Assembly (NCBI GenBank): GCA_035527755.1
Contig: DATKZX010000004.1
Coordinates: 21,014-85,013, forward strand
Origin: Methanomassiliicoccales archaeon
Lineage (GTDB): Archaea > Thermoplasmatota > Thermoplasmata > Methanomassiliicoccales > UBA472
Reading direction: 5' to 3'
Length of the DNA: 64,000 bases
Shown: positions 1-64,000 of the stretch, piece by piece
Position numbering within the stretch: the stretch's first letter is position 1
Layout of the letters: every line of letters begins with the position of its first letter
The notes under the pieces: model-generated
Database searches by the model: none
What the model was told of the DNA's origin: nothing
What the model saw: only the letters and a program-made list of their open reading frames with translations
Made by a program: the position numbers and the translations under genes

Positions 1-1
1 A

Positions 2-670
2 GATCTTACCAGCAGTACCGATCTCGCCCGCAAGAGCATGGATTCCATAAGGTGGGCAGGTCTGATGACCCAGGAGATGGGGGGCAGCGTGGTCGTCACC
101 CATCTCGGACTCTATGGCAATGATAGCCCGAGGGTGGCCTCCGCAGCCATAAAGGATAAGCTTGAGGAGATCGTGGGCTGGTGGGACAAGAACGGCCTGG
201 AACCCGTGCTAGGACTGGAGACCTCTGGCAGGAAGGAGGTCTTCGGAAGTTTGGAAGAGATAATGAACATCTGCGATGATATGGACCATGTCGTTCCTGT
301 GGTCAACTTCGCTCACCTACACGCTCGTACCAATGGTATGCTCCGGGAACCAGAAGATTTCAGCGAGGTCTTCGACCGGGTCAAGAGCTATGTCGGCGAC
401 CTGTATTACACACATTTCTCAGGGGTAGAACACGACGGAGGCAACGAACGCCGGGTGACCCCCATCAAGAAAGGTGACCTGAGATTCGAACCAATGGCCG
501 AGTTCTTGGCCGATGCCAATCCCAATTCGGTCATCATCTCCAGCTCCCCTCTGCTGGAACATGATGCCATGTACATGAAGGTCATCTATGAAAGGGTGCT
601 GACCAAGAAGATATCCAAGGACAGCAAGGTCAAGAAGGCCAAGGGTGGCAAGGACGATGATGATGATTGA
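2..670 (+). CDS. Xylose-isomerase-like TIM-barrel protein related to endonuclease IV (Nfo); 5' end cut by the window edge
   Basis: The frame is open from nt 2, with no stop before the first ATG at 38, so the N-terminus lies outside the window. The segments VVVTHLG, LGLETSG..FGSLEEI and VVNFAHLHAR resemble AP-endonuclease-2/Nfo-type barrels. There is a Lys/Asp-rich tail, KKAKGGKDDDDD. This is a family-level call from memory. Confidence 0.5.
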   Translation, partial: DLTSSTDLARKSMDSIRWAGLMTQEMGGSVVVTHLGLYGNDSPRVASAAIKDKLEEIVGWWDKNGLEPVLGLETSGRKEVFGSLEEIMNICDDMDHVVPVVNFAHLHARTNGMLREPEDFSEVFDRVKSYVGDLYYTHFSGVEHDGGNERRVTPIKKGDLRFEPMAEFLADANPNSVIISSSPLLEHDAMYMKVIYERVLTKKISKDSKVKKAKGGKDDDDD

Positions 671-1206
671 AGGACACGACCGTCTATATCCTTGACGAGG
701 TCAGGCGGACCATTGAGAGGGTGGAAGAGACCGTGGTATCAGAGATCGTCGAGACCTTGGCGGCCTCACCCAAGATATTCATTTACGGCGTTGGACGATC
801 GGGATTAGTCGGAAAGGCCTTTGCCGTTCGCCTGGTTCAAATGGGTCTAAGCGTGCATTTTGTCGGCGACACCACCACCCCCATAGTCAAGAAGGGCGAT
901 CTTGTTTTCATCATATCCAATACCGGGGAGACCATGTCCGCGGTGCAGACCGCGAACATCGTCCGGAGGATAGGTGCCATCGTAATCTCGATCACCGGCA
1001 GCACTAACTCCAAATTGGGCATCGCCAGTAACATCGTCCTGGAGCTGGTCCAGCCCCGTGACGATCAAAAGAAGCGCATGGCCCCCTTAGGGACCATATT
1101 CGAGCTGGCCAGCATGGTGATGTTGGATTCGATGATCCCTTTGTTGATGACCCGCCTTAATCAGGATGAGACCTCATTGAGGCGAAGGCACGCCATCTGG
1201 GTCTGA
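667..1206 (+). CDS. hxlB: 6-phospho-3-hexuloisomerase (SIS domain, RuMP pathway)
   Basis: The SIS core IFIYGVGRSGLVGKAFAVRLVQMGL..VGDTTTP..GDLVFIISNTGET and the C-terminal LNQDETSLRRRH closely follow archaeal PHI proteins. The TTG start overlaps the upstream stop. Confidence 0.8.
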   Translation: MKDTTVYILDEVRRTIERVEETVVSEIVETLAASPKIFIYGVGRSGLVGKAFAVRLVQMGLSVHFVGDTTTPIVKKGDLVFIISNTGETMSAVQTANIVRRIGAIVISITGSTNSKLGIASNIVLELVQPRDDQKKRMAPLGTIFELASMVMLDSMIPLLMTRLNQDETSLRRRHAIWV

Positions 1207-1207
1207 G

Positions 1208-1840
1208 TCACTCGCTAAGCTTGCGCGACCTCACGCTCTCCCCATAGTAAGGGTTCTGATACTCATCCCAATAGACCAGGAACTTACGCCGTTGGACTTC
1301 CCCATTGCGCAAACAGAACGCCTCCATCTCTTTGCGGACCGGGTCCACGACCAAGGCGGTGTGATAGGGACGATCGAACATGCCCTTCTGAGTGGCTATG
1401 TCAGTGGACGAGAGGAAACACCCGTGACCAGGGTGGGAATGGTACCAGCCCACCAGCACGTAGCGGAAGCGAGTGGATTCAAGAGAGGTGAACAGCGATT
1501 CAAAACCTTCGGGATCGAATCTAACGCTGACAGGAGTGGCTTCAAGATCGGTCGTAGCGACATCCCTCACCACCGTGTATTCACGACCTTGATGAGTGAA
1601 CACCTCCCCCAGCAGCAGACCCATGACCTCCAGTCCGTCCTTGGTGCGGCTGAGGGCGTGGTTGCGCACCTTCTCTTCGGCCATCTTGAACAAGTACATC
1701 TCCGTTCCGTCATTTTCGGAGTATAGGCGACGAGCATCCTTGGACAGCCATTTATGCGGTAATGTACGCTCGGGAGAAGGAGGGTCCCTCTCTTCCACCT
1801 CCATGTCCTGGCCCCCGAGTATTACTGGAGGGCGCCTCAA
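1208..1840 (-). CDS. JAMM/MPN+ metalloprotease, Rpn11/CSN5-like (putative Ubl-processing and deconjugating enzyme)
   Basis: It carries the catalytic Glu context LEVMGLLLGE and the full JAMM motif GWYHSHPGHGCFLSSTD (HxHx7Sx2D). The TTG start forms a TTGA overlap with the E2 stop and is preceded by AAGGTGGTG. An alternative ATG lies at 1804. Confidence 0.85.
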   Translation of the reverse strand: MRRPPVILGGQDMEVEERDPPSPERTLPHKWLSKDARRLYSENDGTEMYLFKMAEEKVRNHALSRTKDGLEVMGLLLGEVFTHQGREYTVVRDVATTDLEATPVSVRFDPEGFESLFTSLESTRFRYVLVGWYHSHPGHGCFLSSTDIATQKGMFDRPYHTALVVDPVRKEMEAFCLRNGEVQRRKFLVYWDEYQNPYYGESVRSRKLSE

Positions 1841-2343
1841 GATCGCACCACCTTAGGGGGAGGGGCGGTAATGATGGGGATGGGTTTCTTTTTTCCAGAA
1901 TTATAATACTGGGCGGCCGAAGTGCAACTATCTGTTCCGAACGGACTTCCCCCATTGGGCGCGATCAACATGGATTCCAGACCTTTGATGAACGTTGAAA
2001 GGGTGGAATTAAAGGACCATTCGGAGAGCAGCTTGATGCAGACATGGCCCCCGTCCTCCGGCATCATGATATTGGGATGAAAGATGGGCGTCCTCCAGAT
2101 CACCAAAGGCTTCTCAAAGGGATATTCCCGACCAATGATCAGTTGCAAGCGGTGAGAATATCGATAGGTTACCTTGTCGTTCTCCATTATCGGACCGGGC
2201 GTGTGCTCCAGACTGATGTCAACTTTAAGTGGGAAGGATGTTAGATGCTCCTCTCCAAGATCGAACTCGGCCGGAAGGTAGTTACTGCAAACCTCGAGCT
2301 CGTTCCTCAAACGAATGTAGAGTATCTCCAAGGGCAAGGTCAT
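1837..2343 (-). CDS. Ubiquitin-conjugating enzyme (E2, UBC fold)-like protein
   Basis: YPFEKPLVIWRTPIFHPNIMMPEDGGHVCIKLLSEWS matches the UBC signature: YPF.P, the HPN triad, the catalytic Cys, and a downstream Trp. The start forms an ATGA overlap with the Ubl stop, and its own stop overlaps the JAMM start. Confidence 0.8.
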   Translation of the reverse strand: MTLPLEILYIRLRNELEVCSNYLPAEFDLGEEHLTSFPLKVDISLEHTPGPIMENDKVTYRYSHRLQLIIGREYPFEKPLVIWRTPIFHPNIMMPEDGGHVCIKLLSEWSFNSTLSTFIKGLESMLIAPNGGSPFGTDSCTSAAQYYNSGKKKPIPIITAPPPKVVRS

Positions 2344-2585
2344 CTGCTTCCGCCTTCGGGGTCGGGTATCAGTTCCAGCTCTTCACTGGACGTAAGGTCC
2401 AGGTCCTGGACCTTCTGTTGCCCGCGTAAAAGACGGCGCCCCCTGCGTATCACATATGCACCGGGATCCTTTTCCCAATAGGCCGAGACACCTTCGATTA
2501 TCTCCTCCACGCTGTTCTCGCCCTCTAGTTCCATGTCCACCGTGGCCCCGGTCTCCGCGTTCCTGATTCTTACTCTTACCACCAT
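2340..2585 (-). CDS. Ubiquitin-like small protein (beta-grasp size) with a C-terminal GG followed by a two-residue propeptide (SR)
   Basis: The protein is 81 aa. Its alternating strand/helix pattern (VVRVRIRN / ATVDMELE / SVEEIIEGVSAYW / YVIRRGRRLL / ELELIP) is compatible with a beta-grasp fold. It ends PDPEGG-SR. It sits between the E1-like and E2-like genes. Confidence 0.7.
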   Translation of the reverse strand: MVVRVRIRNAETGATVDMELEGENSVEEIIEGVSAYWEKDPGAYVIRRGRRLLRGQQKVQDLDLTSSEELELIPDPEGGSR

Positions 2586-2655
2586 GATATCGAACTGGTC
2601 AATCTTGAGGTAGGGCGTATAATCCTTTCCATTAGAATCAGCATAATGATAATGC

Positions 2656-3462
2656 CTATACCAGATGATTGGGGCACCCAGGGTCCTTTTCCAACAGGAG
2701 CACGTCGGAAGTGCCTTTCAATCCATCGTAATACATGACATGTTGAACGACATCCATGCCTGAGAGCGATTTCACCGCCTCCCGGACCTGTATGGCGGCC
2801 ACTACGCTAGTCGTTGTTATCTCCGCGGCCATCTTGGGCTGGTAGAAGACGGTGTCCTGACCAGTACAACTGAACCTGTGCTCCATCACCCTGAAGTGGC
2901 TGCGATTCATGGTGCATTGCAAACATGGTGTCACCGGAGGTATGATCACCTGGACCTTACCCCGGAAACCATCGGTCCCGCCGTCGATATACGGCACTTT
3001 GGAGTAATAGGAATTAGCATTGAGATGCAGGCGAGCGGCAATGTTATCCAAGCACCCCAGGACCATATCGTAACTGGTCAGTTCCTTCGGACCCAGCGAT
3101 TGCACCTTTCCTTGTAGAGGTTTGATCTCCACGTCGGGATTGAGCATGCGAGCCCTCTCGGCCACCAGATCGGATTTGCCTTTTCCGGATAACTGGTCCC
3201 CTTCTCTGAAAAGTACACATCGGTTGAGATTAGAACGGACCACCTGATCCATGTCCAGAACGTCCAGGTGCTTGAACCCGAACAAGACCAGGTCCTTCAC
3301 CACCTCATTGCCCAACGCTCCGGCGCCGACCACCAATATCTTGGACCTCTGAACCGCATCCAGGTCCACCCAGCCTATGCGCCTTGTCCTATCCAACCGG
3401 TCAAGGTCCGGTTCGCCAGGGCGGATCACGTCTTCCATGCCTTGGAAATATTTGCCCAGCAT
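2656..3462 (-). CDS. E1-like adenylating enzyme (ThiF/MoeB/UBA family), minimal 268-aa form
   Basis: It has the nucleotide-binding motif ILVVGAGALGNEVVKDL, followed by LDMDQVVRSNLNRCVLF. It has Cys pairs CLQC and CPNH, and a candidate catalytic Cys in RFSCTG. It is the first gene of the operon. Confidence 0.85.
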   Translation of the reverse strand: MLGKYFQGMEDVIRPGEPDLDRLDRTRRIGWVDLDAVQRSKILVVGAGALGNEVVKDLVLFGFKHLDVLDMDQVVRSNLNRCVLFREGDQLSGKGKSDLVAERARMLNPDVEIKPLQGKVQSLGPKELTSYDMVLGCLDNIAARLHLNANSYYSKVPYIDGGTDGFRGKVQVIIPPVTPCLQCTMNRSHFRVMEHRFSCTGQDTVFYQPKMAAEITTTSVVAAIQVREAVKSLSGMDVVQHVMYYDGLKGTSDVLLLEKDPGCPNHLV

Positions 3463-3562
3463 ATAATAATTGAACAGTACTAGTACATAATATGATAATG
3501 AAATAAATCAGTCTGGACTGCTAACTTCATATATCCTGCGGTCAGTTATAATATGGATAATC
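3463..3562. promoter_or_regulatory. Divergent AT-rich promoter region between the E1-like gene and ppk1
   Basis: A 100-nt AT-rich spacer contains several TATA-like tracts (ATATAATAAT, ATAATATGATAATGAAATAAAT, TTATAATATGGATAAT) and the perfect 10-nt palindrome GTACTAGTAC at 3477-3486. Confidence 0.4.
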
Positions 3563-5698
3563 ATGCCCTCTGGGAAGAGCAAAGAAGGTAAAAAGGGAAC
3601 GGCCAAGCGAAGCACTGGAGTCGAATCCCTGAAACCAGATTCCACAGGGTCGTTCCTGAACAGGGAGATCAGCTGGGTGAAGTTCCATCGTCGCATCCTG
3701 GAGGAGGCACTGGACGAGGAGCACCCTCTCCTGGAAAGGGTCAAGTTCTTGGCCATCTGCGGCAGCAATCTGGATGAATTCTTCATGGTCCGTGTCTCCG
3801 GGCTGAAACGACAGTTGAAAAAGGGGGCGTTGGAAGCACCCCCGGACGGACTGACACCTTTGGAGCAGATGGAGATCATAAACCATGACCTGCTACCGTT
3901 GCTGGAGCTGCACGGCAAGTGCTGGTATGACGACATTCTACCTAAGCTCAAGGCCCAAGGCATCAGCATTCGTCGCATAAAGGACCTTGACCCGCAACAG
4001 CGGGAGGGTCTGCGAGACTTCTTCGAAAGAATGGTGTTCCCCGCGATGACGCCTTTGGCCTTGGACTTCAATCAGCCATTTCCTTTCATTTCCAATCTCA
4101 GTATCAATCTGGCAGTGGTCGTTCACCATCCCCAGAGAGGCGAACGTTATGCCAGGGTGAAGGTCCCGGTGGACCTTTTCCCCCGCTTCGTTTCTTTACC
4201 TGGAACCAACCCGGGCCGCTCACAGGACTTCGTATTGCTCGAAGACCTTGTGACTGACAATCTGGACCTGCTCTTTCCGGGCATGAAGATCAAGGAAGTT
4301 CATACTTTCCGCATCACTCGGGACGCGGACATCGAGATAACCATGGACGAGGCTGAAGACCTGCTGACCGCCATCGAGGAAAGCGTGGAGACCAGGAGGA
4401 TCGGTTCACCGGCCAGGCTAGAGGTGGACAAGGACATGCCCGAGAGGATGGTCGATCTCTTCAGTAATAAGTTGGGGCTTCACCCGTTGGCCGTATTTCG
4501 CTCGTTCGCCCCCCTGGCCCTCGGCGGTTTCTGGGACCTCCTTTCCATCAATCGCCCGGACTTGAAGGACCCGCCCTTCCTACCTTATGTTCACCCGGAC
4601 CTCGCGCCGGAAAAGGATATCATGACAGCCGTGGACCGACGTGACCGGCTGTTCTACCATCCCTACGATAGCTTCGTGCCCTTGGTCACCTTCCTGAAGC
4701 AAGCAGCTCACGACCCCCATGTGCTTGCCATTAAGATAACCCTCTATCGTATTGACAAGCACTCCCCCATCATCGACGCCCTGATGGAGGCCAGAGAGAA
4801 TGGCAAGGCGGTGGCCGCCGTGGTGGAATTGAAGGCTCGCTTCGATGAAGAGAACAACATCGTCTGGGCCCGGGCCTTGGAACGAGCAGGTGTCCATGTG
4901 GTGTATGGTCTGCTGGACCTCAAGGTGCATGCCAAGGTGTTGCTGGTGGTCAAGAAGAAGGGCAATGACATCGTACGATACACGCACATGGGCTCGGGTA
5001 ACTACAACGCACAGACGGCCAGGGTATACGGGGACATCGGATATCTGACCAGCGATCCGGACATTGGGGCGGACGCTGCCGATCTGTTCAACTCGTTGAC
5101 GGGGTATGCGCAAAAGGAGAGCTACCGCAAACTGCTGGTTGCCCCGGCGACCTTGAAGAGGGAACTGATATTCAGAATAGACCGGGAGGCCCAGAGACAT
5201 AAAGATCATGGCGACGGCTACATAGCCTTCAAGTTGAACGGGTTGCTGGACAAGGAGGTCATATCGGCCTTGTACCGAGCGTCCAATGCCGGGGTCACGA
5301 TCGATCTGAACGTGCGCGGGCTCTGTGCGCTGAGACCCGGTATCAAAGGCATTAGCGAGAACATCAAGGTCAGTAGCATCGTCGGCCGGTTCCTGGAGCA
5401 TGCCCGCATATTATATTTCCGAAATGGGGGGGAGGAAGAGGTGTTCCTGGGCAGCTCTGACCTTATGCCGCGCAACCTCCACCGTCGAGTGGAGGTGCTA
5501 TTCCCGGTCCTGGACGAACAGTACCGACGAATGCTGGTGGACAAGATCTTACCCATTCATCTTCGGGACAACGTGAAATCGCGCGACCTGCTACCGGACG
5601 GAAGCTATGTCAAAAAAAGACCTAAGAAGGGAGAGGAAAGGGTCGATTCTCAAGAATGGCTGATCAAGAATCGTGGTATCTGGCACAAGGAGGAGTGA
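3563..5698 (+). CDS. ppk1: Polyphosphate kinase 1
   Basis: The 711-aa protein has the N-terminal FLNREISWVKFHRRILEEA..HPLLERVKFLAI..NLDEFFMVRV. It has two PLD-like C-terminal domains (KVHAKVLLV.., GSSDLMPRNL.RRVEV) typical of PPK1. Confidence 0.95.
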   Translation: MPSGKSKEGKKGTAKRSTGVESLKPDSTGSFLNREISWVKFHRRILEEALDEEHPLLERVKFLAICGSNLDEFFMVRVSGLKRQLKKGALEAPPDGLTPLEQMEIINHDLLPLLELHGKCWYDDILPKLKAQGISIRRIKDLDPQQREGLRDFFERMVFPAMTPLALDFNQPFPFISNLSINLAVVVHHPQRGERYARVKVPVDLFPRFVSLPGTNPGRSQDFVLLEDLVTDNLDLLFPGMKIKEVHTFRITRDADIEITMDEAEDLLTAIEESVETRRIGSPARLEVDKDMPERMVDLFSNKLGLHPLAVFRSFAPLALGGFWDLLSINRPDLKDPPFLPYVHPDLAPEKDIMTAVDRRDRLFYHPYDSFVPLVTFLKQAAHDPHVLAIKITLYRIDKHSPIIDALMEARENGKAVAAVVELKARFDEENNIVWARALERAGVHVVYGLLDLKVHAKVLLVVKKKGNDIVRYTHMGSGNYNAQTARVYGDIGYLTSDPDIGADAADLFNSLTGYAQKESYRKLLVAPATLKRELIFRIDREAQRHKDHGDGYIAFKLNGLLDKEVISALYRASNAGVTIDLNVRGLCALRPGIKGISENIKVSSIVGRFLEHARILYFRNGGEEEVFLGSSDLMPRNLHRRVEVLFPVLDEQYRRMLVDKILPIHLRDNVKSRDLLPDGSYVKKRPKKGEERVDSQEWLIKNRGIWHKEE

Positions 5699-5700
5699 GA

Positions 5701-7848
5701 ATGAGGCAGGAGGAACTGTGCCATTTCGGCCAAGAGGTGACGAAAGAGCGATTGACCGCCCTACTGGCGGAGGTTGACGGTGTTCGCAAAGGTGAGGATA
5801 TCGAATGCGTACATCGCATGCGCGTGGCCAGCCGACGTCTGCGCTCGGCATTGCGCCTGTTCCAGGAATGCTTCAAGGAAAGGAAGGCCAAACGTTGGCG
5901 ACAAGCGGTCAAAGAGATCACCTCCGCCCTAGGCGAAGCGAGGGACCTGGACGTCCAGATAGATTTTCTTGAGGAACTCGGTAAGAATTGGGAAGGAGCG
6001 GAGAGAGACGGACTGCGGGAGATCGTCCGTACCTTCAGGGACAGGAGGGCGACGTTGCAGCCTGACATCGTAGCGCTCATGGACCGTATGACCGCTGAGA
6101 ACCCCCTCAGGGAAATGGAACGGGAGCTGATGGGTGTGGAGAAGTGGCAGGGAGACCTTTCCGCGATCAGCTCCCACGCCTACGCTCATTCGGCCATTGC
6201 CGTGGAGGAACTTATGGCCCATTCGTATTCGGTGCCGGTCTACGAGGACTGGGAGGGCCATCATGCCCTTCGAATCGCTGGGAAGCGCCTGCGCTATGCC
6301 CTGGAGGCGTTCCGAGGGGCCTACTCCGACGGTCTGACCGAAGAGATACGCACCCTCAAGGGATTGCAGGACGTCGTAGGGGACCTGCATGACTGCGACA
6401 TATGGTTACAGCGCCTACCGGAAATGCGGGAAAGGATGCCGGAAGCGGAAAAGGCATTGGACCGTCTGCAAAGTGACCGCGAACTGCGTCGAAGGAAGCT
6501 GCATGGGAAGCTGATGGAGAGCTGGAACGTCCTGTTGCAGGAAAGGTTCTTCTACCGCGTATTGGACAAGCTAAAAGAACATGGGACGGAGGAGGTCTGC
6601 CCTATGAACGTGGCGCTGATCTCGGACGTGCACGGGAACGAGTTGGCATTGAGGGCGGTCATGTCTCACGCGCGCGAAAGGGGAGTGTCGGCGATACTCC
6701 ACGCGGGTGACGCCGTCGGTGCTCCGAGGCCCAACCAGGTCATCGATCTGCTCAGGGGTGCGGACGTGCTCAGCGTCGCTGGGAACATAGACAGGACCGT
6801 TCTGGAGGCCCACCATAGGCGCGGCAGATGCTTCGACGCCTCCCTCGAATTCCTGGTCAATGATCTGAATGATAAGGGCTGGGAATGGTTATCTTCCCTG
6901 CCCACGGAGGTACGGTTAGACATTTGCGGCCGGACGGTTCTCATGACCCACGGTTCCCCTGGCAATGATCGGGAGAAACTGCTCCCCGCCACACCCGAAT
7001 CGCGATTGAAGTGTGTAGCCCAGGATGCCAAGGCGGACGTGGTGATCACTGGACATTCCCATATCCCTATGCACCGGGAGGTGTCGCACACCCTATTTGT
7101 CAATCCGGGGAGCGTAGGGCGGCCGAGGGGTGGGACTCGGGCCTGCTACGCCATACTGACATTTCCGATGATGGAAATACAGCACTATCAGGTCAAGTAC
7201 GACTCCCAAAAGATGGCCGATGAGGTGCTGGCACAGGGATTCCAGGACCAGGCCAAGGATATTGGCGAGGGGAGGAAGGAGGATAGGGTGGAGGCCGTAG
7301 GTCAGTGGGCCATGTTGCTCCAACCAGACCAGGGGCATATAGAACAGGTGCGGACCCTGGCACTTCAGCTCTTTGACCAAACGAAAGGATTACACCGATC
7401 GAAAGAAGGTGACCGCGAGCTGCTGGAGATGGCCGCCCTGGCCCATGATGTAGGATTATATCAGGGCGGGGAGGGACACCAGCGGAGAGCCTTGGACCTG
7501 ATCATGGAGGCCGAACTACCCCTGGACCGGAGAGATCAGATGATGGTGGCTTGCATCTCCCGCTACCATGGTTGCCGCTCACCGCGGGAGAACGACCGCG
7601 TCTTCAGAGACCTTAAGCAGAGGGACCGTAGACGTGTGCGAAAGCTCGCTGCCTTGCTGGCCATCGCTGATGCCCTGGACCGGGGACACGATTCCCGGGT
7701 GACCGGCGTGACCGCCGTGGTGTCGAAAAAGGAGGTCCGCCTTCAACTGGCAGGTAGTGGACCGTTCATACTGGAACGGGAATGGGTCGGGTATAAACAA
7801 TGCCAGTTCGAAAGTGTGTTCAGTAGGAGGGTCTGCCTTGAACAATGA
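5701..7848 (+). CDS. Three-domain fusion: CHAD domain, calcineurin-like metallophosphoesterase, and a Ppx/GppA C-terminal (HD-like) domain
   Basis: The start was moved to ATG 5701, which has AGGAGG 8 nt upstream and lies 2 nt after the ppk1 stop. The CHAD wording is VHRMRVASRRLRSALRLF and HALRIAGKRLRYALE. The MPP motifs are DVHGN, GDAVG, GNID, THGS and GHSH. The C-terminal 170 aa parallel the C-terminus of the next gene (AALAHDVGL.., SRYHG, LLAIADALDRGH). No in-frame stop separates the domains. Confidence 0.8.
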   Translation: MRQEELCHFGQEVTKERLTALLAEVDGVRKGEDIECVHRMRVASRRLRSALRLFQECFKERKAKRWRQAVKEITSALGEARDLDVQIDFLEELGKNWEGAERDGLREIVRTFRDRRATLQPDIVALMDRMTAENPLREMERELMGVEKWQGDLSAISSHAYAHSAIAVEELMAHSYSVPVYEDWEGHHALRIAGKRLRYALEAFRGAYSDGLTEEIRTLKGLQDVVGDLHDCDIWLQRLPEMRERMPEAEKALDRLQSDRELRRRKLHGKLMESWNVLLQERFFYRVLDKLKEHGTEEVCPMNVALISDVHGNELALRAVMSHARERGVSAILHAGDAVGAPRPNQVIDLLRGADVLSVAGNIDRTVLEAHHRRGRCFDASLEFLVNDLNDKGWEWLSSLPTEVRLDICGRTVLMTHGSPGNDREKLLPATPESRLKCVAQDAKADVVITGHSHIPMHREVSHTLFVNPGSVGRPRGGTRACYAILTFPMMEIQHYQVKYDSQKMADEVLAQGFQDQAKDIGEGRKEDRVEAVGQWAMLLQPDQGHIEQVRTLALQLFDQTKGLHRSKEGDRELLEMAALAHDVGLYQGGEGHQRRALDLIMEAELPLDRRDQMMVACISRYHGCRSPRENDRVFRDLKQRDRRRVRKLAALLAIADALDRGHDSRVTGVTAVVSKKEVRLQLAGSGPFILEREWVGYKQCQFESVFSRRVCLEQ

Positions 7849-9400
7849 GGCGGACAAAGGGAAGGTCACATCCTTCCTCGACGTGGGCACCAATTCCGTG
7901 AGGCTGCTGGTAGTGCGCATCAACGCCAATCGTTCCTACACGGTCATCAGCGAACAGAAGGAGATAGTAAGGCTTGGGGACACCGAGTTCGGGGAAGGTG
8001 TGTTGTCAGAGGAGGCCATCGATAGGACGATCAGGGTGGTAAAGAACTTCTGTGATCTCTCCCGGACATATGGCGCCACGGAGTTCGTGGCCATGGCAAC
8101 CTCCGCCACTCGTGAGGCCATCAACCGGATGGACCTTGTTGACCGGTTAAAGGATGTCACTGGACTGGAACTGGAGATCATCTCCGGAATGGAAGAGGCA
8201 CGTCTGATATACCTAGGAGTATCCAGCGGACATCACATTGGACGGAAGACCTCCTTGTTCATTGACATCGGAGGGGGAAGCACGGAACTGGTGCTGGGTG
8301 ACCAGCTTAACTACTCGTACCTGGAGAGCTTGAAGGTCGGGGCCATCCGCCTCACCACCATGTTCGTGAAGAAGGTCGAGGGACCGGTATCGGAAGACAT
8401 ACTGAACAAAATGCGCAAGTACGTGAAGAGCGCGCTGGTCCGTGGGAAGAGAGAGATCGTGCAGAGCAAGGTGAGTCTGGCCTTCGGCAGTTCCGGTACC
8501 ATCGTCAATCTCTCGGAGATCTTAGCAAAACATGACAGTTCCGCCCATCTAGGCATTATCCGTCATTCGCAGTTGAAGAAAATTCTTCCCTACCTGTCCA
8601 ACATGGACCTGAATACCAGGCGAAAGGTGCCAGGGATCAATCCTGAAAGGGCGGACATCATCGTGGCCGGTGCGGTGATACTGGAGATGATCATGGAGGA
8701 ACTGAAGCTGAGCGAGATCGCCGTAAGCTCACGCAGCCTTCGTGATGGGATGCTCCTGGACTATCTCGGAGGTTTGCAGGAGTTCCCTGGATATCGCGAG
8801 CTATCGGTGAGGGAAAGAAGTGCGATACAGCTCGGACGGACGTGCTCTGTGGACGAGGAGCATGCCCGAAGAGTGATGACCATTGCCCTAGAGCTGTTCG
8901 ACAGCGCCGCCAAGAAAGGGCTTCATGGTTTCGGTAAGGAGGAACGGGAGCTACTGCATCATGCCGCGTTCCTGCACGATGTGGGGGATTTCATCTCCTT
9001 CAACGATCATCATCTTCATTCGCATTACATCATCTGCCACGCCGAGCTCTTGGGATTTTCGAGCCGCGAGGTGCTTATCATGGCCAATGTGGCCAAGTAT
9101 CATAGGAAGCGCACCCCCAAGGTCCGGTCGGTGGACCTGAAGGACCTGGATGACATCGATAAGCGAGTGGTGCTGCACCTTTCCACGTTTCTGCGGATGG
9201 CCGAGAGCCTGGACAGGTCTCACTCCAACCTGGTGCAGAGCGTGCACTTCAGCAAGGTAATGAAAAATTCGGTGAGGCTGATCGTGACCGCCAGCGGGGA
9301 CCCGCAGCTTGAGATGTGGCGTTTGGAGGAGGACCGCAAGGCTTTCGTGAAAGCTTTTGGAAAAGAATTACAAGTGATACTGAACCGCATCGAAAGTTAA
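7838..9400 (+). CDS. ppx: Exopolyphosphatase / guanosine pentaphosphate phosphohydrolase (Ppx/GppA)
   Basis: It has the ASKHA N-terminus FLDVGTNSVRLLVV..IDIGGGSTELV and a C-terminal HD-type domain (AAFLHDVGDFISFNDHHLHS, KYHRK, LRMAESLDRSH). The start is tentatively TTG 7838, with AGGAGG at 7825-7830. The ORF track allows 7757. Confidence 0.85.
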   Translation: MNNEADKGKVTSFLDVGTNSVRLLVVRINANRSYTVISEQKEIVRLGDTEFGEGVLSEEAIDRTIRVVKNFCDLSRTYGATEFVAMATSATREAINRMDLVDRLKDVTGLELEIISGMEEARLIYLGVSSGHHIGRKTSLFIDIGGGSTELVLGDQLNYSYLESLKVGAIRLTTMFVKKVEGPVSEDILNKMRKYVKSALVRGKREIVQSKVSLAFGSSGTIVNLSEILAKHDSSAHLGIIRHSQLKKILPYLSNMDLNTRRKVPGINPERADIIVAGAVILEMIMEELKLSEIAVSSRSLRDGMLLDYLGGLQEFPGYRELSVRERSAIQLGRTCSVDEEHARRVMTIALELFDSAAKKGLHGFGKEERELLHHAAFLHDVGDFISFNDHHLHSHYIICHAELLGFSSREVLIMANVAKYHRKRTPKVRSVDLKDLDDIDKRVVLHLSTFLRMAESLDRSHSNLVQSVHFSKVMKNSVRLIVTASGDPQLEMWRLEEDRKAFVKAFGKELQVILNRIES

Positions 9401-9453
9401 AGAATAAAAGGTAAAATCGAATTTAAAGGGTTTGGCTGGGTAATAAAAAAAAC

Positions 9454-9672
9454 CTACTTGGTCTTCTTCATTATTTTCATCCAGCCGCCACTCTCGAACA
9501 CCGCGAGACTTCTCTTTCCCAAGGTCTTTTCGAACTCGTCCCAGGAAACGATCTCTAGCCTTGCGTTGTTGCCCTTCGTGAACTGAATTCCGTTAGTGCC
9601 CTTCACGCGACCGGGCTTGAGACCCTTTTTCTTCGCGATGTCCTTGGCCTTGTCTAAACTAATCTTCTCCAT
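9454..9672 (-). CDS. Small lysine-rich basic protein, function unknown
   Basis: The protein is 72 aa from ATG 9672 and contains 15 Lys. GAGGAGGT lies upstream, and TTG or GTG starts a few codons earlier are possible. AT-rich TATA-like sequence lies upstream (9735-9760). A T8 run on the coding strand follows the TAG stop immediately. Confidence 0.45.
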   Translation of the reverse strand: MEKISLDKAKDIAKKKGLKPGRVKGTNGIQFTKGNNARLEIVSWDEFEKTLGKRSLAVFESGGWMKIMKKTK

Positions 9673-9932
9673 CACCAAAGAATTACCTCCTCGATAATCG
9701 ACCACTCTGGCCTATTACCCAGTAAGTAATGGAAATATTCTATATATAAAATTTATCGTATAAAGAATTAAATCCAGCGTTCATTTACTTATATAATATG
9801 CCCTGTTAATTCTCAGGTAACCCAGATAATTATACACACTGTATGAATTTGAAAACCATGCTGGGTCGATGACTGGCTAGTGCTGGAGGGAGCAAGGTTA
9901 TATGCCCCGGTTGGGATAACCTCGGGAGCATT

Positions 9933-11228
9933 ATGAGCCTCTTCGGTTCTTCTGGTATACGAGGTTTGGTCGGAAAGGACATAAACGTCGAGCTTTGCGT
10001 CAAGATCGGTCGTGCAGTTGGAGAAATGGCCGGCATTGTCGTACTAGGAAAGGACCCGCGGACCAGCGGGGATATGGTGATGAACGCGCTTATGGCCGGA
10101 CTTATCGAGGCAGGGGCTGAACCATACCGAGCGGGAATGATCCCCACACCAACACTGGCCTACGCCGCTTCCCATTTCGACTGTGGGCTAATGGTCACCG
10201 CCTCACACAATCCCCCGGAGTACAACGGGGTGAAGATGTGGAACCAGGATGGCAGTGCCTTCGATGGAGATCAGACCGCAGAGGTTGAACGGCTCATAAC
10301 TAGCGGAGGCAAGAGGACCGCATGGAATTCCATGTTCCAGGAGCAGAGATGGGAGGGAGCAGTCGATGAGCACATCAACGCCATCCTCGAAGAGGTGGGT
10401 CAGGCCGATCGCCCTTTGGTGCTTGACTGCGGTTGTGGGGCTACTGGAACGGTCAGTCCCCGCACGTTCAGTGAGATGGGCTGCGAGGTCTTGACCCTCA
10501 ACGCCAATCCAGATGGTATGTTCCCTGGTCGGCCCTCGGAGCCTTCTGAGGAGAACTTGAAGGACCTTATGAACTTGGCCAAGGCCAAGGGCGTGATGGG
10601 CATCGCACACGATGGCGACGGGGATCGCATGGTGGCTGTGGACGAAAAAGGTCACTACGTCAGCGGAGATCGTCTTTTGGCCTTGTTCGCCTCCTTGATG
10701 GAGATCGACGATATGGCCGCACCGGTCGATGCCTCCATGGTATTGGATGATATCGTAGGACGAACGATAACGCGCACCAAGGTGGGGGATGCGTTCGTAT
10801 CTGAGGTTATGAAGAAGAAGGGGCTGCCTTTCGGAGGAGAACCTTCTGGTACGTTCATCTTCCCCCGGATCAGCTACTGTCCCGATGGTATCCTGGCCGG
10901 AGCCACCTTGATAAAGCTCCTTGAAGGGAGACCGCTCTATGAAATGGTAAATGCTCTGCCCAGTTATTGTTCGGCACGCTCATCTTTCTCTTTCAATTCC
11001 GAGGATAGGGAGAGAGTGCATACCAGGCTGGCAGAGGAGATGGGGTCCGTGGAAGGGGACCTGAGCACTGTGGACGGATTCCGAGTCGACCTCGGCCACG
11101 GTTGGATGCTGGTCCGCCTCTCCGGCACAGAACCTAAGATCAGGCTCACCGCCGAGGCCCGGGACCAGAAGGACCTGGAAGCGATCGTGGACCTGGCTAG
11201 CACGCGAGTGAGGAAGGCTTTGGGCTAA
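9933..11228 (+). CDS. glmM: Phosphohexomutase (phosphoglucosamine mutase / phosphomannomutase family)
   Basis: It has the active-site loop MVTASHNPPEYNGVKMW, the metal loop GIAHDGDGDRM, and the sugar/phosphate loops GGEPSG and RLSGTEP. It is adjacent to a GlmU-like gene. Confidence 0.8.
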   Translation: MSLFGSSGIRGLVGKDINVELCVKIGRAVGEMAGIVVLGKDPRTSGDMVMNALMAGLIEAGAEPYRAGMIPTPTLAYAASHFDCGLMVTASHNPPEYNGVKMWNQDGSAFDGDQTAEVERLITSGGKRTAWNSMFQEQRWEGAVDEHINAILEEVGQADRPLVLDCGCGATGTVSPRTFSEMGCEVLTLNANPDGMFPGRPSEPSEENLKDLMNLAKAKGVMGIAHDGDGDRMVAVDEKGHYVSGDRLLALFASLMEIDDMAAPVDASMVLDDIVGRTITRTKVGDAFVSEVMKKKGLPFGGEPSGTFIFPRISYCPDGILAGATLIKLLEGRPLYEMVNALPSYCSARSSFSFNSEDRERVHTRLAEEMGSVEGDLSTVDGFRVDLGHGWMLVRLSGTEPKIRLTAEARDQKDLEAIVDLASTRVRKALG

Positions 11229-11274
11229 GCAGACATTTAATAGATAGCACCTATTGACAAGTGGAAGGAGAGAA

Positions 11275-12501
11275 ATGAAAGCCCTCATCCTAGCCGCCGG
11301 CGATGGCACCCGACTCAGACCCCTTACCAGCAACAAACCCAAGCCTCTGCTCACTGTGGCGGGGAAACCTTACCTGGCACACCTTGTACAAGCTCTGAAG
11401 GACGCGGGTATCAAGGACCAGACCATCCTGGTCGGCTGGAAGAGCAATAAGGTGAGGGAGTTTTTTGGCGACGGACAGCATATGGGGGTGGACCTAACAT
11501 ACCTGGAACAGAAGGAAAGGTTAGGCACCGCCAACGCTATCGGCGTGGCCGAAGGGATCATCCAGGAAGATTTTGTATGCGTCAACGGGGATGTCGTCAT
11601 GGCCCCGGAATCGATAGCAGAGCTGGTAACCGCGTTCCAAAAGGACCGGCGGCCTATCATGGGGACGGTGGAGGTCCCCGACCCCTCCCGCTTCGGAGTG
11701 GTCGAGCAAAAAGATGGGAAACTGGTACGTGTCTGGGAGAAGCCGTCGAACCCTCCGTCCAACCTTATCAACGGCGGTATCTTCGGTCTCACTCCCGAGG
11801 TCTTCGATCTGATCCATAGGACAGAACGGTCCTCCCGGGGCGAGTACGAGTTCACAGACACCTTGAACATGATGTCCGCTGAGATGGACGTGAGGGTCCA
11901 TCGCATCGTGGGGGAATGGATAGACGTAGGTTATCCTTGGGAATTACTACGAGCCAATGAATACCTCATGGGGCGTTTGAAACGGAATGTCCGTGGCACG
12001 GTGGAGGAAGGCGCTGTGATCAAAGGCAACGTCGTCGTCGAGGAAGGCGCTGTGATCCGCAGCGGGAGCTACATCGAAGGACCGGTCTACATCTCCAAGG
12101 GATGCGATGTCGGACCGAACTGTTACATCCGCCCTTCCACCTGCCTCGGTGAGGGGGTCAAGGTAGGGAACGCGGTTGAGGTGAAGAACTCCATCATCAT
12201 GCAAAGGACCAACGTACCGCACCACAATTACATAGGGGACAGCGTGATCGGTGAACGGTGCAATTTCGGCTCAGGGACCAAGGTGGCCAACCTGCGTTTT
12301 GACGACCGCGCTGTCAGGGTATCGACCAGGGGGCAGCTCATAAACTCCGGAAGAAGGAAGTTAGGCGCCATCATCGGTGATGATGTGAAGACCGGAATAA
12401 ACGCCATGATAGAGCCCGGGGCCGTCATCTGGGAAGGTACCATCATCGGGATGGGGGCGTTGGCCCGGGGGAACATAGGGCCGAACAGCAGGGTCCTTTA
12501 A
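11275..12501 (+). CDS. Bifunctional sugar-1-phosphate nucleotidylyltransferase / acetyltransferase (archaeal GlmU-like)
   Basis: The start was set at ATG 11275, with GGAAGGAG upstream. The N-terminus is MKALILAAGDGTRLRPLTSNKPKPLL. The C-terminal half consists of hexapeptide (left-handed beta-helix) repeats. Confidence 0.75.
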   Translation: MKALILAAGDGTRLRPLTSNKPKPLLTVAGKPYLAHLVQALKDAGIKDQTILVGWKSNKVREFFGDGQHMGVDLTYLEQKERLGTANAIGVAEGIIQEDFVCVNGDVVMAPESIAELVTAFQKDRRPIMGTVEVPDPSRFGVVEQKDGKLVRVWEKPSNPPSNLINGGIFGLTPEVFDLIHRTERSSRGEYEFTDTLNMMSAEMDVRVHRIVGEWIDVGYPWELLRANEYLMGRLKRNVRGTVEEGAVIKGNVVVEEGAVIRSGSYIEGPVYISKGCDVGPNCYIRPSTCLGEGVKVGNAVEVKNSIIMQRTNVPHHNYIGDSVIGERCNFGSGTKVANLRFDDRAVRVSTRGQLINSGRRKLGAIIGDDVKTGINAMIEPGAVIWEGTIIGMGALARGNIGPNSRVL

Positions 12502-12878
12502 AGGTCCACGACTGGAAGCTCTATACTACTACCTTGATGATCGTAGGCCTGCCAACTATTTTCATCGTACGGCAAGCATGTGATGATGTGGACCATACCA
12601 TAGCGACGGAAAAGTTCCAGGTCCTGCCTGGAAGGTCGGTTGCTGTAACCGGGGTGAGAATGGATGGTGCCGACCACCGTATGATCGATGGGCAGCATGT
12701 GCAGCATCACCAGCGCGGAGTCCTTCCCCTGAAGTGTTCCAGGCACCAGCAACAGTTCCGAGATAACGCCTTCCTCGACCCTCAGCATAGCCATGAACTC
12801 GTTCGGCAGGCTGTCCCTTGACGCTTGGTTCACCATTTCCATGAGGGAGCGGTCGATACTTTTGACCCTCTTCAGCAC
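12498..12878 (-). CDS. Stand-alone minimal JAMM/MPN+ metalloprotease
   Basis: The protein is 126 aa. It has a Glu context (NEFMAMLRVEE) and the motif GTIHSHPGYSNRPSRQD (HxHx7Sx2D). Its size and wording match the single-domain archaeal JAMM proteins. Confidence 0.75.
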   Translation of the reverse strand: MLKRVKSIDRSLMEMVNQASRDSLPNEFMAMLRVEEGVISELLLVPGTLQGKDSALVMLHMLPIDHTVVGTIHSHPGYSNRPSRQDLELFRRYGMVHIITCLPYDENSWQAYDHQGSSIELPVVDL

Positions 12879-13681
12879 AACGCCCCCATGAGCTTTTCAC
12901 GTGTGCGGGCGTAAAAACCTTTGCCGAAATTGACGAAACGAGCCTTATCGGGCGCTGCCTGGAACTCCACGGTCTCATTCCCGGCCATCATCATCTCCTG
13001 TTGCCCATCGACCACGACCACGCACTCCTTCGGCCGGACTATCTGCACTGATATACGACTACTGGCCGGTACCACCAATGGGCGAGCGGCGAACTTGAAC
13101 GGGGCCATAGGGGCGATGACAAGCGCCTCCACCCGTGGGTCGATGAGGGGAGCCCCCAGGCTCATGGCGTAACAGGTGGAGCCGGTCGGGGTCGCCACCA
13201 CGATCCCGTCCGCTCGCACGTTGACAGCCATCTCCCCGTCCACGAACACCTGGAAGTGGCGGATCTTGGCCACATGGGCCGTGTGCAGCACCGCCTCGTT
13301 CATTGCGTCGAGCATGCGTCTGCCCCCGACCACGGTCTGCAGCTTTGTCCTCCACTCCAATTCGTAATTGTCGTTCAGGAGGTTGTCGATCCCCTCTTCC
13401 ATCTCTTCCTCCGAAACCACCGTCAGAAATCCTAGATCACCAGCGTTGATACCGAACATCGGTGCCTTATTGTGCTGCAGTGCACGCAGGATGGTGCCGT
13501 CACCGCCCACGGTGACCATTATGTCAACGTCCATATCATCGATGCGGTGCCCTTTGACCTTGAATCGCTGGGCCATCTCATTTTCCAGCAGCACCTCGTG
13601 TCCTTCAAGGAGATCGATCGCTTTCCTTGCAATGCGCGGGGCATCGGGAATGTCCATGTTCACGCTCATACCGAACTTCAT
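12872..13681 (-). CDS. nadK: NAD kinase (ATP/polyphosphate-dependent type)
   Basis: It has the GGDGTILRA motif and TPTGSTCYAMSLGAP. The start was set at ATG 13681, which forms an ATGA overlap with the upstream stop and has GAGGTGGT upstream. Confidence 0.9.
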   Translation of the reverse strand: MKFGMSVNMDIPDAPRIARKAIDLLEGHEVLLENEMAQRFKVKGHRIDDMDVDIMVTVGGDGTILRALQHNKAPMFGINAGDLGFLTVVSEEEMEEGIDNLLNDNYELEWRTKLQTVVGGRRMLDAMNEAVLHTAHVAKIRHFQVFVDGEMAVNVRADGIVVATPTGSTCYAMSLGAPLIDPRVEALVIAPMAPFKFAARPLVVPASSRISVQIVRPKECVVVVDGQQEMMMAGNETVEFQAAPDKARFVNFGKGFYARTREKLMGALC

Positions 13682-14481
13682 AGTAACCACCTCAGAGCCT
13701 CGGGGTCGCCAACTGCCAGCGTGTTCGCTCTGGACTTGAGGTCCAACGGCATATCCAGCACGGACCCGTTCATATCGTAGAGCTCCCCACCGGCCTCCCT
13801 AAGGATCAATGCACTGGCGGCTATGTCCACCACTCGCAAGGACCTCGCATAGATCTCGGAATTGAGATAGAAGCCGTCAGCCAGGCCGGCAGCCACCAGG
13901 CACATCTCCAAAGAGGAGCACCCCATCGAACGGGTCCGCCGTGCCTTATGGACCACAGCGTTGGTGGCCTTGGAAGAAAATTTTCCTAGATAGACCATGA
14001 GCACCGATCCGTCCTGTTGGAATGGGCGAGCGTGGATGGTACGCCCGTTCCAAGTGGCCCCTTTCCCCTTCTCCGCGTAGAAAGTATCCTCGGTGACCAG
14101 GTTGCGTACGATGCCGTGGGTCACATCGTTCATGCTCTTTGTCCCCACGGCCAAGGAAACGCTGTAGAACGGTATGCCCATCAAGGCGTTGTATGTGCCA
14201 TCGACAGGGTCCATGATCAATGTTCGATCAAAACCACGATCGATGAAGCCAGCCTCCTCGCTAAGCACATTGAGGGGGACATTCCTCTCGTCCATCATCC
14301 TAAGAAGAGCTTCTTCGGCCACCTGGTCGATACGGCAGGTGGGGGTGCCATCCGCCCCCATGCTCACCTCTTCTGCCCTTTCTTCGAACTCGCAGTGGCC
14401 ATCGATCTCACCGGCCACCTTCTCGGCCAGCCAATACAATGTCTCCTTCATCGCTTTGGATATTGACGGAGGATTATACAT
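13678..14481 (-). CDS. Inositol monophosphatase / fructose-1,6-bisphosphatase family (possible NADP phosphatase partner)
   Basis: It has the metal-binding motifs VLSEE, MDPVDGTYNA and a WD-like SLEMCLVAAGLADGF. It is translationally coupled to nadK. In some archaea the two activities are fused in one protein. Confidence 0.85.
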   Translation of the reverse strand: MYNPPSISKAMKETLYWLAEKVAGEIDGHCEFEERAEEVSMGADGTPTCRIDQVAEEALLRMMDERNVPLNVLSEEAGFIDRGFDRTLIMDPVDGTYNALMGIPFYSVSLAVGTKSMNDVTHGIVRNLVTEDTFYAEKGKGATWNGRTIHARPFQQDGSVLMVYLGKFSSKATNAVVHKARRTRSMGCSSLEMCLVAAGLADGFYLNSEIYARSLRVVDIAASALILREAGGELYDMNGSVLDMPLDLKSRANTLAVGDPEALRWLL

Positions 14482-14541
14482 AATTGCACCAGTGGAAATA
14501 GCTAATACATTGCAGGGCGTTGCCTCAATGCCTCAGGGGGC

Positions 14542-17172
14542 TTGAGGGATCTTTTGAGCGAGGACATCATTTCATTATCTGGAAAAGGGGAGGTCAAGGA
14601 CATCGGCGGGAAAGCTCGCAACCTGACGGACCTAATGGCCGACGGGTTCCCGGTCCCTGAGGGGATCGTCATCGGTACCGCAGCCTACGAACGGTTCCTG
14701 AACGCCAATGGACTAAGGCCGCGCATCGAAGAGATACTACGGACCCTGGATCACAGCGACGGTCTGAAGGTGGCACGCTGTGCGGAATCGATCCGCGGAT
14801 GGGTGCTATCGACGAAAATGGAAAAAGGGTTGGTGGACAACCTTCACATGGAGATGTCAACCCTTGGACCAGAGGGCCTATGGGCGGTTCGTTCGTCGGC
14901 CATCGCAGAGGACCTGGAGCAGGCATCCTTCGCCGGCCAGCAGGACACCTTTCTGAACGTTTCCCTTGAACTTGTAAGCGACCATATCAAAAAGTGCTGG
15001 GCCTCATATTGGAACGACCGGGCGATCAACTACCGTCACGACAATAAGATAGGACATCTGGACTCCGGTATGGCCGTCATAGTCCAACGCATGGTCAATG
15101 CTGACTCCTCGGGCATCATGTTCACATCAGACCCTGTCAGCGGAGAGGAGCGCATCATCATAGAATCGAGCTGGGGATTGGGAGAGTCGATCGCCTCCGG
15201 CCTGGTGACGCCGGACCGTTTCGTCTGCGACCCTCGAACCGGCGAGCTTAGGGAATCCGTCATCGGCAGTAAGGCCAAGGCCATTTTCCTCTCCCCCGAA
15301 GGGGAGAAGGTGGTGGACGTTCCTGCCGCTGAGCAGAAGCGAGCCTCCCTGAGCCGAGCGAACGTGGAGAAGGTCGCCAAACTGGGGCGTGCCCTTCAGG
15401 AACATATGGGGAGCCCACAGGACATCGAATGGGCGGCCGAGGGGGATAAGATATATCTGCTACAGTCCCGCCCGATCACCACCATCGGCGGGGACCACAC
15501 CTTGTGGACCCGAGCCTATGGTGATGAGTATTGGGCGGACGTTACCTCGCCCTTGTTCTTTTCCGTTTTGGGACCATGGTTGACCAAGTACGTCAATTGG
15601 GAAGGCAGCGCCATCATGGGCTATTACGAGCTGACCGATAAAGAACTACTACACATCCACAAAGGACACGTTTATTTCAACGCCGAGGTACTGGAGGGAA
15701 TGCTGGTCTACAACCCTAAGTTCTCACGCACCAAAGAACTGCTCAATTACTTCCCGGAAAAGGATCAGGCTCGCATAGCTAACGCCAAGACCAGGACGTT
15801 CAGGAGGTTGCTGGCGGAGGTCAGGATCGCCCTGCTGGACCGGGATGGCGTCATACTTAGCACCGACAAGGCCTATAAGAAATGGGCCTCTGGCTTCTTG
15901 GAATGGGCCGAGACCTTCGATGCCATGGACCTAACGGAGATACCGGACGAGAAGCTGGAAGACCTTGTGTGGGAAATGGAACGGCGGATCGTAAAGCATT
16001 ATCGCCTTATTCGTTACGGAATGGTGACCCACTCCATAGGCACCAACATGATGGTCAAACGCTGGCTGCAGGATTGGCTAAATGATAGCTCAGGTGCTCT
16101 CTACTCCAGGGTGATCAGCGGCCTTAAGGGCAATAAGACCATCGAGACCAATATAGCGCTCAATAAACTAGCCGATGTGGCAAGGGATGACCCATACGTT
16201 CGAGGCAACGTCCTTGGTCTGAGCTCCAGGGAGATGACGGCCAAGATGAATGATGACCCCAAGATGAGCGGTTATCGGGAAGAGTTCGTTTCTTTCCTCA
16301 CAGATTACGGTCATCGCTCGCATACCAGGGAGCTGTACTTTCCTCGCTGGGGCGACGATCCTCGATTGGTCGCGGACATCGTACGTTCGCTGGTGTCCTC
16401 ATCCCGCTTGGACCTGAAGGAAATGGAAAGACGCAGGATCAAGGAGAGGGAGGAAGCGGAGAAGGACATCCTTGCCAAGATAAGGGACCTCGATAAGGGC
16501 TACTTCAAGGCCGGCATATTCCGCATCGTCATGCATTTCGCTCAGACCTACCTTATATTCCGGGAGAACCAGCGCTACTTCCTTGACCATATTTTGTACA
16601 GAGAGCGGAGGATATACATGGAATTCTCCCGAAGGTTCTTGTCCAAGGGCTGGATAGGAGAAGGAGAGGACATATTCTTCCTGAGCAAAGAGGAGATATT
16701 CGCCCTGGCCAAAGGGATCGGTAAGGAAGCGTTGGCGATGATACCGGAGCGCAAGAATGTGTTCCATCAGTGGAAGGGAGAGCTTCCGCCCAAGTTCCTG
16801 AAGGGGAGTGTAGAGTTCGACGATACCGTTGTGGTGACCGGGAGCGCGGTCAGGCTCACGGGGACATCTGCAAGTCCGGGGATAGCCTCCGGCCCGGTGC
16901 GGGTGGTTGAGTCGATAGAACAGCTCTCCGAGGTGAAAGAGGGGGAGATCCTCATCACTTCCAACACAGACCCCGGATGGACCGCGGTCTTTTCCAAGAT
17001 CGGGGGGCTCATTACAGAGACTGGCGGTATCCTTTCCCATGGAGCTGTGGTTTCCAGGGAATACGGAATTCCGGCAGTGACCGCGGTCAAGAGCGCCACA
17101 AAAATATTCATAACAGGTCAGTGGATAACCCTTGACGGCAACGAAGGCTTGATCTATATCAGGGAAGGATGA
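14542..17172 (+). CDS. PEP-utilizing phosphotransferase with a PPDK/PpsA N-terminal ATP-grasp and a C-terminal swivel phosphohistidine domain (rifampin-phosphotransferase-like architecture)
   Basis: The N-terminus reads DIGGKARNLTDLMADGFPVPEG..AVRSSA..ED....FAGQQDTFLNV. The C-terminus reads ILITSNTDPGWT..ITETGGILSHGAVVSREYGIPAV. No PEP/pyruvate-binding TIM-barrel domain is present. Confidence 0.75.
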   Translation: MRDLLSEDIISLSGKGEVKDIGGKARNLTDLMADGFPVPEGIVIGTAAYERFLNANGLRPRIEEILRTLDHSDGLKVARCAESIRGWVLSTKMEKGLVDNLHMEMSTLGPEGLWAVRSSAIAEDLEQASFAGQQDTFLNVSLELVSDHIKKCWASYWNDRAINYRHDNKIGHLDSGMAVIVQRMVNADSSGIMFTSDPVSGEERIIIESSWGLGESIASGLVTPDRFVCDPRTGELRESVIGSKAKAIFLSPEGEKVVDVPAAEQKRASLSRANVEKVAKLGRALQEHMGSPQDIEWAAEGDKIYLLQSRPITTIGGDHTLWTRAYGDEYWADVTSPLFFSVLGPWLTKYVNWEGSAIMGYYELTDKELLHIHKGHVYFNAEVLEGMLVYNPKFSRTKELLNYFPEKDQARIANAKTRTFRRLLAEVRIALLDRDGVILSTDKAYKKWASGFLEWAETFDAMDLTEIPDEKLEDLVWEMERRIVKHYRLIRYGMVTHSIGTNMMVKRWLQDWLNDSSGALYSRVISGLKGNKTIETNIALNKLADVARDDPYVRGNVLGLSSREMTAKMNDDPKMSGYREEFVSFLTDYGHRSHTRELYFPRWGDDPRLVADIVRSLVSSSRLDLKEMERRRIKEREEAEKDILAKIRDLDKGYFKAGIFRIVMHFAQTYLIFRENQRYFLDHILYRERRIYMEFSRRFLSKGWIGEGEDIFFLSKEEIFALAKGIGKEALAMIPERKNVFHQWKGELPPKFLKGSVEFDDTVVVTGSAVRLTGTSASPGIASGPVRVVESIEQLSEVKEGEILITSNTDPGWTAVFSKIGGLITETGGILSHGAVVSREYGIPAVTAVKSATKIFITGQWITLDGNEGLIYIREG

Positions 17173-18092
17173 TTCCAGTGGAAACGGATATAATTCACGA
17201 GCATGGCGAACAGAAGAACTGGAACGAAAGTTTCTATTTCAGCTTCTATGACCGCGGAAACGACATTTGCGGCTTCATGCGCCTGGGCTTAATGCCCAAC
17301 AAGAACGAGAAGATGCTGTTCTGCTTCTTCATGATGCCCGACGGCTCCATAGTGGGGACCAAGGACAACGTGGAGTTCGATGGCAGCGAACTGAACGCCA
17401 AAGGCCTGACCTTTACCAAGGTGGAGGATGAAAAGGTCTGGAACTTAAAATTCGAAGGTGAACTGCCCACGCATATGAAGGGCGAGGAAACCGTCTCGAA
17501 GGTCGTGTTCGATCTGAGGTTCGAAGGTGTAAATCCTATGTTCAACTATCGCGAGTGCGTCACCGGCGACAAGGAAGCCATGGCGGCGTCGGTAGCCTCT
17601 GAGCATCTGGAGCAGATGGGCAAGGTCCTAGGACAATTGACCATCGACGACAAGGATTATTACATCAAGGGACTGGGCGAAAGGGACCACTCCTGGGGCG
17701 AGCGCGATTGGACCGCTCCCAGGGCATGGGTATGGCTGACCTGTCAGTTCAACGATGGCTATGGCTTCAACGTGACCAAGATGTACATGGACAAGGGCGA
17801 CATCGACGCCGGCTTCATCTATGTGGACGGAGAGACCCTGCCCATCGTCAAGGTGGACATGGTGACCGAATATGACGCTGACGGAAGCCCCAACACGCTG
17901 TACATGGCCATGTACGACAAAGATGGCGTTGTTTACGGTGTAAAAGGCGAGGTCAAGAGGAAGGTCGTCATGGAGTTCAAGGGCGAAGACAACCGCGGCT
18001 CCATAATGTTCGAGAATCTGGCCCGCTATCGCATCGACGACGGCAGCGACGAGGTCGGTTTCGGCATAGCCGAGTATCTGTTCAGAAAGTGA
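17169..18092 (+). CDS. Conserved hypothetical, predominantly beta protein, coupled to the phosphotransferase
   Basis: The start forms an ATGA overlap with the upstream stop and has AGGGAAGG upstream. Motifs are NWNESFYFSFYD and GERDHSWGERDW. I cannot place the family with confidence. Confidence 0.5.
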   Translation: MIPVETDIIHEHGEQKNWNESFYFSFYDRGNDICGFMRLGLMPNKNEKMLFCFFMMPDGSIVGTKDNVEFDGSELNAKGLTFTKVEDEKVWNLKFEGELPTHMKGEETVSKVVFDLRFEGVNPMFNYRECVTGDKEAMAASVASEHLEQMGKVLGQLTIDDKDYYIKGLGERDHSWGERDWTAPRAWVWLTCQFNDGYGFNVTKMYMDKGDIDAGFIYVDGETLPIVKVDMVTEYDADGSPNTLYMAMYDKDGVVYGVKGEVKRKVVMEFKGEDNRGSIMFENLARYRIDDGSDEVGFGIAEYLFRK

Positions 18093-18345
18093 ACCGGCCC
18101 ATCCCCTCCCTGATCAGCCTGACCAGGGAGAGGTTGGAGGAGTATTCGTCGGCTAGCTCCCTAGCATGGTCCTTGGGAATACCGTCCCGGACCAGTGCCA
18201 GGTAGAATTGTCGACCCTCCTTGTTGGCCCGTCGCCTCATGCGCAGGTACGCTATCGTCAAATGCCACATCAATACTGGTATCGCCGCGGCCGCGACTAT
18301 CACGGCCTGGCGGTCGCCAGTTTTTTTATTTTTTTTCGATGACAT
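18082..18345 (-). CDS. Small single-pass membrane protein, paralogous C-terminus to the upstream gene
   Basis: It has a basic N-terminus, one hydrophobic helix (AVIVAAAAIPVLMWHLTIAYL) and the C-terminal motif FYLALVRDGIPKDHARELADEYSSNLSL, which is shared with the ORF at 18358-18648. Confidence 0.45.
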   Translation of the reverse strand: MSSKKNKKTGDRQAVIVAAAAIPVLMWHLTIAYLRMRRRANKEGRQFYLALVRDGIPKDHARELADEYSSNLSLVRLIREGMGRFTF

Positions 18346-18357
18346 CGGCTTGGCGCC

Positions 18358-18648
18358 TCATTCATCTTTTTTGCTCGCCCCGCCCACTATGTTCTTGAGC
18401 ATTCCACCCAGGCTCAGATTGGACATGTACTCCTTGGTCAGTTCGAACGCTTGATCCTTGCTCATTCCCGCATCGTTTAAGGCCTTGTAGAAGGCTGCCA
18501 CAGACTCTCCGAACTTGGTACCTTCCTGAGCTCCGTAAAGGACCTTGGTCACACTGTCGAGCAGCTTCGGCACATGCTCCGACAGCACAGCGAATATCTG
18601 CCCTAACTGTTCCGCATCTGGCATTTCTTTGTCCGTCATCTTTCTCAC
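18358..18648 (-). CDS. Small soluble helical protein, paralog of the downstream gene
   Basis: The C-terminal FYKALNDAGMSKDQAFELTKEYMSNLSL aligns with 14 identities over 28 residues to the neighbouring 87-aa protein. Confidence 0.45.
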   Translation of the reverse strand: MRKMTDKEMPDAEQLGQIFAVLSEHVPKLLDSVTKVLYGAQEGTKFGESVAAFYKALNDAGMSKDQAFELTKEYMSNLSLGGMLKNIVGGASKKDE

Positions 18649-18745
18649 CTCATCGATATCGTGATCTGCACTTGTTTCTGTATCTCGGCCCTATCTTGTT
18701 CTCGCTTGTGCCATGTTTTCATACATCTTCGTATGAGTGGTCACT

Positions 18746-19201
18746 TTACTTGGAGAGACCGAGCACCTGTGACCACTTCCTGACCACCTCTTCCGATAGC
18801 CGATAGGTCTTTTCCTGCCTACCAGCTTCCTCGATCACCAGCTTCTGCCTCACCAGATCGCTAAGTTTTCCTCTGACGATCCGCCTTGAGGAGCTTCCGC
18901 GCCGCGCCTTGAGCTCTTCTGTCAGCTGAGATATGTTCAGACCCGGGTGGTCCAGCAGTAAACGAAGAAGGTCCTTGGATATGGGGTCCTTGACCTCTGG
19001 AACGATCGTTTCGACCGAGACCACTCCGAATTTCTGGTACAGGTCCATGAGACGGAAGTACTTTCCAACCGTTTCCTGGAAATTTGCAAGCTGAGACACC
19101 AGCTCGCTGTAGGGCACGGAAACCTGACGGACGGCGTCCTCCAGATGAGCGATACGCTCGGTCAGCTCCTCGATCCGCTTGGATTCGTCCGTTCCCGCCA
19201 C
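18746..19201 (-). CDS. Coiled-coil plus winged-helix (wHTH) putative transcription regulator
   Basis: The N-terminal segment is heptad-like (RIEELTERIAHLEDAVRQV). The C-terminal segment LLRLLLDHPGLNISQLTEELK....IVRGKLSDLVRQKLV..E....KTYRL looks like an ArsR/MarR-type wHTH. It has a GTG start. Confidence 0.55.
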   Translation of the reverse strand: MAGTDESKRIEELTERIAHLEDAVRQVSVPYSELVSQLANFQETVGKYFRLMDLYQKFGVVSVETIVPEVKDPISKDLLRLLLDHPGLNISQLTEELKARRGSSSRRIVRGKLSDLVRQKLVIEEAGRQEKTYRLSEEVVRKWSQVLGLSK

Positions 19202-19252
19202 GGTGCATCATGCCACTGAAACGCTTAATAATTTGTCAGTTATGGCGAGAAC

Positions 19253-19927
19253 ATGAGCGAGGCTAAACTGCCCATCGAGACCACCGCGTTCCCTGGAGTG
19301 TTCCGTTCCGGCGAGATGCTGTTGACCCGGAACCTGACCCCTGGACGGAGGGTTTACGGGGAGAGGCTCTTCTCTCAGGATGACCTTGAATATAGGGAAT
19401 GGGTGCCGGACCGAAGCAAACTGTCCGCCTATCTTAGGAAGGGGGGTAAGTGCTTTCCTTTCTTGCATGATTCCCACGTCCTTTACCTGGGGGCTGCTAG
19501 CGGCACCACCTCCAGCCATGTCTCCGATCTAGTGCCTGAAGGACGGGTCTATTGCGTGGAGATATCCCCCAGGTCCTTCCGAGACCTGGTCGGGGTCTGC
19601 GAAGGACGACCTAACATGATGCCCATACTTGGGGACGCCACCAAACCGGACGATCTGGCATTCCTGGTGGAAAGGGCGGACGTGGTCTACCAGGACGTAG
19701 CCCAGAAGAACCAAGCCGGCATCTTCGCCAAGGCCATGAAGCGGTTCCCAGCGAAATGGGGCATGTTGGCAGTGAAGTCTCGTTCGGAGGACATGAGACG
19801 GGAACCGCGCGAGATCTTTCAAGAGAGCGCCGAACTGCTCATACGAGAAGGTCTGAAAGTCAGGGAAATGGTGGAGCTAGCTCCTTTCGAAAAGGACCAT
19901 GCCATGATCGTTGTGGAAAGACCGTGA
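19253..19927 (+). CDS. flpA: Fibrillarin, C/D-box sRNP 2'-O-methyltransferase
   Basis: It has the SAM-binding motif VLYLGAASGTTSSHVSDL. RVYGE, WVPDRSKLSA and DVVYQDVAQ follow archaeal fibrillarin. Confidence 0.9.
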   Translation: MSEAKLPIETTAFPGVFRSGEMLLTRNLTPGRRVYGERLFSQDDLEYREWVPDRSKLSAYLRKGGKCFPFLHDSHVLYLGAASGTTSSHVSDLVPEGRVYCVEISPRSFRDLVGVCEGRPNMMPILGDATKPDDLAFLVERADVVYQDVAQKNQAGIFAKAMKRFPAKWGMLAVKSRSEDMRREPREIFQESAELLIREGLKVREMVELAPFEKDHAMIVVERP

Positions 19928-19934
19928 TCCCGGT

Positions 19935-20291
19935 TCACAGCCATTTCTCGAAACATATGCTCCATGGTGACCATTTCTTTCGTTCTTCGCAAGGAAAGCG
20001 CCGATAACCGAGCGATGAGTACAGTTCGATGGCTTTCCTCTCCAACCCGTTCATGATGAGACGCGCTATCCCCTTGCGCCCCATCCTCGGGGTCACGAAC
20101 AAACGCTTGAACTCGGCGGTGGTCTCATCCCAAGGTTTTATCGCTCCGCACCCCACCGCCTTACCGTTCAACGATACCAATAGGAATCCCGCCAAGGGCG
20201 AACGGAATTGATCCGAAGGGGGAGGGTCGATGGTCGTCTCTCCATAGAGCCAGTCGAGATCTCTTCGCATCTCCCACATCAGATCGATCAT
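19935..20291 (-). CDS. GNAT-family N-acetyltransferase, short and possibly degraded
   Basis: It has the acetyl-CoA motif FVTPRMGRKGIARLIM. It appears to lack about 20 residues between LERKA and IELYSSLGY. The in-frame upstream sequence looks protein-like but has no ATG, GTG or TTG. Confidence 0.5.
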   Translation of the reverse strand: MIDLMWEMRRDLDWLYGETTIDPPPSDQFRSPLAGFLLVSLNGKAVGCGAIKPWDETTAEFKRLFVTPRMGRKGIARLIMNGLERKAIELYSSLGYRRFPCEERKKWSPWSICFEKWL

Positions 20292-20441
20292 CTCTGATAG
20301 TCCTGGATTCCCTATACTTATCTTTACGACCCCTCCCCCGAAAATGCTTCCGAAGGGCCGACCATTTCGTCCATCTGATCGATGAATCAGGATTCAGATA
20401 AATATCGATAACCCCTCCCGGCTATCATACATGATGCAACG

Positions 20442-20819
20442 GTGATGAAACTGCCCAATGTCTACGGTATCGGTTTCAAGGGCGACCTCTTCCTGATGGT
20501 CTACAATCCCAAGAGGGTAGGGTGGGAAATGCCAGGAGGAAAATTGGAAGATATGGAGACCCCGTTGGAGGGGGTGCGGAGGGAGTTCCTCGAGGAATGC
20601 GGATTTGACTTTCAGGTCCTGGACTGCCGACCCATGGGACCGGTGGTGGTCTTCGCTGGTCTGTTGGGAGAGCATAGAGGGGACAGTGAAATGGGCTGGG
20701 AGCTGATGGACGAGCTGCCAGACAATCTGGCTTTCCCGGAATGCGAATATCGGGAGCAGATTGCTTGGGCCAGGAAGGCGGTGTTTTCCAAGCTGGGCAT
20801 GAGTCGAACTCTTAAATAG
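20442..20819 (+). CDS. NUDIX hydrolase
   Basis: The Nudix box is GGKLEDMETPLEGVRREFLEECGF (GGx5Ex7REUxEExGU). Confidence 0.75.
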   Translation: MMKLPNVYGIGFKGDLFLMVYNPKRVGWEMPGGKLEDMETPLEGVRREFLEECGFDFQVLDCRPMGPVVVFAGLLGEHRGDSEMGWELMDELPDNLAFPECEYREQIAWARKAVFSKLGMSRTLK

Positions 20820-20897
20820 TATGAGTGAAATAGACGGTCACTTCGCCGCCACCAACGAAGTTAAATCATTTAGATAACAAAATAGGATGATGTTCAC

Positions 20898-21356
20898 ATG
20901 GCAAGAATGCACGCCAGGAGAAGGGGCTCTTCCCGTTCCCGAAGACCTTTGATCACGGAGAACCCAGAATGGGTACCTCTGTCCAAGGACGAGGTAATGG
21001 AGATGGTGGTCAAACTAGGAAAGGAAGGTATGACCAGTTCCAAGATCGGATTGGTATTGAGGGACCAGCACGCTGTGCCCAGCGTCAAGCTGTCTACCGA
21101 CAAGTCGGTGATGGAGATCCTCCACGAGAACGACCTGTCCCCGAAGCTTCCCGAGGACCTTATGGCTCTGATGAGAAAGGCCATAAATCTGAACATTCAC
21201 GTTCAGAACGGCAACCGCGGTGACATCGCAAACCGCCGGGGCCTGCAGCTGGTGGAGTCCAAGATCAGAAGGCTTGTGAAGTACTACAAGCGCTTGGACA
21301 TCCTGCCCAAGGATTGGAACTACTCCTTGAAGAAAGCTGAGCTGCTCATCGAGTGA
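20898..21356 (+). CDS. rps15: 30S ribosomal protein S15 (uS15, S13e type)
   Basis: It has the N-terminus MARMHARRRGSSRSRRP and the C-terminal helical S15 domain (RGLQLVESKIRRLVKYYKR). Confidence 0.9.
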   Translation: MARMHARRRGSSRSRRPLITENPEWVPLSKDEVMEMVVKLGKEGMTSSKIGLVLRDQHAVPSVKLSTDKSVMEILHENDLSPKLPEDLMALMRKAINLNIHVQNGNRGDIANRRGLQLVESKIRRLVKYYKRLDILPKDWNYSLKKAELLIE

Positions 21357-21363
21357 GTGGGAC

Positions 21364-22725
21364 ATGGACGGCTCCGTCCAATTGCCCGAAAACCTCTTAA
21401 CCCGCTTTTCCAACGCGGCCAATGCAGTGCGTAAGTGCACCGAGGCCCGCGTATTTTCTCATAACGACGCCGATGGCATTGGTGCCGCTAGCGTGCTCAC
21501 GTCCATGCTCGCACGTTCGGGCAAGGGATGTCAGACCTCCATGCTCAAAGGGTTTGATTTTAAGACGATCGAGGAGGGGGTAGTGTCCGGGGTCGACCTG
21601 CTGATCGTGGCCGATATGGGCTCCGGCAACTTGAGCCAGCTGGAATCACTAGGTTTACAGACGATCGTACTGGATCACCACCGGCAAGAGAGGGACTCCG
21701 ACAAGTTGCATCACCTGAACCCTTCGGTGTTCAAGGTGGATGGAGCCCGGTACGCCTGCGCCAGCACCCTTTCCATGCTTTTGGCGGTGACGGTAGATGA
21801 AATGAACTGGGACTTGCTGCCATTGGCCTTCACGGGCATGGTGGGGGACCGACAGCACCAACAGGGATTGAGCGGGGTCAACGCCCACCTCTATGCAGGA
21901 GGTAGCGCAAAAGGACTGGTGCAGGAAAAGAAGGGTTCCCTATTGCTTCCCGGTCCGGTGGGTGAAAGCCTAGCGCGCTCCACACATCCTTTCATCAGAG
22001 GGGTCAGTGGAGATCCCCAAGGGGTCGCACAGCTGCTGAATGAGGCAGGACTGCACGGTGAGACGACCTGGGATGCTTTGGACGAGGGGGGACGACGCAA
22101 ACTGTCATCGCTGGTGTCACTCAAACTCCTGGAACAGGGAGGAACCCTAGGAGGTCTGGAGGATACCTTAGCCCCGGACTACTTCTTTCCCAATGACAAC
22201 TCCCGGGCCGGCCATATGACCAGATTGGTCAACGCCTGCGGGCGGGTGGGTGAGACCGCCCTTGGACTGGCCGTCCTGTTGGGCGAGGAAGAGGCCCAGG
22301 ATAAAGCTGGGTCCTTGGCCCACGATTACGACGAGATGCTGCTGTCCTCGGTCAAGAGGACGGTGGAGAGGGGTTTGTCCAAGGAAACCGCCATCCAATA
22401 CTTCGAATCACCGCATAAGGAGGTCTCCAGCGAACTGTGCGGCATTATCATGCAGTGGGTAGGGGACCAGGATAAGGCCACCATATGCCTGACCAGAATA
22501 GACAATGAGTTCAAGGTCTCGTCGAGGGGGACCAGGAAGTTGGTGGACAAGGACGGTCTGGACCTTTCGGTCGCTATGCGGGACGCGGCGGCGACGGTCG
22601 GAGGGGTCGGTGGCGGACATAATATCGCCAGTGGGGCCACGTTCCCCTTGGGGAAGGAGATCGATTTCATTCAGGCCTTGGATGATATCGTCTCAAAACA
22701 GATGGGGCGGACTACCGCCAAGTGA
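21364..22725 (+). CDS. DHH/DHHA1 phosphoesterase, archaeal RecJ/Cdc45-like
   Basis: The DHH motifs are intact: SHNDADGIGAA, IVADMGSG, VLDHH and GMVGDR. The DHHA1 motif is GGGHNIASGA. It lies immediately downstream of rps15. Confidence 0.75.
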   Translation: MDGSVQLPENLLTRFSNAANAVRKCTEARVFSHNDADGIGAASVLTSMLARSGKGCQTSMLKGFDFKTIEEGVVSGVDLLIVADMGSGNLSQLESLGLQTIVLDHHRQERDSDKLHHLNPSVFKVDGARYACASTLSMLLAVTVDEMNWDLLPLAFTGMVGDRQHQQGLSGVNAHLYAGGSAKGLVQEKKGSLLLPGPVGESLARSTHPFIRGVSGDPQGVAQLLNEAGLHGETTWDALDEGGRRKLSSLVSLKLLEQGGTLGGLEDTLAPDYFFPNDNSRAGHMTRLVNACGRVGETALGLAVLLGEEEAQDKAGSLAHDYDEMLLSSVKRTVERGLSKETAIQYFESPHKEVSSELCGIIMQWVGDQDKATICLTRIDNEFKVSSRGTRKLVDKDGLDLSVAMRDAAATVGGVGGGHNIASGATFPLGKEIDFIQALDDIVSKQMGRTTAK

Positions 22726-23692
22726 CATTGACCTGATCGGTACGGAATCGTTGGTCAACCACGGTCGACTCCAATGAATGCCTTATGCCAGATCGATGCA
22801 TCATTATTCCGGTCCAAGCGATCATAGCCCCATTGTCCATGCACAAGGTGCGGTCGGGAACGTACATACGGGCTCCACGAGCCTCGGCCATTTCCTGGAC
22901 CATTTTCTGCAGGCGCTTGTTCTGCACCACGCCTCCGCCCAGCAGGACCTCATCCTTCTCGATGTGGGCCATAGCGCGTTCCGTCACCTCGGTGAGCATG
23001 GCGAAGCAGGTCTCTTGCACGCTGTAGCAGACATCCTCCACACGCTCACCACGGTTACGATGAGCGACCGCCGCCGTTAAAATGCCGGAAAATGCCATGT
23101 CCATACCCTTTACTGAATAGGGCAGGTCCAGCAACTTGCTCCCTTGAGCAGCGGCCTTTTCGATCTTTGGACCGGCGTAGTAGCCCAGACCGATCTCGCG
23201 ACCGAGTTTGTCCAGCATATTTCCGATGCCGATGTCCAACGTCTCTCCGAATATGCGGTAACGGCCGTTGGCGAAAGCGATCACCTGAGTGTTGCCACCG
23301 GAGGCGTACAACAGAACCGGGTCCTGGGCCAGCGTCTTTATTCTTCCGATCTCCAGGTGTGAGATGCAGTGGTTGACGCCCATTATCGGGACACCTAGAC
23401 TTAGAGAGAGGGCCCTGGCACCCGTTGCCACGGTACGTAGACAGGGACCGAGCCCCGGACCTTTGGAGAAACATACCAGGTCGATGTCCTTGAAGGACAA
23501 TCCAGAACGTTCGATTGCCAGGTGGACAAGGGGCACTAAACGTTCGGCATGATGGTTGGCCGCTTCCCGGGGATGAATACCGCCCTCGACCGGACGATAC
23601 ATCTCCATCTCGTTCGCCAGCACATTTCCGTTCTGGTCCACGATACCCACCCCCACTGTGTGGGCGGTGCCCTCTATCCCCAGGCAGTACAT
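22712..23692 (-). CDS. kae1: tRNA N6-adenosine threonylcarbamoyltransferase Kae1 (not fused to Bud32)
   Basis: It has MYCLGIEGTAHTVGVGIV, GIHPREAANHH, MGVNHCISHLE and LLYASGGNTQ. Its 3' end overlaps the convergent RecJ-like gene by 14 nt. Confidence 0.9.
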   Translation of the reverse strand: MYCLGIEGTAHTVGVGIVDQNGNVLANEMEMYRPVEGGIHPREAANHHAERLVPLVHLAIERSGLSFKDIDLVCFSKGPGLGPCLRTVATGARALSLSLGVPIMGVNHCISHLEIGRIKTLAQDPVLLYASGGNTQVIAFANGRYRIFGETLDIGIGNMLDKLGREIGLGYYAGPKIEKAAAQGSKLLDLPYSVKGMDMAFSGILTAAVAHRNRGERVEDVCYSVQETCFAMLTEVTERAMAHIEKDEVLLGGGVVQNKRLQKMVQEMAEARGARMYVPDRTLCMDNGAMIAWTGIMMHRSGIRHSLESTVVDQRFRTDQVNVTWR

Positions 23693-23699
23693 CTTCTTC

Positions 23700-23939
23700 T
23701 TACTGGCCCTCGGCCAGTCCCTTAAGTTTGTTCAGGATTATGATGGCCCCCTCGAACACCTCATCGTCCACCACTAGTATGGGAAGGTTGCGATCGAGCA
23801 GTTCGTAATAGGCGGCCTCGGCCAATCCTTCGGCCTCCGAGGTATTCACTATACGCATATCTAGACCATCTGGCAATCGAGCCTTGATGTAATCACATTT
23901 CTGGCAGTCGGGCTTAGTGAAAAGAATGATCTCCGTCAT
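23700..23939 (-). CDS. Glutaredoxin/NrdH-like small thioredoxin-fold protein
   Basis: The start was set at ATG 23939 (MTEIILFTKPDCQKCDYIK). The CxxC lies at the end of beta1. The protein is 79 aa. Confidence 0.6.
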   Translation of the reverse strand: MTEIILFTKPDCQKCDYIKARLPDGLDMRIVNTSEAEGLAEAAYYELLDRNLPILVVDDEVFEGAIIILNKLKGLAEGQ

Positions 23940-24029
23940 TTCGCTCAGAGCATGCAAGAAACTGCTACTAATAAAATTTGCTCGGACCAACCATTGTTCC
24001 AGTCCGATTATTTTATAGGCTGTACTACG

Positions 24030-24045
24030 AAAGGCATATACATTA
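24030..24045 (+). promoter_or_regulatory. Putative BRE/TATA element of the tRNA-Val gene
   Basis: AAAGGCATATACATTA is centred about 30 nt upstream of the tRNA 5' end, which is the expected distance for an archaeal TATA box. Confidence 0.3.
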
Positions 24046-24069
24046 GAACATCTTACGGCAAAATCCTAA

Positions 24070-24168
24070 GGGCTCATGGTCTAGCGGTTATGACGTCTCC
24101 CTGACATCCCTTCCCCGGAAGGGTCAGAGCGGAGGAGGTCTCCGGTTCAAATCCGGATGGGCCCACCA
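24070..24168 (+). tRNA. tRNA-Val (anticodon GAC) with a 23-nt intron after position 37 and an encoded CCA
   Basis: I folded it by hand. The acceptor stem is GGGCTCA/TGGGCCC. The D arm is GTCT-AGCGGTTA-TGAC. The anticodon stem is TCTCC/GGAGG with loop CTGACA|intron|C. The T arm is TCCGG-TTCAAAT-CCGGA, and the discriminator is A. The intron (24107-24129) holds the hairpin CCCTTCC-CC-GGAAGGG, and its 3' part GTCAG pairs with the anticodon-loop CTGAC, giving bulge-helix-bulge geometry. The mature length is 76 nt. Confidence 0.85.
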
Positions 24169-24259
24169 TCTTCTTCTCCTTTGATGAATTACGGCCATTT
24201 TCAATATTATTTCAATGTATTATTATTGAATATAAAATAATACTAATGATGGGGTAATA

Positions 24260-24499
24260 TTGATCAGATGTCTCTATGTTGATGACGAACTTAGGTTGTT
24301 GGAGATCACTAAGGAATTCCTTGAATTGAAGAACGATATCAGTATCACAATTCATGATTCTCCGATCCATGTGAATAAGACATTAAATGAGATGGAGTGC
24401 AACATTATTATCTCAGATTATCAGATGCCTGAGATGAATGGGATAGAGTTCTATAAAGCGATCAGAGCGACGGTTCGATCACGTACTTGCACATGTTGA
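24260..24499 (+). pseudogene. Truncated CheY-like receiver (REC) domain fragment in an AT-rich patch
   Basis: The translation has the acidic pair (YVDDE) and the phospho-acceptor context (IIISDYQMPEMNGIEF). It stops after about 70 homologous residues, before the conserved Thr/Ser and Lys. Its tail runs into the 3' end of the convergent regulator gene. The region is much more AT-rich than its flanks. Confidence 0.5.
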
Positions 24500-25220
24500 A
24501 ACCAACACCGAAGGTGTCCTTCTCAACCACCCTGAGGGGCATGTTCAGCCTCTCTTCGAAGATGGCCTCAAGCATACCCTCGTTCAACAGACACAGCGTT
24601 CTGCCCACGTCCGGTGCCTTGGAACAATCGTACTCATCCCTGATGATCAGAGTAACTGGGTGTAGGGAGAACACGACCAACTCGCCAAGCTCGTGAGCTA
24701 AATAAAAGTCCTTGATCTCGTGTATGAGCCCCTCGACATCGGTGGCCTTCATACGCGTTGATATCTCAGCCCCCATCTGCCGTCCGATGTCCTTTAAGAT
24801 AGGGTCCATGTTGAACCCGATGGCCTCCATCCCTATGACGATGGACCGTATGGTGCCCTTGAGGAATGTGCTGGGTGTACCGATGGATCGGCCTATGGTG
24901 TTGGACACCGCCTTCTTGAGCTCCTCCCTGGGGACCACCGAACTGCCCACGGGGCGGGAGATGACATAGAATATCTTGCGGCGGTTGTCGTTGGGATCGT
25001 CCCGATATCCGATCAACCCTTCCTTGACCATCTTATCCAGGTGGACGGAAAGAGTGCTTTGGGCCTTACTAGTAAGAACTGCGATCTCGCTCAAGCTCAG
25101 GTCCCTTCGTTGCAGTTCGCTCAATATCTTCTGCCGGACCGGGTTTGATATCTGCCGGAGACCGGTGGTTGTAGAATAAACGTCAAAATCGGAGGACCTG
25201 CTGGGCAAAATAATCGTCAA
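24462..25220 (-). CDS. ArsR-type wHTH regulator with a C-terminal V4R-like ligand-binding domain
   Basis: The N-terminus is ISNPVRQKILSELQRRDLSLSEIAVLTSKAQSTLSVHLDKMVKEGLI. The C-terminal 150 aa resemble V4R/hydrocarbon-binding domains (tentative). It has a TTG start. Confidence 0.6.
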   Translation of the reverse strand: MTIILPSRSSDFDVYSTTTGLRQISNPVRQKILSELQRRDLSLSEIAVLTSKAQSTLSVHLDKMVKEGLIGYRDDPNDNRRKIFYVISRPVGSSVVPREELKKAVSNTIGRSIGTPSTFLKGTIRSIVIGMEAIGFNMDPILKDIGRQMGAEISTRMKATDVEGLIHEIKDFYLAHELGELVVFSLHPVTLIIRDEYDCSKAPDVGRTLCLLNEGMLEAIFEERLNMPLRVVEKDTFGVGFNMCKYVIEPSL

Positions 25221-25324
25221 GGTACAGATTAATGGTTTCTGTAAATAAACCTATCGTAATGATACGAAACATCGCCTTCCACATAACTTAATTAGATTGG
25301 CGGTCCTCCAGTTGATTAGAGAAA

Positions 25325-26335
25325 ATGAAGATCGTCATAGATGGTGCGGTTCGCGAGATGCGAGCGGTCTGGTATGAGGAGGGTGCTGTGCACATGTTGG
25401 ATCAAAAGCTCCTCCCCCATAAGGTCCAAGTGGTCAAGATGACCACCCACCACCAGGTAGCTGAGGCCATCCGGGACATGACCGTCCGGGGCGCCCCGGC
25501 CATTGGTGTGGCAGCGGCCTACGGAATGCTCTTGGCATCAAACAATCGAGAGGACCTAGAGGCGGCTACCAAAGAGCTCAAAGGGACCCGACCGACGGCC
25601 TTCGATCTGTTCTTCGCCGTCGATCATATGAAAGCTAAGATCGCTGCTGGCATCGATCCTATCAGGGCCGCGGATGATTATGCTGACACAATAGTGGAAC
25701 GCTGCAGGCGCATCGGTGAACATGGTGAGCGCCTCATTAAGGACGGCGACCGCATCATGACCCACTGCAACGCCGGAGCCCTAGCCACAGTGGATTGGGG
25801 AACCGCCCTGGCACCGATACGTGAAGCGTGGCGCAAGGGCAAAGAGATATTCGTCTACGTTTCGGAGACTAGACCGAGGCTCCAGGGAATGAAGCTCACG
25901 GCCTTCGAACTAATGAACGAAGGTATACCCCACGCCATAATCCCTGACGGTGCCTCTGGCCACTTCATGCGGGAAGGTGTCGACCTTATCATAGTCGGTG
26001 CGGACCGCATAGCGGCCAATGGCGATTTCGCCAATAAGATAGGGACATACGAGAAAGCGGTGCTGGCCAAGGAACTAGGAGTGCCGTTCTACACTGCCGC
26101 CCCTCTCTCGACCTTCGACCTTTCAATAGAAAGGGGGGAGGACATCCCCATCGAGTACCGTGGCGAGGAAGAGGTGACGATGATCGACGGAGTGAGGATA
26201 GCTCCCATAGGCTCCAGGGCATTGAACCCCGGGTTCGATGTGACCCCAAGTAAATATCTGAGCGGGATAATCACTGAGAACGGGGTGCTTGATCCCAAGG
26301 ACATACGAGAGAGTTTGAAGGGTGCACGGCTATGA
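25325..26335 (+). CDS. mtnA: 5-methylthioribose-1-phosphate (or 5-deoxyribose-1-phosphate) isomerase, eIF-2B alpha/beta/delta-like family
   Basis: It has LDQKLLPH....V......VAEAIRDMTVRGAPAIGVAAAYG, THCNAGALAT and VGADRIAANGDFANKIGTY. Confidence 0.8.
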   Translation: MKIVIDGAVREMRAVWYEEGAVHMLDQKLLPHKVQVVKMTTHHQVAEAIRDMTVRGAPAIGVAAAYGMLLASNNREDLEAATKELKGTRPTAFDLFFAVDHMKAKIAAGIDPIRAADDYADTIVERCRRIGEHGERLIKDGDRIMTHCNAGALATVDWGTALAPIREAWRKGKEIFVYVSETRPRLQGMKLTAFELMNEGIPHAIIPDGASGHFMREGVDLIIVGADRIAANGDFANKIGTYEKAVLAKELGVPFYTAAPLSTFDLSIERGEDIPIEYRGEEEVTMIDGVRIAPIGSRALNPGFDVTPSKYLSGIITENGVLDPKDIRESLKGARL

Positions 26336-26943
26336 AACAGGCTGCCATGCATGTGGTCCGTTACGGACGCTTGCTGTACGAGAAGGGTCTGACCAACGGC
26401 ACGGGGGGGAACATCAGCGCCCGGGTCGGTGAAATGATGGTCATAACACCGTCAGGTACCTGCAAGGGGATGCTGGACCCAACAGAACTGGTCACGGTCG
26501 ACATCGCAAGCGGCAAGGCCGTCAGCGGAACACCCTCCATGGAGACGCCATTTCACCTTACCATATACCAGGAGAGAAAGGACGTGAACGGCGTAGTGCA
26601 CGTCCACCCCCGATTCTGCACACTAATGGCCTGTGCCGGTATCGAGATCACCCCGGGATTGACTCCGGAAGGATTGATGGTCCTGGGAAGGCATGTTCCC
26701 ACGGTGCCATACGCCACCCCGGGTTCGCAAGACCTGGCATCGGCCTTGCGCCAGAAGATCAAAAACGCTGACGCATTTCTGATGGAGAGCCATGGGGCCA
26801 TTTCTGTGGGCAAGGACCTAAAGGACGCCTTCCATCGATTGGAAACGCTGGAGTTTCACGCCGAACTACAGTATCGCTGCCTGATGTTGAACAAGGGGGG
26901 TCCGCTCCCTGAAGCGGAGATAAAACGCATTCTAAGGAATTGA
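26332..26943 (+). CDS. Class II aldolase/adducin-family protein (MtnB / fuculose-phosphate-aldolase-like)
   Basis: It has GTGGNISARV, TPSG, the His ligands in VVHVHPRF, and MESHGAISVGKDL. The start forms an ATGA overlap with the mtnA stop. Confidence 0.75.
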   Translation: MKQAAMHVVRYGRLLYEKGLTNGTGGNISARVGEMMVITPSGTCKGMLDPTELVTVDIASGKAVSGTPSMETPFHLTIYQERKDVNGVVHVHPRFCTLMACAGIEITPGLTPEGLMVLGRHVPTVPYATPGSQDLASALRQKIKNADAFLMESHGAISVGKDLKDAFHRLETLEFHAELQYRCLMLNKGGPLPEAEIKRILRN

Positions 26944-26947
26944 TATC

Positions 26948-28039
26948 ATGATACTGATCACCAAATGGTTCGGGGTCTTCTTGTGTGAGGACACAGAGGT
27001 CCGCCAGTTCAAATTGTTCGAGAAGGAGCCGAAAATGGTCGCTATGAAGCTGGCAGCCATCCAGCGGGGAGAGATATTGCCAGAGGAACGAGAGCTGGCG
27101 GTGAGGCGCATGAAGGTGGCCGATCCGCGCCTCAAACCCCTGGGTAAGCCCATGGTCTTCGACTCCTCGTTCATCAAGCCGGAGAAGTACGGACTGACGT
27201 CGGACCTGATGCAGAAGGTCATGGTGGAACTTGGCAAGATAAGGGTGCGGGAGCCGTTGAGCGAGGACCGGTCCATAGCACAGGCGATCCGGGCGACCGA
27301 TGATCTGATAGAAGATATCAATCTGCTCAGTGAACGTTTGCACGAATGGTATGGTGTCTACTTTCCGGAGCTGGCCGACCACGCCGTGGACGCGGAGTAC
27401 GCCCGCTTCATCCATGAGATGGGTGACCGGCAGGTCATCATGGAGCATCTGGGCATCTCCCTAGAGTCAGTAGGCACAGACCTCGTGGACAGGGACCTGA
27501 ATGTCATTCGAGGAATGGGAGGCACTCTGTACGAGCTGTACCGGCGAAAGGAGGCCTTGGACGCTTACATCCTGGAAGGAATGAACAGGGTGGCCCCTAA
27601 CCTCACTTCGTTACTCAACCCCAATCTAGCAGCGCGCCTCATATCCTTGGCCGGAGGGTTGCAACGGCTGGCCAAGCTGCCTTCCAGCACCACCCAGTTA
27701 TTAGGAGCGGAGAAGGCGTTGTTCTTGCACCTTCGTTCCGGAAAGAACCCGCCCAAGCACGGGGTCATCTTTCAGCATCCCTGGATAAACCGTTCGCCAT
27801 TCTGGCAGAGAGGGAAGGTGGCGAGAAGTCTAGGGGGCAAGATCAGCATTGCCGCCAAGGTTGACGCCTACCACGGTGAGTTCATAGCCGACAAGTTGAA
27901 GGAGCAGATGGAGAAGAGGGTGGCTGAGATCAGAGAGAAATACCCCAACCCGCCCCAAAGGCAGCAGCGCCCGCAGAACAGGGGACAAAACCAACGGCAT
28001 GGCCAGGGTCAGCGATATGGCCAAGGTCGCCGGCGATAA
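26948..28039 (+). CDS. nop5: Nop5 (Nop56/58) C/D-box sRNP scaffold protein with an Arg/Gly/Gln-rich C-terminal tail
   Basis: The NOP5 N-terminal domain reads ILITKWFGVFL. It has a coiled-coil segment and the Nop domain (LLGAEKALFLHLRSGKNPPKHGVIFQHP). The tail reads PPQRQQRPQNRGQNQRHGQGQRYGQGRRR. Confidence 0.9.
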   Translation: MILITKWFGVFLCEDTEVRQFKLFEKEPKMVAMKLAAIQRGEILPEERELAVRRMKVADPRLKPLGKPMVFDSSFIKPEKYGLTSDLMQKVMVELGKIRVREPLSEDRSIAQAIRATDDLIEDINLLSERLHEWYGVYFPELADHAVDAEYARFIHEMGDRQVIMEHLGISLESVGTDLVDRDLNVIRGMGGTLYELYRRKEALDAYILEGMNRVAPNLTSLLNPNLAARLISLAGGLQRLAKLPSSTTQLLGAEKALFLHLRSGKNPPKHGVIFQHPWINRSPFWQRGKVARSLGGKISIAAKVDAYHGEFIADKLKEQMEKRVAEIREKYPNPPQRQQRPQNRGQNQRHGQGQRYGQGRRR

Positions 28040-28082
28040 GCAAACTATATAAACGCTCCATCATTTCCCTCCAGAGGTAGCT

Positions 28083-28469
28083 ATGTCGTGGACTCAACAG
28101 GAAGTCAGGGAGCTCAAAGAGGGGCGTTACATGCTGATCGATGGGGAACCCTGCAAGATCACTAACATTTCCACCTCCAAGCCCGGGAAGCACGGAGAAG
28201 CAAAAGCCAATATCGATGCTGTGGGCGTCTTTGATAATAAGAAACGCAACATCGTTCACCCGGTCAAACACAAGATCCAGGTGCCGATGATAGATAAGCG
28301 TAAGGCGCAGGTCCTATCGATCATGGGCGAGGAGGTCCAGTTGATGGACCTCGAGACCTATGAGACCTTTCAATTGCCCATACCCGAAGAGTACGTGGGG
28401 CAACTAAATTCCGGTGAGGAGATCATGTACATGATCGCCATGGACCGCCGTAAGATCACCAAGGTGTGA
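28083..28469 (+). CDS. eif5a: Translation initiation factor 5A (aIF5A)
   Basis: The hypusine loop is [13 protein letters not shown]. The protein is 128 aa with an SH3-like domain followed by an OB domain. Confidence 0.9.
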
Positions 28470-28487
28470 TCGGAAATAGGAGGCCTC

Positions 28488-29339
28488 ATGGCCCGCAGTG
28501 ACCTTTTTGCCATGGCCAATTCCACCTTCGAGGAGGCGGAGTTCGTCATCGTGGGGGTGCCTTATGATGGTACCACCCGGCTACGTTCCGGGACCCGGAA
28601 GGCGCCAGCAGCGATCCGAAAGGCATCGAACATCTTCGACCCTTATCTTTTTGAGCATAAGTTAGATCTTTCCAAGGTCAGAGTGCACGATGCCGGGGAC
28701 GTGGATTGCGGGTCCTCCTGTGACGACATGTTCAAGGCGGTGGAGGAGAAGGCTAGGAGGATCATCAATACTGGCAAGTTCCCCATACTCATAGGCGGAG
28801 AGCGCAGTATCACCTATCCTCTGGTAAAGGCATATGATGAGGTCGGCGTCATCAGCATCGACGCTCACCTGGACTTCAGGTCTGAATGCAACATGAAGTT
28901 CAACCACGCTTGCACGATGAAGCGGGTGGCGGAGATCGTGGGCATCGAGAACATCGTCCCTTTCGGCGTGCGCTCCATCTCTAAAGAGGAGCTTTTCGGA
29001 GAGCTGCCCAATTACGTTGATGCTTACCAGATCAGGGAAGGAGGATTGGACAACTCCTGGAAGAAAGCGCTCAACATGATGCGCAGAGAGAACGTCCTGC
29101 TCAGTTTGGACATGGACGGTATCGATCCCGGGTTCGCCCCTGGAACGTCCCGTCCCGAACCGTTCGGCCTGACCGGTTACGAGGTGAAGCGGTGCATAGA
29201 CATGGTGGGAGACCGCCTAGTAGGCTTCGATATATCCGAGGTGCTACCCTCGCACGACCCAGGTGCCACCGCGGCATTGGCAGCGCGCCTCATCATGGAG
29301 GTCATAGCCATAGTCCATACCCGCCGTGGAGAGAAGTAG
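28488..29339 (+). CDS. speB: Agmatinase (ureohydrolase family)
   Basis: The Mn-ligand motifs are GGERS, SIDAHLDFR and LSLDMDGIDP. It lies directly downstream of aIF5A, which is a common archaeal linkage. Confidence 0.85.
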   Translation: MARSDLFAMANSTFEEAEFVIVGVPYDGTTRLRSGTRKAPAAIRKASNIFDPYLFEHKLDLSKVRVHDAGDVDCGSSCDDMFKAVEEKARRIINTGKFPILIGGERSITYPLVKAYDEVGVISIDAHLDFRSECNMKFNHACTMKRVAEIVGIENIVPFGVRSISKEELFGELPNYVDAYQIREGGLDNSWKKALNMMRRENVLLSLDMDGIDPGFAPGTSRPEPFGLTGYEVKRCIDMVGDRLVGFDISEVLPSHDPGATAALAARLIMEVIAIVHTRRGEK

Positions 29340-29909
29340 ATGGATTGGTCACCCCTGATCTCAGCTTTCATACTGATATCGTTGACCGAACTGGGGGACA
29401 AGACCATGGTGGCGGTCATCACCCTTTCATCGAAGTACCCCAAGCGAACGGTGTTCTTCGGGTCCTTCCTTGGGTTGGCTGCGGTCACCGCAGTAGGAGT
29501 GCTCATCGGCGAGGTCCTGTTCCAGTTCGTTCCTTCGTGGATAGTTGGTCTAGCTGCAGGATCGGTCTTTATCATCTTCGGGGTCCTGACGCTGATACGA
29601 GAGGAAAAGGATGAAGGGGAGATCAAAGACAGAGGACGCTGGGGAGGGTTCATCACCGCTTTTGGTTTCGTCGCCCTCATGGAATTGGGAGATAAGACCC
29701 AGCTTTCTGTGATCACCCTATCCGCGGAGTCCGGAGCGGCCTTGATGGTGTTCATCGGAGCGGCGCTTGGATTCCTATGGCTGACGATCCTGGAGGTATC
29801 CCTTGGCAAGGCCATCGGTGAGAAGGTGCCCAAGGATTACATCCGTAAGGGGAGCGGAGCGGTCTTCATCATCTTTGGGATAATATTTCTGATCCAGCAG
29901 CTGTTGTGA
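29340..29909 (+). CDS. GDT1/TMEM165 (UPF0016) family cation transporter
   Basis: It has two copies of the E-x-G-D-K-T signature (LTELGDKTMVAV and LMELGDKTQLSV) in a six-helix hydrophobic protein. Confidence 0.8.
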   Translation: MDWSPLISAFILISLTELGDKTMVAVITLSSKYPKRTVFFGSFLGLAAVTAVGVLIGEVLFQFVPSWIVGLAAGSVFIIFGVLTLIREEKDEGEIKDRGRWGGFITAFGFVALMELGDKTQLSVITLSAESGAALMVFIGAALGFLWLTILEVSLGKAIGEKVPKDYIRKGSGAVFIIFGIIFLIQQLL

Positions 29910-31259
29910 TCACTCTTCGAGCAGCTCCCGCAGCACTTTCTCGCACTCGTCCCCGCAGCGCTTGGCGGTAGCTTCGTCCTTGCCCTCGGAGTACACCCGG
30001 AATATCGGTTCGGTTCCAGAAGGCCTTACCAGGCTCCACCCGCCCTCGAAGTATATCTTGACCCCGTCGGTAAGGTCGATCTTCTCTTCGGCGAAGTGGA
30101 CCTCCACCTGCTCCAGCACCCACTCCTTCTTTTCATCGGGACAGGTCAACTTCCTTTTGTCCAGACTGTAGCGGGGCACCTCCTTGAGCAGTTCAGAGAG
30201 CGGCCCCTTCTTGGCGATGATCTCCAGCATCTTGGCCATTGTCATGGCCGCGTCGCGGCAATGCTGATGTTCCGGGAAGATAAGCCCCCCGTTCTCCTCT
30301 CCACCGAAGACCGCACCGATCTCCATCATCTTACGTGCGACGATGGGGGCGCCTACCTTGGTGTAAAGAACTTGTCCGTTATGACGCTTGACCACCTCTT
30401 CCAGGCAGGAAGAGGTGCTGACCGGGGTCACGACTATTCCGCCGTCGTTCTCCTGGACCATGTAGGAGGCCACGACGGTCAGGGACTGGTCACCATAGAC
30501 GTAGTTCCCTTGGTCGTCCACGAATATCGTACGGTCAGCATCGCCATCGTGGGCTATGCCCAGGTCAGCCCCGGTGGCCTTGACCACGGCCATGAGGTCC
30601 TTGAGATTTTCAGGTGTTGGCTCGCTGGGATGCCCAGGGAAAGTGCCCTGAGGGTTCCCGTTAAGAGTGATGGCCCTAACACCCAGCGAATCCAGCAGAC
30701 CAGGGGAGGTCACCGAACCGGCGCCGTTGGCGCAATCCAAGACCACGGTGAGGTTCGCTTCGGCGATGGCTGATCGATCGACCGAGCGCCGAATGGCGTT
30801 GGTGTAGGAGGTCCCCACTCCCTCCAAACGAGAAATGGAACCGACATCCTTCCACCCAGGGAGACCAAAGCTGCGCTCAAAATAGATGCGCTCGATACCT
30901 TCCTCCTTGACCCTTGGCATCTCAGTGCCGTCGTGGTCCACACATTTGATGCCGTTGTACTCCGGCGGGTTGTGGGAGGCGGTGATCATGACCCCACCCT
31001 TGACCCCGGAGTGTTTCACGTAATATTGCAGGGCGGGCGTGGGCAACATGCCCAGGTCCACCACGCTGCTTCCAGCGGAAATCATTCCGGCGGTCACAGC
31101 TGAACGCAACATGTCCGCGGATGTCCGAGAATCTGTGGCGATGGCCACCCTCCCCATCATGAAGGTGCCGATGGCCCTCCCTACATCCAATGCCATCTCA
31201 ACCGTCATGTCCTGATTGATTATCCCTCGCACTCCGTTGGTTCCAAATAGCTTTGACAA
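29910..31259 (-). CDS. Phosphoglucomutase/phosphomannomutase (second phosphohexomutase paralog)
   Basis: It has MITASHNPPEYNGIKC, GIAHDGDADR, GGEENGG and RPSGTEP. Confidence 0.85.
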   Translation of the reverse strand: MSKLFGTNGVRGIINQDMTVEMALDVGRAIGTFMMGRVAIATDSRTSADMLRSAVTAGMISAGSSVVDLGMLPTPALQYYVKHSGVKGGVMITASHNPPEYNGIKCVDHDGTEMPRVKEEGIERIYFERSFGLPGWKDVGSISRLEGVGTSYTNAIRRSVDRSAIAEANLTVVLDCANGAGSVTSPGLLDSLGVRAITLNGNPQGTFPGHPSEPTPENLKDLMAVVKATGADLGIAHDGDADRTIFVDDQGNYVYGDQSLTVVASYMVQENDGGIVVTPVSTSSCLEEVVKRHNGQVLYTKVGAPIVARKMMEIGAVFGGEENGGLIFPEHQHCRDAAMTMAKMLEIIAKKGPLSELLKEVPRYSLDKRKLTCPDEKKEWVLEQVEVHFAEEKIDLTDGVKIYFEGGWSLVRPSGTEPIFRVYSEGKDEATAKRCGDECEKVLRELLEE

Positions 31260-31263
31260 AAAA

Positions 31264-31950
31264 TCACCTGGGCCGGTCGCGTTGGGATATGATGATGATA
31301 TTAATTATGTCCGCGGAGTCCTTGAAATTGTCCGCTGAGTTCTCGATGCCGTGAAGCAGGTCGCGCATAAGATAGAGGGCACGGGCGTCCATGTTGGACA
31401 TGAAGAACTCCTTCTTCATCATGAAGTACAGATCATCCATTATGTGCTCGGATTCCTCGATCTCCTTGCGTATCTTGATGACCAGGTCGTTGTTGGAGCC
31501 TAAGTTGTCCACACATACCTTGAGCCCCTTTGCCATGCGCTCCAGCTCCCGGGTCATGATGCTGAACTTGGTCCAAATGCCTGACGACACCGGAATACCG
31601 ATCTCCAGCACCAGCTGCAGGTTCATGCCTGCCTCTTTGCACCAATCGGCGGCGTAGTCCATCCTTCGTACCAGATGCAGAAGGTCCTCCCGGTTCTTCT
31701 CCTCCAGGTCCCCACGGGACAGCTCCTCGGATATGAACTGCTCGTGGGCGTCCGCTCCCTTCTCTGCCAGGAAAGAACGTTTCAGAGCGTCAATGGCTTT
31801 GTCCTTATCCCCCTGACAAAGGAAGGACATAGCCCGATTGAATTCCAATATCGTGTCCCCAACATCCTGAGCATGGCTCCTCAGTTCTTTGGAGACCATT
31901 GATTCCCGCCTCGAATAGAACCATTCTAGCAACGATGTTCTGTCACTCAA
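31264..31950 (-). CDS. PhoU-like / DUF47-family helical protein
   Basis: The all-helical 228-aa protein has two repeated helical halves containing Asp/Glu-x-x-x-Asp motifs (RRMDYAADW and GIENSADNFKDSAD). The family call is tentative. Its start overlaps the upstream ABC ATPase gene by 8 nt. Confidence 0.5.
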   Translation of the reverse strand: MSDRTSLLEWFYSRRESMVSKELRSHAQDVGDTILEFNRAMSFLCQGDKDKAIDALKRSFLAEKGADAHEQFISEELSRGDLEEKNREDLLHLVRRMDYAADWCKEAGMNLQLVLEIGIPVSSGIWTKFSIMTRELERMAKGLKVCVDNLGSNNDLVIKIRKEIEESEHIMDDLYFMMKKEFFMSNMDARALYLMRDLLHGIENSADNFKDSADIINIIIISQRDRPR

Positions 31951-33028
31951 GCCTTATCGCCTCTTCAATTCCATTTTTCGGTTTGGGGTAAAGCACCGCG
32001 GTCTTGGGATTGACCGCTAAATAGAGTTCCTTACCAATAGTTAATAGATTCCCATCAAGGGAGGCAACATCAAATCCTACCTCCTCTTCGTCCTCAGTAA
32101 TAGCTGTGATATGCGAGTAGGTACCCATGAAGGTGATGTTGGTCACCGTGGCCTTCATGCCTTCCGGGGCTACGAACATGAACTCTGGCCGTACGGAGAT
32201 CACCGTGGCATCCCCTACTTCCATGTCCGTTTGGGCGACCTTTATCAGACCACCGTTCCTCAGCTCCACCAACGACACCCCGTCCTTGACCTCCCTGATC
32301 CAACCCTCCAACAGGTTGGTCTCGCCGATGAAGTTGGCACTGAACAGGTTCCTTGGACGAGCGTACAGTTCTTCGGGGGTCCCGGTCTCCACTACCGTGC
32401 CAGCCCGCATGAGCACGATGCGGTCGGAGACCGATTGAGCCTCCTCCTGGTCGTGGGTCACGTGAACGGTGGTGATGCCCAGCTCCTTGGACAGGCGCCG
32501 CAGTTCGTATCGCAGGTCCACGCGCACCCGGGAATCCAGGGCGGAAAGCGGTTCATCCAGCAATAGTAGTTTGGACCCGGAGGCCAATGCTCTGGCCAAT
32601 GATGTCTTCTGTTGTTCACCACCGCACAGCTCGGAGGGGAACATGCCCATCTTATCCAGCAACTTGACCATGCCCAGATATTTCCTTGATATCTCATTCT
32701 GCACATCTGGGGAGAGGTCCTTGGCACGAGGACCGTAGGAAACGTTGTTCTGTACGGACAGATGCGGAAACAGAGCGATGTTCTGGAAGACGTACCCAAT
32801 GTCGCGGTCCTCGATGGGCACGCCGGTCATATCCTTTCCCCCTATGAACACCTTGCCATCGCTAGGCTCGATGATCCCGGCGATCATGCGTATCAATGTG
32901 GTCTTTCCGCAGCCCGACGGCCCGAGAATGGTCACGTACTCTCCGTCCTCCACCGTGAGGTAGACCTGATTGACGGCGATGACGCTGCCATACTCCTTTC
33001 TCAACCCCACCAACCGTACTTCGGGCAT
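31943..33028 (-). CDS. ABC transporter ATP-binding protein with a C-terminal TOBE/MalK-like regulatory domain
   Basis: It has Walker A GPSGCGKTT, the signature LCGGEQQK, Walker B LLLLDEPLSALD and the H-loop VTHDQ. Confidence 0.85.
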   Translation of the reverse strand: MPEVRLVGLRKEYGSVIAVNQVYLTVEDGEYVTILGPSGCGKTTLIRMIAGIIEPSDGKVFIGGKDMTGVPIEDRDIGYVFQNIALFPHLSVQNNVSYGPRAKDLSPDVQNEISRKYLGMVKLLDKMGMFPSELCGGEQQKTSLARALASGSKLLLLDEPLSALDSRVRVDLRYELRRLSKELGITTVHVTHDQEEAQSVSDRIVLMRAGTVVETGTPEELYARPRNLFSANFIGETNLLEGWIREVKDGVSLVELRNGGLIKVAQTDMEVGDATVISVRPEFMFVAPEGMKATVTNITFMGTYSHITAITEDEEEVGFDVASLDGNLLTIGKELYLAVNPKTAVLYPKPKNGIEEAIRLE

Positions 33029-34120
33029 TCACTCCACCTTCAGTTCGTTCTCCAATCCACCGGGGGGTATGGGGAACACGGTACCCTTTATCTCTTCCCA
33101 GTGCACGTTCAGTAGATCGCCCTCGGTCACCTTTCCCCTCCTCCAGGAGGGGATCTTAGAGGATATCATCTGGCCATTCTCCATCCTAAGGTCTACGTGC
33201 AGGTTGCGTCCCTCGAATATCACCCTCTCTACCCTGGCAGTGAAATAGCCGGGCTTGTCGCGTGAGACATCGGTATTACCGATCTTGACCCCCAGCACCG
33301 CCTTGGTCCCCGGCGCCATTTCCGTAGGGCGGGCCTTGAGCACCACCCCATCGTCCGTCCGCAAGGACGCCACCGACCCTGATTTCAATATCTCCCCGGT
33401 GAAGAAGTTGGACTGGCCCACGAAATTGGCAACGAAAGGAGTGATCGGTCTATCCCATACGTCCGCCGGAGTACCCACCTGCAATATCCGCCCCTGACGA
33501 ATGATGGCCACCCGGTCGGCCATGACCAAGGCCTCATCGTGATCGTGAGTCACATGGATGGCGGTCATTTTCAACGATTTGATCAAAGAGCGCAGTTCCT
33601 TTCGTAAGGATATGCGCAGGCGGGCGTCAAGCGCACGCAACGGTTCGTCCAGCAGCAATAGGTCAGCTCCGGATGCCAAAGCTCTTGCCAGTGCGGTGCG
33701 CTGCTGCATACCTCCGCTCAGTTCGGCGGGATAGGCATCCGAACGTCCGGACAAGCGGACGAGGTCCAGCATGCTGATGAGCACCTGCTCCTTGGTCTTC
33801 TCGTCAGTTCCCCGAATGTTGAGCCCGAACAGAATGTTCTCCTCTACGGTCAGTTGAGGGAAAAGGGCATACGTCTGGGAGAGCAGGGCGGCCTTGCGGT
33901 CCTCAACCTCCAATTCAGCGCAGTCCTCGTCGTTCAACAGCACCATTCCCTCGTCGGGCTTCAGCAATCCGGATATTATGCGGAGGGTGGTGGTCTTTCC
34001 GGCACCGGTAGGTCCCAGCAGACATAGGTACTCCCCATCATATATCTCCAGGTCCAGTCCGTCCGCGGCCTTGATGTCCCCATAGCTTTTCTTCAGGCCG
34101 ATCAATTTGATGGAGGGCAT
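33029..34120 (-). CDS. ABC transporter ATP-binding protein (second, distinct NBD) with a C-terminal TOBE-like domain
   Basis: The start was set at ATG 34120 (MPSIKLIGL), which forms an ATGA overlap with the permease stop. It has Walker A GPTGAGKTT, the signature LSGGMQQR, Walker B LLLLDEPLRALD and the H-loop VTHDH. Confidence 0.85.
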   Translation of the reverse strand: MPSIKLIGLKKSYGDIKAADGLDLEIYDGEYLCLLGPTGAGKTTTLRIISGLLKPDEGMVLLNDEDCAELEVEDRKAALLSQTYALFPQLTVEENILFGLNIRGTDEKTKEQVLISMLDLVRLSGRSDAYPAELSGGMQQRTALARALASGADLLLLDEPLRALDARLRISLRKELRSLIKSLKMTAIHVTHDHDEALVMADRVAIIRQGRILQVGTPADVWDRPITPFVANFVGQSNFFTGEILKSGSVASLRTDDGVVLKARPTEMAPGTKAVLGVKIGNTDVSRDKPGYFTARVERVIFEGRNLHVDLRMENGQMISSKIPSWRRGKVTEGDLLNVHWEEIKGTVFPIPPGGLENELKVE

Positions 34121-35697
34121 CAGCGGGACCTCCTGCCGTTGGTGATGTAACGGAGGGTAAGCATAGCTATGTAAGAAACAACTATGAGCACTATGCACGC
34201 AAGTCCAGCGGTGTAATATCCTCCAGCATAGATCAGGTTGACGATGTAGACCGGTGCGGTGTTGGCATTGCTGACCACTGCCAAGGTGGCACCTGTTTCC
34301 CCTAGACTACGGGTGAATGCCATTATCGCCCCGGCCAGTATGGAACCTTTTATCATTGGGTAGAGCACCCGGCGAAAGGCCTGGACCGGTTTGGCGCCAA
34401 GGGTCCTAGCGGTCTCCTCGAAAGTGGGGTCGACCTCCTCCACCGCTCCGGCGACGTTGCGCACGACCAAAGGATAGGTGAAGGCCACGTGGGCCAGGAT
34501 GATGAGCAGGACGTCGTAGGTAGGTATCAGGCTCTGGCTGGTCCAGAAGACCCCGAGGGAATATCCCAGAGCGGCGGTGGGTACGATAAGGGGGACGTTG
34601 ACCAGCACATCCAATATGGGCGATATTCTGCCAGTGTGGTTCTTGGCGATGTACAGCGCCAATGGGACCCCCAGGGCGATGTCTATCACTGTAACCACTC
34701 CCGCAATGAGGAAGGAGAACAGCAGGCTGTCGGTGAAAGGCCCCCAGTCCAGGGAGGTAGGGGTGGCCACCATTACATAGGAGAAGATGAAGAAAGAAGG
34801 AACGAGAACGAAGATTATCAGGAACAGAATGGCCAAGCCGTCCTTGGCTTTGGGGACCAATCCCCGAGATAGGAAACGCTCAGGGTATGGCCAGATGCGC
34901 CCCATAGGCAGACGGACCTTCATGATGACGAGCTTTAGCACCACCAAGAGCACTAAGGCCAGTAATATCAGGAGTATGCTAACGAAGGCCAGTGGCGCGG
35001 CCAGGTCCGGATGTGTCCCCAGCATGCCCTTCCACTGGCCGATGATGGTGGGACCGGTCTGAAAGCCCTGCGAGTTGGCCATGGTGGCCAAGGCGATCAT
35101 GGTACCACCGGTCTCGCTCAAACTTCGAGCGAAGCAGAGGATGATCCCGGTGACCAGACCTGCACGGAACAGTGGGAGGGTGATGGTACGGGCCGCCGTA
35201 AGGGCACTGGCGCCGAGTGTGCGTCCGGCGGTCTCATAGGTTTGATCGATCTGGACCAGGATGGCCGAGAGCGATCGTACCATGTAAGGATATGAGAACA
35301 CCACGTGCAGCAGGATTATCAACAGGTAGGGTGAACTGATGGCGTTGAGGGCGAAAGAGGGAGCCTGAAGGCTCTCTGGGGTCAGGGCGAAGAATATGGC
35401 GGCGCTGAAGCCCAAGGCGGCGGTTGGAACTGCCAAGGGCATATCTATCAGCGTATCCAGGAACCTCTTCCCCCGGAACTGCTTTCGTACCAGCATCCAG
35501 GCTACGGGCAGCCCCACCAGGATGTCGATCACGGTAACGATCCCGGCGATCTGGAAGGAGGCGACGATGGAATCCATTATCACCTTCATGGTGGCCGGAT
35601 CGTCCAGTACGAAGGTCTGGATGGAACCCCAGCTGGTGAAGGCGTAACTGAGGATGTAGACCGTAGGAAGGATGACGAAGAATAGGAAAAAGACCAC
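34120..35697 (-). CDS. Fused double ABC permease (two BPD-type transmembrane domains, CysTW/ModB-like EAA loops)
   Basis: The 525-aa protein has about 12 hydrophobic helices and two EAA-type loops, FARSLSETGGTMIALA and FTRSLGETGATLAVV. It has a GTG start. Confidence 0.8.
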   Translation of the reverse strand: MVFFLFFVILPTVYILSYAFTSWGSIQTFVLDDPATMKVIMDSIVASFQIAGIVTVIDILVGLPVAWMLVRKQFRGKRFLDTLIDMPLAVPTAALGFSAAIFFALTPESLQAPSFALNAISSPYLLIILLHVVFSYPYMVRSLSAILVQIDQTYETAGRTLGASALTAARTITLPLFRAGLVTGIILCFARSLSETGGTMIALATMANSQGFQTGPTIIGQWKGMLGTHPDLAAPLAFVSILLILLALVLLVVLKLVIMKVRLPMGRIWPYPERFLSRGLVPKAKDGLAILFLIIFVLVPSFFIFSYVMVATPTSLDWGPFTDSLLFSFLIAGVVTVIDIALGVPLALYIAKNHTGRISPILDVLVNVPLIVPTAALGYSLGVFWTSQSLIPTYDVLLIILAHVAFTYPLVVRNVAGAVEEVDPTFEETARTLGAKPVQAFRRVLYPMIKGSILAGAIMAFTRSLGETGATLAVVSNANTAPVYIVNLIYAGGYYTAGLACIVLIVVSYIAMLTLRYITNGRRSR

Positions 35698-35835
35698 TAT
35701 GAAAGCGGTCCATCCAGAACGAAACCTCTTCCGGCTAATAGCAGTGATGAGGGAATCCCATTTGATGTCCGCCAGACCTACACCCCGAATGGGTTCGAGA
35801 AAAGTCTGATGCCATATATACCTAGTGGACAGGGT

Positions 35836-36810
35836 TTATGTGCACTCGTCTGCACCCGCCACCAATATCTTCCCCTGGACCGTCTTACCGTCGGGGATCG
35901 TTGCTCCAGGACCGAGAATGCAGTCGTGCACCTGACAATCCCGGCCGATCGCTGCCCCCTCCATGAGGATGGAGTTCACCACCGATGATCCCCCCATTAT
36001 TCGAGACCGGGGTAGAGCACATACATGTGGGCCTACATGACAATGGGACAAAATAGATCCATCCAGATGATTCCGGCCCGACAGCTTGACCCCTTCGATA
36101 ACCGCGGGGTGTTCCTTGTCCTGTCCGTTGTCGATCAGCACCGCCTGCGCCCTGAGATAGCTCTCAGGAGTACCGCAGTCCACCCAATATCCGGAGAAGC
36201 GGTGGCCATAGAGCCCTTTCTCCAGGACCAGAGGGAACACGGACCTCTCCAATGAGATCACTCCTTCACCGATTAGGTCCACGATCTCCGGTTCGAAACA
36301 GTATATTCCGGCATTTATGAGGTCGGACCTTGCCGTTCCCGGCGTCGGCTTCTCTTGGAAATCGATCACGCGATCGTTCCGCAGACCTACAACTCCGAAG
36401 GCTGTGGGATCGGGCACCTGCCATAGCGCCAATGAACCCATCCCGCCCTTTGCTCTATGAAAGTCCAGAAATCCCTGCATGTCCAACGAGCTGACGATAT
36501 CTCCATTGCAGCACAGGAATGTCCCATCCAGATACTGGCGTACGTTCCTTATCGCCCCTCCAGTCCCTAGGGGCTCGGTCTCGTTCACCAGTACTACCTT
36601 CCTTCCGCAGTCGTTCCTACGGAAATATTCCTCCAGGGCGTCCTTCATATAGCTGACAGCCAGGACAACTGTGTCGACCTGCTTCGGCAGGGAATCTATG
36701 ATGTGCATGACCAGCGGTCTGCCGAGAAGGGGTACCAAAGGTTTTGGCGTAGAATATGTTAAAGGCCTCAACCGGGTGCCCATGCCCCCGGCCAGGATCA
36801 GTGCTTTCAT
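35836..36810 (-). CDS. Sugar-1-phosphate nucleotidylyltransferase with a C-terminal hexapeptide-repeat domain
   Basis: It has MKALILAGGMGTRLRPLTYSTPKPLVPL and GTGGAIR, with C-terminal beta-helix repeats. Confidence 0.8.
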   Translation of the reverse strand: MKALILAGGMGTRLRPLTYSTPKPLVPLLGRPLVMHIIDSLPKQVDTVVLAVSYMKDALEEYFRRNDCGRKVVLVNETEPLGTGGAIRNVRQYLDGTFLCCNGDIVSSLDMQGFLDFHRAKGGMGSLALWQVPDPTAFGVVGLRNDRVIDFQEKPTPGTARSDLINAGIYCFEPEIVDLIGEGVISLERSVFPLVLEKGLYGHRFSGYWVDCGTPESYLRAQAVLIDNGQDKEHPAVIEGVKLSGRNHLDGSILSHCHVGPHVCALPRSRIMGGSSVVNSILMEGAAIGRDCQVHDCILGPGATIPDGKTVQGKILVAGADECT

Positions 36811-36818
36811 TAAAGGTA

Positions 36819-37034
36819 TCAGAGAGGGGAGATGCTGACGACGTTGTTCCCCCGCAGGATGACCATGCCCAATCGTCGGACCTGGTCCGCATTGCGTTCC
36901 TCGGTATCTTCCAGCACCATGTTCATGTACTCGTCGTAGCCGGTGAGCTTTCCTTCCAAGACGCGGCTGTCTTTGAGCAGGAGTGACACCTTCTTGTTCA
37001 GGGTCTTCTCCATTAGCGCTAGAGGCATTACCAT
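36819..37034 (-). CDS. Sm-like archaeal protein (SmAP/LSm)
   Basis: The Sm1 motif is VSLLLKDSRVLEGKLTGYDEYMNMVLED. The Sm2 motif is GMVILRGNNVVSISP. Confidence 0.85.
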   Translation of the reverse strand: MVMPLALMEKTLNKKVSLLLKDSRVLEGKLTGYDEYMNMVLEDTEERNADQVRRLGMVILRGNNVVSISPL

Positions 37035-37285
37035 GTTATCACTCTGGTAGGCATTGTACCCCTTTCATTTAAACCTTTTCGCCTGGTAACGACAGAGCCA
37101 TCATGCCTTAAAGGCCAATGGCCCATCGCCTAAGATGTCGTTTCGAACGTAATCGACGTAATCCTCCTGCAGGACCAGGTCTGAAACGCTCACCAAGCTC
37201 ACGCCACCTCTGTATGACGACCACGCCAGGGGGGCGGTGAAAGGAGGTATACGGGTGATGGCCCAACCGTCCAGGGCCCTAGTGT

Positions 37286-37780
37286 TCACTGTTTTATTTT
37301 TAATTCCATCCACTCCTTTATTTCTTCCTTCCTAGTACTTCCGATGCCGAAATATTCTGAGAACTTGCGGTTTGTGCTGAGGGATAGCGTCTGTCCCACA
37401 CGCTTACTGGTGATCAGACCGGTCTGCCTCAGTATCTTGACCCGCTCATAGACACCGGACCCCAGCATCTTTGCCAGATCGCTCTGCAATATCGGCTGAT
37501 TGTAGGCGATTATGGCCACTGTCTTCAGTACGTCCGGGGACAGTTCCTGCTCAGCGAAGGGCAGGGAGTAATGGTTGAACTCCGAACGCAGCTGCATGGA
37601 ATAGCGCTGGCCGATCTTGACCACCTCTATGGCCGAACCGCGCTCCTGATACTCGCCCTCCAACCGCTTTAGTTCACGCCTGACGGCGTCCGGGCTGAGA
37701 TCGCACATGTCAGCAATATCGCTGGCCCGCAAGGGCTGCGATGCAGCGAATAACACGGCCTCCACAGCTCCCTTCTCCAA
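37286..37780 (-). CDS. scpB: Segregation and condensation protein B
   Basis: It has tandem wHTH domains with VEAVLFAASQPLRASDIA and AIIAYNQPILQSDLAKMLG. It is the last gene of the smc-scpA-scpB operon. Confidence 0.85.
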   Translation of the reverse strand: MEKGAVEAVLFAASQPLRASDIADMCDLSPDAVRRELKRLEGEYQERGSAIEVVKIGQRYSMQLRSEFNHYSLPFAEQELSPDVLKTVAIIAYNQPILQSDLAKMLGSGVYERVKILRQTGLITSKRVGQTLSLSTNRKFSEYFGIGSTRKEEIKEWMELKIKQ

Positions 37781-37781
37781 C

Positions 37782-38690
37782 TTACATCACCATTTCCATC
37801 GAGGGCAGGGACACCTTGACCTCCTGTCCGTCGACCAGCTGGCCTATGTCCCAGGGCAACTTGATCTCCAGATATATCTGACCGTATGGCAGCTGGTCCT
37901 GCCACAGCGATATCTTGCCAGTACGTGCCAGGAACAGCAGGGAGACGAATACTTTGATGCGGTCCTCCTTATCACCCTCGAACAGGTCCTCTAGGGCGAT
38001 GGGGCCGTTGCCGCACCTCATGATCCGGGCCCAGGTGTCAGTGATGTCCTGTTCCTGATCGTCGTTGTGGCTTTTTCCGTCGAACTTTCCTTGCGCCTTA
38101 AGCAGTTGCTCCCGAACCCTCTGCCGGTGCAGTGCCACCTCCACCTCCTGTTGGGCGGTATCAAAGGCATCCAACAGTTCGACGAGCGATACTGGACGAG
38201 AGCAGTGGTGGCGTACGACCTCGGTCAGTTCCACGCCCTCCGGCACGGTCATTTCGATGTCCGGAAGGGCCGGTTCCACGAACTGTTCCATATTGTCCAT
38301 GTCCCAATCGGCGAAGAATACCTCCTCGCGGCGATCGTTGAGATTCAATACCTCCTTGGACTGCATGTGCAGAATGCTCCAGGCCATGTGCATGAGCTTG
38401 CCTGCTACGATGAAATCGACCTCTTCCGAGTGCATCTTCTGCCCATAGAGCTGGGCGAACTTCATCAGGTCCACGTCCCAAGGATCGAGGTCGTTGCTCA
38501 GCACAAGCTCGAAGACCAGCTGCAGCGAGCGGTCTAGAGGTTCCCGTCCGGTCAGCTGCAGTTCGTCCTCGGCCGAGTGCAACAACCCCAAGTAGCGGTC
38601 TATCTTCTCCCCACCGCGTCCCTCGTCGATCAAAGCCTTGTGGAACATCAGGTGTCCCAATACGTTGTCCAAGCTCCCACTCTCAATCAT
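37782..38690 (-). CDS. scpA: Segregation and condensation protein A (kleisin)
   Basis: It has DLDPWDVDLMKFAQLY near the N-terminus and a C-terminal winged helix (VFVSLLFLARTGKISLWQD). It overlaps smc by 4 nt. Confidence 0.85.
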   Translation of the reverse strand: MIESGSLDNVLGHLMFHKALIDEGRGGEKIDRYLGLLHSAEDELQLTGREPLDRSLQLVFELVLSNDLDPWDVDLMKFAQLYGQKMHSEEVDFIVAGKLMHMAWSILHMQSKEVLNLNDRREEVFFADWDMDNMEQFVEPALPDIEMTVPEGVELTEVVRHHCSRPVSLVELLDAFDTAQQEVEVALHRQRVREQLLKAQGKFDGKSHNDDQEQDITDTWARIMRCGNGPIALEDLFEGDKEDRIKVFVSLLFLARTGKISLWQDQLPYGQIYLEIKLPWDIGQLVDGQEVKVSLPSMEMVM

Positions 38691-41600
38691 TCCCCATCCC
38701 TCCTAACCTTCTCCTCAGGTAACCCGATCACGTTCTCCAGCTCGCTGAGATCGCCGATGTTCGGCTTGACAATGACACAGCTGATACCCCCGGCAGGCTT
38801 GGTCACGCCGATGATGTGGTCGGCCTTTTTCAGAGTGACCTTTCTTAGGGATATCTGCACGAACTGAGCGGTGGCACTGCTCTTCTTAACCCGGTTTGCC
38901 ACCATCTCTGCGTTTACTGCATCCAGGAACATGTCCACCTCATCCAGCAGATAGAATGGTGAAGGCTGCCATTCCTGGAGCGCGAAAATGAACGCCAAGG
39001 CGGTCAGGCTCTTCTCTCCGCCGCTCAAAGCCTCTAACCTCAATACCTTACCGTTACGTGGCCTAGCCTTGATTATCAGACCGCCCTGGAACGGTTCCTG
39101 CGGATTTTCCAATAGAAGCTCCGCCTCCCCGCCCCCGGACAGTTCCGCGTATACCCGACGGAAGTTTGTGTTGACAGCGTCGTACACCTTCACCAGGTTG
39201 ACCTTCTTCTTTTCGTTCAGCTGGCCTGTCAGTGCCATCAGTTGGTCCCGCTGGTCCTCCAATCTCTTGGTCTCGCCACGTAGCTCGACGTGCCTGGCCT
39301 TCTTATTATCGTAATCTTCAATGGACCTCAGGTTGATCGCCCCCATACCATTAAGGGCGTTCTCGCATAGCGCCATCTCGGAGCGGATGTCATCCAAGGA
39401 TGGTAGAGGAAAATGGACCGTAAGGTTGTGCTGGGCGATCTCCTGCTGCAGTTCCCTCAACCTCTCTTCCCCGGTCTTCAGTTTAGTGTTCAACCCGATG
39501 AGGAAGTCATTGGAGGTCTCTAACTTGACCAATACCTTTTCCCTGTCTGCCTGGGCCTGTCCCTTGTGACCGAGCAGCTTCTCCTTGGCGTCCCTCAGGT
39601 CGGTGATCTCCTGACCCATGGAATCCTCGATCTTCTTCAGGGCGGACAGCTCGATCTTGAACTTGTCCTCCCTCTCCCCGGCGACCTTCGCCTGAGAACC
39701 TAGCTGGCGCAACTTTTCCTGCCACTGCGCCTCCTGCTCGGACATTTCCTTCGAACGCTGCTCTCGAGCATCGTTCCTCATCTTTAGAGATTCGTGGTCG
39801 GAACGCTTGGTGGATAGTGATTGAGAGGTGCTTACGATCGCAGCCTGTACCTCTCTCAATTTCTGCGAAAGTTCCGCAGGAGCGATCTCCAGCAACCGAT
39901 CGGACTGGACATCCCGTTCTTCCTTGACCTTGACCAGTTCCCCATCCAACTTGGTGACCTGCAGGCCAAGCTCGGCTGCTTGCGATAGAGAGCGTTCCCG
40001 CTCCGCTTGCTTGGCCACAGCGCCCTCGGTCACCCTCTTCAGGCGAGCCTTTTGTTCGTTCAACTGCTTCTGCAGACCTTCCAGCTCGATGCCTTTGCCC
40101 CGATCGGCCCCGCTGATCTCCCGGATACGGGACTCCAGATCGGCCACCTCTTGCCGCAGGGTGAGCAGCTCGGTACCCACCTTGTCCGCCTGGTCTGTGG
40201 CCTTCCTCAATTCATCGGCCACTTCGTCCGTTTTGCCCTTTCCGGAGCCGAACTTGAGCTTACCGCCCGCAACGGTCCCGCCCACCATCGCACCCGAGGC
40301 CTCTATGAGCTCCCCGGTGACAGTGACCAGCCGCACGCCGCCCATGAGCCTTCGGGCCTGCTGAAGGGTATCGACCACGACGGTGTCCCCAAAGACGTAC
40401 CAAAATGCGGCACGATATTGCTCATCGAACTTGATCAGGTCGATGGCGAAACCGGCGGCCTCCCTCTCGGCTAACAGGGCTTTGCCTCTGGGCTTGCCAT
40501 CCAGCATCTTGTTCAGCGGAAGGAATGTAGCGCGGCCGAGGTCGCCACGTTTCAGATAATTGATGGCGTTGGAGGCCACTTCGTCGTCCTCTACGATTAT
40601 GGACTGCATACGTCCGCCGGCAGCGGTGTTTAGAGCCACCTCGTACTTGGGGTCCACATCGGCCAGTTCGGCGATGGTGCCGTGAATGCCTTTCATCTCG
40701 CCGCGGTCCCTGGCCTCGAGTAGGCTTTTGACCGCCCGGTTATAACCGCGCGCCACGTTCACCGCGGCCTCTTCTTCGGCCTTCAGATGATTGTATTCCC
40801 GGGTAAGATTGCGCACCGCCTGCTCCAGCTCGACCGCCATTTTAGTGAGCTGTCCTTCCCGGTTCTTTTTAGAGTAAAATTGCTCCTGCATCGATTTCAG
40901 AGAGCCGGAGGAGTCTTTCCCCTGCTTACCCAGCTCTTTGATCCTCCAATCGAGGTCCTTGACCTCGAATTCCGCAGTTCCCTGATCGGTGCGCAGGACC
41001 TCGAGCTCGGCACCAAGGTCCTGGGATAATCTCTCCAGCCTCTCCTTCTCCAGTTTCTTGGCATGGAGTATCTCGGACATCTCCCGGATGCGCTTGTCCT
41101 GCTCCTTTACTTCCTTTTCCAGTACCGATAGTTCACTATCATAGGAGCTGAGCTCGCCCTGAAGCTTTTCCTGCTCCGACTGTAACTTCTTAACCTTGGC
41201 CTCCAAGGTCATGAGGTCGGCCGCGGCTGCGGAAAGGGCTGCGATCTGCCCCTCCTTATCTTGGAGCATCACCTCTCTTTCCTGAAGCAGCTCCTGGACC
41301 TCCTCTTCGACCTCGGTCATCTGATCTCGGGACCGGTCACGCTGGTCGGCCGCTCTGGCCACCTCCACCCGCAGCCCGTCCATCCTCTCCTTGAGGTTCA
41401 GGAACTCGTTGCCGCCCTTGGCCTTCAGCTCCTCCTCCTTCTTTTGGAACTGCTCCTCGATGGAACGTATCTGAGCCTCCAGCTCGGTCCTTCGCACTTT
41501 TAAGGCCTCGATCTCCTTGTTGTAGGATCCGATCTGCTCGCCTATGGTGCGTATCTCCAGCTCCGCCCCTTCCTTTCGCTTATGGGCCAGACGGGCTTTC

Positions 41601-42289
41601 GCCAGCGCCAAACGGTCCTTCATCTCCAGGTACTTGAGCGCAGCTCCACGTTCCTGTTCCAGCTGACGGATCTGCTTGTCCAGTTCACCGAGGATGATGG
41701 CGATGCGTTCGATGTTGTCCTGTGCGGAGCGTTTCTCCCCATCGGCCTTTAGTATGTCCTCATCGAACTTGGCGATGCCGGATATCTCATCCAGGACCCG
41801 TCTCCGTTCCAGAGTGGACATCTCTACGATACGGGTGACATCGCCCTGCTGGACCAGGTTATAGCCTTCGGCGCTGATGCGAGAGCTGGAAAGAAGGTAA
41901 TCGAACTCCGTCAGGGTGGATTTGCGATCATTGACGTAGAAGTAGGAATTGTAACCATCACCGGAATCGGACAATTTGACATACCTGGTCAGTTTGACCA
42001 TGTCCTCGTCAAGCGGTATCATACGGTCGGCGTTATCGAAGACCAGTGATACCCTGGTATGATTGGCGGGCTGCTTCACATTACCGCCGTTGAATATTAG
42101 ATCGGAAAGTTTGCCGGCGCGGATGGCCTTGGAGCTCTTGGGCCCAAGAACGAAAAGTATGGCATCTGATATGTTAGACTTGCCCGAACCGTTGGGGCCA
42201 GTGACCGCGGTGAACCCGCTGAGCATCGGTATGGTCAGCTTCTTACCGAAAGACTTGAAGTTCTCTAATTCGATGTGCTTAAGATACAT
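38687..42289 (-). CDS. smc: Chromosome segregation ATPase SMC
   Basis: The protein is 1200 aa. It has Walker A GPNGSGKSN and long coiled coils flanking a hinge (GIHGTIAELADVDPKYEVALNTAAGG). The C-terminal signature is LSGGEKSLTALAFIFAL and Walker B is FYLLDEVDMFLD. Confidence 0.95.
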   Translation of the reverse strand: MYLKHIELENFKSFGKKLTIPMLSGFTAVTGPNGSGKSNISDAILFVLGPKSSKAIRAGKLSDLIFNGGNVKQPANHTRVSLVFDNADRMIPLDEDMVKLTRYVKLSDSGDGYNSYFYVNDRKSTLTEFDYLLSSSRISAEGYNLVQQGDVTRIVEMSTLERRRVLDEISGIAKFDEDILKADGEKRSAQDNIERIAIILGELDKQIRQLEQERGAALKYLEMKDRLALAKARLAHKRKEGAELEIRTIGEQIGSYNKEIEALKVRRTELEAQIRSIEEQFQKKEEELKAKGGNEFLNLKERMDGLRVEVARAADQRDRSRDQMTEVEEEVQELLQEREVMLQDKEGQIAALSAAAADLMTLEAKVKKLQSEQEKLQGELSSYDSELSVLEKEVKEQDKRIREMSEILHAKKLEKERLERLSQDLGAELEVLRTDQGTAEFEVKDLDWRIKELGKQGKDSSGSLKSMQEQFYSKKNREGQLTKMAVELEQAVRNLTREYNHLKAEEEAAVNVARGYNRAVKSLLEARDRGEMKGIHGTIAELADVDPKYEVALNTAAGGRMQSIIVEDDEVASNAINYLKRGDLGRATFLPLNKMLDGKPRGKALLAEREAAGFAIDLIKFDEQYRAAFWYVFGDTVVVDTLQQARRLMGGVRLVTVTGELIEASGAMVGGTVAGGKLKFGSGKGKTDEVADELRKATDQADKVGTELLTLRQEVADLESRIREISGADRGKGIELEGLQKQLNEQKARLKRVTEGAVAKQAERERSLSQAAELGLQVTKLDGELVKVKEERDVQSDRLLEIAPAELSQKLREVQAAIVSTSQSLSTKRSDHESLKMRNDAREQRSKEMSEQEAQWQEKLRQLGSQAKVAGEREDKFKIELSALKKIEDSMGQEITDLRDAKEKLLGHKGQAQADREKVLVKLETSNDFLIGLNTKLKTGEERLRELQQEIAQHNLTVHFPLPSLDDIRSEMALCENALNGMGAINLRSIEDYDNKKARHVELRGETKRLEDQRDQLMALTGQLNEKKKVNLVKVYDAVNTNFRRVYAELSGGGEAELLLENPQEPFQGGLIIKARPRNGKVLRLEALSGGEKSLTALAFIFALQEWQPSPFYLLDEVDMFLDAVNAEMVANRVKKSSATAQFVQISLRKVTLKKADHIIGVTKPAGGISCVIVKPNIGDLSELENVIGLPEEKVRRDGE

Positions 42290-42594
42290 GCCACACTCTC
42301 TGAGGAGTGCGAAGGTGCTCTATCCCACTCGCCTTCGCTCGAGTGCATCCCATCCCGAGTCCGACATGTGTCGGACATATAAAGTATATTTTGTGGTATA
42401 TAAATAATTTGTCTTGTTGATATTAATACCCAGAGATGCACAAAGAGCATGATCGCTACTACCTGTTCGAAGAGATCTCTCACAGATCCGTAAAACCCCA
42501 GACATTGGCCAGTGAAAAGTGCGTGAATAAAATCTTGAAGTGACGATGTGTCAGACAAAACGTACAATGAGGTAGAGACCTCCCGGTCGTCGAC

Positions 42595-43488
42595 CTATTT
42601 ACCGCCGAACCAGGACCGGGCCACTTGGACCAGGCGTTCCTTCCGGAAGTATTGACGGATCTCGGGGTCATCTATCCGACGTTCACGGTTCACGAACGCA
42701 GTCATAAATCCCATAGGCAAGGCCAAGCCCTGGTAATGCGGAGGGAAGCGCAATCCGAAGTACAATCCAACGGTGACGACGAGCAACGGATGGTAATCCA
42801 GGCGGTACATTCCTCTCCCCCAGTGGAAATACCCTTTCCAAGCCCCCTCCTTATTGAATCCCAGACGGGTCTCGCAATAGCCCGTGGTGGTAAGCACTTT
42901 CTGCCTCTTGCCCATCTTGTATGATTTGACCAGCAGCACCGTGTCGGGGGAGATGCTGACCGGATATCCGCCAACGGATACTAGGAAATCACGTCGGTAC
43001 AAACGGTTGTCATTGAAGCCGATGATGATGTCCCCTGAGGGCTGGGTCGGCACACCTTGCTTTTGACCGTCGACCTCAAAGCTCTCCTCACCGCAGACTA
43101 TCACCAGCTCCTCGTCCATATCCAGAGCTTGGGCGAGTTTCAGAAAGTAATCGGTGTCCAGGTCCACCGTGGCGTCCACCTTGGACAGGTATTGGAACGG
43201 GTGCCCTCCTTCTTTCTCCAGAATGAAGGACAGCCCATCGTTCACCCCACGAGCGAAGTTCATGTGGCCATGCCCGGGAGCGTATGTCTTTTGAGGAATG
43301 ACCGATACCCAATTCAGATCTGAGAACAGTTGCTCGGCTGCGGTCAAACTGCCATCAGAGCTCTCACCGACCACGATGACCCAGAGGTCAGGACGTAGCT
43401 CCTGCGATAGTACGGTCCGTCGCAAACGGTCCAACTGCTCCCGCTCGTTTCGGATGGGGGTTATCAGGGCCAACCGCTTTCCGGACAT
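42595..43488 (-). CDS. Glycosyltransferase family 2-like protein
   Basis: The start was set at ATG 43488 (MSGKRLALITPIRNE). It has a GT-A-like N-terminus and an acidic VDATVDLDTDY segment. The ORF track allows 43524. Confidence 0.55.
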   Translation of the reverse strand: MSGKRLALITPIRNEREQLDRLRRTVLSQELRPDLWVIVVGESSDGSLTAAEQLFSDLNWVSVIPQKTYAPGHGHMNFARGVNDGLSFILEKEGGHPFQYLSKVDATVDLDTDYFLKLAQALDMDEELVIVCGEESFEVDGQKQGVPTQPSGDIIIGFNDNRLYRRDFLVSVGGYPVSISPDTVLLVKSYKMGKRQKVLTTTGYCETRLGFNKEGAWKGYFHWGRGMYRLDYHPLLVVTVGLYFGLRFPPHYQGLALPMGFMTAFVNRERRIDDPEIRQYFRKERLVQVARSWFGGK

Positions 43489-43578
43489 GGTCTCTCCATC
43501 GTCCGATTGAGCACCTGGGTTCATATAGTTGTCGAGGCCAGGAGATGTTTTTATACATTTAACGTGGATAAAGGGGGG

Positions 43579-44376
43579 ATGCTCGTGTCCATAGTCCTCA
43601 AGATCAGGAACGAAGAGGATAACATAGCAGATGCCCTGGATTCCCTAGTGGTTCAGGAAGGTCCCATTGAGATCATCGTCGTCGATGGCAACAGTACCGA
43701 CGACACCCAGAACATCGTGAGAGAGTACGGGTCCCGCTTTCCGTTCGTGCACCTGTATGTGGCCGGAGGCACCAGAGGGGACAGTCTGAACTTCGGTTTG
43801 TCCAAGGCGACCGCCGACATCATCGCCCTGACCGACGGGGATTGCATCGCCAACCCCAACTGGGTGAAGGAGATACGCCACTGCGTTGTCGATAGGGGAG
43901 CGGACATGGTGGCAGGAAAGAGCATCAACATCGGCCTGAACGCGTGGGAGAAGCTGGACCGAGTGGAGCTCTACAACAAGGGCTTCGATTGTACCTGGCC
44001 CGGATGCAATCTGGCCTTCCGTAGGAAGGTCTTCGAGACGGTGGGGGGCGTAGATCCCTGGTTCATCACCGCCGAGGATATCGATTTTAACATCCGGGCA
44101 ACAAACGCTGGATTCAATCTGGTGTACAATCCCAAGGCCATCATCTACAATCGTACACGGGGAACGGTCTACGGATTCTTCAACCAGGCGTTCTGGAACG
44201 GGGCTGGAAGGAAACAGCTGACCCTGAAGCACGGCTCCCTGTGGACCAAGTACGATCCCTTGCGAATGTTCCGTCAACATATGACCTTCTGGGCCTTGAT
44301 GAGGCTGGTGTGTGCTTGGATGGGCTACCTGGCCTTCAAGTTGTTCGGGGAACTTCACCCCAATAGCAAAGCCTGA
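43579..44376 (+). CDS. Glycosyltransferase family 2
   Basis: The start was set at ATG 43579, with AAGGGGGG upstream. It has VSIVLKIRNEEDNI and IIVVDGNSTDDT, with a DxD-like LTDGDC. Confidence 0.7.
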   Translation: MLVSIVLKIRNEEDNIADALDSLVVQEGPIEIIVVDGNSTDDTQNIVREYGSRFPFVHLYVAGGTRGDSLNFGLSKATADIIALTDGDCIANPNWVKEIRHCVVDRGADMVAGKSINIGLNAWEKLDRVELYNKGFDCTWPGCNLAFRRKVFETVGGVDPWFITAEDIDFNIRATNAGFNLVYNPKAIIYNRTRGTVYGFFNQAFWNGAGRKQLTLKHGSLWTKYDPLRMFRQHMTFWALMRLVCAWMGYLAFKLFGELHPNSKA

Positions 44377-44424
44377 CAAGCATTATTAGCCAGTTCGGGT
44401 TATTACCCCGGGAGTTTGAATAAA

Positions 44425-45102
44425 ATGGACATCAGTGTCATCATTCCTACCATGAACGAGGAAGAGTCCATCGGCCAGGTCATAGACAGTGTGAAACTGG
44501 CCTTGAAAGGCTGGAATTATGAGATCCTGGTGATCGATACCAACTCCAAGGACCGCACCCGAGAGATCGCCGGAGAAAAAGGGGCGACAGTGGTGGAGGA
44601 ACCCCGGCGAGGTTACGGTCGAGCGTACAAGACCGGTTTCGAAAAGGCCCAGGGGAATGTGGTGGTCACTTTGGATGCCGACTGCACTTACCCTGCAGAA
44701 GATATCCCGCAGTTATACAACATGCTTTTTGACCAGGACCTGGAATTCATCACCACCAACCGTTTCGCGAAATTGGAGAAGGGAGCCATGACCACCAAGC
44801 ACCGCCTGGGCAACTTCCTCTTGACATTCACTTCCAACATGCTCTTCGGGGTCAAGATCAAAGATTCCCAGAGCGGGATGTGGACCTTCCGTAGGGAGGT
44901 GCTCGGACGCATCGTCCTCACCGACGATGGCATGCCCATGTCGGAGGAGATCAAGATAGAGGCCTTCCGCAAGGTTCGAAGCCGGGAGGTACCGATCGCC
45001 TATAGGTGTCGTGTGGGCGAGGTAAAACTCTCTAGCTGGAAGGACGGTAAGAAGAATCTTATGTTCCTTTATAAAAAACGTTTCGATCGCGCTCACAGGT
45101 AG
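44425..45102 (+). CDS. Glycosyltransferase family 2, dolichyl-phosphate mannose/glucose synthase-like
   Basis: It has MDISVIIPTMNEEESI, ILVIDTNSKDRT, GYGRAYKTGF and TLDADCTY. The ATG start is at 44425. Confidence 0.75.
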   Translation: MDISVIIPTMNEEESIGQVIDSVKLALKGWNYEILVIDTNSKDRTREIAGEKGATVVEEPRRGYGRAYKTGFEKAQGNVVVTLDADCTYPAEDIPQLYNMLFDQDLEFITTNRFAKLEKGAMTTKHRLGNFLLTFTSNMLFGVKIKDSQSGMWTFRREVLGRIVLTDDGMPMSEEIKIEAFRKVRSREVPIAYRCRVGEVKLSSWKDGKKNLMFLYKKRFDRAHR

Positions 45103-45620
45103 GTGACGGCGGTCCTTAGAGCCTCTCGGAGAACGTCCTTCGCTCCAGGGGTGTAAATGCAGGCCGAGGGATGGTAGGTCACCATCACCTTCAGTTCCAG
45201 ACCGTTCAGCTCCACATCGAACAGTTTATTGGCCGAATCCTTCATGACCACCTTTCTACCCAGTAGGCCCTCGGCGGCGCTGATGCCCAATGCCAGCACT
45301 AGACGTTTATCTGCCAGTTCCTCTAACAGATACGGGCGGCAGGCCAGCGCTTCCTTCGGAGAGGGGCGACGGTTCTCCGGCGGTCGGCATTTCACCGTGT
45401 TAGTGATCATCACTTTCTCCCTGTCCAGGCCGGCCTCCTGCATCAGCTTGTCCAATGTTCTTCCCGCCCGTCCTACGAAAGGTCTTCCGATCTCGTCCTC
45501 GTTGGCCCCGGGAGCCTCCCCTACCAGAGCCACCTTCGACAAGCGATCGCCCGATGGCGGCACCACTTGAATACGTCCATGCCATAGGGGGCAAAGACGA
45601 CATCCCGGGTCCAGCGACAT
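45093..45620 (-). CDS. udg: Uracil-DNA glycosylase, family 4
   Basis: It has CRLCPL and VGEAPGANEDEIGRPFVGRAGRTLDKLM, followed by HPS near the C-terminus. Confidence 0.85.
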   Translation of the reverse strand: MSLDPGCRLCPLWHGRIQVVPPSGDRLSKVALVGEAPGANEDEIGRPFVGRAGRTLDKLMQEAGLDREKVMITNTVKCRPPENRRPSPKEALACRPYLLEELADKRLVLALGISAAEGLLGRKVVMKDSANKLFDVELNGLELKVMVTYHPSACIYTPGAKDVLREALRTAVTYL

Positions 45621-46148
45621 TTAGTTCCCCAAAATATCGCTGGCGGCGATCAGGGACCTCATGTCCACGCCCATCTTGTGCAGGACCTCCCTTCCACCCT
45701 CCTCACGATCCACAACCGAGAAGACGGTGTCGACCACCGCTCCCGCTTGGCGGAGGGTGTCCACGGCATATACCGCTGAACCGGCCGAGGTGATTACGTC
45801 CTCCACCACTAGGACCGTCTCGCCCGGGGAAAGTTGCCCTTCGATGAGCTTGCTGGTGCCATGGTCCTTCTTCTCCTTGCGTACCATGACGAAGGGTATG
45901 CCGGTCCTCAGGGACAGGGCCACGGCCAATGGGATCGATCCCAGGGCGACCCCGGCGATCCGCTGGAAGCCGTGGTCAGGCCCCATGTCCTTGGCCATCA
46001 GCTCCGCTGTTAGCCCCAGGACCTTGGGGTCGGTGGTGGCCCTCTTGATGTCGATGTAGTATCTGCTCTTCTTGCCCGATGCCAGGGTGAAATCCCCGTA
46101 TAGGATGGCCCCACAACCTACCAGCGCGTTCTTCAATTCCTCGCTCAT
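45621..46148 (-). CDS. pyrE: Orotate phosphoribosyltransferase
   Basis: It has FTLASGKKSRYYIDIK and the PRPP loop VLVVEDVITSAGS. Confidence 0.9.
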   Translation of the reverse strand: MSEELKNALVGCGAILYGDFTLASGKKSRYYIDIKRATTDPKVLGLTAELMAKDMGPDHGFQRIAGVALGSIPLAVALSLRTGIPFVMVRKEKKDHGTSKLIEGQLSPGETVLVVEDVITSAGSAVYAVDTLRQAGAVVDTVFSVVDREEGGREVLHKMGVDMRSLIAASDILGN

Positions 46149-46152
46149 ATGA

Positions 46153-46716
46153 TCACCAAGGGACCTTCTTCAGTCCCAGCTTGAAGCCGATGATGTTGAC
46201 CCCCCGATGCAAGATCGGGGTTATCAGAAGCACTGCCAGTAAAGACACCCAGCCATCGTTCCGCCAGAAATTGTCCAGGAACCAGTCCGGGAACAGCAGC
46301 AGCACCAACAGTATCGATCCCAACAGGAAGTTGTATTGGTCCATCAGCGGTGCCTTGTTCCCTCGACCGATGTTCAACCGGCGCTTGATCATGGACCCGA
46401 CCAGGTCCCCGGCCAGAGAACCCACCGCCAGCACTATCACCACTACCAGGTTGGTGGGGAAGCTGCCGAATCCGAAGAAATCCAAACGGTCGAACGGGAA
46501 CGCCAAGTAAAGCTGGATTATGCCAAGGGATATCCCGGCGCAAATGCCCCCTATCAGACCGCGCCAGGTCTTTCCGTCGCCAAGCAGGCGCTTTCCCCTC
46601 CACGAGCGTCCCATATCCACTGGCAGGCCGCCACCGAACACCACCGCTGCCGAGTTGGGCAGGAAGGAAGGCAACATTAGCCAGAATCCTAGGAGAGCCA
46701 GTAGGAGGAGGTCCAT
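46153..46716 (-). CDS. carS: CDP-archaeol synthase (CarS, DUF46 family)
   Basis: It is a five-helix membrane protein with LPNSAAVVFGGG.PVD and LLGDGKTWRGLIGG, typical of archaeal CarS. Confidence 0.75.
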   Translation of the reverse strand: MDLLLLALLGFWLMLPSFLPNSAAVVFGGGLPVDMGRSWRGKRLLGDGKTWRGLIGGICAGISLGIIQLYLAFPFDRLDFFGFGSFPTNLVVVIVLAVGSLAGDLVGSMIKRRLNIGRGNKAPLMDQYNFLLGSILLVLLLFPDWFLDNFWRNDGWVSLLAVLLITPILHRGVNIIGFKLGLKKVPW

Positions 46717-46738
46717 AGGCGCGAATTCCCCCAGCCGG

Positions 46739-48649
46739 TTATGAACCTTTCGACCCCTCTCTTTCGCGGAAGAACTGCTGGATATCCTGCAGCGGCCTTT
46801 CCGTGGGCACCAGGTCCAAGCGGTCGGAGAACTGGGTTATGCGGCGGTCCAGGACCAGAGCGGCCCCTACGTCGCTCTCCGTGCGTATCAATCGTCCAAT
46901 GGCCTGCTGCAGCTTTCTTATCGCCGGTCCCTTCACTGTGTATTCCCAACCCTTACGGAACCTCAGTTCGTAATAGTGCAGAAGCGCCCTCTGCCGGGCC
47001 GTGGGCCTGGGATATGGAATGCCGATGACAATGGCCAGTTCCAACTCGTCCTCGGGGAAGTCGATGCCTTCGCTGATGCGTCCTCCCATCACTGCGAATA
47101 GGACCTGACCTTCGATCCGTCCTTCTTTGAAGCGGGTGACCACGTCCATCAGCTCCAGCTGGGCCATGCCCCTCTCCTCGAGATGCACCTTACGGGAAAT
47201 GCGTCGGGAGACGCCGTCATTGACAAAACGGTCCATGAGCGAATACGATGGAAAGAACACCACAGTGTTCCGGCGCACACCGTTGCATACCTGGACAACG
47301 TGATCCTCGATGGTAGCGACCATGTCCGGGCCTGATTGCATCTCCTCGTACTTGGTGGACACGTCCTCGACGTAGAACACCCGGCGATTCTCCTTGGGAA
47401 AAGGCGTGGGGAAGATCATCAGACCGGTCTCCAGGGGCAACCCTATGGAGTCGCGGTACTCGTTGAGGGGAACGAGCGTTCCGGACATGTGAACGCTGCC
47501 TCCGCACCCTAACAGTGATGATGTGGTCACCACCGGATCTATGCAATATGCCCTCAGGCAAGGATTATCGCCGCCCATGACCAGTTTCACGAAGCAATCC
47601 TCGTCCAGGGTGAACCAATAGCTTAGGAACGCCCCCAATGAATAAGTGAGGGAACGGGGAAGGCGGCCTTGGGAGAAGCGGGACTCACGGATGATCTCTC
47701 CCTGCTCCATGAGCAATTTGGACATGGCCATGAGCGAGTGGGAGGATGCTGTGAAAGTGGACATGAGATTCTCCTCCAGGAACGAAGGGGGGATCAGACC
47801 GTCCTCGTCTATCAGGTAATCACGCAGCGCTTCGTCCAAAACGAGGGAGCATGCCTCGCACACGTCGTGGACCCTGACGCCCTTGGCCAATTCGGGGTCC
47901 CCGAACTCCTCCACCTCCTTGATCACCATGTCCAGCATATATCTGGACAGCTGGAAGCTCTCGATCTCACGGGTGTAATCTGGGAGATTGTGCGCTTCGT
48001 CCACAATGAGCAGCACATCCTCCATGGAACAGTCCATCCAATCCATGAGGGAGTTGCGGATGAAGGGCATGAAGAAATATGCGTATGGCGCCGCAACCAC
48101 CCTGGCCTCTTTGACCAGCTCCTTCATCACCTCGTGCGGGCAGATGTTCAGCGAGTCGCAGTGATCGATCAGCTCCTCGGCCGTGGGCAGCGTACTCCTA
48201 CAGTGGTCCAATAACTGGTTCATATCCAGTTCCTGAAGCCCTTTGAAGAATCGGCAACCACCAGGTCGGTCTTCCAGCACCCTTCGTCGCTTGTCCCGGC
48301 ATATCCTTGAGAGCTCCTCTGGCGTTCCGGCGCTCAGCTCCTTGTCGCGACGGACGAGAGGGCAGGTGCCCCCCCGACCCTGTATGGCCACACCGAAAAT
48401 GGGAGCCTTCTCGTTGATCTTACGCAATTCCAGGATGACCTGTTTCTCTTGAGAGTTCGTCCTGGTCAGATAAAGTACTTTTTTGCCACTGGCCAGGGCC
48501 GCTTGGAGCGTTCCGGCCAAGGCACAGACCGTCTTGCCGCTCCCAGTGCCGCTTTCGAGCACCAGGTGCCCTTGGTCCAGCATGGTCCGCTCCACAGTCC
48601 TTACGAACTCAGCTTGGTTGGGACGGGGAGCATAAGGGAAAAGTTCCAC
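46739..48649 (-). CDS. xpd: XPD/Rad3-family 5'-3' DNA helicase (FeS-cluster type)
   Basis: It has Walker A ESGTGSGKT, a Cys cluster (GGTCPLV .. C .. C .. C) and the DEAH box (IVDEAHNL). The C-terminal helicase motifs include GRLIRTESD. Confidence 0.85.
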   Translation of the reverse strand: MELFPYAPRPNQAEFVRTVERTMLDQGHLVLESGTGSGKTVCALAGTLQAALASGKKVLYLTRTNSQEKQVILELRKINEKAPIFGVAIQGRGGTCPLVRRDKELSAGTPEELSRICRDKRRRVLEDRPGGCRFFKGLQELDMNQLLDHCRSTLPTAEELIDHCDSLNICPHEVMKELVKEARVVAAPYAYFFMPFIRNSLMDWMDCSMEDVLLIVDEAHNLPDYTREIESFQLSRYMLDMVIKEVEEFGDPELAKGVRVHDVCEACSLVLDEALRDYLIDEDGLIPPSFLEENLMSTFTASSHSLMAMSKLLMEQGEIIRESRFSQGRLPRSLTYSLGAFLSYWFTLDEDCFVKLVMGGDNPCLRAYCIDPVVTTSSLLGCGGSVHMSGTLVPLNEYRDSIGLPLETGLMIFPTPFPKENRRVFYVEDVSTKYEEMQSGPDMVATIEDHVVQVCNGVRRNTVVFFPSYSLMDRFVNDGVSRRISRKVHLEERGMAQLELMDVVTRFKEGRIEGQVLFAVMGGRISEGIDFPEDELELAIVIGIPYPRPTARQRALLHYYELRFRKGWEYTVKGPAIRKLQQAIGRLIRTESDVGAALVLDRRITQFSDRLDLVPTERPLQDIQQFFREREGSKGS

Positions 48650-48718
48650 GTCCGTCAGATGACAGCTTGGATAAATATGGTTGTCATAGGTTCACCGAAA
48701 GTGAACCCGGCCCTTCGA

Positions 48719-49273
48719 TCACTTGGCTCTCTGCCAATGGTCGTCGGGGATCTCGTCGTACACCGACGCGGAGTCGTCCAGCATCGCGCCCATTATATTG
48801 TTGGCGTTGATGAGCTGAAAAATTCTTTCTTTTCGGAATAGCCAATAATGAATGCGCCATTCCCGCCCGTCGTACAGAGTGGTCTCTTCCCTCTCAGTGG
48901 TAAGTATTCCGGTGTCCTCCAACTGATAGAAGGCGTCCCTGTCCTCCGGTTCCAGGATATTGTCGATTATCCTCTCGCTATAACCAAAGAAATTCAAAAC
49001 GTGTTGGGCCATGGACCGGGCCTGTTCATCGGGCATGCCATCGCGGTCTATCCCGTTCTTAATTGCCAAGGACAGGTCCTCGACGGTCAAAGTAGTGCAT
49101 TTTCCATCAAAACATATTTCAAAAGAAGCTTCCAAATCAGATCCTCCATTGCTTCCCAAAATCTCCAAATTCCCTGCACTCACATTTTCCACAATGGTGA
49201 AGGGGGCCGATTTTCGCGCCCCCTTGCTACCTAAAGGAAAAGATCGAGATGTACCACTTTTAATGCCTCTCAT
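48719..49273 (-). CDS. Hypothetical protein
   Basis: This 184-aa ORF has normal composition and lies directly upstream of, and co-directional with, xpd. I recognise no motif. Its most distinctive string is DGREWRIHYWLF. Confidence 0.4.
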   Translation of the reverse strand: MRGIKSGTSRSFPLGSKGARKSAPFTIVENVSAGNLEILGSNGGSDLEASFEICFDGKCTTLTVEDLSLAIKNGIDRDGMPDEQARSMAQHVLNFFGYSERIIDNILEPEDRDAFYQLEDTGILTTEREETTLYDGREWRIHYWLFRKERIFQLINANNIMGAMLDDSASVYDEIPDDHWQRAK

Positions 49274-49483
49274 CTAGAAATCCCTCAGTATAACGCTGAT
49301 GTTGAAATGCAATTGAAAAAAACTCACACTTTCTACATTATTTATAGTTTTGTTATTCGCCAAGAACCTCGGGTCGCCTAATATATATTATTATTTTATA
49401 TATAATTAAAAAACATATTAAAATATTGCTAAATTAAACATTGAATGGCCTATGCACAAAATATACATATCAAAGGTTGTAGA

Positions 49484-49780
49484 ATGTTAGCAGAATTTTC
49501 GGTCATACCGATAGGCTCAGGGACGAGCCTTAGCATGTACGTAGCGGAGTGTTTACACATTGTGAACGATAGTGGGTTACGATATCAGTTGACCCCCATG
49601 GGCACGATGATCGAAGGGGATGACGAGAAGGTCATGGCCGTGATATTGCGTTGCCACCGACGGGTTTTGGAGATCAGCGACCGGGTGGCGACCAACATTA
49701 AAATTGACGAACGAAAGGGACGTCACGACGAGATGGAACGAAGAGTGAGCAGCGTGATGGAGAAACAGGCCTGGCAATAG
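49484..49780 (+). CDS. MTH1187/YkoF-family (UPF0045) small ligand-binding protein
   Basis: The start was set at ATG 49484. MLAEFSVIPIGSGTSLSMYVA...L..SGLRYQLTPMGTMIEG matches the ferredoxin-like UPF0045 pattern. Confidence 0.7.
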   Translation: MLAEFSVIPIGSGTSLSMYVAECLHIVNDSGLRYQLTPMGTMIEGDDEKVMAVILRCHRRVLEISDRVATNIKIDERKGRHDEMERRVSSVMEKQAWQ

Positions 49781-49814
49781 AAGAAAGGGTTTGGAAGGTC
49801 GAGGGCGGTTACCC

Positions 49815-51422
49815 TCAGATGTTCATGTATTCCCTATTGCGCATGTGGCTGAGGACCAGGGATCGGGCGTCCTTGAAGTTCGGCAGGGCTTTGAGCTCCT
49901 CCACCACCTTCTTGCCCACTTCCTGATCGACGGATATGAGCATCAGCGCCTTGCCACCCTTGTCCGCCCTTCCCACGCCCATGCGGGCGATGTTGATCTC
50001 CCGCTGTCCCAGCAGGGTGCCGATCTTACCGATCATGCCCGGCATATCGTCGTGCTTGGTCAATAGGAAGTCGCCCTCCAGTGGCATGTCCAGGTCGAAC
50101 TCGTCCACACCTATGATGCGGCACAGGTCCGAGGGGAACACGGTACCGCGCACCTCTGCCTTGTTGCCGTTGGATGATATGCGCACCACCAGCATGTTGG
50201 TGTAATGGCTGCTCTCGTCCACCTTGGCCTCGACGACCTGTATCCCCTTATCCCGGGCAATGCTGCTGGCATTGATGATATTGGTGTTCTCGCCCACCAT
50301 GAGGGACAGTACACCGACCAGGGCCGAGACCGTCACCATTCGGGTATCCAGGTTGGCTATCTCCCCGTGGCATTCCACCTCGATCTTCTTGATCGGTCCG
50401 TCAGAAAGCTGGACGCAGAATGCTCCCATCTTTTCGGCCAGGCTCATGAAGGGGGCCACCTTTGGGTCCACCCGGCTTATCGGGACATTGACCGCGTTGG
50501 TGATCTTGTTGTCCACCAGGAACATCTTGACATGTTCGGCCATCTCGATGGAAACCTTCTCCTGTGCCTCCTTCGTAGAGGCACCGAGATGCGGAGTTAC
50601 CACCAAGTTATCAAGGGTCATGAGCTTGGAGCCTTTCGGCGGTTCGGTCTCGAACACGTCGAGTGCCGCTCCGGCGATGCGGCCGCTCTTCAGCGCCTCG
50701 TACAGCGCATCCTCGTCTATTATGCCGCCGCGGGCGCAGTTGATGATGAGCGCCGAAGGTTTCAGCATCTCCAGCTGGTCCTTGCCGATGAGATGGTGGG
50801 TGGTAGGGGTCAACGGCGCGTGTATGGTGACGAAGTCCGCTTCCTCCATGACCTTCTCCAACGGCAGTATCCGTACGCCCAGCTTGACCGCCATCTCCTG
50901 AGATATGAACGGGTCGTACCCGACCAGTTTCATCTGGAATGACTTGGCCCGCTTGGCCACCTCACCGCCGACACGCCCGATACCTACGATGCCCAGGGTC
51001 TTACCCAGGAGTTCGACACCGGTGAACTTGCTTCTCTCCCACTTCCCAGCCTTGACCGACGCATCGGCCCGCGGGATGTTGCGGGCCAGGGTCAACATCA
51101 TGGCCATAGTATGCTCCGCGGCCGAGATGATGTTGGCAGAAGGAGTGTTCATGACCAGGATGCCGTGGCGGGTGGCCGCGTCCACGTCCACGTTGTCCAC
51201 GCCCACGCCGGCCCTGCCTATCACGCGGAGCTTCTTACCGGCATTGACCACCTCGGCGGTCACCTTGGTGCCGCTGCGGACGATCAGCCCGTCGTACTCC
51301 CCTATGATCTTGAGCAGATCCTCGTGCGGTATCTTCGGTCGAACGTCGACCAGGACACCGGAGTCTCTGGTAAGCATCTCCAGGCCTTCTTTGGAAAGTT
51401 CATCGGTGACTAATAACTTCAT
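49815..51422 (-). CDS. serA: D-3-phosphoglycerate dehydrogenase with a C-terminal ACT domain
   Basis: It has the NAD motif GIVGIGRVGGEVAKRA and the catalytic RGG..DE and HLGAST. It is long (535 aa), with ASB and ACT domains. Confidence 0.9.
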   Translation of the reverse strand: MKLLVTDELSKEGLEMLTRDSGVLVDVRPKIPHEDLLKIIGEYDGLIVRSGTKVTAEVVNAGKKLRVIGRAGVGVDNVDVDAATRHGILVMNTPSANIISAAEHTMAMMLTLARNIPRADASVKAGKWERSKFTGVELLGKTLGIVGIGRVGGEVAKRAKSFQMKLVGYDPFISQEMAVKLGVRILPLEKVMEEADFVTIHAPLTPTTHHLIGKDQLEMLKPSALIINCARGGIIDEDALYEALKSGRIAGAALDVFETEPPKGSKLMTLDNLVVTPHLGASTKEAQEKVSIEMAEHVKMFLVDNKITNAVNVPISRVDPKVAPFMSLAEKMGAFCVQLSDGPIKKIEVECHGEIANLDTRMVTVSALVGVLSLMVGENTNIINASSIARDKGIQVVEAKVDESSHYTNMLVVRISSNGNKAEVRGTVFPSDLCRIIGVDEFDLDMPLEGDFLLTKHDDMPGMIGKIGTLLGQREINIARMGVGRADKGGKALMLISVDQEVGKKVVEELKALPNFKDARSLVLSHMRNREYMNI

Positions 51423-52516
51423 GCCATCTCCTCCATTACCTCATCCATCACGTTCAGCAGGTCCTGTATGTCTTTCTCGGACAGGTCACCCATGTGGCCA
51501 ACGCGGAACGTCTCATTCTTTACGCTACCATATCCAGGCGATATCTCAAATCCCTTTTGCCTCAGGCGCTTATCGAACTCTTTGAAGTCCATGCCGTTCA
51601 ATTTCACCACGGAAATGGTGTTTGAACGGTAGCCCTCCTCGGCGTAGAGGCCCAGACGTTTGGAGGCCCATTCCCTGACCATGTCAGCCATCCGCTGATG
51701 GCGGGCGTAGCGGTTCTGCACCCCTTCCCTCAATATCTTGTCCAATTGGTAGTCCAACCCATACATCAGGGATACTGGTGGGGTGGTGAGCGGAAGGTCC
51801 TTGTCCGCCAGTCTCTTGTACTGCATCAGATCTAGGTAGTAACCGCGATACTTCACTTTGGCCGCCTTTTCCATAAGGCGATCGGAGGCGCAGACCACAG
51901 CCAATCCGGGTGGTAGGGCCAATGCCTTCTGGCTACCGAACACTAACGCATCCAGGTCCAGCTTGCGCGGCTTCAGGTCCACCGCACCAACCGAGGTCAC
52001 TCCGTCGACCATGATCAGAGCCTCGCTCTGCTCCCTGATGCCCTCAACGATCTCGAATAACGGATTCAGTACTCCGGTGGATGACTCGTTCGATACTACG
52101 GTCACCGCCTCCACGTCCTTCTCCAACTTACCGGCCACGTGTTCTTTGCGCAGGGCCTTTCCCCACTCGGCGCTGATCTTCTGCACCTGTTTACCGTTCT
52201 CTTGAGCGATCAATTGCCAGCGGTCCCCGAAGGAACCGTTGGACAGCCCGGCCATCTTGTTCTCCACTGCGCTTCGCACGCAGCCCTCCAAGAACCCGGA
52301 GGCCGAGGCCGGGGCTAGGAACACCTCTGTGTCCACGTCAAGGACCTTGCGGATCTTCTCCACGACCCCGTGCTGAAGGTCCTGGTAGTCCTTGCCTCGA
52401 TGGACCATCATGGGTCTGTTCATAGAATCGAGAGTGTCCGGAAATACCTCCACCGGACCAACCGTGAAAAGTCTCCTGTTCAATTGAATCCCCTCATAGT
52501 GAACGCTTACCATCAA
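51419..52516 (-). CDS. Class V aminotransferase (phosphoserine / serine-glyoxylate aminotransferase-like)
   Basis: The PLP-lysine context is FGSQKALALPPG. It overlaps serA by 4 nt, which suggests a serine-pathway operon. Confidence 0.8.
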   Translation of the reverse strand: MMVSVHYEGIQLNRRLFTVGPVEVFPDTLDSMNRPMMVHRGKDYQDLQHGVVEKIRKVLDVDTEVFLAPASASGFLEGCVRSAVENKMAGLSNGSFGDRWQLIAQENGKQVQKISAEWGKALRKEHVAGKLEKDVEAVTVVSNESSTGVLNPLFEIVEGIREQSEALIMVDGVTSVGAVDLKPRKLDLDALVFGSQKALALPPGLAVVCASDRLMEKAAKVKYRGYYLDLMQYKRLADKDLPLTTPPVSLMYGLDYQLDKILREGVQNRYARHQRMADMVREWASKRLGLYAEEGYRSNTISVVKLNGMDFKEFDKRLRQKGFEISPGYGSVKNETFRVGHMGDLSEKDIQDLLNVMDEVMEEMA

Positions 52517-52613
52517 ATATGTTTTGCCTGCCGGAACCCTCGGCAGACCCCGATGTCGGTCGGGTGACGTTAGAGGGTAAAAAACAGGATTTGAAATATG
52601 TTTCCATGCCCGC

Positions 52614-53648
52614 TCACTGGCGCAGTAGGCGGTTCAACCGGGCCACGGCCTCGTCCACATCTACTGAATCGATGCCGTAATGGGTCACGAAGCGCACTCG
52701 ACCGATGCCGAACTCGAAGACCTGCACCCCGATCTTTCCCAATCTGTTGACACAGGTCTCAGCGCTCATTCCAGTACCAGTGATATCAGCCATAACGATG
52801 TTGGTCTCGACCGCATCCATATCGACCTCAACACCAGGAAGTGATGACAGCCCCGATGCCAGCCTCTTGGCGTTACTATGGTCGTCCCTGAGCCGCCCTA
52901 CCATCTTCTGCAACCCCACGATCCCGGGGGCGGCGATGATGCCGGCCTGTCTCATACCCCCTCCGACCATCTTTCGGTTCCTTTTTGCCTGCTCGATGAA
53001 CTCCGCGTTCCCCACAACCATCGAGCCTACCGGGCATGATAATCCCTTGGACAGGCAGAAACTTAGACTGTCCAGATGCCTCATGTAGTCCTTGACATCG
53101 ACATCCAGGGCTACAGCGGCGTTGAATATTCGGGCGCCATCACAATGGACCTTGAGGCCATGATCGTGGGCTACCTTGGCCACGGCGGCGACCTCTGCCG
53201 GGGTCCACACCGATCCGCCTCCGCGGTTGTGTGTGTTCTCTATGCACACCAACCGAGAGATGGGGTAGTGCAGGTCGGGGATCCGAATATGCTCCTCCAA
53301 CTGCTCGGGTGAGAACTTACCTCTGGTCCCCGGTATCAGACTGGGGATCGCACCCACCAATGCCGCTATGCCCCCCAGTTCGTAATAGTAGATATGGGCT
53401 TCCGATTCCATAAGGACCTCGTCCCCTCTCTGACAGTGGGACATCAGTGAGACAAGGTTGCCCATGGTACCGCTGGCCATCAGTAATGAGCCTTCGGTAC
53501 CGAACATCTCGGCTGCTATGGCCTGCAGCTGGTTGACCGTGGGGTCCTCGGCTTCCACGTCGTCCCCCAGCTCGGCGGACGGTATGCTATCCATCATCTC
53601 CTTGGTAGGCAAGGTGAAGGTGTCGCTCCTAAGATCAATACGGCGCAA
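52614..53648 (-). CDS. ltaE: Low-specificity L-threonine aldolase
   Basis: It has IDLRSDTFTLPT and GTMGN, and LSKGL with the PLP Lys. I moved the start to TTG 53648 (M-RRIDLRSDT), which has GGAGAGGT upstream. The track's 65 extra N-terminal residues overlap the divergent Trm112 gene and look non-homologous. Confidence 0.8.
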   Translation of the reverse strand: MRRIDLRSDTFTLPTKEMMDSIPSAELGDDVEAEDPTVNQLQAIAAEMFGTEGSLLMASGTMGNLVSLMSHCQRGDEVLMESEAHIYYYELGGIAALVGAIPSLIPGTRGKFSPEQLEEHIRIPDLHYPISRLVCIENTHNRGGGSVWTPAEVAAVAKVAHDHGLKVHCDGARIFNAAVALDVDVKDYMRHLDSLSFCLSKGLSCPVGSMVVGNAEFIEQAKRNRKMVGGGMRQAGIIAAPGIVGLQKMVGRLRDDHSNAKRLASGLSSLPGVEVDMDAVETNIVMADITGTGMSAETCVNRLGKIGVQVFEFGIGRVRFVTHYGIDSVDVDEAVARLNRLLRQ

Positions 53649-53748
53649 ATCAACCTCTCCAGCCAGCGCGATAAGGGGCAGTGGATAAATAGTTAGCGAC
53701 CCGCCTCTATGAAAGGTTGATATGTGCCCTGATCGGTACATTGTTCCC

Positions 53749-53925
53749 ATGAAAGTGGACCTCGTGGATATTTTGGCCTGTCCGGCCTGCAAGCACCACC
53801 CATTGAAATTGACGGTGGAGCGGGAGGCTAACGGGGAGGTCATCGATGGTATGTTGGCCTGCGCGTCGTGCGGTGCGCGCTATCCGATCGAGGAAGGCAT
53901 CCCCAACCTCCTACCGCCAGAATGA
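53749..53925 (+). CDS. trm112: Trm112-like zinc-ribbon protein (methyltransferase activator)
   Basis: The start was set at ATG 53749. It has LDILACPACKHHPL and LACASCGARYPIEEGIPNLL. Confidence 0.7.
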   Translation: MKVDLVDILACPACKHHPLKLTVEREANGEVIDGMLACASCGARYPIEEGIPNLLPPE

Positions 53926-55080
53926 TCAAAGTTTGGCCAGGGCGACCTTGATGCGGGACATCCCTTCCCTGATATCATCTCGGCTGGCAGCGTAGGACAA
54001 CCTGAACCTGCCCTCTCCAGCTGGACCGAAGGCGGAACCGGGAGTGATCGCTACGTGCGCCTCTTCTAAAAGATATGCGGCCATTTCCTCAGAGGACATA
54101 TCGAAATCGTAGGAGGGCATCATGTAGAACGCCCCGCTGGGCATGGGGCAGTTGAGCGCCGGAATATCGTCCATGAGCGAATACACGAGATCCCTTCGGA
54201 CCTTGAACTCCCCCTTCATAGCCTGGACCGAAGCCTGCGGCCCGTTCAAAGCCTCTATGCATGCCTGTTGCACGAACGACGTCACACAGGTGATGGACTG
54301 GGTCTGTAGCTTGTTCAGCTCTTTGAAGATGGGCGCAGGTGCCACGGCCCATCCGGCCCGCCAGCCGGTCATGGCATAGGTCTTCGAGAAACCGTTGACA
54401 GTGATGGTGCGATCGAACATGCCTGCCAACGAGGATATGGAAAGGTGCTCCCCCTCGAACACCAATTGATCATATATTTCGTCGGCCAGGACGAAAAGGT
54501 CGTGATCATTGGCCAGGTCCGCTACGCCCTTGACGTCCTCTTTTGTCAGCACGGCACCGCAAGGATTGGAGGGGGAGTTCAGCACCACCAACTTCGTCTT
54601 TTTGGTTATCTGTTCAGCTAAACTCTCCGGCGTCATGCGGAAAGCCTTCTCCGATGACAATTCCGCATAGCGTACCTTCCCGCCAGCAAGTTTAGCGCAA
54701 GCCTCGAAAGTGCCCCAGGCAATGTCCGGTATCACGACCTCGTCGCCGTCGTCCACCATGGCCAGCATGGTCATGAAGATGGCCTGCTTGGTCGGGGTGA
54801 TAAGGACATTGGAAGCCTCACAGGGAATATTATTGATCCAGCGGCACCTTTGGGACACCGCCTTGCGCAGTTCGGGAATGCCGGCCGAGGGCGTATAGTA
54901 GGTGAAATCGTTGTCCAAGGATCGCGCGCAGGCGTCCTTGATGTTGTCAGGGGTATGGAAATCTGGCTCCCCCATCGAGAACGAGATGATGTCGACCCCT
55001 TCAGCCTTGAGCTTACTGACCAGGTTGGCGATCTTCACCGTCCCGGATTCGGGGACGTTCTCCATCCTTCTCGCGAACAT
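53926..55080 (-). CDS. aspC: Aspartate/aromatic aminotransferase, class I
   Basis: It has GEPDFHTP, NPSNPCG and SFSKTYAMTGWRAGW (PLP Lys). ATG 55080 (MFARRMENV) gives a canonical length, and the track allows TTG 55134. Confidence 0.85.
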   Translation of the reverse strand: MFARRMENVPESGTVKIANLVSKLKAEGVDIISFSMGEPDFHTPDNIKDACARSLDNDFTYYTPSAGIPELRKAVSQRCRWINNIPCEASNVLITPTKQAIFMTMLAMVDDGDEVVIPDIAWGTFEACAKLAGGKVRYAELSSEKAFRMTPESLAEQITKKTKLVVLNSPSNPCGAVLTKEDVKGVADLANDHDLFVLADEIYDQLVFEGEHLSISSLAGMFDRTITVNGFSKTYAMTGWRAGWAVAPAPIFKELNKLQTQSITCVTSFVQQACIEALNGPQASVQAMKGEFKVRRDLVYSLMDDIPALNCPMPSGAFYMMPSYDFDMSSEEMAAYLLEEAHVAITPGSAFGPAGEGRFRLSYAASRDDIREGMSRIKVALAKL

Positions 55081-55201
55081 CACGCCGAGGAACGAGCCCA
55101 ATATCTTTATGCTTTTCTCAATGCCTGATGCCAATCATCCAGGGGTATTGTAGGAAAAGTGATAAATAACGCCCTGCAGGTAAGCCGATTTGGTGAGTAA
55201 T

Positions 55202-56110
55202 ATGGTGTTCAAGTTGGACCTATCCGGACTACGCCACGGAACGGACCTGGTGAAACGAGGGTTCGCCAAGATGCAACAGGGCGGTGTGGTCATGGACGTG
55301 ACCAACGCCGAGCAGGCCAAGATAGCCGAAGAAGCTGGTGCCGTGGCCGTGATGGCTTTGGAGCGGGTCCCGGCAGATATTCGTGCACAGGGCGGAGTGG
55401 CTCGCATGGCCGACCCGGTCAAGATACGGGAGATCATGGACACGGTAACCATACCGGTCATGGCCAAGTGCCGCATCGGGCATTTCGTTGAAGCTCAGAT
55501 ACTGGAATCATTGGGCGTGGACATGATCGACGAATCGGAGGTACTGACCCCGGCAGACCCGTTCATGCACGTGGTCAAGAAAGGTTTCACAGTACCTTTC
55601 GTATGCGGAGCCAGGGACCTTGGGGAAGCCCTAAGGCGCATCGACGAGGGAGCGGCAATGGTCCGGACCAAAGGGGAGCCGGGCACCGGTAATATCATCG
55701 AGGCGGTCAGGCATCAGCACATCATCATGGGCAAGGTAAGGGAACTGAAGGGCATGAACGACTCGGAGCTAGCGGTCGTCGCCCGACAGATCGAAGCCCC
55801 ATTCTATCTGGTCAAGGAGGTTGCCAGTCTGCAACGCCTTCCGGTCATCAATTTTGCCGCTGGTGGAATTGCCACGCCGGCCGATGCAGCGCTGATGATG
55901 CAGTTGGGAAGCGATGGAGTGTTCGTAGGTTCGGGCATCTTCAAGAGCAACGATCCGGCCGTCAGGGCCAAGGCCATCGTCGAAGCGGTCACCCATTTTG
56001 ATGACCCTAAGGTGATCGCCGAGGTGTCTAGGGGATTGGGGGAGGCCATGCACGGCATTGAGATCTCCACCCTGTCCAAGGAACAGCGGATGCAGGAACG
56101 CGGCTGGTGA
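55202..56110 (+). CDS. pdxS: Pyridoxal 5'-phosphate synthase lyase subunit PdxS
   Basis: It has [35 protein letters not shown] and [11 protein letters not shown]. No pdxT is adjacent. Confidence 0.9.
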
Positions 56111-56662
56111 TCATTCCAGGGCGCTCAGCGCCTGGCAAAGGACCAGTGGCACGGTGAGAAGCTCACCGCCCAGGGAGACGACCTCGTCCGCCCTCTGATA
56201 AACGGGGCTGAGGAAATCTCCCTCGGTGAACCCGCCGATGACCGCCGTCCAACCTTCCTCTTTACTTTTTAGAACCTTCGATAGATCGGACCGATGTCCC
56301 CTAGGCGAGAACACCAATACCTTACGACCATCCACGACCTTCTCGAACGAGGCTTCCAGAAGGCGTATGGAAGCTTTTCCCTCACCTATGGACCCGTTTC
56401 TCATCAGCGGGTCGAGGAGCTGGAGGAACTGGAGGTAGTTGGCCGGTACATTTGCTTCTAGGCCGAAAATGAGCAGTTTGTCCTGCCTGGTATGCACCAT
56501 CACCTCCAATCCTTTCCTCCGTAATGGAGAACGGAGGGACATACTGAGGAATGAATGGACCACATCGGGTCTTCCCCGGCGCGTGTCGGTCAAAACATCC
56601 TTCGGCCCGCCCCGGTACCGGTCCAGGAGGATCGTTCGGTCCCCTGACCGATACCATTCCAT
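56111..56662 (-). CDS. nep1: Nep1/Emg1-like SPOUT rRNA (pseudouridine-N1) methyltransferase
   Basis: It has RRGRPDVVHSFLSMSLRSPL, which is the RPDI(V)VH signature, and a C-terminal GGF..G.F trefoil-knot region. Confidence 0.75.
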   Translation of the reverse strand: MEWYRSGDRTILLDRYRGGPKDVLTDTRRGRPDVVHSFLSMSLRSPLRRKGLEVMVHTRQDKLLIFGLEANVPANYLQFLQLLDPLMRNGSIGEGKASIRLLEASFEKVVDGRKVLVFSPRGHRSDLSKVLKSKEEGWTAVIGGFTEGDFLSPVYQRADEVVSLGGELLTVPLVLCQALSALE

Positions 56663-56688
56663 CTCGGCATCGGCCAGGAGCAGGGTGA

Positions 56689-57759
56689 TCAGGAGATCAC
56701 TTTGCCCATCGTGTCGGTCTTGACAGCGTCGTTGATCTCCCGGGAGATGCGACGCCCAGTGCTCATTCCCACTTCCACCAGGTCAGAGTAGGGAGAACCG
56801 GAGATGAACGGGTTGGAACCGGCCACGATCCTGGAGGATATCTCGAATATCTTGAACTCCAGTTTATCAGTTACGATGCCTTCCAGACAGAATGGTCCGA
56901 TCATGCCTCCGAAAAGCTCGTAAGCGCGCTTCACCACCTGTTCGCCCATGTCGAACACCTTGGGCAATAAGCTCTCCCTGATGACCACTGGCACATTGCC
57001 AGTGACGACGAACGAGGGAAACAGCCCTAGCCTCTTCAGTTCTTCGGACGCCCCCAATTTGTACAGTTCATCTATGTTGCTCTCATCTCGTCGGTCCATG
57101 GACATGAGCTCAAGGGAGCCGTCCCTAACTCGGAACCCGTCCTGTTTGATAGGCGAGTAGAAGTAGTGCAAGTAATACCTGGTGCCTAGGATATACTCCT
57201 GGATAGTATACTCCTGCTCCATATCCAGTCCCATCTTGAACTCGTTGTAGTCCTTGGCTATGAAGAATCCCCGGCCACCCTTGGCCCCGTGGTATTTTAC
57301 CAGTACCGGTCGGTCGATGGTCTTGGGATCCTCGATGACGTTCGGCATGGCGATGCCTGCCGTCTCCAGCCATTCCCTCATACGATCCCGATTGGATTCC
57401 CACCTCAGAACGTTCCTGTTGCCGAAGGTGGGCACGGGCATGTTCTCGAACTTGTCGGTACCCATATACTCCACGAAGGAGCCGTGCGGTACGATGATGA
57501 CATTGCGGGCTAACAGCTCATCGACGTTGTCGATCAGATCATTGTAACTATCCAGTTTGATGAACTCGTCCGGCTTGGCCAAGGGAAAAGCATCGTAGTA
57601 ACGGAAATTATCTTTGACCGTCAACCCCAATGTTTTGAAACCTTCTTTCTTGGCCCCGTTAAAAATTTGCAGGGAAGAGTGTGAGCAGAGGGTGGCCACA
57701 GTGAGCTTGTCCTTGTCGTACTCGTCGAGTATCTTGAGAATTTTGCCTTTCGGGACCAT
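56689..57759 (-). CDS. purP: 5-formaminoimidazole-4-carboxamide ribonucleotide (FAICAR) synthetase PurP
   Basis: It has TLCSHSSLQIFNGAKKEGF and IVPHGSFVEY, on an ATP-grasp body typical of archaeal PurP. Confidence 0.9.
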   Translation of the reverse strand: MVPKGKILKILDEYDKDKLTVATLCSHSSLQIFNGAKKEGFKTLGLTVKDNFRYYDAFPLAKPDEFIKLDSYNDLIDNVDELLARNVIIVPHGSFVEYMGTDKFENMPVPTFGNRNVLRWESNRDRMREWLETAGIAMPNVIEDPKTIDRPVLVKYHGAKGGRGFFIAKDYNEFKMGLDMEQEYTIQEYILGTRYYLHYFYSPIKQDGFRVRDGSLELMSMDRRDESNIDELYKLGASEELKRLGLFPSFVVTGNVPVVIRESLLPKVFDMGEQVVKRAYELFGGMIGPFCLEGIVTDKLEFKIFEISSRIVAGSNPFISGSPYSDLVEVGMSTGRRISREINDAVKTDTMGKVIS

Positions 57760-57802
57760 TACCTCAAAATTTTCCTGACGAATATAAACCTTTCGAACCT
57801 CC

Positions 57803-58318
57803 TCAATTGAAGAGTTGAATACCTAGGAATTCGAAGAAAACATATACGACCGTCGCGCGGGTAAGCCCGGCCAGGAAGTTAACTAGACCGAAATAGCGCA
57901 CGTTGAGGGTCTTACCTTCCTTGTTGAATATGGAAAAAAGATACACAGGAACGGTATCGACCATCAAAGGGACGCTCAGAATAACGTACAATCCGATGTA
58001 GCTGAACTTCTCTACGAACCTCTCGCATGCGAAAACGAATTTACAATACCATCTCCAACGGTCGCAGAGCTTGCGGATCGGCCCTTCTACGTTCACTCCG
58101 ATATAGAACACCAATATGCTGCCGACCCCCTTCCCGGCGGCCAGGATCAGGGCCTTGACCACGAAGGGCGTTTCCGGGCTCAGGAAAAGTCCCAGCTCTA
58201 CGGGTATGGGCAGGATTATCGTCGCCGCTATGGCGTAAATAAAGAATACTGACCCATAGATTATAGGATCGCCCTGGAGCTGCTCCAGGGACGACCATAT
58301 ATCCTCAATGATCCCCAT
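57803..58318 (-). CDS. Integral membrane protein of unknown function (possibly DedA/VTT-like)
   Basis: It has four to five hydrophobic helices and no catalytic motif that I recognise. Confidence 0.45.
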   Translation of the reverse strand: MGIIEDIWSSLEQLQGDPIIYGSVFFIYAIAATIILPIPVELGLFLSPETPFVVKALILAAGKGVGSILVFYIGVNVEGPIRKLCDRWRWYCKFVFACERFVEKFSYIGLYVILSVPLMVDTVPVYLFSIFNKEGKTLNVRYFGLVNFLAGLTRATVVYVFFEFLGIQLFN

Positions 58319-58420
58319 CGGACGAGTAATATACTGCGATTAGAAAAGGTTATTGGAATTCAGACCTCGCCATAATAATTGCTGGGTTATCACAATAATG
58401 AGATATCTTTTTATGTTCGT

Positions 58421-59071
58421 ATGGCAATTATGCCAGGGGAGACTTCAATGGTTCCAGATAAAAAGGTGGGAAAGGCAAAGGACGAAGATTGGTTCGCCAA
58501 GCTTGATGCCGAGCTCTCGGCTCGTACCGATGCCATCTCTAAGGATAAGGAAGAGATCAACTTCCAAAAGACCACTATTAATCGGACTATCATAGGTGAT
58601 ATCTGGAACGTATTGAACCGTTTCTCCAAGATCAACGTCCAGTTGAACATGGAACCCACCTATAGCGAATTCGCCCAGTTCGAGGAGTTCCCCAATAAGT
58701 GGCGTTTCAAGACCGAGTACGATTTTGAAGCGGTCTCCAAGGTCCAATTGGTCGATCGAACCCAGACCCAGGGGCGCATGGGGGATTCCCTCAAGATCAT
58801 GTATTACGCCGTGGATTCCACGCCCTGCCTGCGCGTAGTCTTCGACTATTGCGAAGGTGAACATTATTACAAATATGCTGGTTGGAAGCGGATATTCGGG
58901 CAGTTCGTGGTCTACGATTCCCCTCTGTCGAAGTTCGACATGAACCGGTTCCACGAGCACTTGGGCGATGTCGTTCTGGCATGGTATGAATCCCACCTGC
59001 GCAACAATCGGGACATACTGATCTCTCACCTCAAGGAGAAGTATGAACGCGGTGAGACATTCACTGAGTGA
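58421..59071 (+). CDS. Hypothetical protein upstream of the RPA genes
   Basis: The ORF has normal composition. The first ATG is at 58421, with an alternative ATG at 58448. A stem-loop plus T-run follows the stop. I recognise no family. Confidence 0.4.
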   Translation: MAIMPGETSMVPDKKVGKAKDEDWFAKLDAELSARTDAISKDKEEINFQKTTINRTIIGDIWNVLNRFSKINVQLNMEPTYSEFAQFEEFPNKWRFKTEYDFEAVSKVQLVDRTQTQGRMGDSLKIMYYAVDSTPCLRVVFDYCEGEHYYKYAGWKRIFGQFVVYDSPLSKFDMNRFHEHLGDVVLAWYESHLRNNRDILISHLKEKYERGETFTE

Positions 59072-59105
59072 GCCATTTTCAATCGGCTCACGATCATCAA
59101 TTTTT
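59068..59105 (+). terminator. Stem-loop plus T-tract terminator
   Basis: TGAGCC-ATTTTCAATC-GGCTCA forms a 6-bp stem that overlaps the stop codon. A T6 run lies at 59100-59105. Confidence 0.4.
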
Positions 59106-59224
59106 TACTGGCCTCTGCAAAAATGAGGCATTTATCTTCTCATTTTCAATTGTCGGTGAATAATACTATTAAACGTAATGGGCATAATGAGCCTGCCTAA
59201 TTATCAAAGCAAAGGAGGCATTAA

Positions 59225-60541
59225 ATGGACAAAGAGGAACTCACACCCCATGTGGAAGAAGTTGCCAGGGTGCTCGGGGAAAAGGCAGACAAGGAAGCGA
59301 TAGAGAAAGAAATGGAGACCTACCTGACCTTATACAGGGTGTCCCTGGAGACGGCCAAGCGTAGCATCGTCAAGAACTTTGGCGGAGATCCTAACGCCCT
59401 ACAGAAGGGGACCCGGAAGACCGTGGAGACGCTCACTGGAGCGGAGCAGTCGGTGGACCTCATGGTGAAGGTCCTCACCGTCAATCCCAAGTCGATCGAG
59501 GTCGGTGGAGCCTGTAAGAACATTGTCTACGGGTTGCTGGGCGATGAGACAGGAACGGTCCCTTACACTGTTTGGGAGACCGACCGTGTACAGCTGAACG
59601 AAGGATCTACCGTGCTCATTCGTAACGCTTATACCAAGGAGTACAAAGGATCACCACAGCTCAACCTGGGCAACCGGGCCACCGTTGAGGTCACTGAGGA
59701 GAGCCTCGCCGTGGTCGGAGCACCCGCCAGCGGTGCTGGGTCCCTTGAGGCCAAGATCTCCGAGCTGGGCGAGGGCATGAACTATGTCATCGTCTCTGGT
59801 AAGGTAGTTAGCTTGGAAGAGAAGGAGATCACCGCTTCAGGAGAGAAAAAGACCATCCTGACCGGTGTGCTGACCGACGACACTGGCAGTGTGGAGTTCA
59901 CTGTCTGGGGGCAGACCAAGCTGAACAAGGACGATGAGGTGAAGATCATCGGCGCCTACGTCAAGAGCTGGAGAGGCATGCCCAAGCTGAACTTGGGCGA
60001 CCGAGCTGAGGTCCAGGTGCTGGCAAAGGGATCTTTGGGAGACCTTACCTTGACCAAGGTTCAGACCCTTGAAGAGATAGAACGTGCCGGTGGAGCAATG
60101 GACACCTTGGTCCGCGGGACCTTGGTGGATGTGCGTGAGGGCAGTGGACTTATCATGCGCTGCCCTGATTGCCGTCGGGTACTGCAGAAGAGCACCTGCC
60201 GGGTACACGGAAAGGTCAAAGGCGTGGACGATCTGAGGATCAAGGCCATCCTGGATGACGGCACTTCTTCTTTGAACGTGATCTTCGCCAAGGAACTGAC
60301 CGAACAGATGATCGGCGTGACCATGGACGAGGCTATCAAGCTCACCACGGAGGAGAGGAACCCGGACCTGATCAAAGAGATGGCCGAGGAAAAGCTCTTC
60401 GCCCGGTCCTTAGAGGTCCGGGGCATGGTGCGCAGTGACGACTTTGGTCCAATGATGATGGCAAAAGAGGTGCACTTCGTAGAACAGGACGTGAGGGAGG
60501 AGGGCGCAAAGCTCCTAACTGAACTGGAGGGATTCAATTGA
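59225..60541 (+). CDS. rpa: Replication protein A (multi-OB-fold ssDNA-binding protein with zinc finger)
   Basis: It has repeated OB-fold segments (VKVL.V..K....G......G.L.DETG...) and the zinc motif CPDCRRVLQKSTCRVHG. Confidence 0.85.
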   Translation: MDKEELTPHVEEVARVLGEKADKEAIEKEMETYLTLYRVSLETAKRSIVKNFGGDPNALQKGTRKTVETLTGAEQSVDLMVKVLTVNPKSIEVGGACKNIVYGLLGDETGTVPYTVWETDRVQLNEGSTVLIRNAYTKEYKGSPQLNLGNRATVEVTEESLAVVGAPASGAGSLEAKISELGEGMNYVIVSGKVVSLEEKEITASGEKKTILTGVLTDDTGSVEFTVWGQTKLNKDDEVKIIGAYVKSWRGMPKLNLGDRAEVQVLAKGSLGDLTLTKVQTLEEIERAGGAMDTLVRGTLVDVREGSGLIMRCPDCRRVLQKSTCRVHGKVKGVDDLRIKAILDDGTSSLNVIFAKELTEQMIGVTMDEAIKLTTEERNPDLIKEMAEEKLFARSLEVRGMVRSDDFGPMMMAKEVHFVEQDVREEGAKLLTELEGFN

Positions 60542-61419
60542 TCTCCAGGGAAGTTGCGTGGAGGATATTCGCCGCCGAGTTCAATTCCTCGAGCTACGAG
60601 ATCAAGGGAGAGGGCGAGAAGGCACCTTCCTTCCTCATCTCGCCACTGGGTGCCAAGATCAACCGCGTATTCATAGTGGGGGTCCTCACCGACAATGAGA
60701 ACGTAGGCAACGAGAACGAACCGGTGTGGCGGGCCAAGATCACTGACCCTACCGGTACCTTCTACCTTACCGCCGGACAGTATCAGCCTGAGGCAAGCAT
60801 GGCATTGGCCAAGCTGCAGCCCCCTTGCTTCGTCGCCGTAGTGGGTAAGTTCCGCACCTACTCTCCGGAAGAGGGCAAGTTGTACGTGTCCATCAGGCCG
60901 GAAAGGATCGGCAAGGTGGAAGCGGCCATCCGGGACAATTGGGTCCTGGAGACGTGCAAGGCTTCCTCTGACCGAATCTCCGCCATGGAAGAGGCCATGA
61001 AGCTGGGAGAGCCTGACGCCGATAAGCTCATGCAGATCGGATTCAGCCTGCCACTGGCCGAAGGCGCCGCGCTCAGCGTCAAGCATTACCACCCTGATGA
61101 CCTCACACGCTATCGTGCCATGGTGGTGGACGCGCTCAAGTTCCTATTGCCCGAGTACCAGATCGGTCCGGACATGTCAGCGGAAGCCGCGGTCCCTGAA
61201 GAGATCGAGATAGCCGAGGAGGACGATGTTGACAAAGAAGCATTGGTCCTGGCCATGATCGAAAGCTTGGATTCTGGCCGAGGAGCGGCTTGGGACGAAG
61301 TGGTCAAGAAGTCCAAGGAACAGGGCATCGAACGGGAAGAGCTCGACACGATCGCCAACTCTCTGTTGGACAAGGGATTCGTCTATGAGCCAGTATTGGG
61401 CAGGATGAGAAAAATATAA
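60538..61419 (+). CDS. RPA-associated OB-fold protein (RPAP / RPA32-like)
   Basis: The start forms a TTGA overlap with the rpa stop. It has one OB-fold (INRVFIVGVLTD....WRAKITDPTGTFYL), an acidic linker and a C-terminal wHTH-like segment. Confidence 0.65.
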   Translation: MISREVAWRIFAAEFNSSSYEIKGEGEKAPSFLISPLGAKINRVFIVGVLTDNENVGNENEPVWRAKITDPTGTFYLTAGQYQPEASMALAKLQPPCFVAVVGKFRTYSPEEGKLYVSIRPERIGKVEAAIRDNWVLETCKASSDRISAMEEAMKLGEPDADKLMQIGFSLPLAEGAALSVKHYHPDDLTRYRAMVVDALKFLLPEYQIGPDMSAEAAVPEEIEIAEEDDVDKEALVLAMIESLDSGRGAAWDEVVKKSKEQGIEREELDTIANSLLDKGFVYEPVLGRMRKI

Positions 61420-61426
61420 AAAAAAT

Positions 61427-61460
61427 GGGAAAAGGTTTCCCAAACTTTTTTTTCTTTTTT
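61427..61460. terminator. Bidirectional terminator between convergent genes
   Basis: The hairpin GGGAAA-AGG-TTTCCC is flanked by an A8 run on the 5' side and a T-rich run (TTTTTTTTCTTTTTTT) on the 3' side. It fills the whole 40-nt convergent gap. Confidence 0.45.
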
Positions 61461-62404
61461 TACCGGAGCTGTGCCATCAACTGGTCCTCGAACTGCCACT
61501 GCGCCTGGAAGTGATCGTTTAGGTCCTTGATGATGATATAGTACCAGTAAAACACGATGATACTGATGAGCAAGGTGGCGATCAGGAGTATGACGTTGGG
61601 CCTCTCCTTGAGGGTGCTCCAGGAAGGCGTCATCACATTGATGCCCAATTTCTGGCAGGCTACTTGAGTGTACTGGGTGAAAGCGTGCCATCTCTTGTCG
61701 TGGTCGAACGGGAACTCACCTAGGAAATACATGACCACCAGGTTGAGAAGGGGTATCAAACTGATGATGGTCCAGAGGACGGGGGTTCTCTCCTTCTCCT
61801 TGTACATTGCTTCCTGGTTGATGCTTTCCAAAGCGGATATCTCGTTGGCTATGAGCTGGGCTCTCTGAGTCTCCGCTCCCTTGTCCTTCAGATATGATAT
61901 GATGGCCATGCGTAGGGCCATTTCCCTTTTGCGATGCTCGTCCATTCTCTTGAGCAACTTATAATTTAGGACCGCATAGAGGATAATGCCGATCGGTATG
62001 GCAAGCATGATACCGTAGATACCTATCACTAACACCAATACGACACCGATGATCAAGGCAATGACGATCGCAAGGATCGGCCATAGTGTCCATATTCCGC
62101 TCATGATATCATCGGTCATATTTCGGTTCTGTATCGCTCCGGCGATCTGACCTTTGGCACCGCCCCCATAGGATTGTCCTATTGGCATCTGACCAGGAGC
62201 GCCAGGAGGCGACTGCTGCCACCCACCCTGCTGGGGCGGTTGCTGATAGTTCTGCTGAGATGGCTGCTGCCACCCACCCTGCTGGGGCGGTTGCTCAGCA
62301 GAGGTTTGCTGAGGAGAGCTTATGCTCCGGCCACAGCCCTGACAGAACTGGGCGTCGGCCGAGGCCAACTTCCCACAATAAGGACATGTCTTGGTTCCGT
62401 CCAT
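61460..62404 (-). CDS. Zinc-ribbon, Gln/Pro-rich, multi-pass membrane protein
   Basis: The N-terminus has CPYCG..x..CQGCG. A low-complexity region carries two QPPQQGGWQQ units. Hydrophobic helices follow, and then a C-terminal cytoplasmic domain. Confidence 0.6.
   Translation of the reverse strand: MDGTKTCPYCGKLASADAQFCQGCGRSISSPQQTSAEQPPQQGGWQQPSQQNYQQPPQQGGWQQSPPGAPGQMPIGQSYGGGAKGQIAGAIQNRNMTDDIMSGIWTLWPILAIVIALIIGVVLVLVIGIYGIMLAIPIGIILYAVLNYKLLKRMDEHRKREMALRMAIISYLKDKGAETQRAQLIANEISALESINQEAMYKEKERTPVLWTIISLIPLLNLVVMYFLGEFPFDHDKRWHAFTQYTQVACQKLGINVMTPSWSTLKERPNVILLIATLLISIIVFYWYYIIIKDLNDHFQAQWQFEDQLMAQLR
62213..62295. repeat. Exact 32-nt direct repeat (period 51 nt) inside the Zn-ribbon gene
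   Basis: CTGCTGCCACCCACCCTGCTGGGGCGGTTGCT occurs at 62213-62244 and again at 62264-62295. It encodes the duplicated QPPQQGGWQQ unit. Confidence 0.85.
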
Positions 62405-62495
62405 GTAAATCTTCTCCTTAAATTGGCCCCCTGGGGGGGTCTAGGCCGTATATGGCTTCTGGTATATATTTAGAATTTTGCCAGGGGAGAACAAA

Positions 62496-63314
62496 TTACT
62501 TTTCGATCACCAGGGCGGCGTATCCTACCACCTGGTCCATCGGATGTATGTCTCCAGAGTTTCCATAATGAAGTAACCGTGCCTTACTGCCGTCGCATGC
62601 AAGTAGCATAGTGGCCACCGGACCGTATCCGCACATGCTGATGTCCCTTGCCATGACCGTATTGATGACCCCTTCTGCATCCAGCTCCAGTATGCGGTCC
62701 AACACGCGCCCGTCCTCCTGCTTGGCCGTGGATGCGGGAACATAATGTGAGAGATCTGAAGATGCCAGATACAAAACGTCCTTCCCAGAGCAGGCCTCCT
62801 TCAGCACCTTGGCCGTCTCCCGGGCCATTACGATATCCTGTTGCCCCATTACCAGAGGAACGATCTTGATATCGGGTGACAGGAATTGTAGGAAGGGGAG
62901 CTGAACCTCCAGGCTGTGCTCGTACAGATGAGCTGAACGATCTATCTCCACCACACCCCTTAATCGGGATAGGATCTCTTGATCCACCTTGACCGTGCCG
63001 AGCGGTGTCTCGAAATCCTCGTTGCATGCGGATACCGCCCTACCATATCCAGTATGATTAGGACCGATGATGACCACCGTCTCAGGTAACCCGTCTCGAG
63101 CCATCTCGGCGTATACGTGAGCGGCTACTGGACCGGAGAACATCAGGCCAGCATGCGGAACGACCGCCCCTACTATCACACGTTCCCCGTCCTTGACCAC
63201 CTCAGGAAGTGCCCCGGGGCCGAACGGAGAAAGAAAGCATCTCTCCACCTCCTTCAGCAGGGCGGCTCTTGATGCTGAGTAGAATTGTCCGGCGACGGCC
63301 GCGTGGCGTACCAT
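62496..63314 (-). CDS. MEMO1-family protein (AmmeMemoRadiSam system protein B)
   Basis: It has MVRHAAVAGQFY, VPHAGLMFSG, IIGPNH and SSDLSHY. Confidence 0.85.
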   Translation of the reverse strand: MVRHAAVAGQFYSASRAALLKEVERCFLSPFGPGALPEVVKDGERVIVGAVVPHAGLMFSGPVAAHVYAEMARDGLPETVVIIGPNHTGYGRAVSACNEDFETPLGTVKVDQEILSRLRGVVEIDRSAHLYEHSLEVQLPFLQFLSPDIKIVPLVMGQQDIVMARETAKVLKEACSGKDVLYLASSDLSHYVPASTAKQEDGRVLDRILELDAEGVINTVMARDISMCGYGPVATMLLACDGSKARLLHYGNSGDIHPMDQVVGYAALVIEK

Positions 63315-63353
63315 AAATGAAAATAAGGAAAGGGAGTTGAAAAGGGTTGGGGT

Positions 63354-63965
63354 TTACAAACTGGCTTCGAAGTCGTCGATGCCTAGCTTGAAATCCTCGT
63401 CCCTGACCATCTGTCCGCGCTCCTTCAGGATCTCGCGGGTCAGTAGCCAGTATACGCAGGCCAAAGAACGTCTCCCCTTATTGTTGGTCGGGATGACCAG
63501 ATCGACGTTCCTAGTCTCGTTGTTGGCGTCACACAGGGCTACGATCGGGATACCCACGTTCAAAGCTTCGGCGACAGCCTGCTGGTCAGCAGCCGGATCT
63601 GTCACCAAGATGACGTCGGGCTCGATGTACCTGCCGAGCACTGGGTTGGTTAGGGACCCGGGAATGAGCCTCTCCTCGAAGTACATGGCGCCAATGGCCT
63701 TGGACATTATTCGAACGGGCTTTTGCCCGTACTGTCTGGCGGATACCACCAATATACGGTCGGGCTTGAACCTCGAAAGGAACTTTGCCGCGGCTCTGAT
63801 GCGGACGTCGGTTTGTTTGACGTCCATTACATACAGGCCATCGGTCCTGACCTTGAAGATGAAATCCTTCATGTCAGCACTCTTTTGCTGGGTGCCAATG
63901 TGGACACCGGAGGTCAGATAAACGTCCTCCGGTACGAGAAGCTCGGTCTTGGACTCGTCGCTCAT
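63354..63965 (-). CDS. rps2: 30S ribosomal protein S2 (uS2)
   Basis: It has [18 protein letters not shown] and [15 protein letters not shown]...[10 protein letters not shown]. Confidence 0.9.
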
Positions 63966-64000
63966 TTTAATAACCTCATGTGTCGCGCTTTACAGTTATT

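Follow-up and report, generated by a model that had tools for sequence, protein, structure and literature searches.

A conserved E1-Ubl-E2-JAMM cassette in the genomes of Methanomassiliicoccales points to a ubiquitin-like protein-conjugation system

Based on the analysis of a small gene cassette, we conclude that the core genome of Methanomassiliicoccales probably encodes a working ubiquitin-like protein-conjugation system, with a role that would most likely be housekeeping rather than antiviral. The conclusion is built on the genes present, their folds, the conservation of catalytic residues, the synteny across the order and the parallel divergence of the cassette and its neighbors.

Results

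Gene layout and junctions

The window, i.e., the whole 64-kb stretch of DNA which was analyzed, contains four co-directional genes on its minus strand, reaching from 3462 to 1208. A first-pass annotation made from the DNA letters alone had described them as a eukaryote-like cassette of E1, ubiquitin-like modifier (Ubl), E2 and Rpn11-like JAMM protease in a euryarchaeal-type host. Each part was identified correctly, open reading frames, lengths and motifs are all present in the window sequence, and the host belongs to the Methanomassiliicoccales. The cassette consists of a single-domain adenylating enzyme of ThiF/MoeB size (E1; 268 aa, 2656..3462), an 81-aa ubiquitin-fold modifier precursor (Ubl; 2340..2585), a 168-aa UBC-fold conjugating enzyme (E2; 1837..2343) and an Rpn11-like JAMM/MPN+ metalloprotease (JAMM; 210 aa with a TTG start, 1208..1840). 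E1 and Ubl are separated by a minus-strand spacer of 70 nt (2586..2655), and an AT-rich intergenic region of 100 nt (3463..3562) lies between E1 and a divergent polyphosphate kinase gene. The remaining two junctions are 4-nt overlaps, ATGA and TTGA, which can be read directly in the sequence: Ubl and E2 meet at AGC AGA TGA, with the E2 ATG inside, and E2 ends with TCT TGA, in which TTG is the start codon of JAMM. This start is supported because residues P5 and I7 of the N-terminus encoded from TTG are conserved in orthologs. Besides the cassette, a second, minimal JAMM gene had been proposed and is indeed found at 12498-12878 on the minus strand (Prok-JAB match, 2.1e-11). The neighbors of the cassette in the window are metabolic genes, without defense or mobile genes among them, and its GC content is at the local level and shows no anomaly.

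The spacer between E1 and Ubl carries an inverted repeat, ATCA-N6-TGAT (2637-2650), as well as the BRE/TATA-like element GGAAAGGATTATAC (2617-2630), situated about 35 nt before the Ubl ATG. A 14-mer of this spacer is identical and found at the same position in 13 related loci, while the surrounding spacer sequence varies. Further, Ubl-E2-JAMM occurs apart from E1 in three loci (L019, L026, L085). We regard the spacer as a probable internal, regulated promoter of Ubl-E2-JAMM. The overlaps had initially been taken to indicate translational coupling and a fixed stoichiometry. Ubl, E2 and JAMM are, as far as can be judged from the junctions, translationally coupled, but a fixed stoichiometry fails for E1, since the spacer has a promoter-like element of its own that is conserved, and since some genomes have no linkage of E1 to the other three genes. 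The promoter of E1 itself is presumably located within 3463..3562. The word ATTATCAT is present both in this intergenic region (3492-3499) and in the E1-Ubl spacer (2646-2653), which hold two of its four occurrences in the window; since 6 of 100 shuffles reach four occurrences, this is not significant on its own.

Identity of the four proteins

Profile searches placed E1, E2 and JAMM above the curated cut-offs of Pfam, by margins well beyond those expected by chance. E1 matched ThiF (PF00899) with 171.8 bits (cut-off 28.1; 1.7e-50 over residues 28-264). No NCBIfam model reached its own cut-off, and the scores of the UbaA, MoeB and ThiF equivalogs were far below theirs. The ATP site is formed by GAGALGNE, DMD, SNLNRC and CLDN..AR, the Zn site likely by C180, C183, C263 and H266, and Cys199 (codon 2866-2868), placed in a conserved R-x-S-C-T-G motif, is the candidate catalytic residue. 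For each of the three elements, conservation among 56 orthologs is 95% or higher. In the PDB sequence search, the adenylation domain scored higher with its best matches, yeast Uba1 (7e-27), UBA3 and SAE2, than with MoeB/ThiF (about 3e-19); UBA5 was matched at 7e-12 (residues 21-264). All 268 aa belong to a single ThiF domain without an inserted catalytic-Cys domain and without a UFD, and its crossover loop comprises 29 residues from the Zn CxxC to the return into the Rossmann fold, versus about 86 in UBA3. The earlier description as an E1 of ThiF/MoeB/UBA type is correct as to the ThiF adenylating enzyme but not as to a canonical UBA type, as there is a single domain in which a 29-residue loop replaces the Cys domain.

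Ubl was not recognized by NCBIfam, and searches in Pfam and PDB sequences returned noise only. Nevertheless, the beta-grasp fold proposed from its size was recovered by structure prediction: the AlphaFold model (pLDDT 93.4) has the strand order bb-a-bb-3(10)-b, and all of the 50 best Foldseek matches are modifiers of the ubiquitin type, among them ubiquitin, SUMO and Hub1, with TM values of 0.80-0.87, an rmsd of 1.4-2.4 Å and E about 1e-7 for these three. Ubl is accordingly modeled as a beta-grasp protein of the ubiquitin type. Its C-terminus reads ELIPDPEGG (GG codons at 2349-2354), to which SR is appended as a tail. All 28 homologs have ELIPDPxGG, and what comes after it is variable, with 0-9 residues: 11 of the 28 end exactly at GG, the others have 1-9 extra residues. 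Among 74 orthologs, GG is at least 95% conserved. Apparent Ubl-ORF fusions of 249 aa in four loci (L043, L051, L052, L063) were rejected as artifacts of extending the ORF across an in-frame stop (GG-stop-RM...).

The assignment of the 168-aa protein as a UBC-type E2 holds as well, with 50.5 bits against UQ_con (PF00179; cut-off 27). HPN is found at residues 89-91 and the catalytic cysteine is Cys102 (codon 2038-2040); the active-site loop has a 3-residue insertion (HPNIMMPEDGGHVC), and the protein ends with a P-K-V-V tail. Its PDB sequence matches are the eukaryotic UBE2C, UBE2N and Ubc12. The AlphaFold model is of moderate confidence (pLDDT 77.7; TM about 0.53), and its top 50 Foldseek hits are all eukaryotic E2s. 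Among 18 homologs, H89, P90, N91, C102, W109, P129 and N130 do not vary, and in a set of 81 sequences, the conservation of HPN and Cys102 is 95% or higher.

JAMM scored 54.7 bits with JAB (PF01398; cut-off 22.5; 1.1e-14). Its active site consists of E71, H134-S-H136, S144 and D147, following the pattern ExnHxHx7Sx2D, and is preceded by an N-terminal extension of about 45 aa. The proposed closeness to Rpn11/CSN5 is borne out by the PDB sequence ranking, which is headed by yeast and human Rpn11 (1.4e-15), followed by CSN5 (1e-13), Caldiarchaeum Rpn11 (6fjv; 1.5e-12) and AMSH. The NCBIfam desampylase model gave 32.9 bits (cut-off 130). The motifs EvMG and GWYHSH..S.tD are conserved in 76 orthologs, with the residues of the ExnHxHx7Sx2D pattern at a level of at least 95%. 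By these sequence comparisons, JAMM classifies as Rpn11-like and not JAMM1-like. Since JAMM is always kept even though 11 of the 28 Ubl homologs end at GG, deconjugation looks to be its conserved role.

Distribution and inheritance

The E2 is encoded in 91 species-level genomes. The 80 loci examined all carry the label Methanomassiliicoccales or Thermoplasmata, and E1-Ubl-E2-JAMM is present in the same order in 74 of these 80 species-level genomes, at one conserved chromosomal position. Of the remaining six, five are truncated because the contig ends there, and one has E2 genes only. Moreover, the identities of the four proteins correlate with those of the SIS and TIM-barrel genes next to the cassette (Spearman 0.75-0.88). 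From these comparisons, the cassette is best described as a vertically inherited core system of Methanomassiliicoccales, neither recently acquired nor of a defense type. Both a lineage-specific system and a laterally acquired module had been put forward; the former is favored, while order-wide synteny, co-divergence with the neighbors and local GC content argue against the latter.

Search for a linked RING gene

RING-like ORFs were searched for in 64 kb of the source genome and in ±8 kb around the cassette in relatives. A strict RING regex had zero matches everywhere. Since this pattern misses the C4HC3 type, a broader C4HC3 regex and a purpose-built HMM were also used. No RING-like ORF was detected by any of the three methods, be it in the window (64 kb) or, for 79 related genomes, in the loci of up to 16.5 kb that cover ±8 kb around the cassette. 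The situation is different in divergent relatives. In L065, a 228-aa C4HC3 RING-like protein ends at the E1 start (E=0.06, under the Pfam cut-off), and in L083 and L084, a C4HC3 RING-like protein of 239 aa is encoded between E1 and JAMM (E=1e-3 in L083, again under the cut-off). In L082, the C-terminus of a 1458-aa protein reaches 31.1 bits on Prok-RING_1 (cut-off 29.1). The first-pass claim of a system lacking RING and E3 is therefore limited to the window and to ±8 kb around the cassette in relatives. Given the RING-like genes adjacent to divergent relatives of the cassette, an E3 may be unlinked or may have been lost secondarily, and the ancestral system may have required one.

The wider family comprises RING-linked, Ubl-E2-fused and E2-JAMM-fused forms, of which the 389-aa "E2-JAB fusion" of L068 may be an assembly frameshift. 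Given the RING-linked and fused forms, such systems appear to have an unexplored diversity in uncultured archaea.

Discussion

Proposed function

From these results, we infer the following sequence of reactions, along with the substrates and the role in the cell. In species with a tail, Ubl would be trimmed after Gly79 by the Rpn11-like JAMM. The small E1, probably a homodimer, would adenylate the exposed glycine, take Ubl over as a thioester on Cys199 within its short crossover loop, and hand it on to Cys102 of the UBC-fold E2. The E2 would then attach Ubl to lysines of cellular proteins, either directly or via a ligase encoded elsewhere, and JAMM would reverse the modification. Ubl-E2-JAMM would probably be expressed from their own regulated promoter. 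Distribution and genomic context suggest that the cassette most likely serves housekeeping, i.e., protein turnover or regulation, and not antiviral defense.

Alternatively, the cassette could be an antiviral module of the bacterial Bil/CBASS-Cap2 kind that was acquired laterally and would tag viral proteins. The component set is the same as in BilABCD (Ubl, E2, JAB, E1), likewise without an E3, and the Rossmann part of E1 weakly matches Cap2-type E1-E2 models of PADLOC (best 8.8e-15, residues 31-149). However, these matches and weak ones of the JAB domain were all that PADLOC returned, with none for Ubl and E2, and an assignment to a defense family was rejected. The gene order is E1-Ubl-E2-JAB instead of the Ubl-E2-DUB-E1 of Bil, E1 is a single domain rather than IAD+AAD+CYS, and E2 is a canonical HPN-type UBC protein. 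No relatives of E2 were found on viral contigs, and Ubl, E2 and JAMM had no matches in PHROGs. Considering also the order-wide presence at one chromosomal position, the co-divergence with neighbors and the metabolic nature of the adjoining genes, we think such a module very improbable. Much the same applies to the view that Ubl and E1 act mainly as a sulfur-carrier pair of the ThiS/MoaD/SAMP/Urm1 type in cofactor or tRNA thiolation, with conjugation being secondary or absent. The size and architecture of E1, including the Zn site and the crossover-loop Cys, are those of MoeB/ThiF, and archaeal SAMP/UbaA and Urm1 have dual functions (PMC4571572). Yet Ubl is translationally coupled, as predicted, to a conserved E2 with HPN and catalytic Cys and to an Rpn11-like isopeptidase, its model retrieves ubiquitin-type modifiers, and the E1 adenylation domain has higher scores with Uba1, UBA3 and SAE2 than with MoeB/ThiF; since, in addition, neither a rhodanese domain nor a sulfur-transfer neighbor is present, this view has little to recommend it and is hardly to be expected.

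Within the preferred reading, a conjugation system with a housekeeping role, the source of substrate selection can be seen in two ways. The system could use a RING-type or other ligase encoded elsewhere in the genome and would then be a full E1/E2/E3 system of the Caldiarchaeum/Asgard kind with an unlinked E3. The C4HC3 RING-like proteins directly adjoining the divergent cassettes of L065, L083/L084 and L082 speak for this, as does the need for the Caldiarchaeum E3 in substrate modification (PMC5654768). On the other hand, three search methods found no RING-like ORF in the window or the 79 orthologous loci, the calls in L065 and L083 are under the Pfam cut-offs, and the linkage would have been lost consistently across the whole order. 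We consider an unlinked E3 conceivable, if somewhat doubtful. Equally tentative is a minimal core-genome ubiquitylation in which E2 selects substrates without any E3 and is fed by the smallest known E2-charging E1. Such a minimal system could be intermediate between sampylation, which lacks an E2, and the complete E1/E2/RING system, or it could have arisen by streamlining from an ancestor with a RING gene (compare L065). If it is real, the order would offer a culturable archaeal host for studying an E2-dependent ubiquitin-type pathway and its link to proteasome and Cdc48 in vivo, because Methanomassiliicoccales includes cultured species such as M. luminyensis.

Significance

To our knowledge, complete E2-containing archaeal ubiquitin-type systems have been studied only as recombinant proteins of the uncultured Caldiarchaeum, and the organisms harboring the Asgard examples are very hard to grow. 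A conserved, vertically inherited system in an order with cultured members would make the substrates and the role of an archaeal E1-E2 pathway directly testable. Further, eukaryote-like E2 and Rpn11-type components are core genes of a Thermoplasmatota lineage, and their range thus extends beyond TACK and Asgard archaea; this is relevant to the question of how far the "dispersed eukaryome" was distributed. A very small E1 and the lack of a linked E3 are relevant, in turn, to the question of which parts of the cascade can be dispensed with. As to novelty, no description of the Methanomassiliicoccales operon was found in the open-access literature. The claim of the first-pass annotation was nevertheless overstated: public databases already contain an annotation of the E2, the MPN protein of M. 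luminyensis, an ortholog of JAMM, was reported as an Rpn11 ortholog by Fort et al. (2015), with which the PDB ranking above agrees, and prokaryotic Rpn11-like JAMMs in Ub/E1/E2 operons were noted by Fuchs et al. (2018).

Comparison with known systems

The operon of Caldiarchaeum subterraneum (Ub, E1, E2, small RING E3, Rpn11) and the Asgard sets are likewise archaeal and operon-encoded. As in Caldiarchaeum, the modifier has a ubiquitin fold and is encoded as a precursor with a tail after GG, the E2 has the UBC fold, HPN and the Cys, and the Rpn11-like JAMM is a stand-alone protein (CsRpn11, 6fjv, matched at 1.5e-12). E1, E2 and JAMM of the cassette score best against their eukaryotic counterparts. 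In contrast to Caldiarchaeum, a linked RING gene is lacking, and E1 consists of nothing but a ThiF domain of 268 aa, whereas CsE1 has a catalytic-Cys domain of roughly 60 residues (PMC11354881). Sequence searches detected no similarity of Ubl to ubiquitin, whereas CsUb and human Ub are 31% identical, and the host belongs to a methanogen order of Thermoplasmatota with cultured members. Auto-ubiquitylation by Caldiarchaeum E1 and E2 takes place without an E3, and the Rpn11 of this archaeon cleaves the precursor as well as conjugates (PMC5654768, PMC6043591).

Bacterial BilABCD (Type I/II) has the same four components (Ubl, E2, JAB DUB, E1) and no E3; BilD and BilB conjugate without one, and the DUB has two tasks, deconjugation and the maturation of Ubl, in which up to 9 variable residues come after a conserved Gly (PMC10557695). 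Besides the gene order (Ubl-E2-DUB-E1 in Bil, E1-Ubl-E2-JAB here), the differences concern E1, which in BilD is a tandem IAD+AAD with a mobile CYS domain and here a single domain, and E2, which has a Cys/His (CEHH-type) site in BilB and is a canonical HPN UBC here. Bil is sparse and tied to defense regulators, whereas the present cassette is order-wide, syntenic and located among metabolic genes.

With the SAMP/UbaA/HvJAMM1 system of Haloferax and other Euryarchaeota, the cassette has in common a euryarchaeal-type host, a MoeB-sized E1 with Zn site and crossover-loop Cys, and the removal of the modifier by a JAMM, which is predicted here. However, sampylation proceeds without an E2, whereas the cassette includes a conserved E2, whose gene and that of Ubl have 4 nt in common, and the JAMM is Rpn11-like, with a separate minimal Prok-JAB gene at 12498-12878.

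In the UBA5-UFC1-UFM1 pathway, UBA5 is a single adenylation domain without UFD or large Cys domain and has its catalytic Cys in the crossover region. The E1 described here resembles it in being a single adenylation domain with a candidate catalytic Cys in the same region. Nevertheless, an E3 context of the UFL1 type is absent, the E2 belongs to the canonical UBC proteins with HPN and is not UFC1-like, and the sequence of the E1 adenylation domain is closer to Uba1, UBA3 and SAE2 than to UBA5.

Cassette genes, junctions and folds

The four co-directional open reading frames and the motifs quoted for them in the first-pass annotation are present on the minus strand at 1208-3462 of the window, encoding an E1 of 268 aa (2656-3462), a ubiquitin-like protein (Ubl) of 81 aa (2340-2585), an E2 of 168 aa (1837-2343) and a JAMM protein of 210 aa (1208-1840). 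The two 4-nt overlaps are likewise seen in the sequence, with an ATG inside ...AGC AGA TGA at the Ubl/E2 junction and a TTG inside ...TCT TGA at the E2/JAMM junction. The TTG start of JAMM appears credible, because the added residues P5 and I7 are conserved among orthologs.

Pfam searches assigned the E1 to ThiF (171.8 bits over residues 28-264 of 268, above the curated cut-off), the E2 to UQ_con (50.5 bits, cut-off 27) and the JAMM protein to JAB (54.7 bits, cut-off 22.5). No sequence-level match was found for the 81-aa Ubl in Pfam, NCBIfam or PDB. Its AlphaFold model (28 homologs; pLDDT 93.4) has the strand order of ubiquitin, and the best structural matches were ubiquitin, SUMO and Hub1 (TM 0.80-0.87, rmsd 1.4-2.4 Å, 12-21% identity). 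In the E2 model (pLDDT 77.7), alpha1 and four strands are seen together with the active-site loop and a pair of C-terminal helices; all top 50 Foldseek matches were eukaryotic E2s, at a TM of about 0.53. Owing to these matches in sequence and structure, the UBC and beta-grasp folds, on which the first-pass annotation had made its reading depend, are both recovered.

Conserved residues and E1 architecture

Conservation of at least 95% among 56 E1 orthologs was seen for the motifs that bind the nucleotide (GAGALGNE, DMD, SNL-RC, GCLDN--AR-H-N), for a presumed Zn site formed by C180-x2-C183 and C263-x2-H266, and for the motif R-x-S-C199-T-G. The adenylation domain matched yeast Uba1 (7e-27), UBA3 and SAE2 with better scores than MoeB/ThiF (about 3e-19). 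The segment GFRGKVQVIIPPVTPCLQCTMN was aligned with a segment of UBA3 and the following aligned block starts at residue 213. Since the stretch between these blocks spans just 29 residues, compared to about 86 in UBA3, the E1 possesses neither a separate Cys domain nor a UFD; judged by its sequence, its architecture is MoeB-like. Cys199 occupies the position at which, as we assume, the catalytic Cys of UBA3 and SAE2 opens the Cys domain, and at which ThiF, MoeB and UbaA presumably also carry their crossover-loop Cys.

The first-pass annotation had also tied its reading to conservation of the Ubl GG and of the candidate catalytic Cys of the E2, and both are borne out. ELIPDPxGG is invariant in 28 Ubl homologs, of which 11 end with GG, and 1-9 variable residues follow GG in the remainder. 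Invariant positions in 18 E2 homologs are H89-P-N91, C102, W109 and P129-N130, and the HPN motif and Cys102 are retained across 81 sequences; between HPN and the Cys, a 3-residue insertion (MMPEDGG) is conserved. The conserved JAMM residues E71, H134-S-H136, S144 and D147 match ExnHxHx7Sx2D. Its best PDB match was Rpn11 (1.4e-15), followed by CSN5, Caldiarchaeum Rpn11 (1.5e-12) and AMSH, and it reached 32.9 bits against the NCBIfam desampylase model, whose cut-off is 130.

A motif at the E2/JAMM boundary was noted besides. The C-terminal end of the E2 (window 1837-1880) is a conserved P-[KR]-[VI]-[VI] in 59 of 80 orthologs and in distant E2s, and the JAMM N-terminus (window 1805-1840) opens with the similar RRPPVIL or MPKII. 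In outgroup loci, a similar motif, MKPKIIEV...PPENIVFSYDP, opens a separate ORF of 51 aa (L083 6432-6587) or 213 aa (L081 1010-1651), encoded next after the E2. Such a motif at the end of the E2 and the start of the next protein may be a shared docking strand.

Distribution and inheritance

The window E2 is 100% identical to a Methanomassiliicoccales MAG protein. In total, 172 homologs were detected, and all those named among the 120 listed carry a Methanomassiliicoccales or Euryarchaeota label; the cultured Methanomassiliicoccus luminyensis has a homolog with 56% identity. A scan using one genome per GTDB species found an E2 relative encoded in 91 genomes. The window proteins were compared by tblastn with 80 fetched loci covering Methanomassiliicoccaceae and Methanomethylophilaceae, including Methanoplasma and Methanarcanum. 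E1-Ubl-E2-JAMM occurs in unchanged order and strand in 74 of these, and five are partial, being interrupted by contig ends. The one left, L046 on an 'uncultured archaeon' contig, has two tandem E2 paralogs alone (7405-7917 and 7992-8510; 170 and 172 aa), each of which retains HPN and Cys, adjoining glutamine synthetase; E1, Ubl and JAMM were not detected within this 14.7-kb locus.

The first-pass annotation had left a choice between a lineage-specific system and a laterally acquired module. In most loci, the cassette is followed downstream, in convergent orientation, by a SIS-domain gene and a gene for an AP_endonuc_2 TIM-barrel protein, and the identity of the four cassette proteins tracks that of these housekeeping neighbours across loci (Spearman 0.75-0.88). 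The GC content of the cassette shows no anomaly, and its neighbours in the window are metabolic (PPK1, CHAD/Ppx, phosphoglucomutase, sugar nucleotidyltransferase, NAD kinase, IMPase). No E2 relative was found in viral contigs, and PHROGs and PADLOC returned nothing for Ubl or E2. Because of the synteny, co-divergence, normal GC content, metabolic neighbours and these negative searches, the pattern, as read from the genomes, is that of a vertically inherited core system rather than that of a defence-type or recently gained module. Hence, of the two options, the lineage-specific one is retained and lateral acquisition is not.

Some further features of the window were recorded. A polyphosphate cluster (3563-9400, plus strand), divergent from E1, encodes PPK1 (711 aa), a CHAD-metallophosphoesterase-HD fusion (730 aa) and Ppx/GppA (547 aa), and its linkage to the cassette is confined to the closest clade (L002-L015). 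A second, minimal JAMM of 126 aa (12498-12878, minus strand; Prok-JAB 2.1e-11) probably represents the JAMM1-type enzyme usual in archaea; at its end it runs into the start of the gene for NAD kinase (12872-13690), and an inositol monophosphatase gene adjoins it. A tRNA of 96 nt (24070-24165, plus strand; Rfam 52.3 bits) is absent from the ARAGORN output and probably has an intron.

Operon organisation and predicted promoters

The 4-nt overlaps suggest that Ubl, E2 and JAMM are translationally coupled. E1 and Ubl are separated by a gap of 65-131 nt in Methanomassiliicoccaceae versus 11-21 nt in Methanomethylophilaceae. In the clade of the window, two elements were noted in this spacer: the inverted repeat ATCA-N6-TGAT (2637-2650, minus strand), a candidate operator, and the BRE/TATA-like GGAAAGGATTATAC (2617-2630, minus strand), a predicted internal promoter about 35 nt before the Ubl ATG. 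The 14-mer GGAAAGGATTATAC is exact and at equal distance in 13 loci, and the spacer around it varies. The word ATTATCAT is also found upstream of E1 (3492-3499, minus strand); its count alone is not significant. The predicted promoters in the spacer and upstream of E1 may have a common regulator.

In L019 (3715-7750), about 4 kb lie between E1 and Ubl-E2-JAMM, and the opposite strand of this gap encodes a hemerythrin-like protein and a PAS/response-regulator histidine kinase; the gap is about 2.5 kb in L026. In the outgroup locus L085 (78-1799), thioredoxin and thioredoxin reductase lie upstream, in the place expected for E1. Since E1 is separated in several genomes, Ubl-E2-JAMM can presumably be expressed apart from it. 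The fixed stoichiometry proposed for the cassette thus holds at most for Ubl-E2-JAMM with their overlaps, and not for E1, given the spacer and these separations.

RING-like genes and the wider family

Across the 64-kb window and 79 Methanomassiliicoccales loci, RING-like ORFs were detected neither by a strict C3HC4/C3H2C3 regular expression, nor by a broad pattern including C4HC3, nor by an HMM built from RING-like domains of divergent relatives. In divergent relatives of the cassette, a RING-like (C4HC3) gene directly adjoins it. L065, from a very GC-rich genome and with 41-45% identity to the window's cassette, encodes a 228-aa protein (6236-6922, plus strand) whose gene stops where E1 begins and which carries, besides a hydrophobic segment, the C-terminal motif CxxC-x12-CxC-x4-H-x2-C-x6-CxxC. 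On the AT-rich archaeal contig of L083/L084, the RING-like protein (239 aa; 4242-4961, minus strand), which has a comparable motif and a wHTH-like N-terminus, lies between a 249-aa E1 and JAMM; a Ubl of 86 aa with the terminal sequence ...MPDSEGGS and an E2 of 144 aa adjoin it. The 1458-aa protein of L082 (2442-6818, minus strand) has a C-terminus above the Prok-RING_1 cut-off; the Pfam matches of the other motifs are weak (E=0.06 in L065, E=1e-3 in L083). As RING-like genes adjoin the divergent relatives and none is found in the window and the 79 loci, the fair wording is 'no linked E3', not 'no E3': the description of the cassette as E3-less is borne out for linked genes only. An ancestral RING may have been lost or relocated.

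A profile search over 1.84 billion representatives yielded 30 clusters below 1e-30 and 94 below 1e-10, and outside the order it brought up several kinds of fusion protein. Three proteins, P0250, P0310 and P0319, are genuine Ubl-E2 fusions which retain the junction GG (e.g., ...LELIPDPTGG-ANLPEDLL...) and the E2 catalytic Cys; a JAMM gene follows P0250 (L081 259-1008) and P0319 (L086 5338-6156). They may be self-processing or cis-charging variants. Another family of 220-230 aa (P0271, P0277, P0280, P0282, P0286, P0292, P0298) joins an N-terminal ubiquitin-like domain without GG to an E2-like domain with HPN and without the catalytic Cys (UEV-like); one such gene (L082 7001-7687) is followed by a 98-aa CDC48_N-domain protein (7733-8029). 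E2-JAMM fusions are P0243 (682 aa; degenerate JAMM site, HSAP; C-terminal zinc ribbon) and P0260 (534 aa; no E2 Cys, intact JAMM, C-terminal repeat region). In a Methanomassiliicoccaceae MAG (L068 8001-9170), E2 and JAMM are also joined in one reading frame of 389 aa, possibly through a frameshift in the assembly.

Proposed mechanism

In the proposed cascade, JAMM would trim the Ubl tail in species having one, E1 would adenylate Gly79 of the Ubl and then bind it as a thioester on Cys199, and the Ubl would be handed on to Cys102 of the E2, which would attach it to lysines; JAMM would undo the attachment. The parts and conserved residues fit this cascade, whose chemical steps, substrates and physiological role we infer. 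The conserved job of JAMM is probably deconjugation, because many orthologous Ubls need no trimming, yet JAMM is always kept. Conjugation free of an E3 has precedents in the auto-modification by Caldiarchaeum E1 and E2 and in BilD/BilB conjugation in E. coli. We consider a bona fide conjugation system fairly probable, and a housekeeping role more likely than defence.

Comparison with known systems

No description or characterisation of the operon in this lineage was found in the open-access literature. Its novelty was overstated in that the E2 is already named 'ubiquitin-conjugating enzyme E2' in public databases and that M. luminyensis WP_019177758 was among just two archaeal proteins listed as Rpn11 orthologs, its neighbours unmentioned (Fort et al., 2015). 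Prokaryotic JAMMs clustering nearer Rpn11 were described in operons that also encode homologs of Ub, E1 and E2, with no taxa named and no mention of Methanomassiliicoccales in the supplement (Fuchs et al., 2018); elsewhere, only a marine group II genome represented Euryarchaeota (Grau-Bove et al., 2015). The cassette matters mainly because it belongs to the core genome of an order that has cultured members and because its E1 is unusually minimal.

Nearest in component type are the Caldiarchaeum and Asgard systems, whose linked RING and E1 Cys domain are missing here. BilABCD resembles the cassette in its component set and the absence of an E3, but differs in gene order, E1 architecture, E2 type and distribution. 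SAMP/UbaA is similar in E1 size, whereas the cassette described here comprises an E2 and an Rpn11-like JAMM.
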